A stretch of DNA of 64,000 bases, taken from the NCBI RefSeq assembly GCF_035594765.1, contig NC_085843.1, forward strand, positions 220,759,971 through 220,823,970. The letters run 5' to 3'. Numbering within the stretch: the first letter of the stretch is position 1; each line of letters starts with the position of its first letter. The DNA is from Anolis carolinensis (lineage: Eukaryota). Position numbers and translations under genes: made by a program. Shown here in pieces: positions 1 through 64,000 of this stretch. Under the pieces are notes generated by a model that searched no databases, was not told the DNA's origin, and saw nothing but the letters and a program-made list of their open reading frames with translations.

Positions 1-161
1 TGACAATAATCTGTACAGAAATGGACACTAGAGGAAGTAAAACGAAGCTGGAATAAGAAATTGAATAAATAATTATCCTAGACCATATGGTAAGATTTCA
101 AAATGAACACTTTAAAAAAGTTCTGGTGTTTCCGTATTAACTAAGCGACTCAAATGTGAGG

Positions 162-405
162 AACAGCCAGCATGGTGTAGTTGTTTGAATGTTGGACTGG
201 GAAACTGGGGCACCAGGGGTTTGAATCCCCACTTGACCATGAAAACATACTGGGAGACCTTGGGCAAGTCATATTCTCCCAGCATCAGAAGAAGAGAAGG
301 GCAAAGCCCTTCTGAACAAATTCTGTGAAGAAAACCCTGCAATAGGTTTGCCTTAGGGTCATAATAAGTCAGAAATGTCTTGGAAGGCATGCCACAAAAC
401 AAGAA
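162..405 (+). mobile_element. Older tRNA-headed SINE with RTE/BovB-like tail (related copies ~5145-5360, 26170-26290, 54520-54725)
   Basis: A/B-box head (TGGTGTAG...TTGAATCCC), GACCTTGGGCAAGTCA core and a tail resembling ...cttgaaggcacacaacaa. Confidence 0.7.
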
Positions 406-1476
406 CAGCTAATAAGCAGATTGTCTGATTTACATATGGAACAGATTTATGCATGTCGTGGGTTGGTGGGATAGAAGATGATGTGCAATGTCACATGCTT
501 AAAAATTTTATTTACAAATTAAGATTTAGTGGGGATAAAACAAAAAAAATAGCAAGTATTGAGAACTTTATCACATTTTTAGAGAATAACAGATTTATGT
601 GAGGACTAAGTGATCTCTTTCACTTTACACAATTACAGTTCTTTGATGCCATCTGAACCTCCATGGTTCCATCCTATGGGAGTTTTTAATTTCTGAAGTA
701 TTTAGGATTCTCTGCCAGAGAGCACTATTGCATCTCCAAACTACAAACCCTACAGCAGCTAAGGTGGAATCATAGTGATGAAACTGCGTGTGTGAGAGAA
801 ACTAAATCTTTGTAGTACATCCCAAGCCTCCAACTAGAGTGCTAGTGGACCTGATCAAATCGAGTAGCAGCTTTGTAGCTCTCTTCTGGGTTCTCAGAGA
901 TGGGAGGGATGTTTCATGAGCAATAAAGGGGGGGGGGAGGAAAGGGCTGTGCACCCTTGACTTCCCCTTTGAAACTTCCCATTTTATGCCAGTTATATAT
1001 GTAAACTGAAACATTCATGTTCAGGAGATATGTATGGGTAAATATGTTCTCTCAAGGAGTATGTAAGCATAACATAGAGCAGATAAACTCACTGTCCATC
1101 TGTCATTCATACACTAAATATCAAATACTGTTTTCTATGCATTCATTTTATTTACCCTCCTGTAAATGTATTCACCCTCTGGCTTTCTTTTAATTGGATT
1201 TGCAAAAGATAAAATTCTTGATTTTACATTGTGGATACTGGAAAACAATAACTTAAATGCATTTAGATTAGGTGTAGAATTTTAAAAGCCTTTTTTCTTG
1301 TTGCAAAATTGATCGCATTTCCCTTTTTATTAATATATATAAAATCAGAATACAAATGCATAACTTACAGGACAATTTTGGGAAAAGGTTGAAGTAGAAT
1401 GGTCTGTTAAATGTTAGTGTGTATGTTTTAAACCACCATATGAAGTATAACTAAAGAAAATATCACATGGAATTAC

Positions 1477-1610
1477 CTTTTTATACTGGCCAAATGCTGT
1501 AAACTGAATGGCACCATATGGAAAGATTCTAATCATCATTGCTCCATTGCCTTTATATAAACCTAGGTAACCTTCTTTTTTTGGTACAGCACACAATGTA
1601 GAAATCACAC
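1477..1610 (-). CDS. SLC25A16: SLC25A16 exon 3 (134 bp); gene continues beyond the window start
   Basis: acag| acceptor and |GTAATT donor. Encodes (G)VISTLCAVPKKEGYLGLYKGNGAMMIRIFPYGAIQFTAFGQYKK with the EGxxGLYKG carrier motif. Confidence 0.96.
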
Positions 1611-4484
1611 CTGTCAGCAAAGAAAACACACATTTAAGCAATATTAATCTCAATATTATTGACCCAGCTACTGAGACCTGCTACATTCCACTGACTTGGT
1701 AATGCCACTAAGTTTGAAAAAACTCAAAAATAAAAAGGAGTCTGTGCTACTTAGTTACTGTAGTTTGAACTACACTAACATTCCTAGAGAACACCATAAC
1801 TTTGAAAAACTCAATGAAATTGTATACCAAAATTCCAAATACTTTTAATATAACTCACAGTCCAATATTTAAACAGTTTGCACATGTAAATAAATACAGA
1901 TGTGTAATTATCATAGTGGTTTGTTAATGTAATATTTATTTATTTCAGACATTTATATCCCGTCCCTCTAACTCCCGGGGGGTGGGGGGTGGGGGTGGGC
2001 GGGCACTTAGGGCAGCCTCACAATCAGCAATCATTAGATGCCATGCTGTATTACACAGCATGGGATTTTTCATTGGTTCCATTTCAAAAATATATATCAT
2101 TTTTACAATAATTTATATCTCAAAGTTAGGTACAGATGAAGAAAATACTCAAGATACATATACTACTGGAGATTCACTCATAATTTATCACACAGATCAG
2201 TTCACACATCAGGATATGCTTGGGGAACCATAACTAAATAAGGCACAAGCAACATGCTCATGAATGCTGGCTGGTTGCTCACAGTGCAAGCAAGCGTGGT
2301 CTTCTATCAGTGATGGTCTACTGCAATGGATGTAAAAGCCTAGCATTCCGGCTTTTCTCTCCTGATGAACTATAGCCATAAACGAAAAACAATCCACACT
2401 TTGTAACTGAATGAATGACCTGAAGTGAACCTGCAGTCATTGTTTGTGCTAACCAGGATGCATAAAGATGTTCACAACTTCATTTTATTTGTTAAACAAA
2501 AGTATCAACAAAAATTAAATCTCTCTTGTCATAAAAATAAAAACATTACAATTACATTTCATCATAAGCATGCAAAGCCTATGTTTATACTCTTGCCGAT
2601 TTAAAACAATTCACCCTAGTGCTAACTACAATTTAACATAATGCCTGGATTAAGAACCAAAAAAAAAAAACATTTTGTATGTTCTATAATCTCCAGAGCC
2701 ATGTGCACCAATAAAATGGACAAATAACACAAGAAAATGGACACAAGAAAAACTACACCACAGTCTATACGTTTGAAAACTAAGGACAGTACAAACTGAT
2801 AGTTTGATATATGACTCAAACTAAAGCCAAGCCTGAAGTCAGGAAAGACTTGTTTTCTGAATTCTGTTCTTTAACTACAAAGTCTATATAAATATCTACA
2901 CTGTTTGGGAAAAAAAAATATGCTTACCACATTTTCAAGTATCTAACCGACAAGTTTAGGAAGAGAAAGAAAAATTAAAAAATGACTTGAAAGACGAGGG
3001 GAAGGGGAAATAAAATGACCTGAGAAAGTGAATTGAGGACTGTGAGAAGAAATGGTGAGGAAGTGAATTTTAAAACATTACTAATAGCCTCATAAAAAAG
3101 GCAAGCAAGAACAAACCAACACAGCAAGCAAAGAAGAGGTAAACACATTAAAATAAATACGATTATTGAGATACAAAACAAAGATCAAAGCTAATGAAGG
3201 ACAGAGTCTGAAGGTAGAATTGGGAGAATAACAAGATGCAACAGCAGCCACAATAAACAATTTATATTAATGGAAGGTTGTCTTAACAGGAGGCTTAAGG
3301 ATAATCATTTTTTTAAAAATACAGCTAAGAGATCCACTGGAAATCACAGTGTGCCTATATGCAGGAGGCATATAAACATATAATGACATCTACAGTATGT
3401 CAGACTGTTCGATAAAAAAAAGACAGACGACAATCAGGCAAGTCAAAGCCAAGATTAAAGTACCCATTAAAGATCACTCCAAATGACAACTACAGATGAA
3501 AGATAAAGGAAGAAAAGAAAAAGACAGCCCTCAGACTCAAAACATGGAGAGGGAGGAAGTGTCACTGGGTTAAAATCAGACCATTAAAGAGGAAATGAAT
3601 TTACAAAACAGGGAAGGAAGACTTTGCTCAAACAGCCCATGCTGATGTTTACCCTGCCTCACCCATTTTGTATAACCTGTGTTTCATTCAGGGTCACATT
3701 TAGGTGGAATGTTTATAGGTCTGAAACAACTGTCAATTTAGTATGCTAGAATCAAATAAAAGTAAGTTTATGTTCTTTCTCTGGAAGCACAGAGGAGGGA
3801 AAGAGAAGAAGAAAGCGAGGGGAAAAGAGAGAAGCTTTTCCAGTGAATGCTACCGTCTCCTGTTGGCATACATTTTTCTCAAATCTGAACAAGCATTTCC
3901 CCAAAAAATACTCCATTTTTAACTCATGTATGCATGTGCTAAGCTGAAACATTCCTCAGCTTATTCTCTATCACTCAGGAGAAAATATTTCTAAAGATGG
4001 TGATTGCTGCATGCAGATTTTCCTTTTGTATGTTTTAAAAAGAGGGTATTTTAAAATGTACTTGCTTAGTTCATCAAATTATTATTTACCCAATCACCCG
4101 TCATACAGCAAAGCCTTCATTTTTTGCTGTACTATAAATGTCTATTGTACAACCTTTTTAGTCACAAGACCCACATATGGGATATCTTGGGGGAAGAAAT
4201 GCACATTCACACATATAAAACACACATTTTATCAATTTGGCTATTTTCACCATCTAGCGTGTAAAACACTGCTTGTTATTGTGCATACCAGTGGTTCCCA
4301 ACCTTTGGGCCTTCAGGTGTTTTGGATTTCAGCTCCCACAGTTCCTAACAGCTGGTAAGATGGCTGGGATTTCCGGGAGTTAAAGTCCAAAACACCTGGA
4401 GGCCCAAAGGTTGGGAACCACTGGTTTATACCTACTCAAAAGTAAGCTGTAGTGCAACTATTTTCCAGCATGGAATGTTAAGCT

Positions 4485-4708
4485 TAATTTTTATACATGG
4501 TTACTCAGAAAGAAACCAAGAAATATTGTAGGAAAATTGTTTTTTAAATTATGACCCTGTAATTTAAACTCCTTCCCCTTGCCCTATCACTTTGAATAAT
4601 TTTTATACATGGTTACTCAGAAAGAAACCAGGAAATATTGTAGGAAAATTGATTTTTAAATTATTACCCTGTAATTTAAACACCTTCCCCTTGCCCTATC
4701 ACTTTGAA
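4485..4708. repeat. 112-bp tandem duplication
   Basis: Units 4485-4596 and 4597-4708 with few mismatches; taattt microhomology at the junctions. Confidence 0.93.
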
Positions 4709-6084
4709 TAATTTTAAATGTGTTTTTTTTCTAAAACAGTATTTAAAAGTTGCATTCTTTAATTGTTCTTATCCCCAATTACAGGCTGAAGGCAAGAATT
4801 GAGTTTTTGTGTTTAGTATTGAAAAAAGCCTACTGTCCCAAGGCTACAACAGTCATTTCCTTGGAACTGGTAGGTAGGTGATGGCTGCACAACTTACAGT
4901 GAGCACCATAAATTGGTTGAATAATTACTGTTTTTGTCAGCTGGGCAAGATGAGTAAATAATGGCATTGTGAGAAAACTTCTTTCAAATGACTACACTGT
5001 GATGAAATACATCACGATAACATCACCAATGGAAGCAATAAATAGAGTATCCTCACATGCTACTGTGTTTTTTCATCGGACTGCATTAAATAAAGGGTTT
5101 CACAAATTTTGGCTGGGATGTATGATGATATTAACATTAGGAAAGCCAGCAGGACGTAGTGACTTGAGTGCTTGCCTATGGGTTCAAATCCCCACATGGC
5201 AATGAAATTCACTGGGTGACCTTGGGCATGTCACACTCTCTCAGCCTCAGAAGGCGGCTATAACAACCAGACTCTAAACAATTTATTTCACCAAAACCCT
5301 GTGACTGCTGCCCCTTAGAGTCGGCATGGGTCAGAAACTATGTAAAGGTGTAACAACAAAACATCTGTAACAGCTGGGACCCTGTTCCTCCCTCAGTGTA
5401 CTCTTAGACATGTACACTAAAAAAAAAAAGGCTCATTATGTTTAATTATTCTTAAGCCGACGTAAGTATATATTAACTCTGCAGTCCAGAACACAATACT
5501 TGTTAGGTCAGTTACAATTTCCTGCTCTGTTCTCCATGATGCAACTGAGCTGGAGAAAAGGAGGAATCAGACCATTGCTCTGGCAATCAGAAAACACTTC
5601 TTCCTCAACTTATAGTGCCAAACTTCAGACCAAAAAGGCAAAGTGGGGCCTCCTTTGGCAGCAAATAATCAATGTGCACTGAGAAGCTATGCTATTCACT
5701 AACCCAAAAGATAGTTATAGTTTTACTCTCCAAAGTCAGGGGGAAAACACAGGCCTTTGTTCTGGTGGCAGAAGTTAGTAGAAATGATCAAAAGGCTTTT
5801 GTCTCCATTGTCCAAAACTTCAGTTTTACCTTTCTATTCCCCAGTTCTGGAAGTGAGCAGAAGAGAACATGGAACACTTCTGCTACCCATTAGCCAGATG
5901 CCCTGTCCTACCTCTCTTTCCAACCTGGAGCTAAAGAGGGAAACAGGCATTTAATTGGGCACTGAAAAACTCAACATATTATAGCCACTGGGGATATCTC
6001 TACCTTTTCTCAATTTCATGCCAGGTATGTGAGGATGCTGCATTTCATCATCTGTGCTATAAGGTGGTGGGTTGTTGTTGTTGT

Positions 6085-6640
6085 TATTATTATTATTAAC
6101 TTTATTTATACCCCGCCTTTCTCCCCATGGGAACTCAAGGCAGCTAATAATCCACACCAGACAAGTTAAAAAGTGCAATACAAAAGTTAAAAAACAATTA
6201 AGTAGTAATAGTGTGGTAAAAACATAATTAAAATATAATAAATACACTAAAATGGCCTTTAAAACTCATATTCCCTTAATCCCACCCTATCTCTCCAAAG
6301 ACTGCCTCTTCCCCAAATGCCTATTGGTAGAAGAAGGTTTTGACCTCCTTACAGAAGGCCAGCAGGGATGGGACCATCCTGGTCTCTCTGGGGAGGGTGT
6401 TACACAGCCTGGGAGCAGCCACCGAAAAGGCCTTCCCCCATGTTCACACCAAGTGCACTTGAGCAGGTGGTGGGACCGAGATAAGGCCTTCCCCAGTAGA
6501 TCATAGATGTCTCCCAGGTTCATAGAAAGAGATACAGCCCTTCAGATAATCTGGACCAGAGCCATATAGGGCTTTGTAGGTCAAAACCAGCACTTTGAAT
6601 TGTGCTTGGAAACATGATGGCAGCCAGTGGCGTTATCACA
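6085..6640 (-). mobile_element. L2 LINE 3' end
   Basis: TTCAAAGTGCTGG...TACAAAGCCC motif and L2 tail on the minus strand. Confidence 0.75.
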
Positions 6641-8663
6641 ATAGTAAGGAAACTCTATCAATCCTTGAAGGCTTGGAAAAAATTATCCTAGTGATTGCTA
6701 TTAGGAGCTGTATGAAATAATTGTGTATAAATATAATATTATTGATAAAGAGTTATCCTTAGTTTACAATATCAATAATATCATATATTTAAAAGATTAC
6801 ATAGTAAAACTGCAATTATTCTTTCTTCCACTGCACTTCCTAAATAGTCACAGCATATACTGTTTCCTTTCAAATACGAATCACAAAACGTATTACAAAA
6901 TTTACTAATTCTTTCTTTGGGAATAGATTGATCTCCATTTCTCTAACTGTTGGATCTTTATCACTGATTCTCTTATTTGTTTTGGTCTTGTTTGCTTTGG
7001 CCATTCGTTTTATTTATTAATCTGAGTTTCCTAAAATAGACATGGTTACTGGAGATTTCTATCTGTATAAGCCAATGTAAATTTTGAAAGAGATGAACCA
7101 GAAAAAAGTTCTCAAAAAGATTTCGTTTTGTTAATGTTATACAGAGTAGTTGAAGACTCTGTAAACCAAATGAATGAATATCTGATGTTCTTTTATGGGA
7201 TTATTCATATTGCAGTGACCATGTATTTTTAATATTTGCACAAATACAATTATATTCAATCAAACCACTTGGAAGTGAAGCATTTTGAGGCTTGTAATCC
7301 AATTTTTCAGGATGTATTCCTGTTTAAGAAATACTGAAGTACAATTATTTTACCATAAGATTTTCAGTCTTCTGTTCATTGAACCAAAATCTATATATCT
7401 ACAAGTACTAAGATTGGATAGTCTACAAAAACATTTTTTTATTTTTGAGGAAGGTTCAGAAACATACTTGCATGGTTATTTTTAAGTAGGGGAGTAGAAA
7501 GGCTTGTCTGAATACAACCCTAGAGAAGTGCATGAAAACAAGAATAAACTGATATGATGAAAAATAAAGACAATAAATAAAAAATCTAGAACTAATGTGG
7601 TAAAATGAGCGCACAAAAGTGTTAGACAAAAATGCAAAGGAGCAGTACAGGGAAATACAGTAGTGAATAAAATACAAACTATGAAAGACATCTTAAATTT
7701 TATGAACTGAGAGAAGATAAAGAGTGCAAGTGACCTATGCTGTATTTCAAAGATGATGAATTATGGTTAAGAAAGGGACTTGTCCAGAGACAATTGTATT
7801 CCTAAATCAGGCTCCCAATTCATTAATTTTGGCAATGACTCTATCATATTTCTACTTCCATGTGAATAAGCCACATTCAGATCAATGGGGCTTACATATA
7901 CTATAGAGTGACTGAACACTCTAGATATGGGTCAAGGCTGTACCAACACAATTACAATTACAATAATTGCAATGAAGAGACATGTAGTCTACAAACACTG
8001 ATCTTCACTTGATGGATTTCAACCTGAAGGCAAGTTGCAGTACCAGCATATTATACAAATACATAATAATGATTAGAAGGCTCACTCATATTCATCTTTG
8101 AGCTCGAATATAAATCTTAGATATGAAAAGACTGACTAGCATCCAATAGTTAAAACCCAACAATTTCAATAAACTCAAACATCTGTACATATCTATGGTG
8201 CTAATACTGTACGATCATTTAAAAACATTTGGACTTCTTTTTCCACATGGATTCATTGGCAAATATGTATCCAATCATTCAAGATTAGTAAAAATCAGAG
8301 TGTTATGTGCACCCTATTGTTTAACAACGTAATTTTAGCCATGTTTTGTGCCAGTACTGTCATTCAGAATTGAGCTTTGAAGAGAACACCATACGATCTA
8401 AACTGAAGTATGTCCTGAACTGCTGCATTTGTTGAAAGGAATAGCAAAAGCAGCTTGAAATTTTCCTTCCCCTCTGTTTGTACAGTGATGAATTCTAAAG
8501 AACCCAAAAGCTTAAACCACCTTTTATGCATCCCTCTCAAAACATTTTAGTAGATATTAATAAAAGTTATTGCCATCTTTGAGTCTTCCAAACGAAGTCT
8601 ACATCCGTTACAAATAATACAAATTGCATTAGGCTCCATGAACATATACAGAAATTTTCTTAC

Positions 8664-8756
8664 CTAAATGTTTGTAATGATGGTTATGAGCTTGCAACAA
8701 AATCTTTACTCGATCCAACGGTGCAATTGTTGTTTTGGCACAACATCCTGCAACGC
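8664..8756 (-). CDS. SLC25A16: SLC25A16 exon 2 (93 bp)
   Basis: Not in the ORF track; read by hand between an aag| acceptor and a |GTAAG donor. Encodes (G)VAGCCAKTTIAPLDRVKILLQAHNHHYKHL(G), containing the carrier signature PxDxxK. Phases fit exons 1 and 3. Confidence 0.96.
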
Positions 8757-11514
8757 CTTTCAAACAGACAAAAACGAACAGAGTTTAATCAATACTAAAT
8801 GACCCGGTCTAATAAAATATTGCACAAGAGTTATTTTTAAAACTTTTATCTATTTGAGGTTCAGTCCACACCCGGTGAGCATGATTCTCCTCATGCACTG
8901 GTTATGATCTTTGTTGGCAAAATACTTTTGTTATTACTCAATTCTGATAAATTGAACAGCAAACTAAAAGAAGACTTCACCTCACAGAAACCGCAAAAGT
9001 ACTTTTCAGGGCATAACCCTGTCCTTCAGTATGGTCCTGTCCTTCTTGAAAGGCCTTTCTAAATTGGTTTTATGAGTCTGACCCTACAAAAATGTGAGAT
9101 TCTAGCACAGTACCAAAGAGCAGGAGAGTCACTAGAGTTGGTGCCATCCAGTTCAGGGAAGGAAGCAGCTCCTGGCCACTGGGAGTTTACATGGCCCTGG
9201 GCTCCAGAAAATCAGCCCACTCACTGCCCTGGGGAGCCCAGCCAGTGGCCTCTGCCTTTTTCCTCCAAATCAGTACTAACATGAGTCAGGTAGGCACTAT
9301 TAGTGCTGTGGGAGCAGAAGGAAATACTGCACAAGATGCTTGTTCTGGTTGGAAATCTGCTTCCCCATTTGCTATTGTCCCAACAGAAGATTCCCCCTCC
9401 TCAGCCAGTGGCTTTCATTTGAAAAACACAGCCACATTGGGTTAGTTCCTAGTTCAGAATTGAAAGAGGAAAGGATACTAGAGGCAAGAGGGGTCAGACT
9501 CACTAGGGTCGAGAAGGGAGGGGAGAACCACTGCTCCCCCTCTTACCATCTGAAGCAGGTGGAGGGGCAGGGATGGTGCTCCCTCTGGGCAAGAATGTCA
9601 TTTTGGTATTATCCCCTCTGATAGCCTCCCTTGTTCAAAACCTTTCTCAGTCAGGATGCTAATATGAGCAGGTAAGCCAGTTTTTACTTCTGCTCATTTA
9701 GCATTCCTAAACCTCAATTTAGTAGGTTGCAATCCACTACCAAGTCATCCTCCATAGCAATTATTCTCTTACTTATACAGCTGTGCTAATGTTACAAAAC
9801 AGATGAACATATTCTTCCAAAAGCAAATTATATTAGATGGCTATCCTATCACTGAAACAATAATATTCTTATCAGTTCCTTTGTAATGTAGGCACTCTTA
9901 AAAGTTATGATTACTGGTACTTGGACTGGAAAAATTGAACCACTGTGCACTGTAGGACAATAATAAATACTTTGCCCATAGCCAAAACTTCTTTAAATAC
10001 AGAATTTTATATCTGATGTTAATTCCACCAGAATCATCCTCCCTGCCTCCCTTTCCCACCACTACAACTTTCCTGTGCATCCCACAAATCGATTCAAAGA
10101 GCTAAAAAAAGTTTTGAAGTGTGTGTGGTGGGGGAGGGGGGTTGAGGCCATGGAAAGTTGCAGTTAGAGGGGAAAGACAACAATATATTCATTGGCACCA
10201 GATACTGAAGTATGCCGTTGGATTTTGGCTGGTACATATAATGAATGTACTACACAAAGTATCCTGTTCTAGACAGTCAGCACTTAGATTGCATATCCTT
10301 TGTGATGTCCAGCAAATCCCCTTATCTTCAAAAGAATGTCTGAATTTCCCCATATCTTCTCCAAAGTGTGAAAAACCTAATATTTCTGAATGGGTGAGTG
10401 AGTGAAAATTAATCTTGTGGGATAGACAATATGTAGTGCTACAGGGCCAATTTCCTGAAAATTGGATTTGTAATTAAGTAACCAGACAACCTTTGGCAAG
10501 TTGTTGCATCTTCCAAATATGCATCTCTCTGCACTACAGAGCTTGTAAGTCTTTGAAAAAATGTTTGTCAACTCAAAATCTTAGTAATTCCACTTTCCCC
10601 ATTGTTTTGGGAACCAGAATAAGTTTTATAGCTGAATCAAAATTGTGTCAGAGATCTAAATAGGTTCAAGTGTCTTCTTCTATAACATGGTTCAGCTCCC
10701 AAATAATGGTTGTGTTAATTACATCAAAAAACTTAACCAGAAGTCTGTATGTACGTAACTTCAAAAATATTCTTCAACCACATAGTCAATATAATGTACC
10801 AAACTGACTGCAAACTATTTAAAATTCCCAGTTCTTCTCCAATGATATATAGCTATCATTTCAACTAATTTGAACTTTCATTCCACACTGATTCGCTATA
10901 AATCCTATGTCATTTTTTTTCAAGAACAGCCTATTGCTTATCATAGTGATTTTTACCACAAACCAAAACTGTTGCAGAAACAATTATAACACTTTTCCTG
11001 GTTCATGGGTTAACACACCCTTTTCATATGTGGGTTATAGGTATGAATACAAAACTCTTATGAGACAAATACTGTTTACATAAGCTTATGCCCTAGTAAT
11101 TTTGCTCAACATTAAGGAAGAAGGGACAGCGGACACTGTACTAATCTGTTGTTTATTTTAGACATTCCCTGATAATATTTACCAAAAGGTCAGGGAAAAA
11201 CAAAAGTTGCTGTTCATGTCATGGATACTCAAAGAGCTAGCAACCCCAGGGTTCCTACCTAGAGGAGGGGTGTGTGGATGTAGATGTGCATATGCGTCTG
11301 CCTTCAAATCATGTTTTATTATGCAAGTACAGAGGTAGTTTTGAAAGCTCCTTCCTCTGAAAGGTGGTCTCCAGTATCTAGTATTCCTTGGCAGTCTTCT
11401 ATCCGGGAACCAATCAGGGCTAACCCTGCTTATCTTCCAAGATCAGAGAGGATCTGGGTATGCAGGGATGACCATTTGAACACCTAATATAAAATTGTCA
11501 TTAAAGATTCAATT

Positions 11515-12370
11515 TGTTGTTGTCATTAACTGCTGTCAAGTCAACTTCAAACTATGGCAATCCTGCTAATGAGTCACCCAATCCTTAAGAGCCCTGCGGA
11601 GGTCTTGCAGACACAGGGCTGTGACTCCCTCCGTATTTTTTCTATTCCTACAATATTCCACTTCACCAAGCATTATTGTCTTTTCTCCTGAGTCATGATG
11701 TTTCATTACAGAGCCAAAATATGACATTCTCAGTTTAATCATACTGGCTTCTAGGGCCAGTTCAGGCTGGATTTACTTGGACTCATTTATTTATCTTCTT
11801 AACAGTCCACAGAACCTGTAGAACACTTCTTCAGCACCAAAAACTCAAAGGAGTTGATTCTCTTTCTATCTACCTTCACCATCTAGCTTTCCCAACCATA
11901 CACAGAAATAGGAAATACAATGACATAAACCATCCTGACTTTAGTCTCCAGATTGAAACATCATTTTAAAACCATTTTAAGAATTGTAACTGTTTTCTTT
12001 TTAATACTATTTAATTTTAATTTTATTTAAAAGTTTGTATAGTTTAGGTTTTAAATTGTATTTCATTTTGTTTTACTGTAAGCAGCTTTGAAGGTTTTTT
12101 TGTAGAGAAAGAAAGTGGGAATAATTAATAATAATAATAATTACATTTCATGTAATAGTTCCTTCATAGCTAGCCTTCAAAGTCTCAGTTTTATTCTGAT
12201 TTCTTGACTTCAGCCAACACAATATTCTGATTCATGGCTGATCCAAAGTATGTCAAATCTCAAAGCATTTCAGTGTCATCTTTATCTACTTTAGCTACGC
12301 AATCATTAAATCATTATTATAACATGTATTCTTCAGTGTAAATGTAGTTATTTAGCCTTCATATAATAAC
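11515..12370 (-). mobile_element. RTE-BovB LINE 3' fragment (second copy ~52920-53580)
   Basis: The two copies share caagcattattg.cttttct..tgagtcatg and ccagctttc.caacc.ta, characteristic of BovB 3' regions, plus a (CAA)n-type tail. Confidence 0.7.
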
Positions 12371-12489
12371 CACAGCTACTATTAGCTGTTAAAGGGTGCA
12401 TGCATGAGAAGGGGGCACTGTGTGTACACCAAAACCTACAGCAAGCACAGAATGAGGTCTCCACCCAAGCCCAGTATACAATAGCCCTT

Positions 12490-12880
12490 TAGTTATACAG
12501 TGGCAGATAGGAAGGCCCTCCAAAGGGTCATCACTTCTGCACAGCAAATCATTGGTTGCTCTCTCCCCTCTTTGGAAGAACTTTACTATTCCCGCTGCCT
12601 TAAGAAAGCTCAGAGCAAGAATGCTCGGCATATTCTTTTTGAATTATTGCCATCTGGAAGACGGTACAGGGTCACAAAGACAAGGACAAACAGACTGAAG
12701 GATAGTTTTTATCCCATTGTTGTGGCTATGTTGAACTCCATGGTTTCCCACTGATGTGGCATTGGGGGCTGCGTGGTGGGGATGTAGAGGGATGGGTGTG
12801 TTGTTTTGTGATGTGTACGGAGGAAGACATGTCACTTCATTGTGCTATAGCTCAATTACAAATAAAGCGATTCTATTCTA
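12490..12880 (+). mobile_element. Rex1/Babar LINE 3' fragment
   Basis: ADRKALQRVITSAQQIIGCSLPSLEELY...LLPSGRRYR...RLKDSFYP, typical of the Rex1 C-terminus, followed by 3' UTR and AATAAA. Confidence 0.8.
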
Positions 12881-12919
12881 GTTCCCATTCACATCCACTC
12901 GAAGAAGACAATGATGTGT

Positions 12920-13500
12920 CCAAAGCCGGGGCCAATAGTGTGTTCCTTGCCAGCCCCTGCAGGCAAAAAAACTCAGCCAGCTGAAGCCAGGGCCAATGGG
13001 GGTCCCTTGCCAGCCAACAACAGAAGCAAGGGGGGGGGGGGGTCCTTGCAATTCGCTGGAAGTACAAAAGGGGAACCAGTTGAAGCCAGGGTCAATAATG
13101 AAGGCACAGAAATTCAGGTTAACTAAAGCCAGGGGCTTTCTCTGTGGGCAGAGAAAGCTAGCTAGCCAGTCAGGGGCAATCAGGGGTCCCTTGCCAGCTC
13201 CTGGGGGCACAGAAGTGCTGCTGACCAAAGCCAGAGGCAAAAGAGGGCCCCTGCCATCCTCTGGGGTACAGAGTGCCAGCCAGCCAAAACCAGAGCTAAT
13301 ACAAGATCCCTTGCCAGCTCCTAAGGGCACACAAGGCCAACTAGCCCAAACCAGGGCCAACAGGGGTCATCTGCCAGCCCTTGTGGGGTAGAGAAACCTA
13401 GCCAGGAAATCCCGAGGTAATGAGGTGTCCCTTTCCAGTACTTGGGGGCACAAAAAGTCAGTCAACCAAAGCCAAATGCTAAAGCAGCCTTTTGCTGGTT
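12920..13500. repeat. Degenerate GC-rich minisatellite (~55-65 bp units); related tract 15345-15575
   Basis: Recurrent ggggtcccttgccagc...ggggcacaga...aagccagg motifs. Confidence 0.7.
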
Positions 13501-13504
13501 TCTT

Positions 13505-14170
13505 GTGGGTGGCCGGGAGGGCCTTGGCACAATTAAAACTTGTGTGTCAACTGCGCCTGTTCCTTGAGAAGCCAGATCTGGTCATGGTGGTCCATGCCTT
13601 AGTTACATCCCTTCTGGATTATTGTAACGCGCTGTACATGGGGCTGCCACTGATAAGTGCTTGGAAACTTCAGCTGGTACAAAGAACCACAGCCAGGTTG
13701 CTAACTGGGGCTGGCTAAAGGGAGCAGGCAACCCGCCTCCTGCAGCAGCTGAAATGGCTGCCAGTCTGTTTCCGGGCACAATTCAAAGTGCTGGTTATGA
13801 ACTTTAAAGCCTAGAGGTTCAGGTCCAGGCTATTTGGCCAATCGCATTTCCTTCTACCAACTGCCCAGGCCCTGAGACCTTCAGGAGAGGCCCTTCTCTC
13901 TGTCCCACCTCCATCTCAAGCCTGGTTTGTGGGAACAGGAGAGAGCCTTCTCGGTTGCTGCCCCTCAACTCTGGAACTGTCTTCTTCCCAGGGAAGCCAG
14001 AATGGTCCCCTCCTTGCTGTCCTTCGGAGGCAGGCTAACACCTTTTATTTAGACAGGTCTTTAAAGATGAAGGTTCTTAAGATCAATTCGGGGGTGCTGT
14101 GGTTTTTAACTCTGAATTTGTTTTAATGGTTTTTAACTGGGAATTTTTAAATACTGTTTATATTTAATCC
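13505..14170 (+). mobile_element. L2 LINE 3' fragment
   Basis: AQLKLVCQLR...VVHALVTSLLDYCNALYMGLP...LQLVQ..ARLLTG. Confidence 0.88.
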
Positions 14171-14199
14171 TGTTTTAATGTTCATATATTTAATAATAA

Positions 14200-15030
14200 T
14201 AATCTTCATGTATATCCTGCCCCCCTCTCCACAAGGACTCGGGGCAGCTCACAACAGAATCAAGTCACAATACATACATAAGCAAAAACCAAAAAGACAA
14301 GGTACCATATTTAACCAATAATCATAAACCAAAATGTAAAAAATGATATCACAAAAAATAAATACATAGGTAAAAAAACTGTACTGGGTTTAAAAACATA
14401 TTGCACCACGGAGGCAAAACCAGTTAAAATCAATAGGTATTGGCAAGGCAAAAAGACCACCAAAATAATGAAAAGTAGTCAACCATTTTCGAAAGCCATC
14501 TTCCACATCCAGGTTTTTAGTTATTTCCTAAAGTTAGCTAGAGAAGGTGCCTGTCTGATTTCTTTAGGCCGGGGAGCCACCAAAGAGAAGGCCCTTTCTC
14601 TCGTTCCCACCAGCCATTCTTGTGATGGTAGTTGGACGTGAGAAGGGCCTCCCTGGAGGATCTTAAGTTGGTTCATAGGGGGAGACATTGTCACGCAAAT
14701 ACGCTGCACGAGAACAGTAGAGGGCTTTATGGGTGATAACCTGCACTTTGAGTTGGGGCTGGAAACTCACAGGCAGCCAGTGGAGCTACTTTAACAAGGG
14801 AGTACTATGCTCCCTGTAGTCAACTCCCGTTAGACATCAGGCTACTGCTCTGCTTTAATTGCAGTTTCTGAACCGTCTCCATAGGCAGTCCTACATAAAG
14901 TGTGTTGCAGTAATCCATCCGAGATGTAGTTAAGGGGTGGACCACTGTGGCCAGATAAGACTTTTTGACGTAGGGGCGCAGTTGCTGCATGAATTTTAAT
15001 TGCACGAAAGCCTTCCTAGCCACCATCAAA
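14200..15030 (-). mobile_element. L2 LINE 3' fragment, tail-to-tail with the 13505 copy
   Basis: VARKAFVQLK...TSRMDYCNTLYVGLP and an L2 3' tail. Confidence 0.85.
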
Positions 15031-15769
15031 TAATAATAATATTATTAACATTGTTAATTAATAAAACATAATTATTAATTATTATTAAATATTAATAATA
15101 ACACCGGAGCTTCAAGAGTCAGCACAGAATCCAATGGCTACGCTGATGCTTTTATGTCAGTGGTTCTCAACCTGGGGTCCCCTGATGTGTTTGGCCTACA
15201 ACTCCCAGCCAGTTTACCAACTGTTAGGATTTCTGGGAGTTGAAAGCCCAAAACATTTGGGGACCCCAGTTTAAGAACCACTGTTTAAGCCGCTTTGAGT
15301 CCCCTTCGGGGGAGATAAAACGGGGTATATATAAATATAAATAATTTGGGGTGCAGGAATGTAGCCAGCCAAAGCCAGGACAAAGAGGGGGGTTCTTTGC
15401 CGGTCTGGGTGGGCACAGAAAGCTCGCCGGCCAATCAAGGCGCCTTTGCCAAGCTCCACAGGGAACAGGCAGCGAATCAACCCAAAACAGCGCGACAGCC
15501 AGTCGGCCCAAACCCTGCCAAAGGGGGCAAGGGAAGGCTATGGGCCAAAAGGGGATCCCTTCGCATCCTCTGGTGCAGGCATGGGCAAACTTCGGCCCTC
15601 CGGGTGTTTGGGACTTCAACTCCCACCAGTCCTAACAGGTTCAAACCCTTTCCTTTTCCTCCCCAGCCGCCTAAGCGGAAAGGAAGGAAGGGGCCTGGGG
15701 CTGTTAGGAATGGTGGGAGCTGAAGTCCAAAACACCTGGAGAGAGGGCCCAAGTGTGCCCATGCCTGCC

Positions 15770-16360
15770 CCAAAGGCCACAGGAGCGGAGGCGGGCGGGC
15801 AAGGCAACCCTTTGACCGAGGCTGGGCTGCCTTCCAACCAGGGCGCCCTTCTGAAGGCCCGGCCAACCCTCCCGCCCGTGTTCACCTCCGGCAACGAAGG
15901 AGCGGAGCCAGTAGAAGTCCCTCCGTGCGGGCGACGAGGAGGGCAGACGGGCGCTGGGCCTCGGCGCCGTCGCCTCGCCGGCCATGGCGCCCTCTCTCCG
16001 AGGGAAACGGGCAGCGGGGCGACAGGGCTGGACTATGCCCACATGGCGCCGGGCATAGCCCTTCCTCCTTCCTTCCAGTGCCTCCCCTTAAGAGGCGGGG
16101 CGGGGAAAGCGAAGGCAGGCGGCGAGGCCTAATGCGCAGGGCGGAGCCTCGGTCCCTCACAAAGGGGCTCAGTTTGGCCATGGGACTTCATCTCCCAGAA
16201 TGCCTGGCCATTGGGCATCTGGCGAGGGCTTCTGGGAATCGGAGGCCCAAACCCCTGAGGGCTGTGCTGCGGGGAGGTGGGGCCTGCCTGCGCCTTGTGC
16301 CATCTCCTCACAGCGGTCAAGCTTATTCCTCCTCAGACCGGAGTCCCTCCGCCAATCCAC
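15770..16360 (-). promoter_or_regulatory. SLC25A16: CpG-rich promoter / first-exon region of SLC25A16
   Basis: High GC and CpG density around exon 1. GC boxes (gaggcggggcgggg ~16092-16105), an SBS/ZNF143-like motif at 16183-16204 and a CCAAT at ~16352. Confidence 0.8.
15886..15985 (-). CDS. SLC25A16: SLC25A16 (Graves disease carrier / mitochondrial CoA carrier) coding exon 1
   Basis: ATG at 15985 in a strong Kozak context (GGCGCCATGG). Encodes MAGEATAPRPSARLPSSSPARRDFYWLRSFVAG, matching the RRDFYWLRSFxAG hallmark. Phase-1 donor G|GTGAAC at 15885. Confidence 0.93.
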
Positions 16361-16657
16361 CCAAGAGAAATTAGCTAGGCCTGATGAGGAGTTTGGCCTC
16401 TTCCACACCGCTGAATAAAATCCCACATTTTCTGCTTTGAACTGGAATACATGCCAGTGTGGACTCAGATAACCCAGTTCAAAGCAGATATGGTGGGATT
16501 TTCTGCCTTCATATTCTGGGTTATATGGCTGTGTGGAAGGGCCCTGAATCTCACAGGGCTGCCGCTCTAGCAGGCAGCCTCACACTGCTGCTTTGAGCCT
16601 CCAGCTCCCGGAATTCCTGGCTATTGAACACTTTGGCGAGGGTTTTTGGGAGTCGGT

Positions 16658-16985
16658 GAGCCTGCGGTGGCGCAGCGGATTAAACCACAGAGCTGCTGGA
16701 CTTGTTGACCGAAAGGTCTACGATTCGAACCCTGGAAGTGGGGTGAGCTCCCCGTTAGCCCCAGCTTCTGCCAACCTAGCAGTTCGAAAACATACAAATG
16801 TGAGTAGATCAATAGGTACCGCTTCGGCGGGAAGGCAACGGCTCTCCATGCAATCATGCCAGCCACATGACCTTGGAGACGTCTACGGACAACGCCAGCT
16901 CTTCGGCTTAGAAATGTAGATGAGCACCAACCCCCAGAATCGGACACGACTAGACTTAATGTCAGGGGAAACCCTTTGCCTTTAC
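16658..16985 (+). mobile_element. Sauria SINE (full length)
   Basis: tRNA-like head (GGTGGCGCAGCGG...TTCGAA), conserved body (GTGAGTAGATCAATAGGTACC) and ACCTTT-type tail. Confidence 0.92.
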
Positions 16986-17104
16986 TATGGGGCCAAAACA
17001 GAACATTGAGACCAATGTCCAGGGGTCTGAACAGAAATCTCTCAGGACCACTTTCTGGGTTTGTCCCTCCAGGAAGGAATGGAGCCACCATTACAGAGAC
17101 ATGA

Positions 17105-17249
17105 TAAAGGTAAAGGTTTCCCCTGACGTTAAGTCCAGTCATGTCTGACTCTGGGGGTTGATGCTCATCTCCATTTCTAAGATGAAGAGCCGGCATTGTC
17201 CGTAGACATCTCCAAGGTCATGTGGCCGGCATGACTGCATGGAGCACCG
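17105..17249 (-). mobile_element. Sauria SINE 3' fragment
   Basis: Reverse complement of the tail half of the 16658 copy. Confidence 0.88.
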
Positions 17250-17274
17250 ATAGCCATGTATAAATATGTGAGGC

Positions 17275-17546
17275 AAGCCCGTAGCCAGGATTTTGTTTCA
17301 GGAGGGGCTGGGATTTTGGTTCGGGAGGGGGGGGCTGAGTCTGAGTGGGAGGGGATCTACCCTAGCAAACCTTTTGTATCATTATCCCAATACCCCCATG
17401 CATATGGGATATATTGAGCATGGTGATCAGATCATGATATGAATAAACATAACAGTTTAAATAATAAATGTAAGGCCTTCTCGCAGACCACCCTGAGAAT
17501 TTCGGGGGGGGGGGGCTGAAGCCCCTCAAGCCCCCCCCCCCCCACA
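17275..17546. mobile_element. Unclassified DNA-transposon-like remnant with poly-G/poly-C subtermini (related end at ~57335-57375)
   Basis: The ccgtagccagg terminus recurs as cctggctacgg at 57360-57370. Confidence 0.5.
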
Positions 17547-17609
17547 TGCCTGATGTGAGGGGAAGTCATAGGGAAGAGGGAGCAAGCTTGTTTTCTGTCA
17601 TGTCTCCTC

Positions 17610-18880
17610 TCAGCCTTCTCTTCTGCAGGCAAAACATGCCCAGCTCTTTAAGCCGCTCCTCATAGGGCTTGTTCTCCAGACCCTTGATCATTTTAGTCAC
17701 CCTCCTCTGGACACATTCCAGCTTGTCAACATCTCCCTTCAACTGCGGTGCCCAGAATTGGACACAGTATTTCAGGTCTGACCAAAGCAGAATAGAGGGT
17801 TAGCACGACTTCCCTGGATCTAGACATTAGACTCCTATTGATGCAGGCCAAAATCCCGTTGGCTTCTTTATCTGCCACATCACATTATTGGCTCATGGCT
17901 CATTGGATCATGTTTAACTTGTTGTCCATGGGGACTCCAAGGTCTGTCGAGCCAGGCATCCCCCATTCTGTATCTTTGCATTCCATTTTTCTGCCGAAGT
18001 GAAGTATCTTGCATTTGTCCCTGTTGAACTTCATTTTGTTAGTTTCGGCCCATCTCTCTAATCTGTTAAAATCGTTTTGAATTCTGCTTCTTTCTTCTGG
18101 AGTGTTAGCTATCCCTCCCAGTTTGGTGTCGTCTGCAAACTTGATGATCTAACCCTTCTAACCCTTCATCTAAGTCATTAATAAAGATATTGAACAGAAC
18201 TGGACCCAGGATGGAACCCTGCAGCACTTCACTTATCACTTCTTTCCAAGATGAAGAAGATGCATTGGTGAGCACGCTTTGGGTTCGTTCACTTAGCCAA
18301 TTACAGATCCACCTAACCGTAGTTTTGTCTAGTCCACGTTTTTTAGTTTGTTTGCCAGAAGGTCATGGGGGACTTTGTCAAAGGCCTTACTGAAATCCAG
18401 GTATGCTACATCCACGGCGTTCCCTGTATCAACCCAGCTTGTAACTCTATTGAAAAAAGAGATCTTATTAGTCTGGCATGACTTGTTTTTGGTAAATCTG
18501 TGTTGACTATTAGCTATGATCACATTTGTTTCTAAGTGTTTGCAGACCATGTTGCCTGGTATCAACGTGAGGCTGACCTGACGGTAATTGTTTGGGTTGT
18601 TCTTTTTTCCCTTCTTGAAGATAGGGACTACATTTGCCCTCCTCCAATCTGCTAGGACTTCTCCCGTTTTCCAAGAACTCTCAAAGATTATTGCCAGTGG
18701 TTCCGAAATAACTTCCGCTAGTTCCTTCAATACTCTTGGGTGTAGTTGATCTGGCCCTGGGGACTTGAATTCGTTTAGAGCGGCAAGGTGCTTCTGGACA
18801 ACTTGTTTCCCTGTTTGGGGTTGAATTTCCCCAAATCCTTTGTCCAGTCCATGTTGCTGAGGTTGAAGACGGCTTTCAGC
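17610..18880 (-). mobile_element. CR1 LINE ORF2 (RT) fragment, degenerate
   Basis: ORF 18329-18982 contains KSPGPDQLHPRVLKELAEVISEPLAIIFESSW...YLDFSKAFDKVPH. Confidence 0.93.
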
Positions 18881-18939
18881 CTCCAACTCCACAAATTCCT
18901 GGGCATTGGACAGGCTGGCTAGAATAGCCTTCCCCCGCA

Positions 18940-19440
18940 CACACCACAAAACAACACACTCATCTCTCCACACCACTGCCACATCAGTGCAAAACCACAG
19001 GGTTCACCATAGCTACAACTCTAGGATAAAAGCTATACTTCAGTCTGTTTGTCCTTGTCTTTGTCACCCTGTATTGTCTGCCAGATAGCAATAATTCAAA
19101 AAAGAATACACCAGATGAGATGGATCCCCAAGAATGCTCTGAGTTTTCTTAAGGCTGCGGGACTTATAAAGTTCTTCCAAAGAAGGGAGAGGGCAACCAA
19201 TTATTCTCTGTGCAGTAGCTGTAACCCTTTGGAGCGCCTTCCTATCTGCCACTGTGTAGCTACCAAATTTGCATAGATTCGGTATGTTAGGACATTATAG
19301 CATAGCAGTAGAAAGACAAGCAATTTTTCATTCAGTTGGTGGTTCCTTAGGAGTCTCGGATAGTAGAGTCTCTGCTGGAATCTCTTAGCCAACGCTGCTG
19401 TATGAATGCCCCATGTCAGATACTCCTTCGCAGCAGAGGG
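18940..19440 (-). mobile_element. Rex1/Babar LINE 3' fragment
   Basis: QQRLYY.RLLR...ADRKALQRVTATAQRIIGCPLPSLEELY; homologous to the 12490 copy. Confidence 0.8.
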
Positions 19441-19622
19441 CCACAGTTTTAAGGATGCCTGGATCTATACTGTGGAATGAATGCCATTTGACACAACGTT
19501 AATAGATATGGCTTAGGAATCCTGGGATTTGTAGTTTTACAAAGCCTTTCCCCTTCTCTACCAAAGAGTGCAGAATGCCTCACTGAACTGCAACTTCCAT
19601 AGCATTGAGCCTTGGCAGATAA

Positions 19623-19659
<37 letters not shown>

Positions 19660-19660
<1 letters not shown>

Positions 19661-19982
19661 AGTAGAGTCTCACTTATCCAACATAAACGGGCCGGCAGAA
19701 CGTTGGATAAGTGAATATGTTGGATAATAAGGAGGGATTCAGGAAAAGCCTATTAGACATCAAATTAGGTTATGATTTTACAAATTAAGCATCAAAACAT
19801 CATGTTATACAACAAATTTGACAGAAAAAATAGTTCAATACGCAGTAATGCTATGTAGTAATTACTGTATTTACGAATTTAGCACCAAAATATCACGATG
19901 TATTGAAAACATTGACTACAAAAATGCGTTGGATAATCCAGAACATTGGATAAGCGAGTGTTGGATAAGTGAGACTCTACTG
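19660..19982. mobile_element. Tc1/mariner-pogo MITE (second copy, reversed and SINE-interrupted, 41927-42754)
   Basis: TIR CAGTAGAGTCTCACTTATCCAAC with TA TSD. Confidence 0.9.
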
Positions 19983-20539
19983 TACTTTTATTTCTTACTC
20001 ACCTCTTGTCATGGTTCAAGACGGGTTGCAAAACAATTTAAACCCATAAACACTGCAAAAACATCAGAAATATTTATTTACTTATTTTATTTACTATACT
20101 TCTATCCTGCTCTATCTCATCCTGAAGGGGACACAGAGCGGGTTACATTATGGCAATATTCAATGCTGCATAAGCAAGCAAATATATAACACAACACTAT
20201 TACATTGGCAATAAAACAGAGAAAACATAAGTACAATAAATACAATTAAAACCATTAAAAACATGAGACCTAGTCCTAAAGCCATCATTCATGCTGCTAT
20301 ATCATGCTGATTCCATATTTCACTACTCCCCAAACGCTCAATTCCAAAGCCATATTTTTAGTTTTTCCTGAAAACCAGAAGGGAATGGGACAATCAAATA
20401 CCACTGAGAAGGGAGTGTCATAGCCAAGTGGCCACCACTGAGAAGGCCCTGTCTCTTGTCCCCACCAGTTGCGCTTGTGAAGAAGGTGGGACCGAGAGCA
20501 GGACCTCCCCAACAGATCTTAATGCTCTAACTCATCTGG

Positions 20540-21620
20540 AGTTTTGGAGTTTGATATCATCTGTACACAGATGATGTCCAACTCTACTACTCCTTTTCGC
20601 CAGATCCTAAGGAGGCTGTCCAGGTTGTGAACCGGTGCCTGGCTGCTGTGACGGTCTGGATGAGGGTGAACAAACTGAAATTTAATCCAAAAAAGATGGA
20701 GGTCCTCCTGGTCAGTCGTAAAGCCGAACAGGGTATAGGGTTGCTGTCTGTGCTGGATGGGGACACAGGTTCGCAGCTTGGGAGTCCTACTGGACTCATC
20801 ACTGAGCCTGGAACCTCAGGTTTTGGCAGTGGCTAGGGGGGTTTTGCACAACTAAAACTTGTGCACCAGTTGCGCCCATACCTTGGGAAGTCAGACTTGG
20901 CCACGGTGGTCCACACTCTCGGTACATCTAGGATAGACTACTACAACGTGCTCTACTTGGGGTTGCCTTTGAAGACTGTTAGGAAGCTTCAAATAGTTCA
21001 GTGAGAGGCAGCCAGGTTAATAACTGGGGCGGCATACAGGGAGCACACAACCATGTTGTGTGAGCTCCACTGGCTGCCAGTTAACTACTGAGCACAATTC
21101 AAAGTGCTGGCTTTGGCCTATAAAGCCCTAAATGGCCCCAGCCCAGTTTACCTGTCTGAATGCATCTTCCTCTATGAACCACAGCGGAGATTAAGATCTT
21201 CTGGGGAGGCCCTGCTCTTGGTCCCGCCACAGGCATGATTGCCAGGGACGAGAGACAGGGCCTTCTCCGTGATTGCCCTCCGACTATGGAACTCCCTCCC
21301 TGGCAAGATTACATCAGCCCCCTCCTTCCTGTTCTTCAGAAAGATGGTAAAGACCTGGCTGTGGGACCAGCCCTTTGGGGCAATGCAATGAGGCAATAAT
21401 AGGAAATTTCAACCTGCTGACTGGATACAGTGCAGCTGTCTTGCGATGGTTTTAAATAATGGGTTTAATGTGAAGATAACTGATTTTAATGTTTATGTAT
21501 AGTTATGGTTTATTTTATGCTCCGGCATTGAATATTTGCTGTATATATGTTGTGCTCCGCCCTGAGTCCCCTTTGGGGTGAGAAGGGCGGAATATAAACG
21601 TTTTAAATAAATAAATAACC
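20540..21620 (+). mobile_element. L2 LINE 3' fragment (a short inverted L2 piece at ~20080-20530 adjoins it)
   Basis: Degenerate YADD motif (tacacagatgat), NRCLAAVTVWMRVNKLK and a CCGCCCTGAGTCCCC...(TAAA)n tail. Confidence 0.9.
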
Positions 21621-22201
21621 GGTTCATAGGGAGAGATACATTACACATATTAAAACATACCTATGGGCCCAAAATCGGGGGATAATCTGAATTCTGGGCC
21701 AGAATCTGGAGTATCCCATGACTTTACATAGGTGGCCTTGCCCCTATGTTACCCCAGCAAGGTGGTGAGTGTAGATATGACTTCTGGAGTTGCAGCTACA
21801 CCAACCTCAGCTCCTTATTAATTACGATCTTACATTACATTAAATTTCAATTAAGGGTGCAATTACATTGTAGGATTAATTCAGTTTGACACCACTGTAA
21901 CTGCTATGGTTCAATACGACGGAATCATGGGGCTGGTAGCCTCCAAATTTTAACTGCTGGAATTCGTACGTTTTTATGTTGTAAGCCGCTTTAAATCTAC
22001 ATGCGAAAAAGGCAGGATATAAATATTATAAATAAATAAAAAATAAATAAATAGCTTTACAAGGTCTTTAAGCTTTTCTTCAAAAGAGTGATGGTGCTCC
22101 ACCAAAGGACGACTTCCAGGATTCCATAACATTGAGCAATAGCAGTTAAAGTAGTGTCAAACTGCAATAATCATACAGTGTAATTGCATTCATTAGGAGT
22201 A

Positions 22202-22533
22202 GTAAAAGGTAAAGGTTTTCCCCTGACGTTAAGTCCAATTGTGACTGACTCTGGGGGTTGGTGCTCATCTCCATTTCTAACCCGAACAGCTGCCGTTGTC
22301 CGTAGACATCTCCAAGGTCATGTGGCCGGCATAACTGCATGGAGTGTCGTTACCTTCCAGTCGGAGCAGTATCTATTGATCTATTCACATTTTGCATGTT
22401 TTCGAACTGTTAGGTTGGCAGAAGCTGAGGCTAACAGCGGGAGCTCACTCCGCTCCCCGGATTCTAACCGTTGACCTTTCGGTCAGCAAGTTAAGCAGGT
22501 CAGCAGGTTAACCTGCTCTGCCACCAGGGGCTT
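22202..22533 (-). mobile_element. Sauria SINE
   Basis: Full-length match to the other copies in reverse orientation. Confidence 0.92.
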
Positions 22534-23057
22534 GTGTGATTATATAGTAAGTCATAAGTAAGCACTGGAAAGCTTATTGAAACATTGTATATCACCCAAG
22601 TGAGGAACACGATGTAACCATATAATTTAGCATTCTTCAACCTGATGGCCTTCAGAAGACTAAACTTCCATCATTCCTAATCATTAATTAGAGGTTGATA
22701 GGAGTAGAAGTTGAAGGCATCAGTAAGTGGAATGTTGATACAGCACATCAAGTCCATGAGGTATATTTATATCAGCGACTTCAATTTATGTGGGTTTCTC
22801 ACTTTACTGTTTTGGTGTGCTGCTGAAAAAAAGTGTATAAGAATCTGTTACCATACTGGATCTCTCAGATCAAGGATGGAGAACATCCCATATGATGGGA
22901 CAGCAGTGCCCATCTTCCCTTTTCATTTGACATGTCAGCTAGTCATTAGACATGTCAGAGTCACAGTAATCTGAAGGTCACATATTTTCTTACTGTCGCA
23001 CCATTAAGATACAGATTCAGGTGTTACCAGTTACCAGTACTGCTTTTCCTCCTAACA

Positions 23058-23633
23058 CAGCATTTCTCAACCTTGGGATCAGGACTCCTGGGGGGGGGGG
23101 TTGCAAGGGGGTGTCAGAGGGGTCACCAAAGACCATCAGAAAACATTCACATTTGGACATTTTGAGTATTCGTGCCAAGATTGGTCCAGATCCATCATTT
23201 TTTGAGCTCTCTGGATGTAACTGAACTACAACTCCCAAAGTCAAGGTCAATGCCCACCAACCCCTTTCAGTATTTTCTTTTGGTCATGGGGGTTTTGTGT
23301 GCCAAGTTTGGTTCAATTCTATCATTGGTGGAGTTCAGAATGCTCTTTGATTATAGATGAACTATAAATTCCAGCAACTACAACTCCCAAATGAGAGAAT
23401 CAATCCCCCTCAACTCCACCAGTATTCAAATTTGGGCGTATGGGGTATTTGTGCTCAATTTGGTCCAATTAATGAAAATACATCCTGCACATCAGGTATA
23501 TACATTACGATTCATAATGATAGCAAAATTACAGTTATAAAGTAGCAACAAAAATAATTTTATCGTTGGTGGTCACCACAACATGAGAAACTGTATCAAG
23601 GGGTCACAGCATTAGGAAGGTTGAGAACCACTG
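23058..23633 (+). mobile_element. SPIN (hAT) non-autonomous element
   Basis: Perfect 8-bp TSD tcctaaca. TIRs CAG...TTCTCAACC / GGTTGAGAACCACTG. The 3' ~140 bp matches the SPIN/URR1 terminal sequence as recalled. Confidence 0.88.
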
Positions 23634-24476
23634 TCCTAACAGGATTGCTGTAAACATAAACACAGACAGATGGCATGTCCCCTCTTAAACCTCACACTTG
23701 AAAACTAAAAACTGTATACGTATATGTTGTTTTCATTATTTTTATTCTAACTGATCACTTTAGACTTAAAGGGCTATGTTTTGTTCCAAGGAAAATACAT
23801 TCATTTATGTCTTGTATGGGTACCTACATGTGTTGTTTGGCTCCAGCAAACATAAGAGTAAATCTCATGAACATGGCACCCTTAAGACTAGCCAGTGTTA
23901 CTTTGTATAAGCTTGGCTGCAAACTATGTTATCATATACTGTACATTGATTGTGGCCGCAGTTGACAGTTGAAGGAACACTCCGTGCATAGAATCATAGA
24001 ATTGTAGAGTTGGAAGAGACCTCACGGGCCATCCAGTCCAACCCCCTGCAAGAAGCAGGAAAATCTCATTCAAAGCACCCTCGACAGATGGCCATCCAGC
24101 CTCTGCGCAAGCAAGTAGCAGTCCACAAAATCATGTGCAAAATTAAAGTTGTTAACCTTTAAGATGCCACAAGACTTTTTACAATTGTTTAAAAAGTGTT
24201 CCAACCTTCATGATGTAGATTGTGATGAACAGAAAATAGCTTGCAGTTTGATTAGTATCTAGAGGTCCACTCAACACCTTTGGGTTGTCAGGATGCAGAT
24301 TTTAAAAAATGCTACATCATGGTTGCATCTACATGGAAGAATGAATACAGTTTGACACCACATTAACTGCCATGGCTCAATGCTATGGAATCCTGTGATT
24401 TGTAGTTTGGTGAAGCACCATCACTCTTTGGCAGAGAAGGCTAAAGACTTTCTAATACTGCAATGCTTATGAGTTA

Positions 24477-24698
24477 TCATAGAATAGTAGAGTTGGAAGA
24501 GACCTCATGGGCCATCCAGTCCAACCCCCTGCCAAGAAGCAGGAAATCACATTCATAGCACCCCCGACAGATGGCCATCCAGCCTCTGCTTAAAAGCCTC
24601 CAAAGAAGGAGCCTCCACCACACTCGGGGGAGAGAGTTCCACTGCCGAACAGCCCTCACAGTGAGGAAGTTCTTCCTAATGTTCAGGTGGAATCTCCT
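24477..24698 (-). mobile_element. CR1 3' end (others ~23988-24105, 37705-37820, 58768-58930, 61885-62068)
   Basis: (ATTCTATG)n tail and GAGGTCTCTTCCAACTCT 3' UTR. Confidence 0.85.
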
Positions 24699-25069
24699 GG
24701 AGTTCCTAGCATTGAGATATAGCAGTTAAAGTCGTGCCAACCTGCGTTAATTCCACAGTGCATATGCACCCTATGTTGGATTTGAACCATACTTCTTAAA
24801 GAAGACTGAATGCTGAGAATAATTTTACAGAGATTCATTATGTGTAAAGAAATCCTAAGTATGTGTTTTTGCCTTTCCTATGGAAAGTATAGTGGGTGGT
24901 AATTGGGTTCTAGTTGTTGAAAAAGTAACTCTTGAAAGACTACAGCTAGGAAACTTTTTTATTTAGATTGTTGTTACTGTGCGAGTCTGAAGGCAGAACC
25001 CTGAATTTTTTAAAAAAAATATTTTGCTGGGCCTAGTATTTAATATATTAAATAATTAAATATACTTGT

Positions 25070-25310
25070 ACAGTGGGTTCTTGGTATACCTGGGGTTTGG
25101 TGCCAGGACCTTTGTGGATACAAAATCTGTGGGTGCTCAAGTCCCATTATATACCAGGAGGTAGTAAAATGGTGTCCCTTCCATAAAATGGCCAAATCAA
25201 GGCTTGCTTTCTGGGATTTGGAGGGGGGAGGCAGGAAAGGGGGATCTTTTCAAGCCCGCGGATGGTTGAATCAGTGGAGACAGAATCCGTGGATGCGGAT
25301 GGCCGAAGTG
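25070..25310. mobile_element. Degenerate Tigger/MER2-like MITE (related remnant ~33597-33780)
   Basis: ta-CAGT start; repeated tccgtggat / atccatggat motifs. Confidence 0.5.
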
Positions 25311-26914
25311 TTCCCTTAAAGATACTCCTCCTTTCTCCCTTATTGTTGCCCTCAGGAAAGCTCTGTGGAGTAGGTTACCTAGAGAGGGAGAGGCGACTTA
25401 TTGGCCCAAGATCAGCTGCTGAGCTTCCAGGCTAAGTGGTGATTTGAATCTGAATCTATTGTTGATTTACTGGTTACCTTTCAATCCCAATTTTCCTTTA
25501 ATGAGCTCAAGGTGAAGAACATGGCTCGTCTTCCCTGTGAGGTAGGCCAAGGTGAGACTAGCTGACGATCACTTAGTGAGTTTAATGTCTTAGGCAGGAA
25601 TAGCCTCTGGTTATAGTCCGACACTGCGCTGCTGCTTTCAAAGTCCAACCCTCTAACCAGCATAGGATGCTAAGGGAAGAGCGTAGAGACAGAGGAGACA
25701 TAGCTATTTGATCGGTTGTCCTTAGAAAGACACGGAGGGGGCTTTTTAAGGACAATGGAGGGGTGATGATTGTAATTAAAATTGCGGGGAAGCTACAGAC
25801 ATCATAAAAGTCATAATTGACCCATTGCCATCATTGACTTACTAGCAAAATTAGCATAGGCTCCATCTGTTTGTATTTCTAGGAATGCTAATATGACTCT
25901 AAAGGTGTTTGATCCTGTCTGATCTTGGTTAGGATCTGAATGGGAGGCTGCCAACAAATACCACATGCTGCAGACTCTATTTCAGAGGCAGGATCTGGCA
26001 AAACCACCCCTGAGTTTCCCTTGCCTAAGAAAACCGTCTGAAATTAACAGGTCTGCCATAAATTGGCAGGCAACTCGAAGGCAGATACGCACACATATAT
26101 GATTATATATATGAATAAATGAACAGTAATTGAGAGTTTATAATAATAATAATTGAGAGTACTGTAATAGAGCCAGTGTGGTATAATGGTTTGAGCACTG
26201 GACCACAACTTCAGAGACGGGTTTAATTCTCTAATCGGATGTGAAAATCCATTGTGACCTTGGGTGAGTCACATACTCTCACTTCCAATTTACAGGGTTG
26301 CAGTACACAAGAGGCACACAACAACAAATGTTGTAGCTTATGGGGATTCTTTCAAAAGTCAATTTTCAAATGACACTGGCCCCATCTTCACTGACCATTT
26401 AATGCACGTTAAAGCTAGCTTTAAACTGCAGCAACTGGACATCATGCTCCCACAAAAGTATGCGGAAGAAAGCCTTGTATAGAAATACATTTTAATATTT
26501 GTATCTATAGTGTTTTTGCAATTTTATGTGTTTTGATGATTCCGTAACCCTCCTCGAGCCATGAGGAAAGGCAGGTAAGAAATAAAATTATTATTATTTA
26601 ACACACCTCATTAATAATAATAATAATAATAATTTTATTTCTTATCCACCTCTCCTTGTGGCTTGAGGCGGATTACAGAATAATTAAAATACAAAATTCC
26701 TTTATTCTTTTATGCGGGTCAAGAATAGGTCTCCACAGGCACCTATGTATCCACCGCCAATACACTACACTTGGAGGACCATCATCCCTGAGCTACAAGG
26801 GATCATCTAAGTAAGTAATCAACAAGTGGGCTACAGAATCAAAATAGAAATGAACAGGCACAGAAGCAGCAGAAATATACAATACCAGAAAAATAAAATA
26901 AACAATTATTTTAT

Positions 26915-27161
26915 TATGGACACAAAGACAGAGTATAATGCAGCAAATGAGATATAATGCTGGATTTCATATCACAGAATCACAAGTCGAACACTTCACA
27001 AACGTTTAGGACTGTGTGGTGTATTTTCGGATGATGTGCGCAGATCCCAATAAGGTGGCTTTTTGCAGTTGACAGATCATATTTTTGTCAATATTTACTG
27101 TTTTCAAATGCCGGCTAAGATCTTTTGGCATGACACCCAGTCCACCAATTACCACAGGGAC

Positions 27162-27162
<1 letters not shown>
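26915..27162 (-). mobile_element. R4/Dong-type (RLE) non-LTR retrotransposon 3' end next to (TAA)n
   Basis: VPVVIGGLG..PK.L..HL......ICQLQKATLLGSAHIIRKY* resembles the R4/Dong C-terminus. Confidence 0.7.

Positions 27163-27218
<56 letters not shown>
27163..27218. repeat. (TAT)n microsatellite
   Basis: Seen directly; other microsatellites at 19622-19658 (AAT) and 57186-57218 (GT). Confidence 0.95.
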
Positions 27219-27414
27219 GCAGCACGTAAACCACACAACACCCCACTGAAACTGCTTCCTTCCATATGAGTTTGGGGCCACGGGCAAAGCACGCTCAGAA
27301 TGTATTGGCAGCACAGCATTAGATGCCAGCAGGTGCAGAGGGTGTGTACAGTCCAGAGTTTAGACAGGTCACTTGATTTGCATCCAAAGGAGAACCCAAA
27401 GTACAGACAAGTTT

Positions 27415-28044
27415 TACACCTGTATTTAAAGGGCTTGGGTCCAGGCTACTTGACCAGACACATCTCTTACAAACTAGCCTGGACACTACGGTCAACGAAG
27501 GAGGCCTTGCTCTCCGTCCCAGCCCCCCATCCCACCCCTGCAACTCCCACCTCAAAGAAATAAAGCTCGCTTCCTCCCTCCTCTTCTTCAAAAAACAACC
27601 GAAGACCTACCTATGCTCACTAGCAAATGGAGAGGAGGAGGATTAGATAATGACAGATCACTACCGGGCCCCTGGTTGAGAACTATATCATATTTGGACC
27701 TTCCTAGTCCACGCCAGGCCAATGACCAGATAACCAACCCACACTGTTTTGTGAACTCTAGTTGGCTGTTATAAATGAATGTGGACATTTGTTGAGATTT
27801 TATGTTATTATATAATTTTGTTTGACTACGTGTAGTTTAATTGATTGATGTTAGGTTTAATTTACTGATGTCAGGCTCTAATTTGATGTTAAACGTTAAT
27901 GTTATTTTCATACACGGGGTTTCTCTGGGATTTGATGTCAATATTTGTTTGTTTTACAGAGGCATTTAACGTTTGCCATTGTATGTTGGGATCCGCCCTG
28001 AGTCCCCTTGGGGAGATAGGGAGGAATACAAATAAAGTTTTATC
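27415..28044 (+). mobile_element. L2 3' fragment and 3' UTR
   Basis: GLGPGYL...EALLSVP motif and CCGCCCTGAGTCCCC tail. Confidence 0.7.
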
Positions 28045-28050
28045 ACTATT

Positions 28051-28374
28051 GCCCCCGGTGGCACCACGGGGTTAAACTGCTGAGCTGCTGAACTTGCTGA
28101 CCGAAAGGTTGACGGTTTGAATCCAGGGAGCGGAGTGAGCTCCTGCTGTTAGCCCCAGCTTCTGCCAACCAGTTTGAAAAAGATGCAAACGTGAGTAGAT
28201 CAATAGGTACCACTCTGGTGGAAAGGCAACGGCGCTCCATGCAGTCATGCTGACCGCATGACCTTGGAGGTGACAACGCCGGCTCTTTGGCTTAGAAACG
28301 GAAATGAGCACCAACCCCCAGAGTCAGACACAACTGTAATTAATGTCAGAGGAAAACTTTTACATTTACCTTTA
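28051..28374 (+). mobile_element. Sauria SINE
   Basis: Head, body and ACCTTT tail as in the other copies; small internal deletion. Confidence 0.9.
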
Positions 28375-28599
28375 GCTTAATTTACTGATGTCAGGCTGTA
28401 ATTTGATGTTAGGTTTTAATGTTATTTTCCTACGCAGGGTTTCTCTGTGATTTTGTGTCAGTATTTGTTTGTTTTACGGAAGCATTGAACGTTTGCCATT
28501 GTATGTTGGAATCCGCCTTGAGTCCCCTTGGGAAGATAGGGTGGAATACAAATAAAGTTTTATTATTATCATTCTTGTCATTGTAGATGGGGGAGATTG

Positions 28600-29230
28600 A
28601 AAGCAAGAAACATTTGCTACAGGGAGCATAGAAGATCAGAGTTAGCATGTCCCTATTGCTCTGGGGCGACCTTCCATGAAACCTTTCTAGAGTCAAGGGC
28701 TGTGGGATCCCACTCCGCCTTGGCGATCCAGGCCGGCTTTTCCTTCCCTCCGTCGGCTGGGTTCCTCTCTGGCCGGAGAAGTTGCAAACCTTGTGTTGGA
28801 GGAGCGCACGTTGTATTCCCCACCAAGGGAGGGAGGGAGCAAGGGGGGCATCTCCATGTTTTCCCCCTTCTCCTTCTGGCTTTTAAATGTCCCTTCTTCC
28901 TCCCGCCCACCGGATCGGTTCTGGGTGGCCAAGCGATGCCCCGGGTCGCCTTTTCCTCCTCTAGACGCCCATTGACAAGGCACCAAGGCTGGTAGGTAGG
29001 TATCCTCGCAGGGGAGAGAGAAAGGCAGGAAAGTTTCAGGGACTTTTCGGGTGGAACTCGCCCTTGCCTACACATTGGACCCGCGTTGCTCCAGAATCAG
29101 CACTGGGTGGGGAAAATGGATCCCAACTTCGAGTTTACCCCAAAGTTTGGTTTCAGGGTTTAGGATTGGGAGGAGGAAGGGGAGAGGAAGACATTGTGGA
29201 AGAGGGGGGGAAAAACAGGAAATCAAAGCC
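28600..29230 (+). promoter_or_regulatory. CpG-enriched non-repeat segment; candidate TET1 main promoter / non-coding exon 1
   Basis: Local CpG/GC enrichment not explained by repeats, candidate donor CTG|GTAGGT at 28991/28992, and position between SLC25A16 and the TET1 coding exon. No transcript evidence. Confidence 0.4.
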
Positions 29231-29753
29231 TTTCTCTTATGACCCTCTTTTGTTTTTCAAATATGTGTTACACTACAGTCAGGCCCCTTCCACACAGCTG
29301 TATAAAATCCACATGGAACTGGATTATATAGCAGTGTAGACTCAGATAACCCAGTTCAAAGCAGATATTGGGGATGATCTGTCTTGATATTCTGTGTTAT
29401 ATGGCTGTGTGGAAGGGTCCTTAGAGGATGTGACCTGTGCTACAAGTGGGTAGGGGAAAAAAAACCCTTCCAAGCTGTTTTAAATCGCCCTACAAAAGCG
29501 TGCGTGTGTCTTGTGTGAGTGTGAGTGTGGGAGGGGTACTTTTTAAAAAAGGGTAACACAGCTTTGAAGTGGAATATATGGCACTGTGGCCTCAGAAAGC
29601 AGATATTTTGGGATTTTCTGCCTTGATATTCAGGGGCTGCTTTCACACAGCTGAATAATATCCCAGGCTATCTGCTTTGAACTGGAATATATTGCAATGT
29701 GGACTCCGATATCCCAGTTCAAAGCAGATATAGTGGGATTTTCTGCCTTGATA

Positions 29754-30080
29754 GTAAAGATAAAGGTTTTCCCCTGACGTTAAGTCTAGATCTGTCCGAT
29801 TCTGGAGGTTGGTGCTCATCTCCATTTCTAAGCTGAAGAGCCGGTGTTGTCCGTAGACACCTCCAAGGTTATGTGGCTGGCATGATTGCATGGAGCACTG
29901 TTACCTTCCTGCCAGAACAGTATCTATTGATCTACTCACATTTACATGTTTTCGAACTGCTCGAATGGTAGAAGCTGGGGCTGACAGCGGGAGCTCATTC
30001 CGCTCCCTGGATTCGAACCTCCGATCTTTCGATCAGCAAATTCAGCAGCTCAGTGGTTTAACCCACTGCACCACCAGGGG
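29754..30080 (-). mobile_element. Sauria SINE nested in a Harbinger-type MITE
   Basis: 13-bp TSD ttctgccttgata at 29741-29753 and 30081-30093. Confidence 0.93.
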
Positions 30081-30513
30081 TTCTGCCTTGATATTTTGGG
30101 TTATATGGCTGTGTGGAAGGGCCCTTTGCCTTTAGTTTTTTGGCAGAAGTTAAGGTCTCTCTTTCTTTGGAATCAAGCTGCATTTATTCTTTCTTTCTTA
30201 AAACTTGGGTTTGGCTGATCTGCGAGATAATTCAATGAAATTGGGAGTTTAACTCATTGTTTGGCTGGCAAGGAGAAGGGGCAGTGGCTGCTGCAGTGGG
30301 AACTCCGGGCCTGATTCAGAAGGAAATCCCAGTCTAAGGAACCATCTTCTCCAAAGCAGAAGAGCAGAGGGTGGTGGCTTGGATTGGACCCCCTCCTCTT
30401 CCCATTCTTGGGACTGATATAATAACTTGCTTCTGAGACATGGAGTCTCTCTAGATGCCCTTCTTGCTCAGCCCTGTGCCGGCTTTCTTTTTTAGGGCCA
30501 TTCAGACAACTTA

Positions 30514-30678
30514 CGGCCCTTCCACACAGCCCTATATCCCAGAATATCAAGGCAGAAAATCCCACAATATCAGCTTTGAACTGGGTTATCTGAGTGTAGA
30601 TTACACTCAGTCTACACTCAGATAATGTAGGATTTTCTGCCTTGATATTCTGGGATATAGGGCTGTGTGGAAGGGCCC
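30514..30678. mobile_element. PIF/Harbinger-type MITE, GGCCCTTCCACAC family (others ~16396-16544, 29282-29420, 29555-30125, 31507-31654, 31998-32147, 32936-33085, 43236-43386, 44965-45113)
   Basis: Palindromic; 3-bp TTA TSD here and TAA TSD at 44965-45113. Confidence 0.85.
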
Positions 30679-32690
30679 TTAAAGGAAGGGCAAGCAGATT
30701 GGCTTGCCCACTTCCTCCCATTGCAGGACAGCCTTCCTTTGTACAGTCAGTCCTCCTGTGTCTGCTCGCCCCTTTGCAGTGACCAGCAAGTTGTTTGGGA
30801 GGCCACTCTTCTTTCTTGTCCATCTGTGTGAGTCCGTTCAGCTTTCTCAGAAATCGTTTCTGGTACGACGACATGATGCCCGTAGGAAGCAGCGGCTCTG
30901 TAACAACTATTTTCTGAGCTACTTAGGATAGGGCTGCCCGTGGGCCTCCCACCAGGGGACATGGGGTGGCCTTGTAAACAGTTGCAGCCAGTTTTCTGTT
31001 GTTGTATTTATCCTGGTGGGAAGAACCGGACTGTGTGCAGTGCGCCTGGGGCATAGTGACAGCCCCACACGTGCGCCTAGCCCTTGTCAGCGCCCCACTC
31101 CGGCCGGCTGCAACGGCAGGATGCGCACAGCTGTCCTGTCAAAAATGATGCTTTCCAATCTAGCGGCGCCGTGCGGAGGGGCACCTGCTTTGCAAGGTAC
31201 ACACTTCTGACTGAACGCAGGAGTGTTACCAGCGCAGCCACAGCCACTTTCCTTGTTTGGAGGCGTTCTTTAATCAAGCGGCCTAAGTTGCAAAGAAGAG
31301 GCACATGTCCCCAAACCCATGCAGTAGCTATGTTTGCCACTGATTAAGTCTTGCGTGTGTTTGAATAAGCTTTTGTCTTTTCTCTGCTATGTATGGACCG
31401 CATACACACCACCAGAATACAGTGTACTCTCAGTTAATGGGATTTGTTTGAATGTTTTTTATTTTTCACATTGAATCTTTGCCATACATGTTGGAAACTT
31501 CTCTTAGGCCCCTTCCACACAGCTGAATAAAATCCCAAATTTTCTGCTTTGAACTAGAATATATGTCAGTGTGGACTCAGATAACCCAGTTCTAAGTAGA
31601 TACTGTGAGATTTTCTGCCTTGATATTCTGGGATATAGGGCTGTGTGGAAGGGCACCATACTCAGTAAGCCTTGTTTGTTTCTTTCTTTCCTGCCTCTTC
31701 CAATGGATCAAGACATTTAAAGTGTTATTTCTTGGATTTCTTTGTTGAGTTCCAGTTGCTTGAGTTCCAGTTAACTGAGAGTCTATTGTACTTGTAAACT
31801 TGTATTGCTTCATAAGATGTGAAGCTGCGCTTTACTTGCAAGATGACAGTGTGGGTGTTCTGTTTGGAATAACTTGCAATTTGGCAATGTCATAAATATA
31901 AATACTTTGAATTCAGGCTGTGTTTCAGCTACATGAATATGATATATCAGATTATGTTAAAGGATGTTTTGGAAGATTTCTCCCTTAAGTTTCTTTGGGC
32001 CTCCTTCCACACAGTCATATAACCCAGAATGTCAAGAGAGAAAATCCTACAATATCTGCTTTGAACTGGGTTATCTGAGTCCACACTGCCATATATTCCA
32101 GTTCAAAACAGATAATGTGGTATTTTATTCAGCTGTGTGGAAGGGGTTTCTGTTTACAGTGCGTATCTTTGGTTGTCCCCTCTGATGCCTTTATCACAGC
32201 ACCTACTTGTACGGACAAAATTAACCCATCGATGTTATGGCTTGAAGGTTGTTTTTTTTTTTAATGTTGTGGGAACAAATTGGCCAGTGGAGTCGCAGTG
32301 ACAAGCATCCCTTTGCCAAAGCACTTCTCATTTCTAAAAAATGCTGATGTGTGACTTCACAGCAAACAGTAAAACAGATCCAATTAACTTGTTTTAAAAT
32401 ACCATTGGCAGTTGCAGTGTGGAAGCTGACTTCCTCTCTGCATTGGAAAGCCAATGGATTAATATTTAAAATCTGTAGCTCCCCCTTAAATAATTTCTGT
32501 CTGCTAGCATTATGCACACAGTGTTTCTGACAATGCAGTGACAAAAATAACATTGCACAAGTATTGCTTAATATGCCGGGGAGGAGAAGGGTGCATCCAC
32601 ACTCAAGTATTGCATCTTAATATAGCATCCATTTATTTACAAGTAGTTTTGTATTAGCATGGAGTCAGTGTGATGTAGTAAAGGTATGAG

Positions 32691-32915
32691 TGGGTTGCTG
32701 TGAGTCTTTTGGGCTAAATGGCCATGTTTCAGAAGCGTTCTCTCCTGACGTTTCACCCACATCTGTGGCAGGCATCCTCAGAGGTTGTGAGTCACTACCT
32801 CCGAGGAATCCTGCCACAGATGAGGGTGAAACGTCAGGAGATAAAGCTTCTGGAACATGGCCATTTAGCCCAAAAGACTCACAGCAACCAACTCCGGCCA
32901 TGAAAGCCTTTGACT
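32691..32915. mobile_element. Penelope-like element pLTR fragments in inverted orientation (palindrome)
   Basis: ~95-bp arms; the ORFs read from both strands are near-identical (GCCESFGLNGHV.EA.SPDVSP). Hammerhead-like motifs in both arms. Confidence 0.8.
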
Positions 32916-33129
32916 AAGGAATCGGTTTTGGACTCAGGACCCTTCTACACTGCCATATAATTAATACTGTATTATCAAACCAGATAATCCACATTATGCT
33001 TTCAACTGAATTATATAAGTCTACACTGCCATATAATCCAGTTTAATGTAGATAATCTGGATTTTATATGGCAGTGTGATCTTCCTTTGAAAAAACCTTG
33101 CCAAAAAGTTCTATAATAGGACCAAAATG

Positions 33130-33501
33130 CACGACGGTCGTGCTTAGAGGACTATTTAAAGAAACAAAGCAAAGGAATAAAGAAGAATAAATGACTGTAG
33201 GTGGTGATTGAAGAGAAGAAACAAGATGAATACAGATCGGAAGTCCACACATACCCCCTTTCCTCCCTAACCCCCTAATGTACCCCCCCTATACCCCCCC
33301 CCCAGACATACCCTTCCCCTCCCCTTTCCCTCCCTTTCCTACCCCAGAACCTTTCAACATACCCTTTCCCTCCTCTGGTCTCAACCTTCCCTCCCCCAAA
33401 CCTTCCCTCCCCAACCCTCTTTACCCTCCCCTTGCCCCCTTTTCTTGCCCCCTTAATATGTACTGTATAACAAAATCACAATAAAAATTAATTGGAAAAA
33501 A
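33130..33501 (+). mobile_element. 5'-truncated L1-like retroposed insertion with C-rich 3' UTR
   Basis: AATAAA and A-rich tail; 15-bp TSD aataggacca(a/c)aatg at 33115-33129 and 33502-33516. Confidence 0.75.
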
Positions 33502-34059
33502 AATAGGACCACAATGAATCAGAGTGCACTTGAACGCAATCTAAGAACAGTATTTTGTATTCCAGTAAAAAAAAGTGATTGAATTGATCAGAAGCAAATA
33601 CGGCCCTCCATATTCATTTTGTATCCATGGATTCAGCAATCCATGGCTTGACTATATATTTTTAAAAGATCCAAAAAGCAAACCTTGATTTTGCAATTTT
33701 TTTCAACACTTGCAGTTGTAGATATCCATGGGGATAGCAAAATCCATGGATTTCGCATCCTTAGCGGAAATGGACACCAAAACTTCCACTGAAATATTGT
33801 TCACAGCAATAGTCAATTCCTCTGAAATATAGCCTAGTGCTATATTTCAGGGGAGAGCATCCTTCATCTTTCACTGGGCCTGACGTCAGTTGTTAGTGCC
33901 CTTAGTAGTAGCCTAAACCTGTGTTTAGATGGGCTTGACTCAACTGGTGCAGAATAGTGGCAAAGAGTGGGAGCGGTGGATTCCTGGGCCACATCTCGTT
34001 TAGCCACGAGGGGGCTTTCGTTCTTTCAGTGCTCCCCCTCCGGTCTGTAAATTCTGATT

Positions 34060-34428
34060 TGGGCATAAAAACCCTAAAGCAGGCATGGGCAAACTTGGGG
34101 CCTCCGGGTGTTTTGGACTTCAACTCCCACAATTCCTAATAGCTGGTAGGCTGTTAGGAATTGTGGGAGTTGAAGTCCAAAACACCCAGAGGCCCCAAGT
34201 TTGCCCATGCCTGCCCTAAAGGCATCTGATCTTACCTGATCTTGGAGGCTAAGCAGGATCAGATCTGGTTAGTACTTGGATGGGAGACCACCAGTGAAGG
34301 CCAGGCGATGTAAGCTGTGTTTCAGAGGAAGGAACTCAAACCACCCCTGTGTATTCCTTGTCTAAGAAGACCCTCTGAAATTTACAGGGCCACCATTTGT
34401 CAACAAATGACTAGAAGATACATACACG
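34060..34428 (+). mobile_element. 5S rRNA-derived SINE (SINE3-type) interrupted by a hAT MITE; related copies ~11290-11460(-), 25895-26095(+), 35778-36155(-), 37560-37660(-)
   Basis: TGATCTTGGAGGCTAAGCAGG...TGGTTAGTACTTGGATGGGAGACC matches the 5S internal control region. It is followed by a tail shared with the older tRNA SINE. Confidence 0.85.
34080..34213. mobile_element. Palindromic hAT MITE, CAGGCATG family (others 15576-15767, 59455-59568, 61479-61612)
   Basis: Near-perfect hairpin; 8-bp TSDs ccctaaag here and gtatacac at the 59455 copy. Confidence 0.92.
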
Positions 34429-34430
34429 CA

Positions 34431-34884
34431 GGGAAGGCACTGGATTCTGTGTGATATTGGATGCTAAGCAGGGTCGTCCCTGGTTAGTACTTTGAATGGG
34501 AGACCACCAGGTGTAGTAGGCTATATTTCAGAGGAAAGAACAAGCAAAACCATCATTATCCAATCCTTGCATAGCAAGGGGTTGGGAAGGCACTGGATCC
34601 TGTGTGATATTGAATGCTAAGCAGGGTCGTCCCTGATTAGTACTTGGATAGGAGACCATCAGGTGCGGTAGGCTATATTTCAGAGGAAAGGACGGGCAAA
34701 ACCACCATTATCCCATTCTTGCATAGCAAGGGGTTGGGAAGGCATTGGATCCTGTGTGATATTGAATACTAAGCAGGGTAGTCCCTGGTTAATACTTGCA
34801 TGGGAGACCACCAGGTGCGATTGGCTACATTTCAGAGGAAAGGACAGGCAAAACCATTATGATCCAATCCTTGCATAGCAAGGG
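34431..34884 (+). repeat. Tandem triplication of a 152-153 bp 5S-SINE head unit
   Basis: Units start with gggaaggca at 34431, 34584 and 34736. Confidence 0.92.
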
Positions 34885-36553
34885 CTTTTGTAGTCTCTTC
34901 CAGTTCTATGACCTTTCTGTATTTCTTGCCCTATAAAATTCATGTGGTTTCCATAACTCGACAGGCAACTTGGGATGCATCCATATTATAGAATTAATGC
35001 CGTTTGATACCACTTTAACTGCTATGGCTCAATGCTATGGCATTCTAAGAGTTGTGATTTGATGGGTTACCAGTCCTCTCTGGCAGAGAAGGCCAAAGAC
35101 CTTGTAAAACTACATCTCCCGGGATTCCATAGCATCAAGCCATGGCAGTTAAAGGGTGTCAAATTGCATCGATTTTATAGTCTAGAGGCACATACGCACA
35201 CACATATACGAAGTAAACCCACACAAGAACACACCGATATTGTATATGTAATCTTCCTTTTCTTAGTTGCATATCTGCCTTGCTTTGAGACAAATCCACA
35301 CTATAATTTTACTTCCAGTTATAGGCACCACATTCATATCTTCATGTGTGGGGGGCACAGGGATTTACACTGACAATATCCTAGGTTTGTGCGCAAAGTC
35401 ACGATCTGCAGTTCCTTAGCTCATGGCACATTTTCAAATCAGATACTTATTTCTGAAGTTAGATCTTTGCTGTTAGTGTTCCTTGCTGTGTTGAGGCAGC
35501 AGATAAAACCATGCTCCCTTCAGCCTTTTGTAACCCTTATAGACAATGGGGCTAACTCCCTCATTCCTTGCTTGTTTTTCCTTTTTCCCATCCCCCCAAA
35601 ATACAACTGTTTTTCCTAAATTCCCCTTGCTGTTAAGCTTAGCCTGCCCTTTTATTAAGCAATTGGTCATGTGACTCTGGCTTAACTAGAACTGCTTGTT
35701 TTGGGGATAGTGGTTATCTGTTGCATCTCCTCTTGGCAGGGCTTAACTCTTTCCTGGTCAGTTTTGGGAAACTAAATGTGTGTGTGTCTTCAGGTTGTCT
35801 CTTCACTTATGGAGACCCCATGGATTTCATGGGACTTTCTTAGGCAAGGAATCATCAAAAGTCATGTTGTCACTGATTTCTTCTGAAGCTGGATCTACAC
35901 TGCCATACGATCCAGAATTATCACAGCAAACAATACACATTATCTGCTTTGAACTGGATTATATGAGTCTACACTGCCATATAATCCAGTTCAAAGCAGA
36001 TAATCTGGAGTTTATATGGCAGTATAGCTCCAGCCTGAAATATAGCCTACAGCACCTGGTATTTATTGGTGGCCTCCCATCCAGGTACTCACCAGGGCTG
36101 ATCCTGCTTAGCATCCAAGATCAGACAAGATCCGACACCTTTAGGGTATTTAAGCCAAGTTGTAGTTTAAACTGTTTGCATCTTATGTCACCTTAAAATA
36201 AATCTTTGGGGGCATCTGCAATTTGACGCCACTTTAATACTAAGAATAAGAATAATACTTTATTTTTCTATCCTGCCTCCATCTCCCTGCAGGGACTCAG
36301 GGCGGTAATGTAATATAATAGTAATGCAATATAATACCACAATGAAGCAATAAAATAATAAAATGATAAACTGCCATGGAATCTTGTGAGTTGTAGTTTT
36401 ATGAGATCTTTAGCCTTTTCTGCCCAAGAGTGCTGGTGGGTCACCAAACTACAACTCCCACAATTCCATAGCACTTGAGCACTGGCAGTTAAAGTGATGT
36501 CAACCTGCATTCATTGTAGTGTCGATACACTCTAAGTCATGGTTATAATAGGT

Positions 36554-37317
36554 CAGTGATTCCCAAAGTGGGCGCTACCGCCCCCTGGTGGGCACTGCAG
36601 CAATCCAAGGGGGCGTTGATGGCACATATTAGGACATGGGGGCGGGGCCAAGGGAGAGGCGGGGCCTCTTCCCAAGTGCCAGAGACAGGGCTGAGCACCT
36701 GAGGTGCCTGTTAGGACATGGGCAGAGCTAGAGGAGTAGGCGTGGCTTCTTCCCAAGAGCCCAAGACCGGGCTTAGAATCTATACCTCTCCTGAGGCGCT
36801 TGTTGGGACACAGTGGGCGGGGCTAGAGAAGGGGGCGGGGTGGGGCCTCCTTCCAAGAGCCCGAGACCGGGCTTAGCCTCTATACCTCTCCTGAGAAGCC
36901 TTTTAGGATTAGGATAGGAGTGGGGGCAGGGCCTCTTCCCAAGAGCCTCAGTATACCTCCCCTGAGGTGCTTGTTAGAACACGGGGGTGGGGTATAGAGG
37001 TTCAGCCCCATAAAGCACTTGGGAAGAGGCCCCGCCCCCTCCTCTAACCCCGCCCCCTGTGTCCAGGACAGGGATAGAAGCTCAGCCCTGCCTCAGAGCT
37101 CCTAACGCCGCCCATCTCAGTCCTGGCCGCCCATTTGTGGCCCCACCCACCTCCCCCTCCCAGCCCTGCATCTTGGATTAGGGGAGAGGCTCAGCCCCGC
37201 CCTCTTGAGCAGGAGCCATGGCCACCCCTCTTAAGCCACGCCCCCCTTTCCAGGGGGTGCTGAGTAATATTTGTTCTGGAAAGGGGGCGGTAGGCCAAAT
37301 AAGTTTGGGAAACACTG
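36554..37317. mobile_element. GC-rich non-autonomous hAT element
   Basis: TIRs CAGTGATTCCCAAA / TTTGGGAAACACTG and TSD (t/c)aataggt. Internal GC-box repeats in both orientations. Confidence 0.85.
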
Positions 37318-38287
37318 CAATAGGTTTAATTTAAGGAGAATGTGAATCTCAGGAAATTTAAGAACTCTTGACTTTGGTGGATCAGTTCTGAGTATGACAT
37401 GGGTCCAAATCCAACTTTATGAATGCAAGTTTGTAAAGTAAACCATAGTCTTCCCTGCTAACATTACAACTTATTATCACGACTAATAAGAGACCAGGGT
37501 ACAATTCCGCCTGGTCCTGTAAACCCACAGAATGACCTTGGGCAAGTTATACTCTCTCAGCACCAGGTAGTCATTGGGAATCTTCCATCCAGGTATTAAC
37601 CAGGGAAGACCCTGCTTAGCCTCCAAACTCATACCGTATCTGGTGCCTTCTGGATATTTAGGACACCTCTGTAATTACAGTTTGATACATTATACACACA
37701 CATATATGGAAGCTTTTAAGCAGAAGCTGAATGGCCATCTGTCTGGCGATTTCCTGCTTCTCGGCAGGGGGTTAGACTTGATGGCCCATGAGGTCTCTTC
37801 CAACTCTATGATTCTATGATTATCTAGGAATCTGTGTCTGCCAAACTATCCCAGGAATAATTGGGACAAAATCCAATCTACTTACTATTGAATATATAAG
37901 CACATATTTGCAAATGCTCTACCTTTAATAGATAGTACTTTGCATTGAACTTTTCCTTAACATTTGCTTCTTATTAGCTAAGATGGCTACTGCAATACTG
38001 TAGCAGCACAGATTCTGAATAATGAAGCAGCGGATAGCCACCCAGCATTTTAGATTTTACATATTTATGTTTAAAGGGGAAGTTATTCATAACAAGGTTG
38101 TGTAAAAATAATTTAAATATAATTTATAACTGTAGGTGTAGTAAAACAAGACATATAAAGACCAATAAACGATATGCAGTGGATTTTCAGTCAAGCACAC
38201 CTCAAGCTACCTGAACTCTCAAGCAACCAGCCAAAAAAATTAAAGAAACAGTACTTTAAATAAAAATTAAAATACATGTATAATACA

Positions 38288-38620
38288 GGAGCTCACAGTG
38301 GTGCAGTGGGTTAAACCGCTGAGCTGCTGAACTTGCTGACTTAAAAGGTTGGGGTTGGAATCCGGGGAGTGGGGTGAGCTACCACTGTTAGCCCCAGCTT
38401 CTGCCAATGTAGCAGTTTGAAAACATGCAAATGTGAGTAGATCAATAGGTACCGCTCCAGCAGGAAGGTAACAACGCTCCACACAGTCATGCCAGCCACA
38501 TGACCTTGGAGGTGTCTACGGACAACGCCGGCTCTTCGGCTTAGAAATGGAGATGAGCGCCAACCCCCAGAGTCAGACATGACTAGGCTTAACGTCGGGG
38601 GAAAATCTTTACCTTTACTT
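38288..38620 (+). mobile_element. Sauria SINE
   Basis: Full-length copy; tataatac on both flanks. Confidence 0.92.
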
Positions 38621-38799
38621 TATAATACTAGAAAAATGTGTTCCATTAAGTTAAATTTGTTTTTATTTGCTTTTAATTACTGTACTTCAAGATTAATACC
38701 AAGACAGTTTATGGTATAGTATGGATTATAGTATTAGGTCTATTTTTAATAGCAACCCTAAAATACAGCGATGAAACCATCGCTAAACCTGTAACCCCA

Positions 38800-40283
38800 G
38801 GTTTGGACGGTGGACAGGGGAGCCTTTGCACAATTAAAACTTGTGCGCCAGCTGCACCTATACCTTGAGAAGCCAGATTTGGCCACAGTAGTCCATGTTC
38901 TTGTTACATCTCAAATAATAATAATAATACAATAATAATAACTTTATTTTTATATCCTGCCTCCATTTTCCCGAATGGACTTGGGGCTGCTTACATGGGG
39001 AACAAGCCTGATTCAACACAGATTGAAACGAAACACAGATTAAAACATATCTCAATAAAATCAAACAACATTACAAAAGACAATAACATAAAACAGCATT
39101 ATCAGCAACCAGTAGTCTGAACAGTAATGAGTACTGAAATTTGGGGGGGAAGGAACTTGTGCAATATAGTTTCAGAACAGGGCTGGTAGACAAAAATGCA
39201 AAGGCCAATAATAAATTAGGACTAAAAGCGCAATATCATTTTAAACGTTAAACCTGTAGGACGAAGGACAGGGATAAAGTGCAGGGACTGATGGTAGTTA
39301 CAGTTGGGAGCCGAATTTCCCGTGAACTGCTTAATCGAAAGCACAATGGAACATCCATGTTTTTAGATCTTTGTGGAACGTGGACAGGGTGGATGCCAGT
39401 CTAATCTCCCTGGGGAGGGAGTACCAGAGCTGGGGGCCACAACCAAGAATAGACTACTACAACATGGTCTACATGGGGCTGCCTTTGAAGGCTGTTTGGA
39501 AACTCCCAAGTAGTCAAATGGGCAGCAGCCAGGCTGCTCACTAGAGCGGTATACAGGAAGCATACAACCCACTGCTGCTTCAGCTCCACTGGCTGCCAGT
39601 TTGCTATCGAGCACAATTCAAAGTGCTGGCTTTAATCTATAAAGCCCTAAGCCAGTGGTTCTCAGCCTGTGGGTCTCCAGGTGTTTTGGCCTACAACTCC
39701 CAGAAATCCCAGCCAGTTTACCAGCTGTTAGGATTTCTGGGAGTTGAAGGCCAAAACATATGGGGATCCACAGAATGAGAACTACTGCCCTAAACAGTTC
39801 TGACCCAGGGTTGTTGTATGCTTTCCGGGCTGACCCAACTTACCTGTCTGAACATATGTCCCCCTATGAACCAGAGAGAGCACTAAGATCTGCCAGGGAG
39901 GCCCTGCTCTCGATCTAACGCCCCTCACAAGTGCAACTGGTGGGGATGAGAGACAGGGCCTTCTCAGTGGTGGCTCCTTGGCTATGGAACTCCCTCCCCA
40001 ATGACATCAGATTGGCCCCCTCCCTCCTGATGGTCAAGAAAAAATGAAAGACCTGGCCCTGGAACCATATTGCAATATGCGATATGGAGCTTGACTTAGA
40101 CATCGCACCATGAATAATGATTTGGGATTCGGCATTATGTTTTAATCTGTATTCATTGAATTTTTATATATTATCGCTTAATATGTTGTATTGTCTATCT
40201 GTATTTATAATGTGGCATTGAATTTATGTGTAAGCCGGTCTGAGTCCCCCTCAGGGATAAAATATAGGAAATAAATAAATAAA
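38800..40283 (+). mobile_element. Rearranged L2 fragments with nested inverted L2 tail, hAT MITE and short Penelope piece
   Basis: L2 motifs at 38800-38910 and 39445-40283, inverted L2 tail at ~38915-39435, MITE at 39653-39787. Confidence 0.75.
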
Positions 40284-40937
40284 CCAGAAATTACATTTAT
40301 CTGACATCTACCAATCCCCATGTATCTTGGTTAGCTGAGGGTCTAGTGGAGTAAATAAGGAGGGTGTGACGGGGTTTCAGCACAGTTTCCAGTATCTCCC
40401 ACTTTCTCATTACATCCCATCTCCTTGTGTAGGAGTATAGGAAACATTCTCCAGCACTTTTAAGATAAGGCTTTTGCCAGAGATTCTTTAATGAGAATGC
40501 CAAAAATTGAACCGGAGGCCTCCCCGCCTTGCAAAATGTGGAGTATACCGCTGAGCAATGGCTGTTCCCTCTCTGAGTTGCAGTCCCTTATGGAAGAACT
40601 TTAGGTAACAATAAATTACTTTTTAGACAATGACACATTCATTTCTGTTTTATATGTACAATTCTTAAATTATTATTTTGCAAAAAGAAACAGCAGCACC
40701 CGTTGTATGCAGTATATATTTTTCCTCCCGTTATCCAGGACTAGGAACATGTACATTTCCAGATGTTGTTGGACTGCAGCTCTTATTATCAATTACTATA
40801 GTATGCTGGTTAGATCTGTTCAGATTTCTAGTAGGATAACATCTGGATGGCTGTAGAATTCCAACCCCTGCTTAACCTCCAAAATGCTCTTGTGTACTAA
40901 GATAAGAAACAATTGACTGGTTCAACTATACAAATAA

Positions 40938-41696
40938 ACCCAACCTGGGGGTTGGGACCCCTGGGGGGGGGGGGTCGCAAGGGAGCTTCAGAGGGGTCGC
41001 TGAAAACCATCAGAAAATACATATTTCTGATGGTCTTAGGCAATCCCTTTGGCAGAGAAAGCTGAAGATCTCTCCGTCCTTCCTTTGGCCCAGTTCTATT
41101 GTTGGTGGGGATCAAGGGGCTCTTTTATTGTAGGTGAACTTTAAATCCCAGCAACAACTCCCAAATGTCAAAGTCTATTTTCCCCAAACTCCACCAAATG
41201 TTCACATTTGATCATATTGAGTATTTGTGCCAAATTTGGTCCAGATCCATCATTGTTTGAGTCCACAGTGCTCTCTGGATGTAGGTGAACTACAACTCCC
41301 AAACTAAAGGTCAGTGCCCACCAAAGCCTTCCAGTATTTCCTGTTGGTCATGGGATTTCTGTGTGCCAGGTTTGGCTCAGTTCCATCATTGGTGGAGTCC
41401 AAAATTATCTTTGATTTTAGGTGAACTATAAATCCCAGCAACTACAACTCTCAAATGGCAAAATCAATCCCCCCAACCCCACCAGTATTTAAATTTGGGC
41501 ATATCGGGTATTTGTGCCAAATTTGGTCCAGTGAATGAAAATACAGCCTGCATATCAGATATTTACATTACAATTCATAACAGTAGCAAAATGACAGTTA
41601 TGAAGTAGCAACGAAAATAATTTTATGGTTGGGGGTCACCACAACATAAGGAACTGTATTAAGGGGTTGGAGCATTAGGAAGGGCGAGAACCACTG
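40938..41696 (+). mobile_element. SPIN non-autonomous element, longer variant, 5' TIR eroded
   Basis: Same internal repeats and 3' terminus as the 23058-23633 copy. Confidence 0.85.
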
Positions 41697-42132
41697 CCAA
41701 AGGGAATGAGCTGCAACTCCTTGCTGGCCTTTCATTCTCTCCTTTCACATCACAGATATCTAGAGGAGCTTTGGAATCTTATTTTTAATTGACCATAACT
41801 TCATTTATTATCTACATCAGGAAAAAGAATGGTTAAACCAAACTATGGTTAACAGACACTTTACTTAAATCGTATTTTGGAAGCTGGCTTGATTTGTTGT
41901 TATGTAATGATATTTTAAAGTATTTACAGTAGAGTCTCACTTATCCAACCTTCACTTATGCAATGTTCTGTATTATCCAATGCAGTCTGCCTTTTAGTAG
42001 TCAATGTTTTTGTAGTCAATGTTTTCAATACATTGAGATGTTTTGGTGCTAAATTAGTAAATACAGTAATTACTACATAACGTCACTGTGTATTAAACTG
42101 CTTTTTCTATCAAATTGTTGTAAAACATGATG

Positions 42133-42612
42133 TTTATTTATTTATTTACAGTATTTATATTCCACCCTTCTCACCCCGAAGGGGACTCAGGGCAGATCAC
42201 ATTATGTACATATAGGGCAAACATTCAATGCCCATAAACACATCGAGACAGAGACAACAGACAGACAGACGCAGAGGCAATTTAACCTTCTCCTGAGGGG
42301 ATGTTCAATTCTGGCCACAGGGGGGAGCAGCTGCTTCATCATCCACTCTGATGGCACTTCCTCACTTCCTCATTCCAACGTTGTAAATTAGTTAAACTTG
42401 CCTCCCCACTTTTTATAAGTGGTACCTTATTTCCTACTTGATAGATGCAACTATCTTTCGGGTTGCTAGGTCAGCAACGAGCAGGGGCTATATTTTATTT
42501 TTAATTGATGGGTGCTCACCACGCCACGGGCTGGCCTCGAACTCATGACCTCATGGTCAGAGTGATTTATTGCAGCAGCTGTTTACCAGCCTGCGCCACA
42601 GCCCGGCCGGGC
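42133..42612 (-). mobile_element. tRNA-derived SINE with L2-type tail (Anolis SINE2-like), nested in a Tc1/mariner MITE
   Basis: Minus-strand head GCCGGGCTGTGGCGCAGGCTGG...GAGTTCGAGGCC, L2 tail CCCTGAGTCCCCTTCGGGG...(TAAA)n, and gatgtttt on both flanks. Confidence 0.8.
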
Positions 42613-43449
42613 CGATGTTTTGGTGCTTAATTTATAAAATCATAACGTAATTCGATGTTTAATAGCTTTTCCTTGATCCCTCCTTATTATCCAACATTTT
42701 CGCTTATCCAATGTTCTGCCGGCCTGTTTATGTTAGATAAGTGAGACTCTACTGCATATATATAGTGTGTGTGTACATAATCTAATCTCTGAACTCAAAG
42801 GAAGAGAGTGGAGCAGCAGTGCCTAAACTCTGTGCATAGGCTGAGTTTGTTCCAACTTAGGCTTGTGTCAAAGCACAATGAATGACTAAATCAGCACCAT
42901 ACTCAGTAAGGCTTGTTTGTTTGTTTTTTCCCTGCCTCTTCCAATGAATCAAGGCATGGGGAAACAGATGAAAATGCAACAGATAGATACCAGTTAAAAG
43001 TACAGAGCACCAAGTAAAATGCATGACCAGTTAGAAGAGCACCCATATTAAAACAGTCCATTCAAAGGACCTGAATGTTCAGGGAAAATTATACAAGTGA
43101 AAGCGATCTTGTAGATAACCTAGGCCTAAAGCATGTAGAGCTTTAGAGATAACAACAAATACGTTGTACTTTGCCCAGAAACCAATCGGCAGCTCATTAA
43201 ATGATTTAAATATAGATGAAATATGATCACTCTGAGGTCCCTTCCAGACAGGGCCTATATCCCAGGATCTGATCCCAGGTTTTCTGCTTTAAACTGGATT
43301 ATATGAGCCTGCACTGCCAGATAACCTGGGATAAATAGAAAACCTGGGATCAGATTCTGGGATATAGGACCTGTCAGAAAGGGCCCTTAAATGTACCAGT
43401 GACCGATGCATATTTTGGGATAATTGAAGTTTCCAAAAGTAACCCAATG

Positions 43450-43562
43450 TAATAATAATAATAATAATAATCATCATCATCATCATCATCATCATCATTC
43501 ATATCTATCTTGTTTGCTGTGTCATATAACAACAACAACAACAACAACAATAATAATAACAA
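43450..43562. repeat. Compound microsatellite (AAT)n(CAT)n...(AAC)n(AAT)n
   Basis: Seen directly. Confidence 0.9.
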
Positions 43563-43873
43563 CTATATTTGTATACTGCTCTATCTTTCCAAAGGGCTGT
43601 TTCCAGCATAGGTAAAACATTCAGTTACAACACAGAAGCATATAGCATACCTAAAATAAATTAAAATAAAAACATGAACATATTACTATTAATATAAGCA
43701 TACACATTTAAAATTAGAACCAGTTCCAGTACTACTCCATTGGGTGAAATTCAGCTACCAATGGTCAGAATTTCAGGGTGAGTCTAGGCAACTTTGAAAG
43801 GCTGGGCCAGGGCTAGTGCAAAGAAGTAACATAGGGCCGGCGGAGTGGGTAAAGTGCAAACTGAAGGCCACGC

Positions 43874-44204
43874 AAGGTAAAAGTAAAGCTTTCCCTTGAC
43901 ATTAAGTCGTCGTGACTGACTCTGGGGGTTGGTACTAATCTCCATTTCTAAGCTGAAGAGCCGGCATCGTACGTAGACACCTCCAAGGTCATGTGGCTGG
44001 CATGACAGCATGGAGTGCTGTTAACTTCCCACCAGAGTGGTACCTATTGATCTACCCACATTTGCATGTTTTCAAACTGCTAGGTTGGCAGAAGCTGGGG
44101 CTAACAGCGGGCACTCACCCTGCTCCCTGGATTTGAATCGCCAGCCTTTTGGTCAGCAAGTTCAACAGCTCAGCCGTTTAATCTGCTGTGCCACCGGGGG
44201 CTCT
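43874..44204 (-). mobile_element. Sauria SINE
   Basis: Full-length reverse copy. Confidence 0.9.
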
Positions 44205-45294
44205 GATGGCCATGTAGTATAATGAATTGCAGAAGTTCAGCCTTGAGTCACCAGCATGTGCACTATCGTCTCTAGATTCTCCAGCTATAGGAAGGCATGT
44301 AACTGGCATAGTAGCCAATAGGCAATCCTATCTGAACTGTAATTTGAAGTGACAGATGCAGAAGCTGTCAACCCAAGCTGCGAACACAGTCTTTGAACTG
44401 GAGTGGAATCCTATCCAGGACTGGTTGACACACCTCCAGACACAGGGTTGAACCCTTGACAGTAAGCACATCTGTCTTTCATAGGCTCAGTTTTAGTTTA
44501 TTTTTGTCATGAAGTGCCCCACCCCACACAGACACCCCACACAGACACTGCATGAATCCTCCAGGGCTTCATTCAGAGGAAACGTGCTTTCCTACATAAA
44601 TGACATTTTTAAGGCATCAAAAAGGTATTTGGATTCATTGGTATACTGACATCACCCTCCTGCATGCCTCCAGGTAATATCTCTCAGTAGTTTCATATAA
44701 ATGTTAAAGAGCATTGGTAACAGGATGGCACCTTGTGGTATGCAATATAAGTGCACCACCATCTGGAAACTACCTGAGAGATAGGATCAGAATCTCTGAA
44801 GCACACTTTTGAAAACTGTAATATTTAATACTGTTGAAATATAGTATGATTTCCATAGGGGATACATTGCAAGACCCCACCTGGATCCATGGATATTACA
44901 AAGTAGAAGACTCAGAGAGGCTCACAAGCACTTCAAGGCGTGAATATTTTTGAAGTGTAAATAAGGCCCCTTCTACATTGCCATATAATCCAGATTATGA
45001 AATCAGATAATCCACAGTATCTGCTTTTGAACTGGATTATTTTAGTCTACACTGCCAGATAATCCGGTTCAAAGCAGATAATCTAGAATTTATACAGCTG
45101 TGTAGAAGGGGCCTAAGTGAAACCATAGATATAAAACCTGTGGAGAAGAGGGAACATTTTTATTGGTTAAAGGGCAAAATGTGGCTTCCTAAGGCTGTTT
45201 TTCAGCCTCAGACTCATCTGGCCTGCCTCATTTGTGTGTATTTTAAGGCAATTACCCTCCCAGTTACAGCACTACATTTTAATGGAGTTTAGGG

Positions 45295-46270
45295 GCTCTC
45301 TCTTTCCACCTACTGCTAAGGAGGCTGTCCAGGTCCTGAACCGGTGCTTGGCAGCTGTGACGGTCGGGATGAGGGCAAACAGATTGAAATTGAATCCAGA
45401 CAAGACAGAGGTACTCCTGGTCAGTTGAAAGGCCGAACAGGGTATAAGGTTACAGCCTGTGCTAGATGGGGTTACATTCCCCCTCAAATCACAGGTTCAG
45501 AGCTTGAGATTCATCACTGAGTCTGGCACCCCAGGTCTTGGCGGTGGCCAGGGGAGCTTTTGCACAATTAAAACTTGTGCGACAGCAGCGCTCATACCTT
45601 GAGAAGCCAGACGTGGCCATAGTAGTCCACACTCTTGTTACATCTCGAATAGACTACTGCCACACGATCTACGTGGGGCTACCTTTGAAGACTGTTCGGA
45701 AGCTCCAAGTAGTCCAATGTGTGGCAGTCAGATTGTTCACAGGGGTGGCATATGGGGAGCACACAACCCCCCTGTTATATCAGCTTCATTGGCTACCAGT
45801 CTGCTACCAAGCACAATTCAAAGTACTGGCTTTAGCCTATAAAGCCCTAAATTGTTCTGGCCCAGCTTACCTGTTTGAACGTATCGCCCCCTATGAACCA
45901 GCTCAGGCGTTAAGATCTGCTGGAGAGGCCCTGCTCTCGGTCCCGCCTCCTTTGCAGGTGCGACTGGTGGGTATGAGGAACAGAACCTTCTCAGTAGTGC
46001 CCCCCATCGATATTCGATTAGCTTCCTCCCTCCTGGTTTTCAGAAAGAAAGTCAAAACCTGGCTGTGGAACCAAGCATTTGGGAAGTAGTACAACCACAG
46101 TGCAATATACATCCACAGAGTTGATATAAACGATGCAGTTTGGACTATGATTGCTGGATTCGGTGCAATGTTTCTAACAGTTTTTTAATCATATTTATAT
46201 GCTTTATTTGATTTTAAAGTTTAATGTGTTGTGTACTTGTATGCTTTTATGTTTCAACATGGCATTGAAT
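45295..46270 (+). mobile_element. L2 LINE 3' fragment
   Basis: ORFs 45234-45428 and 45538-46089 (...TSRIDYC...LHWLPV..QAQFKVLALAYKAL). Confidence 0.92.
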
Positions 46271-46950
46271 AATTGCCAAAACTGGAAGCAACAAAAGTAG
46301 AGAAGTAGAGAAAAAAACACTAGAACTGGCTGATATGGATCAATCCAAATATCAGGGTTGATTTGACTGATTGATCAGACCCGGGGTGGGTGGCTATGGA
46401 GATTTGCAGGAAGAGTGTCTTTACTCAAGTTTAACTTTTATACCGCTGCCATTTGAGTGGTCCACCCAAATGGAAATGCAGCCAGAATAATCTACAGTGT
46501 GAAGAGGCCACAATTCATTGGAGTTAATTTACAAACAAAAAAGCTTATGAGAAGGAAAAGAAATCAGTTATTCCTTCTTGTAGTTGGTCACAAAAAAGCA
46601 ACAGGAACTTGCTGAGTTTCTATTGGGACTGTTTTTAAAAAGCTTCCATTGGTACCACTTCTGGACACTTGGAAAAATATTTGTAAAGATTGGATAGTGA
46701 GGCTTAGGTATAGGTTTAAAAGCAGCAAGAGTTACTCCCATAAAATAGTGCCATATTTCAGCACAGTTGTGTGCTTATATGAAAGCTTGGAATAATGGCT
46801 ATGCCTTAGTTAAAAACGCCTTACATCAACATTCTGATTTAATTCCATGGACATTGGCTCAAACTTGGTTAAGGCTGCAGTTGTCTCACAGGCCCATTGA
46901 AAAAAGTCCATTGTACATAGTGGGAATTACTTCTTTGTAAACATACAAGA

Positions 46951-47281
46951 AGCCCCTGGTGGTGCAGCGGGTTAAACCACTGAGCTGCTGAACTTGCTGA
47001 CTGAAAGGTCAGTGGTTCAAATTTGGGCAGCGGGGTAGGCTCCTGCTGTTAGCCCCAGCATCTGCCAACCTAGCAGTTCAAAAACATGCAAATGTGAGTA
47101 GATCAATAGGCACTGCACCAGCGGGAAGGTAACAGCGCTCCATGCAGTCATGCTGGCCACATGACCTTGGAGGCGTTTACGGACAACGCTGGCTCTTCAG
47201 CTTAGAAATGTAGATGAGCACCAACCTCCAGAATCAGACAGGACTAGACTTAATGTCAGGGAAAAACCTTTACCTTTACTA
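46951..47281 (+). mobile_element. Sauria SINE
   Basis: Full-length copy; catacaaga on both flanks. Confidence 0.92.
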
Positions 47282-50134
47282 ATCATACAAGAGATTAGGG
47301 TGTGACTCCTCTCTGTTGAGCTGTGGCATGGAAAGTGAGGTCTCAGGAAAGAGTGGCTGTAATGCTCAAGGTGTTTAAGAGCAAGATCAGGCAGAAATTA
47401 TCTGGATCTACTGTTAAACCTCTGGGTATGTTGGAGGTCAGGCCAGAGTTTCAGACTCCTAGTTGTTTAGCAATGGCAATAAATAAAAGGCTTATCCTTC
47501 TGCCATAGGTTGTTGCAAAAGTATGCTTGAGGGAAAACCAGGAGTGGAGTTTTGTATGAAAGGTCTTGTGGGGTTGGTTGCAATTGCAGTTTGATTCATG
47601 TGTTCAGAAACATCCTGCCCTTAAATTCTACTAAAGCAGTCACTTCTCTTAGTCACAGATTGGAGGCTGTCAAGTGTGCTAGCAAACAAAACATGCAGAT
47701 CTTATAAGCAATTGCTCTGCAGCATCTCTTTTATGGTGGAAACCTTCCACTTGTCATAAAGTTGATCAAGTGAGGGAGGATATTTGTGTTTATATTGATG
47801 AAACTAGCAGCTTTCAGGGCTGCATTTCCTGTAGATGGACTGGACTTCACAACCCCTTTTTCCTGCCATTGCTGTCTGAGAATTATGGAAGCTGCTGTCC
47901 AACTCGCCTGGAGGGCCAATCTGATGGAAGTATAGCCAATGTTGTCTGCTGTAATTGGTAGTACCTCACCAAGGCCTTTCCTAGCCATATTGTTCAGATC
48001 ATTTGAACTGGAGTTCAATTGGGGGCATTGCACATGCAAAACATGTGTCCCTCCTTCTCTCTTAGCCCCTGGTGCTACAAAATGTATCCATACCAGAAGA
48101 ATTGGAAAGTCTCTTAACAGGATTTTAAGACATGCATAAGATGAAGTGTTAAGAAAACTGACTTTCCTGAAAGGAAAAAAAATCACCAAGGTGAAACAAA
48201 CACTATGTTTACATAAGAATGTTGAAGTTACAATTGTTTGTGCTGAATACTGAGAAATTAAGCAGACCCTGAAATTGAAGGAATGGTATGTAAAATCACG
48301 TTACCTGTTGCCAAACCCAACAGGCTCATTGAATCAATTGCTGAATTCTTAAGTCAACGCTTATCTCAAGTCAATGATTCATGTGTCTACTGTAAGGTCT
48401 AACAACTGGATTTAGGCCACAGGGTTTAGATATTTTGAGTATCCTGAACTGGCCCAGATAGTCAAGTAAATATAATGTAAGAAGTGTATATTTGAAGAAG
48501 AATTGAAGTGATATAATTGCTTTGGAATAATACACGGAATGTGATAATTAATAACTTTGTTTTCTGGTTTCACAAGTTTATCATGCCTTTCGTTTGCAGT
48601 GTTTAAATACATTATTTTAAGCATGGGAAACTTCCTCATACCAAATTATGCCATGGTTCCATCTACCTTGGTTTGGTTATTTGGGGTGCTGCTGATTCAA
48701 AAAATTGCATTGGATAGACCACTTCAGCTTCAGTTTCTGATACAGAACATATGCCATCCAGTAGTTGCCACCTGCTCGCCCACAGAAAACCACATTTAAT
48801 CATCTAGAAGTGATGTGATCAATCTAATGCAATGGTCAGCTCTGCGAAAAGGAGCAGAAATAAATAAAGAGGAAGGAGGTTTGCAGACTTGATTTTCATT
48901 CTTGTGGCCCACTGCTGGGCTATGGCCCACAGGTTGAGAACCACTGTCCTAGATTATTGGTTCTCAACCTGTGGGTCCCCACATGTTTTGGCCTTCAGCT
49001 CCCAGAAATCCTAACAGCTGGTAAACTGACTGGGATTTCTGGGAGTTGCAGGCCAAAACACCAGGGACCCACAGTTTGAGACCCACTGCTCTTGATGTTT
49101 CAACCATACTACCCTGATTTGAGAAGCTCAGGCCTGGTTAGTGTTTGGATGCTAGAAAGGTAGGGAACACCAGAGTTCTCCAGGTGAGGTGAGGAAAACA
49201 ATTCTACCAGAATGTTTGGAGAGCTGCTGCTAGACAGGATTGATAATATGGGCTGGATGGACCAGTGATCTTACTCAATATCAGTCAACTTCTGTGTTCC
49301 TGGATTCAACGTGGTACGGGGGGGGGGGGGGGGCAAACAAATACCTGACTTAATTGTGAAAGCACAAAGAGGCCTAAAACTAGAGTGTCAGAAATAATAG
49401 CAGTCCTATATCCAACATCCAGAGAACTCTCACAAATTAACTTTTTAGTACACATGTATAGGATTGTACTGTAGAATAACTCTCCTATTAAAGAGATACT
49501 GTACAGTCCAGCAGTTACTTATGTCCTAAAAGAAATATACAGGTTCCATGTTGGGAGGATAAAGATAACAAAGAGAAATGTGGGGGCATTTATATTAACA
49601 AAGCAGAAAAAAATACAAATAGTAAATAAACACCTGATTGGATTGCTTTACTTAGTGGATGGAGGGAAACTAGTCTCATCCTTTGCTTTGATGTAGAAAA
49701 TAAAACTTCTCCAGTTTTGGGATTCTGTTTACTTGTTTGACACTTTTATGCACCATTCTGCAATAGCTCAATAGTCAGCTACAAACCAGGACATTCTTGA
49801 TTCATATCTTTCTCTGCCATGATCCCTATTGTAGGCTTAGGCAAGCTACAGTAATATAACTGAGTCTTCCTTTCTGACATATAAGAATACTTACCTCCCA
49901 TTCAGTGTTGATGCAGAGAAGATTATGTTAAATCATGTAAATGATATAATAATTCATGTATAATTTTCAACTCTTATTTATTTATTTATTTATTTATATT
50001 TATTTCTGTTTCAGCTTTGTACAATCCAGAGAATACCAAGGTGACTATGCGGGTTTCTGCTGAAATAAACAACACTTGCAGGAATGCATGATCTTTGATT
50101 CTACTCTGAGTTGCACATCTGCTGCTTGACAGAG

Positions 50135-52069
50135 ATGGCTCGCGATGCCAGATCTTCAAGATTAGTAAAGAAACAGGAGATAAGCAAAAAGAAACCAAGC
50201 CTAGCCCAAAGTAAATCTTGCCAAGTAACAAAAGATGCCAAAAAAAATTCCCCAGTGGCAAACTGTTCTGCAAACTGCAAAAGGTTACTGGCGGAAAAGA
50301 ACGAGGGCAAGAAAAAGCCACAAGAACACAAACCTCCTATGGATTCACCGTGCCGATTTCTCCGCAGCAGTGTCACCAAAGCCTTTGCTGGATCATCTTG
50401 GAAGAATCTGAAATTAAGTGATAGCGTTCTCTTTCATAACCAGCCTCCGTTGAGCCTTACCATGAATCTTCGCAGGAAGCCATTTCCCCATAGACTGTTT
50501 GAAACAGCGGCAATCATGAGAGCGAAGAGACGAACTGGCCTGGTAAAAAGTTCAGGGAAAAGAGAAAAGTCTGAGTTAGGAACATCCCATAAAATAGAAA
50601 GGAAAGGAGTGGAAAAAAGAGCTCAGGGTTTCAAACAAGATTGCAACCAAAATGTTGAATCGCTGTCTACCAAAGCAGGCAGTGCCTTATGTGATATGGA
50701 ACCAGACCATCCCTCTGAATGTGACGGTGAAGCCAAGAAGAAAGCGCCAACTCCTGAAAACTGTCTTTCTGTTTCTAGTGTGGATGAACCGAGTGTCTCT
50801 ACTCCAAAGGCACTGCAGGAGGATGGCAAATGTAAAGAAACTGTGCCTACTGAGCAGGCCCTGGAAGATTTATCTACTGATGTCTCATATGTAGCTTTGG
50901 CTGAGCCTGTTTCTTCTCATCTACACCTTGACTCTGCCAATGCTTTAAAGGTATGTGAAAGAGAGTTAGGAACACTCGTGAAACCAGGCCTAGAGAATAA
51001 TTTTAATTCCGCACCACCCTCCAAAGAACATTCCCCTCCATCGTTTGACTCCACATTGCAACTTTCTTCTGAAACAAACACAAAGGTGCCTGAGAAAAGG
51101 CCAGAGTCTCCTATAGAAGGTCACTCCATTGCTACCTGTGGTTCGGTGCTAACTCCTTGTGAACCCGATGCTATCATTTTGATTACCTCAGAATTAATCT
51201 CAAAATTGCATTTAGACGACACGTGTGCATTATCAGAGCCCCACCATGAGCAAGATCATGAGCCTGCCAGTAGAAGAGAACCTGATTTGCTGTGTATCTC
51301 TGAACAGGGAGATTCTCCAAAAGATCCAGGCCTTGGTGGGAAATCCTCTTTGCCAAATGACTCAGAATTCAAACTAGGTGACAAAGCACTTGACTTGTCA
51401 ACTTCCCAAAAGGATTATTCAGGTTGTGATCACATTAAGAAAGCATCCACTTGTAAACCAGTTTCTAATCCCGTTTTTACTTATGGTATCTTGGAAGACC
51501 TTGAGCAGACCCTTGAGAGGATAGCTGCTGAAACATTGAATTTAGATTCAACTACTGTGCCTGATCTATCACTTCAGCCAGGAAAAAGGACGACTGATTC
51601 CGTTTCAGTGAGTAGCAATATCTTTAACAACACTTCCCAAAAATCCTCAAAAGATGCTAACTTGAAGTTGCCATCAGAGTCTGTAGGGAGTCCAGAAACT
51701 AGGCTTGTGGCAGACGGATCCTGTCCAAACCTTCAGTGTCCCTCCCTAGGACTGGGAAGTGCTGAAAAAGACATGATCTCTGTTCAGGGCACCACAAAAT
51801 GCGGCACGAATCCCAGTACAACTTCTGAACTAACCTCCTGGGGAAATCCAACTAGTGCCTTTCCTGTCCTGTTTCCCTCTATGCAACCTGTAGAAAAGAA
51901 AAAGCGAAGGCGATGTGGAGTATGTGAGCCATGTCTGCGGAAAACTAACTGTGAAGAATGCAGCTGCTGCATGAAGCGCAAAACAAGCCACCGGATCTGT
52001 AAAAAGAGAAAATGTGAAGAACTGAAGAAGCCTCCCCCACCCCTGCCACCATTAATGTTACCCTTAAAG
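50135..52069 (+). CDS. TET1: TET1 first coding exon (exon starts 50015 after tttcag|; 645 codons; CXXC zinc finger at its 3' end)
   Basis: N-terminus [13 protein letters not shown] resembles mammalian TET1. C-terminal [45 protein letters not shown] is a TET1-type CXXC. Phase-0 donor AAG|GTAAG at 52070. Head-to-head arrangement with SLC25A16 as in mammals. Confidence 0.95.
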
Positions 52070-53214
52070 GTAAGAAATTGATATTAATTTGTAATCTTTC
52101 TAACATTGGTTATGAGACCAGTGATGTCCTGAAAATAATTGTGAAAGATGAAATGTTACTGCAGTTTCTGGCCACAATCCATTGTGTTACTTCACTTTAA
52201 CCCTACTAATGTCTATTGAGTGGAACGTATTGACCTATGAAGTTGCAAAAGTACATTGATTCGCAGAATGGGTTAAGCTTAATGCGATGTATAATTGTAG
52301 AGCAGAAGTCAAAACAAAAACTGAGAGTCTTATAATTATATGATAAGTGTAGATACCTAACATCCAGACAGCAAGAAATTAAAAAAAATAAAAAGAGAGA
52401 TTTTAGGCAGACCATAAACCAGAATACTACAATTTTGTCTAGCTACAGAAGATAGAAAAAAGTAACAGCTAGCCAGTTATAGAGCGTGAAAAGGTTACTT
52501 TTTTTTTTACTTAAAACTCCCAAAATATCCCAGTCAGCATTATGAGTAGGGATTTTCAGAACTATAATGGAGAAAGTAATTTTTCCAAATTCTGGCCAAG
52601 AAAAAGTGAATTGAGATCATGATGATCTGGGAAAGGAATTGTAGGTTGTTTCTTGTTCTAGTTGGACGTTTTGTTTTTGTGGTCTGATACTCCTCCAGAA
52701 TGTTTGGGTTAGTGAATAGTATTGCTTTGATGGTTCCTGCTTACTAGGGATCCTCCTTTATGTGGAAAGATGTTTACATGGAAAGCTTGTCCACAGTGTG
52801 CTGGTTAGCTGAAAGAGCTTATAGGTGATAGATGTTTCACTGACTTCAGTCAACATGCCTTAAGTTGTAAGTGAAATGCCATCAAAAAGGATTTATGTAA
52901 TAAGAAATAAAGTTTGTTGATTTGTTGTTGATTGTCATCAAGTTGACTTTGGCTTATGGTGACCCCATGAATGAGAGAGCTCCAAGTCATCCTATTATGC
53001 ACAGCTCTACCTAGATCTAGCAGATTCTGGACTGTCTTTCCCTTGATCTATTCATCTCAAATGCAGTCTTACTCTTTTCTGGTTGCCTTCTGCCCTACCA
53101 AGCATTATTGCCTTTTCTAGTGAGTCATGTCTTCTCATGTCAAGCCCAAAGTACAACAGACTCAATTACTCCTACTAGCTTCTAAGGATAATTCAGGCGT
53201 GATTAGCTCTAGAA

Positions 53215-53340
53215 CAGTGGTTCTCAACCTGGGGTCCCCAGATGTTTTTGGCCTTCAACTCCCAGAAATCCTAACAACTGGCTGGGATTTCTGGGAGTTG
53301 TAGGCCAAAACATCTGCGGACCCCAAGTTAAGAACCACTG
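53215..53340. mobile_element. Palindromic hAT MITE, CAGTGGTT family (others 4289-4423, 15158-15283, 39653-39787, ~48955-49088)
   Basis: Hairpin with TIR CAGTGGTTCTCAAC and perfect TSD ctctagaa. Confidence 0.92.
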
Positions 53341-54215
53341 CTCTAGAACTAGTTCATAGCCCGTCTGTAGAAGACTTCTCCAGCATCTCATTTCACATGT
53401 TGATTTTGTTCCTATCAGCTTTCTTCACTGTCCAGCTTTCACAACCTTATATGGAAATGGCATGGATAATAATTCTAACTTTAGTATTCAATTGTATGTC
53501 TTTACACTTCAGGATCTTGTCTAGCTCTTTCATCACTGCCCTTCCAAGTTTTAGCCTTTTTCTAATTTCTTGACTGCAATACCCATTACCTTCCCCAACC
53601 ATGTTGCAAAACTTTAGCACAAGTTTGGAGGTGATTCCAAATGTCAGGCTTCATGGTCAACATTTACTTGGAACCCTGCATTGGAGTATCTGGATCTCAG
53701 TTTTGTGGCTGTTGCAAAACATTGCAAAACAGTTGTAAAACTTTGGTGTGGCTTGGAGGTGATTCAAAATGTTGTTTGTTTGTAGTAAATAGAGTTTGAG
53801 CAAACCTTGATGTTAGGGGAGGCATACATTAGTGTAAGGTCAACAGGACCAGTCATACCCTTATTCTTTACATTGGATTGTTTTCACAACTGCTGACCCT
53901 GCATGGTCTTTGCTCCAAATAAATCAGCACAGCAATATATCTTTAGGAGAGCTGTAAAGAGAAAGGTTAAGGGTCTGACAATGGGAGGCAAGTCAACTGT
54001 AGCTACTGTATATTGTAGTTGCGGTGCTTAGAATCATAGCAGAATTAACTGCATGATATAGCTATATTTTCAGGACGCAAAGCAGATTGTCCTCTATTAG
54101 TTTAATTGTTTTTTTTTCACTTTTGTGAGTGTCTGGTTTATGTTTAACTATTGCCACCTTGACTCCCAAACTGGGGAGAAATAAACAATGAGGATGATAC
54201 CATCTTGTGAACCTA

Positions 54216-54437
54216 GGATGCATCCACACTGTAGAATTAATACAGTTCTAACACCACTTTAACTGTCTTGGCCCAATGCTATGGAATCATGGGAACCGCA
54301 GTTTTGTAAATCTTAAGTTTTCTCTTTCAAAGAATGCTGGTGCCTCATCAAATTACAAACCCAATGATTCCATATTATTGGGTCATGCCAGTTATAGTGG
54401 TATAAAACTGCATTAATGCTACAGTGTAGATGCACCC
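54216..54437. mobile_element. Palindromic MITE, GGGTGCATCTACAC family, probably Harbinger (others ~640-790, 19452-19620, 21855-22185, 24320-24772, 34972-35190, 36208-36533)
   Basis: Long inverted arms ...cactttaactg...aatgctatggaatc... recurring at several loci. Confidence 0.75.
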
Positions 54438-57183
54438 CAGGTCTTCCTCACTCTCCACTGGCTTTTTGGTTTATATTAGTTATTTAGTCTGAACAATAAG
54501 GTGTAGCTATTTGATCACTTGAATATTGTACAGTTCTGTAGACCACAGTTCAAATCCTTGCTTATCCATGGAGACCCACTGGGTTATCTTGAGTAAGTCA
54601 CACACTCTCAGCTTCAGAGGAAGGCAGAGTCAACCCCTTTTTGAACAAGTCCTGGCAAGAAAACCCCATAATGGGTTTGCCCACCTTAGAGTCAACGTAA
54701 GTACGTATTGAAGGCATACAGCAGCAGCAATAATAGAGTAGTGCTTGAGACAATGAAGTTGCCTCTGTCATCCAACCGTAAAGATTTTTGGAGCTAAAGG
54801 GGGAAAGGTGCTCAGAATCACTATACTGGCTTCATAGGTTTCCTCTTCCAGGCATTACTGCTTTTGGCAGAGCTTTGAACATCATTGAAAATTATTGTTC
54901 CTGCTACTGCTGGAATTGCTGAGTCTAAAGTAATTTATTTCCTCTAAGTATCTCTTTGAATTACTTGCTTTCTGTTACTTAAAAAAAACACCTTAGAACC
55001 CATGAGAGAAAAACAGAAATAGGAATTTCCTTTTTACTTTTTTTCTATTTGTGGTTTGCTTTAACTTCATGTATATAAATTTTTAATAAAAAAACTTTAA
55101 GAAGAGAAAGGTAGAAAATGCAAATTATGTTAAAATGTATCTATAATACTCTTTAAGAGTAATTGGCACTTGTTAGATTGGGACTTCGTTGCTCTTGTTA
55201 TTCCTGCCCCTTGATCCCCAAAATGCTTGTTAAAGAAAGCTACATTATTGTAGTTTGCTATTTCCAAATTCTGGAAATAACAAATGAAGGCTGGAGTGGA
55301 AGCCCTCCCAGGAAAAGGCTGTATCCTTCCAGGCTGCTGAGTCCATTTGGAGAAGAGGAAATCACCTAGAAATTAATCAATAGGGAAATGTTAAACAGCA
55401 AAGTAGTACCATTAATCCACAGATCAAAACTCGATTAATGATGGAATACATAAATTAGCCCATTCATCCTAGCATCCTTCTACTTACAATATAATGTATA
55501 ACTGTTTATTTTTTAAAAAAATATTTAGTGAACAGATATCTGCAAGAAAAGAATGGCAGGAGTTGAGTGAGGAAGCAATTAATGCAAGGAGTATAAAAAA
55601 AAGGTTTCAGCAGCGGCCAGTTCAAGAAAAGGATAAATGCTAGCTTTTCTGTCAATCTTTTTTTCAATCTAAACATGCTCTCCTTGATATCTCCTGACCT
55701 TCCCATTGTATTGTGGCTTTGCTTCTTCACCCTTTTCTTTAAGCCGCCTTTCTGCCTTTTTAATGAGCTACCCCCTATTCTTTAACATCTTTTTGGCTGT
55801 CAGTTTCATTTTCCCGGGCCCTTATATACGGGAGAAATGGTGTGTATTTTGTACCTTGAATATAATGCTCTTGAATTTATGAATCTGCCCCTGTCTCTTC
55901 CCATTTATATTGATGGCAAACACTTTTTCGTCTTAAGAAATGCAGACAGTTGTGTCAGCAGAGTTACTGCTGCAGCTTGGTGCAAACAGATGGAGGGATT
56001 TCTTGTACTTTAGAGTAAAATATTTCCTCAGTTAAATATTGTTCAAAGATGCGTTCCTGCTTCTATATGGAAAAAGGGAGAAACTGAAGATCCGATTTGC
56101 AATACAAATATCTAGCCAACGTCTTTTGCATCCCAGGAGAGACAAGCAGGAGAATTTGGCTGATACTTTTACTCTCAACCTGAACTGTGTGCCAAAATCT
56201 CAAGACTTCTCATTTGTACCTAATTTTATTTGTTCACATCAGCATACAGGTACTGAATTGACTGTTTGGTTATATATGTAATTTCAGAACTTGTCATATT
56301 TTTGTAGTGCATTTTATGTTCCCAAGATGTATTTTATTGAGATTGCATATACAGGGGGGAATCTGGAGCCTTTCGTTGAGCAGCTGTGATATATCAGATT
56401 TAATAGATCAATCTCATTCGTGTTTTCTCAGAAATAAGTACCATTGTTTATACTGTGAGCTTTCTTTTGATAAATGTGCATAGGACTGTATCCCAAGGCT
56501 GCAACTATGTGCATGCTTTCTTGATAAATTTCACTTGAGGAAAGTATGCCAAAAATATGGGTAAATATGCAAACAGTTGACTTCTACCATTTTTTCAGAT
56601 TTTGCCACAAAGCCCTGGCTCTGAATAGAAAAGGATTTTAAATGCCCACATAATCCACCACAATTTATGATTGTATGTGTCTACATACATACAATAAAAT
56701 GTACTGGAACAATTGTGATGTGTATTTCACATATATGTGAAAATGCTTCATACTTTGGGAAAGCATCATGCACAAAGTGGCTTTTTAAAAAATCAGTTCA
56801 AGTAACTCCACATGTGACAACTCCAAGATCACACTGAGCACATTGTCTGAATTTAAGTCACTTGCTAATTCTCTTCCCACAGAAGCAAGAGAAGTATGGG
56901 ATGTGTACAAAAGGCCGTACACGCCTGTTATTGTTGTGTGCCTTCAAGTCATTTCCGACTTATAGCAACCCCAAGGCAATCCTATAATGGAGGGGTTTTT
57001 TGCAAGATGTTTTCAGAGGGGGTTATATAGAAATATAGAACTGTGTAGTTGGAAAGATCCCCAGGAGTCATTTGATCCAAACTGCAGGACTCCATATCTA
57101 AAACATCACCAATAGATGCACTTTAGCACTTACTTAAATGGAGAGTCCTTCACAGTCTGATGTAGGCTGTTCCAGAGCTGTAG

Positions 57184-57222
<39 letters not shown>

Positions 57223-59029
57223 TAAGGGTTCAATCTCCCTACACAAAATCTGTCAGGTAAAAAACCCAGTTTACTCATGAATTTAACTGGTTAACCATTT
57301 CATGAATAAACCAGATTTTTTTTAACCTGATACATTTTGGGGGGGGGGGGGGTGTTGAACCTGGCTACGGCCCTAGTCTGTTCCATTGTATCTTACCACA
57401 GCTCTGATTTTTTCCCCCTAATGTTTAATGAGAATAAATTAGAAATTGCAACCAGTGCTATGCTTGTATGAGAAGAATAGCTTTTCCTTGTGTTTGGGAA
57501 TTATGATTTACCTTGTTGTGAGTAGAACATAGCTCTGTATAAATGGACAGGAAAGATTCTGTAAACTGGAAAAGGAGCTTCTTGCATAGGAGCTTGCCTT
57601 GATAAGCGTGGGAAAAGTAGTTGGCAGTAAAAGTGTAGATTTCTTTGGAAGGCTAGATTAGCAAAAACAAACTTGGGGAATTTTGTCTAGTGTCTATTGT
57701 GATGCAGTAGTCTTTATCTGAAATAAATAAAGAATTTATTCTATAAATAAGAATCTTAGAGAAATTTATCTGTTAATGTCAGTGGGGTTGAAGTTCAAGA
57801 CAAGGTCTAAGATTTCCAGTGAAAAAAATCAAAAGTAAATAAATAAGTGAGATGAATACATATTTATCCTAATCCAAATAATATGTATGGCTCAAAGGTC
57901 TGAATCAATAAAGCATTGGGGATTTCAGCATAAAGCAGAAATTATGGTAATATTTTTGCACGGTGCTTCTAACTGTTTAGCATGCTTCACATGAACAGTA
58001 TTGTCTAGCTGTAATCCATACATCTCTACATGCTGTAAATCATTCTTCTAAAACCAAGTAATATCCTGATGTATTGAATTACAGTTCCCATCATAGTCTT
58101 CTGGAGGACGATGGGACTTGTAGTACAGCACTTATTGAGAGCAGGTTGCCTAGTTCGTCACATATGTGAGGCCTACCAGAGATTTAAGTTTTTCTTGATT
58201 CAGAATGAACAAATTAATATTTCTAAACCACCATACCAGCAAGGGTTTTGTTGCTGATTTTTATCTTCCCTGACTTTGTTGCTGTGTACCTTTCCGACTT
58301 ATGTTGACTCTAAGGTCATGTAATAGATAATGTCTAAATCCCCCTCTCCCTGCCATAGAAATGAAAAATATCATAGTAAACTGGAGTATGAGTGCTCTAG
58401 AACAGGGCTTCTTAAACTTTATCCACTCATGACCCCTGGTGTGAGAGAATTGGCCATCTGCAAGGATGTTGCCCACAGGATGCCCGGATGTTTGATGTTT
58501 TACCATCCTTGTAGGAGGCTTCTCTCATGCTCCTGCATAGTGAGCTAGAGTTGGCAGATGGGAACTCACCCCGATTCCTAAATTCGTACTGCCGACCTTT
58601 CGGTCTGCAGTCCTGCCGGCACAAGGGTTTAACCCACTGCGCCACTAGGGGCTCCAGCAATTGACATGGGAAGGAGGGACAGCTTGAACACAATATATAT
58701 ATATATATGAACAGTCACATTTCACAGGCACACAAAAGCTGCAGGTCCCACACCACGCTGGGAATGAAATCATAGAGTTGGAGGAGACCTTGTGGATTAT
58801 CCAGTCCAAACTCATTCTGCCAAGAAGTAGGAAAATTATATTAAAAGCACCCCTGATAGATGGCCATTCAGCCTCTGTTTAAAAGCCTCCAAAGAAGCCT
58901 CCACCACACGCTGGGACAGAGAGCTCCACTGCTCTTTGTCTCTTTCCTCAGGAGGAACTGTCACTTCGAAGCAAACTGTGCTTTGGCAGCAGCTTTGGAT
59001 TGCAGCCTTCATAAATGACATGTCAACCA

Positions 59030-60360
59030 CCTTACAGTGCATTATAGGAGTCTACACTTGACCATGAGAGTATACACTGACCATATAATGCAGTCTAGGA
59101 GTCTACACTCACCATACACTTGACCTTACAGTGCATTATAGGAGTCTACACTTGACCATGAGAGTATACATTGACCATATAATGCATTATAGGAGCTTAC
59201 ACTTGACCTTACAATGCATTATGAGAGTATATACTGACCATATAATGCATTCTAGGAGTCTACACTCACCATACACTTGACCTTACAGTGTATTATAAAA
59301 GTCTACACTTGACCATAAGAGTATACACTGAACATATAATGCATTATAGGAATGTACACACACCATACAATGCATTCTAGGAGTCTACACTTGACTTTAC
59401 AATGCGTTCTAGGAGTCTACACTTGACCTTACAATGCATTATGAGGGTATACACCAGGCATGATCAAACCTGGGCTCTTCAGGTGTTTTGAGCTTTAACT
59501 CCCACAATTCCTAACAGCTGGGAGTTGAAGTCCAAAACACCTGGAGGGCCCAAGTATACCCATGCCTGGTATACACTGACCATATATTGCGTTCTAGGAG
59601 TACACTGACCATACAATGCATTCTAGGAGTTATTGATCATATAATGCATTCTAGGAATACACTTGCCATAAAATGCATTCTAGGAGTCTGCACTGACCAT
59701 ACAATGCATTCTAGGAGTCTACACACACCATACACTTGACCTTACAATGCATTATGAGGATATACACTGACCATATAATGCATTCTAGGCAGTACTGACC
59801 ATATATTGCATTCTAAGAGTACACTCACCATAAAATGCATTCTAGGAGTCTGCGCTGACCATACAATGCATTCTAGGAGTCTACACTTAACATACACTTG
59901 ACCTTCCAATGCATTATGAGGGTATACACTGACTGTATAATGCATTCTAGGAGTTATTGAACATATAATGCATTCTAGGCAGTACTGACCATATATTGCA
60001 TTCTAAGAGTACACTCACCATAAAATACATTCTAGGAGTCTGCGCTGACCATACAATGCATTCTAGGAGTCTGCACTCACATACACTTGACCTTGCAATG
60101 CATTCTGAGGGTATACACTGACCATATAATGCATTCTATGAGTTACTGATTATATAATGCATTCTAGGAGTGCACTTGCCATAAAATGCATTCTAGGAGT
60201 CTGCGCTGACCATACAATGCATTCTAGGAGTCTACACTCACCATATACTTGACCTTGCAATGCATTATGAGGGTATACACTGACTATATAATGCATTCTA
60301 GGAGTTATTGAACATATATTGCGTTCCAGGCGTTACTGACCATATGATGCATTGAAACTG
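59030..60360. repeat. Satellite/minisatellite, ~27-30 bp monomers with 162/189-bp higher-order period
   Basis: Core actgaccata(t/c)aatgcattctaggag. Marker variant aatgcatt(a/c)tgagg at 59746, 59908, 60097 and 60259. Confidence 0.93.
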
Positions 60361-60379
60361 CATTAGAGAGCAGTGTAGA

Positions 60380-61250
60380 GTGTGTCCTCCCCCCTCCCCC
60401 CTCCCCGAAACATTCCAAACAACTGCCACTTGTGGCGCGCGGGGAGAGCCAGTTCCTCCCTCGTATCTCGCTGTCAAGCGGTCTCGAGCCCCCTCCCTCT
60501 TCCTCCTCCCCCTCCCCCTCCTGCTTTCCCTTATCGCTCGCTCTGAATGGGCTCCGTCACGCGCGCGACGTGAGGCGTGGGCTGCTGCTCTTCCCCCTCC
60601 CCGCGCAGACAGTGTCCCCACGTAACCCTCGTCTCAGAGAGAGAGAAGGAGAAAGCACCCTACTAACGCGCTGCCTCTTCCCTTATAGAGTCAAAAGGCA
60701 CTTCCGTGTGTGTGTGTGTGTGTGGAGACAGACTGGCCCCCTCGAAGGCTGGAGGAGGAGGCGGAGGCCGAGCCCACAGAGGCTCCCCTTTGTTTGGGGG
60801 AAAAGGGCTGGGCGGACTTCGTGGAGGGGAGGGGAGGGGGAGGGGCGCGTGAGGCGAGGGAGTGGAATCCCGGCGCTCCCATTGGCTGGGCCCTTCCTGG
60901 AGGCCTTTCCGTGCCTGAGGCGCCTGTGGGGAAGGAAGGAGGGGGGGGAAAGAGGGAGGGAAGGAAGGAGTGGGGAGGCATGCCCGGCACGTCCCCAGCG
61001 CTGGCAGCAGGCGAAGCGGCTCGCCCTTGCGCCTCCTTGTAACACAACAAGCGACACCATGGCCGCAGACCCCCGAACGCGGCGCCCCTGTGGAGGCTCC
61101 TTCTGCAGGAGGAGGCAAGATGGCTACCTTCTTGTGGCTCTGCCCGCCCAGGATGGAGCCCGGCCTCGCTAGGCGTCCTCTCCGCGCGGGGCGGGCGGGC
61201 AGCAGGACCGCTGGTGGGTGCCCTTCTCCCCCCTCTCCTTCTTCCCCACC
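60380..61250 (+). promoter_or_regulatory. TET1: Intragenic CpG island; candidate alternative (short-isoform) TET1 promoter
   Basis: Dense CpG with GC boxes, reverse CCAAT at 60881, ETS-like CACTTCCG at ~60699 and YY1-like CAAGATGGC at 61116-61124. Lies directly upstream of the 54-bp exon. Confidence 0.75.
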
Positions 61251-61391
61251 TTTTTGAAGTTCTGCCCTCTTTTCCTCAACAACAACAACAACAATAATAA
61301 TAATATCCAAACTGTATTATGAGAACTGTCAATATTTTGTTGGTGCCTCAAAAGACTCACCCTCTGCCCTGTCTTTGGTGTCTCCTTCTAG

Positions 61392-61445
61392 GTGCTCACT
61401 GACAACAAAAGGCCTCAGAAGAGGAAGGAGGAAAGAGTTTTGAAG
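61392..61445 (+). CDS. TET1: TET1 second coding exon (54 bp, 'exon 3')
   Basis: Polypyrimidine tract plus tag|, and donor AAG|GTAATC. Encodes VLTDNKRPQKRKEERVLK, matching the 18-aa mammalian exon VIKENKRPQREKKPKVLK (recalled). Phase 0/0 fits the preceding exon. Confidence 0.93.
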
Positions 61446-62172
61446 GTAATCTTTCCATTGGTTGCGGACCAGTTATGTCAGGCATGGGCAAACTTCGGTT
61501 CTCCGGGTGTTTTGGACTTCAACTCTCACAATTCCTAACAGCCTACCGGCTGTTAGGAATTGTGGGAGTTGAAGTCCAAAATACCTAGAGGTCTGAAGTT
61601 TGCCCATGCCTGAGTTGCACAGATCTGGTTGTCTCTGTCCTGGGATAGAAAGTGCAATGCTCTTTTGACCCCCCCCCCCCCCAAATGATGCTGGAGTGGT
61701 AATGTTATTGTGGAGATTGGCATCCCTTTTCCATGTGGTTAAAACCTAACGTCTCCTCATAAGCTGGCTGACATGTCATTTATGAAGGCTGCAGTCCGAA
61801 GCTGCTGCCGATGCAAAGCACAGTTTGCTTTGAAGTCACATTTGCGCCTGAGAAAATATTTGCCCTGGAAGGAAAAGAGAGCTGTTCAGCAGTGGAGCTC
61901 TCTCTCTGCCCCAAAGTGTGGTGGAGGCTCCTTCTTTGGAGGCTTTTAAACAGAGGCTGGATGGCCATCTGTCAGGGGTGCTTTGAATGCGATTTTCCTG
62001 CTTCTTGGCAGAATGGGGTTGGACTGGATGATCCACAAGGTCTCCTCCAACTCTATGATTCTATGATTTCATTGCCAGTGTGATGCGGGACCTGAAACTT
62101 TTGTGTGCCTGTGAAATGTGACTTCGTATATATTTTGTGTTCAAGCTGTCCCTCCTTCCCATGTCAATTGCT

Positions 62173-62390
62173 GGATCCCCTGGTGGCGCAGTGGATTAAA
62201 CGCTTGTGCCTCCAGGACTGCTGACCGAAAAGTCAGCAGTTCGAATTCAGGTAGCGGGGTGAGCTCCCATCTGTCAGCTGTAGCTCCCATGCAGGGACAT
62301 GAGAGAAGCCTCCTACAAGTATGGTAGAACATCAAACATCCAGGCATCCTCTGGGCAATGTCCTTGCAGATGGCCAATTCTCTCACACCA
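62173..62390 (+). mobile_element. Second Sauria-head SINE family (Squam2/ACASINE2-like), 3'-truncated; mirror copy at 58437-58655 (-)
   Basis: Sauria-like tRNA head with a different body (GAGAGAAGCCTCC...GATGGCCAATTCTCTCACACC). Confidence 0.75.
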
Positions 62391-64000
62391 ATGGCACATT
62401 TCAGAAGAATGAGGCTTGAAATGGCGTAGTTGTTTTGAAACAATATTTTTCCTTTCTTAATATATTCTTGTTCAACTATGTGTAGATGTGTGCGCGCGCA
62501 TATATACATATATATGTCTGTAAACACACTGGAATGTCAGGAGTCGTTTGAGAAGCTGGTTTCTTTGCGGTGGCCAAAGTGTCCAGCAGCAGACAGCCCT
62601 CATGCGCCCCCATCCAGTTTTTTTTTGTGCATGTGGCCCTTTATAAATGACAGCCCTGTTCTCTTTCTTCCCTGAGTCGGGGAATTCCTGGGCACGTGCA
62701 GAGGAGGAAATCCCTGTTTACAAAGGGGAATCCCCATTCCATAGCAGGGAACCCAGGCCCCTCCCACAGGAGCCTTGCGCCATGTGTCATTGGAGCTTCC
62801 CAGAACTCTGAGTCTGCGCTGTTTGCTACCAAGGTTCCTGGTGGATACTGGGCACTCCTTGGCATATTTGCATTGGAGTGCTTGCCGTGGCATAATATGT
62901 AGCATGATGAAGCCCTGGCGCTACTTGGTAACTGAGTTGGAGCACTACGTTTTACGTCCTTGGAAACTCTTGTGGGTGTCATTGTTATGTGGCGAGGCTT
63001 ACTTGGCATGAGCTGTGGAATAGTGAGTGTTGTTATGCTAGTCATCCTGTTTGTACCTCCTCACTTAATAAAGGAATGTATCGTTAGGCAGAACACCACA
63101 GAAGATAAGTATTTATAAACAAAATGAATGAGTTCTTTAAAAGTTACGGATAGGTGTTCAGAAAATTAAATATTCTTTAAGACTTTAAACATGGTGGGAA
63201 TTAAGCTGCCAACTTTAATAAACCATAATAGAACTTATGAGTAGAAACTCATAGGATTGCTATTGAATGTTTTACTACTGATTTTACATTGAGTATTGTG
63301 ATGTGTGCTGAGGTCTGTGCTATGTTTTTCCATGGAACCACACTTGGTTTTTTATACATGCAATACTCAACCACATTGCTTTCCAATTGTGAGCATTTTA
63401 AGTTCTTGCTGTTGAATTTTGGATACCTGGTTGATTTTATATTGCTTGAAATAATGTAAATTCTGTGGAGCTGGATTTTTTGAGACTAGATGTTTACTTG
63501 GAAACATTCCAGCAAAACTATTTACAACAATATTGTTTAATGCGTTAACACTTAAGGATACTCGTGTTGCCGTCTTGCAAGAAACAATAACATTGGCCAG
63601 CATACATTTTGGTGCCTCAAATGTTAGCCCTGTTTCTAGGTATATTTGATGGCACCAATTTCCCCTTAGCAGCTCTAGTTTTTGAGATACAGAACATATG
63701 CCATCTACCAGTCGTCATCTGCTCACCCACAGGAAATCATGATAATCAAATCTAAGAAACTAGAGCTGATGTCGTCTATCCAATGCAATTTTCTGAATCA
63801 GCTGCCCAAATAACCCCAGGAACAGGCCTAAAAACTAAGACATGAATAAAGAAAACAATTTTTAGTTGGGCTGTGTAATTAAATGAAGGGTGTCATAGAC
63901 CAATATACAACTGAAATACCATTGGTTGCTATCTATTGGGATATTGTCTTGCACATTTCTCATTCAGCTATACTGTGCTCTTGTGCTGCTTTTGCTCATT

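What the first reader, a model, noticed from the sequence alone, without database searches (positions are those of the whole stretch)
58437..62390. ~600-bp composite inverted duplication brackets the TET1 54-bp exon and its CpG island
Seen: 58437-59034 is the reverse complement of 61760-62390. The match runs through the SINE and CR1 pieces and also through the unique linkers (ttgacatgggaaggagggacagcttgaacaca / tgtgttcaagctgtccctccttcccatgtcaa; gcagccttcataaatgacatgtca / tgacatgtcatttatgaaggctgc). So it is one segmental inverted duplication, not two chance TE insertions. The 2.7-kb loop holds the satellite, the CpG island and the symmetric (phase 0/0) exon. Established: long intronic inverted repeats promote exon skipping, back-splicing and ADAR editing. 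Inference: only the full-length TET1 pre-mRNA contains both arms, while a transcript from the internal promoter has one. This could be an isoform-specific RNA switch controlling a basic, NLS-like 18-aa exon next to the CXXC domain. The arms could also mediate DNA inversion of the internal promoter.
Basis: partly seen in the sequence, partly recalled or inferred. Interest (0 to 1): 0.8.

Follow-up and report, generated by a model that had tools for sequence, protein, structure and literature searches.

The report
Old inverted duplication around TET1 exon 3
A roughly 600-base stretch of repeat-rich intron DNA was copied in reverse long ago, so the two copies now flank a small TET1 exon and a CpG island in a lizard-like genome; the pair is real and could form double-stranded RNA, but it looks like a decaying neutral mutation scar, not a demonstrated switch.

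Summary
Window 58437-59034 is the reverse complement of 61760-62390 in one collinear alignment: 590 aligned bases, 88.8% identical, K2P 0.12, seven indels of 1-22 nt.

The match runs through a SINE fragment, a linker, a CR1-like fragment and unique DNA. Both arms share derived changes, the same SINE truncation point, and no TSD, TIR or poly-A. This supports one local inverted duplication and not two TE insertions.

Contigs of other public runs cross both inner arm junctions and all but cross the outer ones. An assembly artefact is therefore unlikely.

The 2.7-kb loop holds a local minisatellite, two hAT-like hairpin MITEs, a CpG island and a 54-nt phase 0/0 exon that follows the CXXC exon of a TET1-like gene.

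As RNA, the arms pair strongly (539 of 598 left-arm bases in the fold of the whole stretch). The geometry matches known loop-out exon skipping, circular-RNA and ADAR substrates.

I found no evidence of function. The arms decay like neutral DNA and substitutions show no bias that keeps pairing. The longest perfect identity is 41 nt. Only contigs were available, so skipping, back-splicing and editing could not be tested.

Inverted TE pairs are common in this window. The scan has also noted other intronic inverted duplications in this genome, on other DNA.

Verdict: a real but ordinary feature; the RNA switch remains speculative.

The parts
58437..59034 (.). Left arm of the inverted duplication, in TET1 intron 2. 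Rough layout: SINE fragment antisense to the gene 58437-58656, linker 58657-58692, (AT)n 58693-58708, unique 58709-58767, CR1-like fragment 58768 to about 58930, unique 58931-59034.
   Evidence: X3 contigs cover 58653-58852 (depth 13, no differences) and 58880-59076, which crosses the inner junction.
61760..62390 (.). Right arm, the reverse complement of the left arm. It lies in intron 3 and starts 314 nt after the exon-3 donor.
   Evidence: X20 contig 61618-61928 crosses the inner junction. X3 contig 62363-63200 reaches 28 nt into the arm.
59029..60353 (.). Minisatellite with units of about 29-31 nt and higher-order periods of 94-351 nt. It abuts the inner end of the left arm. Depth is only about 2-4 times the single-copy level, so it is local.
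59447..59576 (.). Palindromic hAT-like MITE inserted in the minisatellite, with the 8-bp target duplication GTATACAC. The family is high-copy.
   Evidence: Hairpin -77.6 kcal/mol, z = -11.9.
60380..61230 (+). CpG island 160-1000 nt upstream of exon 3, a candidate internal promoter. Human TET1ALT exons 1a and 1b lie within about 0.2-0.6 kb upstream of exon 3.
   Evidence: Run X19 covers only 60097-61265 of this stretch; unique coverage in X20 starts at 60560. PMC5737541.
61392..61445 (+). 54-nt exon of 18 codons (VLTDNKRPQKRKEERVLK), phase 0/0.
   Evidence: An X20 contig leaves the genome at 61445/6, meaning it is spliced at the donor.
61474..61613 (.). Second palindromic MITE of the same family, starting 28 nt after the exon-3 donor. 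It forms a near-perfect 66-bp hairpin.
   Evidence: -116.2 kcal/mol, z = -19.
50135..52069 (+). Large upstream coding exon of the TET1-like gene. It ends with the CXXC zinc finger and has the donor AAG|GTAAGA.
   Evidence: PF02008; TET1 CXXC 6asd, 1.3e-16; UniRef snake 'Methylcytosine dioxygenase TET', 47% identity over 99%.

Best explanation
An old local inverted duplication. About 600-640 bp of TE-rich TET1 intron DNA (truncated SINE + linker + CR1-like fragment + unique DNA) was copied once, in reverse, about 2.7-3.3 kb away. The likely cause (inferred) is a replication or repair error such as template switching. The two copies have since decayed to 89% identity. They now sit in intron 2 and intron 3 and flank a minisatellite, a CpG island and the 54-nt exon 3. 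As a by-product, any pre-mRNA started at the upstream promoter can fold into an imperfect stem of about 540 bp that loops out exon 3. A transcript started in the CpG island carries only the right arm. Such a stem is the known kind of substrate for ADAR editing and can favour loop-out skipping or back-splicing. I judge any such effect here to be incidental and unselected. Shown: the duplication, its single origin, its presence in independent runs, and its pairing potential. Inferred: the mechanism of origin, the age (tens of millions of years at 1-2e-9 substitutions per site per year, from my own knowledge) and neutrality.
For: A single collinear HSP with no other copy of the linkers or SINE body in 64 kb. 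Both arms share derived states against three other CR1-like copies. Both arms end at the same SINE position, and there is no TSD, TIR or poly-A. Independent-run contigs cross both inner junctions and reach 28-29 nt over the outer ones; the contig with the left-arm linker has single-copy depth of 13 against a baseline of 11-15. K2P is 0.122 with ts:tv 39:27 and seven indels. Of the transitions, 21 keep G.U and 18 break pairing, p = 0.75. The duplex energy is -987 kcal/mol against about -270 for shuffles, and 539 of 598 left-arm bases pair with the right arm in the 3954-nt MFE. Thirty inverted TE pairs of at least 70 nt lie within 8 kb of each other in this window, so intronic inverted repeats are routine here. 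Other intronic inverted duplications have been noted in this genome (unchecked notes).
Against: The arms do not decay evenly. Where polarity can be called, the left arm carries 23 derived changes and the right arm 6 (p = 0.002). This is concentrated in the CR1-like piece (13:1, seven of them C>T on one strand). A plain neutral clock does not predict this; it could mean constraint on the right arm or a mutation burst on the copy. Both arms end at the same SINE position, yet neither flank continues the SINE, which is slightly odd for a simple copy of neighbouring DNA. Genome-wide copies of the composite that are more than 5% diverged could not be excluded. No raw RNA reads were available, so a splicing or editing effect has not been excluded.
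Confidence: 0.75

Rival explanations
1. Isoform-specific RNA switch. In full-length TET1 pre-mRNA the two arms pair, loop out exon 3, and regulate its skipping, circularisation or ADAR editing. The transcript from the CpG-island promoter carries one arm and escapes this.
For: The geometry and thermodynamics fit. Exon 3 is short (54 nt), symmetric, and has a donor without G at +5 (GTAATC). Inverted Alu pairs within 5 kb are enriched around short, skippable exons in human (PMC13019027). Unique coverage in X20 begins in the CpG island. The right arm is less decayed than the left.
Against: No skipping, back-splice or editing data exist here. Substitutions between the arms show no bias that keeps pairing (21 vs 18). 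There are seven indels of up to 22 nt. A 54-nt single-exon circle would be unusually small (own knowledge). Many other inverted repeats exist in the same introns. The one RNA-like contig that holds exon 3 is spliced at its donor, so the exon is included in at least one transcript.
Confidence: 0.1
2. Two separate insertions of a low-copy composite mobile unit (for example a transduced or captured SINE + CR1 block), landing on either side of an open-chromatin CpG island.
For: Both arms end at exactly the same SINE position, with unrelated flanks on both sides. The uneven decay (23:6) could reflect different insertion ages from a slowly changing master copy.
Against: No TSD, TIR or poly-A at either copy. 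No third copy of the linkers or SINE body in 64 kb. The left-arm linker contig is at single-copy depth. Two hits of a rare element within 3.3 kb would be very unlikely.
Confidence: 0.07
3. A DNA inversion switch. Recombination between the arms flips the 2.7-kb loop, and with it the internal promoter and exon 3.
For: Inverted arms of about 600 bp flank the promoter-like island.
Against: The arms are 11% diverged and the longest perfect match is 41 nt, which is poor substrate for homologous recombination. Contigs of X3 and X20 show the reference orientation at both inner junctions, and no strand-changing joint is among those listed. Inversion would also flip exon 3 and break full-length TET1.
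Confidence: 0.02
4. An assembly artefact, meaning a false inverted duplication.
For: Inverted duplications next to satellites are a known assembly error type (own knowledge).
Against: The arms differ at 66 sites and 7 indels. Eighteen runs from several studies hold more than half of the words of this stretch. Short-read contigs reproduce arm-specific sequence and both inner junctions.
Confidence: 0.02

Closest known systems
Inverted intronic repeat pairs (IRAlus, reverse-complementary matches) that drive loop-out exon skipping, circular-RNA formation and ADAR editing
   Same: Two reverse-complementary arms lie in the introns on either side of a short exon and within 5 kb of each other. They are predicted to form a long, stable RNA stem (PMC13019027, PMC8330042).
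   Different: The arms are not two independent SINE insertions but one duplicated composite block about twice as long as an Alu. The loop also holds a CpG-island candidate promoter. No effect on RNA is shown here.
Small inverted duplications made by replication template switching or fold-back repair (short-range template switches, FoSTeS/MMBIR-type events)
   Same: It is a local, inverted copy of nearby non-coding DNA with sharp ends and no transposition hallmarks. Similar intronic cases have been noted in the same genome.
   Different: The event is too old to read microhomology at the junctions. One junction is now covered by a minisatellite. The mechanism is inferred, not shown.
Internal promoter of the CXXC-less short TET1 isoform in mammals (Tet1s / TET1ALT)
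   Same: There is a promoter-like region in intron 2 just upstream of exon 3. In human, exons 1a and 1b lie within about 0.2-0.6 kb of exon 3 and splice into it (PMC5737541). Here, run X19 covers only the island and unique coverage in X20 starts in it.
   Different: The human region is reported as not a CpG island and not conserved in chicken or zebrafish (PMC5737541). Here it is a clear CpG island. No transcription start site or first exon was mapped here.

Membership tests
Segmental (non-transposon) inverted duplication | Collinear homology across unlike segments, including non-repeat linkers | tested here: met
   One HSP runs through SINE, linker, microsatellite, unique DNA, CR1-like fragment and unique DNA.
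Segmental (non-transposon) inverted duplication | The copies share derived mutations and truncations that other family members lack | tested here: met
   Shared states against three CR1-like copies. Same SINE end point.
Segmental (non-transposon) inverted duplication | Linker parts are not repeated elsewhere in the genome | tested here: inconclusive
   No copy in the 64-kb window. The left-arm linker contig has depth 13, the single-copy level. Copies more than 5% diverged elsewhere could not be searched.
Segmental (non-transposon) inverted duplication | Present in independent samples, so not an assembly error | tested here: met
   inner junctions crossed by 42-169 nt, outer ones by 28-29 nt.
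Composite mobile element | Target-site duplications, terminal inverted repeats or a poly-A tail at each copy | tested here: not met
   the longest shared flank word is 5 nt and the longest terminal inverted match is 6 nt.
Exon-flanking inverted repeat that alters splicing (loop-out skipping, circular RNA) | Arms in opposite orientation in the upstream and downstream introns, within a few kb | tested here: met
   The left arm ends 2357 nt before the acceptor. The right arm starts 314 nt after the donor.
Exon-flanking inverted repeat that alters splicing (loop-out skipping, circular RNA) | A stable inter-arm RNA duplex predicted in the context of the whole stretch | tested here: met
   539 of 598 bases paired between the arms; -987 kcal/mol against about -270 for shuffles.
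Exon-flanking inverted repeat that alters splicing (loop-out skipping, circular RNA) | Skipped or back-spliced junctions seen in RNA | not testable with these tools
   Only Logan contigs were on offer and there were no raw RNA reads. One contig shows exon 3 spliced at its donor.
ADAR-edited long dsRNA | Clusters of A-to-G differences in the arms in RNA but not in DNA | not testable with these tools
   Contigs over the arms are swamped by genome-wide SINE and CR1 copies. No differences are listed in the arms.
Invertible DNA switch | Both orientations of the loop present in DNA | tested here: inconclusive
   Only the reference orientation is seen at the inner junctions in X3 and X20. Contigs drop rare variants.
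TET1 gene | A long N-terminal exon ending in a TET1-type CXXC finger, followed by a short basic exon | tested here: met
   PF02008. PDB TET1 CXXC 1.3e-16, although CXXC5 scores about the same. Snake 'Methylcytosine dioxygenase TET' at 47% identity over the whole exon. The catalytic exons lie outside the window.

The most novel reading that the evidence does not exclude
The duplicated arms form a dsRNA clamp only in promoter-1 (full-length, CXXC-containing) TET1 pre-mRNA. The clamp tunes inclusion of the basic 18-aa exon or marks that isoform by ADAR editing. This would couple promoter choice to splicing in a squamate lineage. The slower decay of the right arm would then reflect constraint.
Probability: 0.07. 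Interest if true: 0.6.

Novelty: new member of a known kind. Interest (0 to 1): 0.25.

Why it matters
If the arms did control exon 3, this would be a non-primate example of promoter-coupled loop-out splicing in a key DNA-demethylation enzyme, built from a duplication and not from two SINE insertions. As it stands, the value is modest. It is a clean, dated example of a local inverted duplication in a lizard-like genome. It is a ready-made natural dsRNA substrate for anyone studying ADAR or circular-RNA rules in reptiles. It also shows that the two copies of a duplication can decay at very different rates.

Tried and rejected
**Comparison with orthologous loci of other squamates**
- The word-based protein search with the CXXC exon gave only seven relatives (45-50% identity), on 2-3 kb contigs or from UniRef. 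These are too short to reach the arms.
- Full-length TET1 proteins fall outside that tool's length window.

**Other searches**
- Rfam on 56000-64000 found nothing.
- I searched the window for the 3' continuation of the SINE that I recalled from memory. There were no matches, so the natural SINE end could not be checked.

**Read data**
- Skipping, back-splicing, editing and inversion could not be assessed from the reads. All runs were contigs, and the repeat parts of the arms were swamped by depths up to 1e6.
- The listed joint 58639-to-62368 has only 21-nt sides inside SINE sequence. I take it to come from other SINE copies.

**Ideas considered and dropped**
- An SVA-like composite retroposon (antisense SINE + VNTR) was considered because the minisatellite abuts the left arm. 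I rejected it because the right arm has no VNTR and the minisatellite is local.
Full report
**Observation**

The inverted match is real and far beyond chance.
- The repeat finder lists collinear inverted blocks that tile 58437-59034 against 62390-61760.
- BLAST joins them into one HSP of 660 bits.
- A MAFFT alignment with flanks shows that homology starts and stops sharply at both ends.
- Over 590 aligned positions the arms are 88.8% identical, with 39 transitions, 27 transversions, K2P 0.122 and seven indels of 1-22 nt.

**Anatomy**

On the + strand the left arm reads as follows:
- a SINE fragment antisense to the gene (58437-58656);
- a linker, a short (AT)n run and about 60 nt of unique DNA;
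- a CR1-like fragment (58768 to about 58930);
- about 100 nt of unique DNA.

Only the tRNA-like SINE head and the CR1-like fragment have other, more distant copies in the 64-kb window (72-87% identity). The SINE body and the linkers occur only in the two arms.

The loop (59035-61759) contains:
- a 1.3-kb minisatellite that abuts the left arm;
- a palindromic MITE inserted in the minisatellite with the 8-bp target duplication GTATACAC;
- a CpG island at 60380-61230 (GC 0.67, o/e 0.62);
- the 54-nt exon 61392-61445, with good splice signals;
- a second MITE of the same family, starting 28 nt after the exon's donor, which folds into a near-perfect 66-bp hairpin.

**The gene**

The ORF 50135-52069 ends in a CXXC finger.
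- Pfam gives PF02008.
- The PDB search matches the TET1 CXXC at 1.3e-16, with CXXC5 and CXXC4 scoring alike.
- The ORF is 45-50% identical over its whole length to relatives, among them a snake protein that UniRef names 'Methylcytosine dioxygenase TET'.
- The exon ends in phase 0 at a GTAAGA donor, and the 54-nt exon is 18 codons, so the exon is phase 0/0 as claimed.

**One duplication or two insertions?**

Four results favour a single local duplication:
- The match is collinear through five unlike segments.
- Both arms share derived states against three other CR1-like copies in the window, such as GGAGGAGACCTTGTGGAT against the family's GGAAGAGACCTCATGGGC, plus a shared 3-nt insertion.
- Both arms end outward at the same SINE position.
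- Neither copy has a target-site duplication, terminal inverted repeat or poly-A tail.

In the DNA run X3, the contig that holds the left-arm linker (58653-58852) has depth 13, the single-copy level. The SINE and CR1-like parts reach depths of 1e4 to 1e6. More diverged copies elsewhere in the genome could not be searched.

**Artefact?**

An artefact is unlikely.
- Eighteen runs hold more than half of the sampled words of this stretch.
- Contigs cross the inner junction of the left arm (X3, 58880-59076) and of the right arm (X20, 61618-61928).
- Contigs reach 29 nt and 28 nt over the two outer junctions before breaking in SINE sequence.
- X3 may be the assembly's own sample, but X20 is from another study.

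**Does it look selected?**

Mostly not.
- Among transitions, 21 would keep a G.U pair in the sense RNA and 18 would break pairing (p = 0.75).
- The ts:tv ratio is ordinary, and indels of up to 22 nt interrupt the stem.
- Inverted TE pairs are routine here: 30 pairs of at least 70 nt lie within 8 kb of each other in this window.
- The scan's notes describe other intronic inverted duplications in this genome, one of them judged a neutral scar. These are unchecked leads.

One result is unexpected: the arms decay unevenly.
- In the CR1-like piece the left arm carries 13 derived changes and the right arm 1.
- Seven of those 13 are C>T on one strand.
- With the SINE head (10 vs 5) the total is 23 vs 6 (p = 0.002).
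- The right arm keeps the shared derived states, so it was not overwritten by another TE copy.
- I cannot explain this. A mutation cluster on the copy, a mutagenic setting next to the minisatellite, or constraint on the right arm are all open.

**RNA potential**

- The arms give a duplex of -987 kcal/mol, against about -270 for shuffled partners.
- In the MFE fold of the whole 3954-nt stretch, 539 of 598 left-arm bases pair with the right arm.
- The geometry matches inverted Alu pairs that are enriched within 5 kb around short skippable exons in human (PMC13019027).
- By geometry, only a transcript that starts upstream of 58437 holds both arms.

**RNA and promoter data**

Only contigs were available, so the evidence is thin.
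- The small run X19 covers only the CpG island (60097-61265).
- X20 has unique pieces only from 60560 onward: 60560-60762, 61360-61446, 61618-61928, 62393-62615 and 62787-63027. It has none in 57600-58347, which fits transcription starting in the island.
- One X20 contig leaves the genome exactly at the exon-3 donor, so it is spliced there. Upstream it leaves the genome at 61360, where there is no AG. I could not resolve this.
- In human, TET1ALT first exons lie within about 0.2-0.6 kb upstream of exon 3 and splice into it (PMC5737541). The position of the lizard island is therefore analogous.
- Skipping, back-splicing and editing could not be assessed.

**DNA inversion**

With 11% divergence and at most 41 nt of perfect identity, recombination between the arms should be rare. 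Only the reference orientation was seen at the inner junctions. Inversion would also disrupt full-length TET1.

**Verdict**

The best reading is an old, decaying mutation scar. At 1-2e-9 substitutions per site per year (my own rough figure), K = 0.12 implies tens of millions of years. The scar happens to create a long potential dsRNA stem around exon 3 and the candidate internal promoter. The regulatory-switch idea is a legitimate hypothesis of a known kind, but nothing here supports it beyond geometry and thermodynamics. Interest is low to moderate.

Noticed in passing
window 61474-61613 and 59447-59576: Two copies of a high-copy palindromic hAT-like MITE with CAGGCATG... ends. One lies in the minisatellite with the 8-bp TSD GTATACAC. 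The other starts 28 nt after the exon-3 donor and folds into a 66-bp hairpin (-116 kcal/mol, z = -19). The two copies also flank the CpG island and exon 3 and could pair with each other.
   Followed up: partly
window 58790-58870 (left arm, CR1-like piece): A strand-coordinated cluster of seven C>T changes specific to the left arm, with no G>A among them (the piece's single G>A lies at its 5' edge, beside the 8-nt deletion, where the alignment is doubtful). Overall the left arm carries 23 derived changes against 6 in the right arm, and most of the deletions.
   Followed up: partly
window 60097-61265 and 60560-63027: Run X19 (27 Mb of contigs) covers only the CpG island of this stretch. Unique coverage in X20 begins inside the island and continues downstream through intron 3. 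This fits an active internal promoter.
   Followed up: partly
window 61360-61446: An RNA-like contig (X20, 358 nt) matches only 61360-61446. It is spliced at the exon-3 donor, but it diverges upstream at 61360, 32 nt before the annotated acceptor, where there is no AG.
   Followed up: no
window 12490-12826 and 18929-19262: A second inverted pair (77% identity over 351 columns, which looks like the 3' end of a LINE ORF) brackets the other CpG island of the window at about 15600-16400, possibly the upstream TET1 promoter.
   Followed up: partly
window 59029-60353: The minisatellite is essentially locus-specific (depth about 2-4 times single copy in X3). It starts exactly at the inner breakpoint of the left arm, sharing the last 6 nt (ACCTTA) with it.
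   Followed up: no
window 60380-60530 and 60810-60980: C-rich (CCCCTCCCC) tracts on one side of the CpG island and G-rich (GGGGAGGGG) tracts on the other are partly complementary (I12). They could form G-quadruplex or i-motif structures.
   Followed up: no
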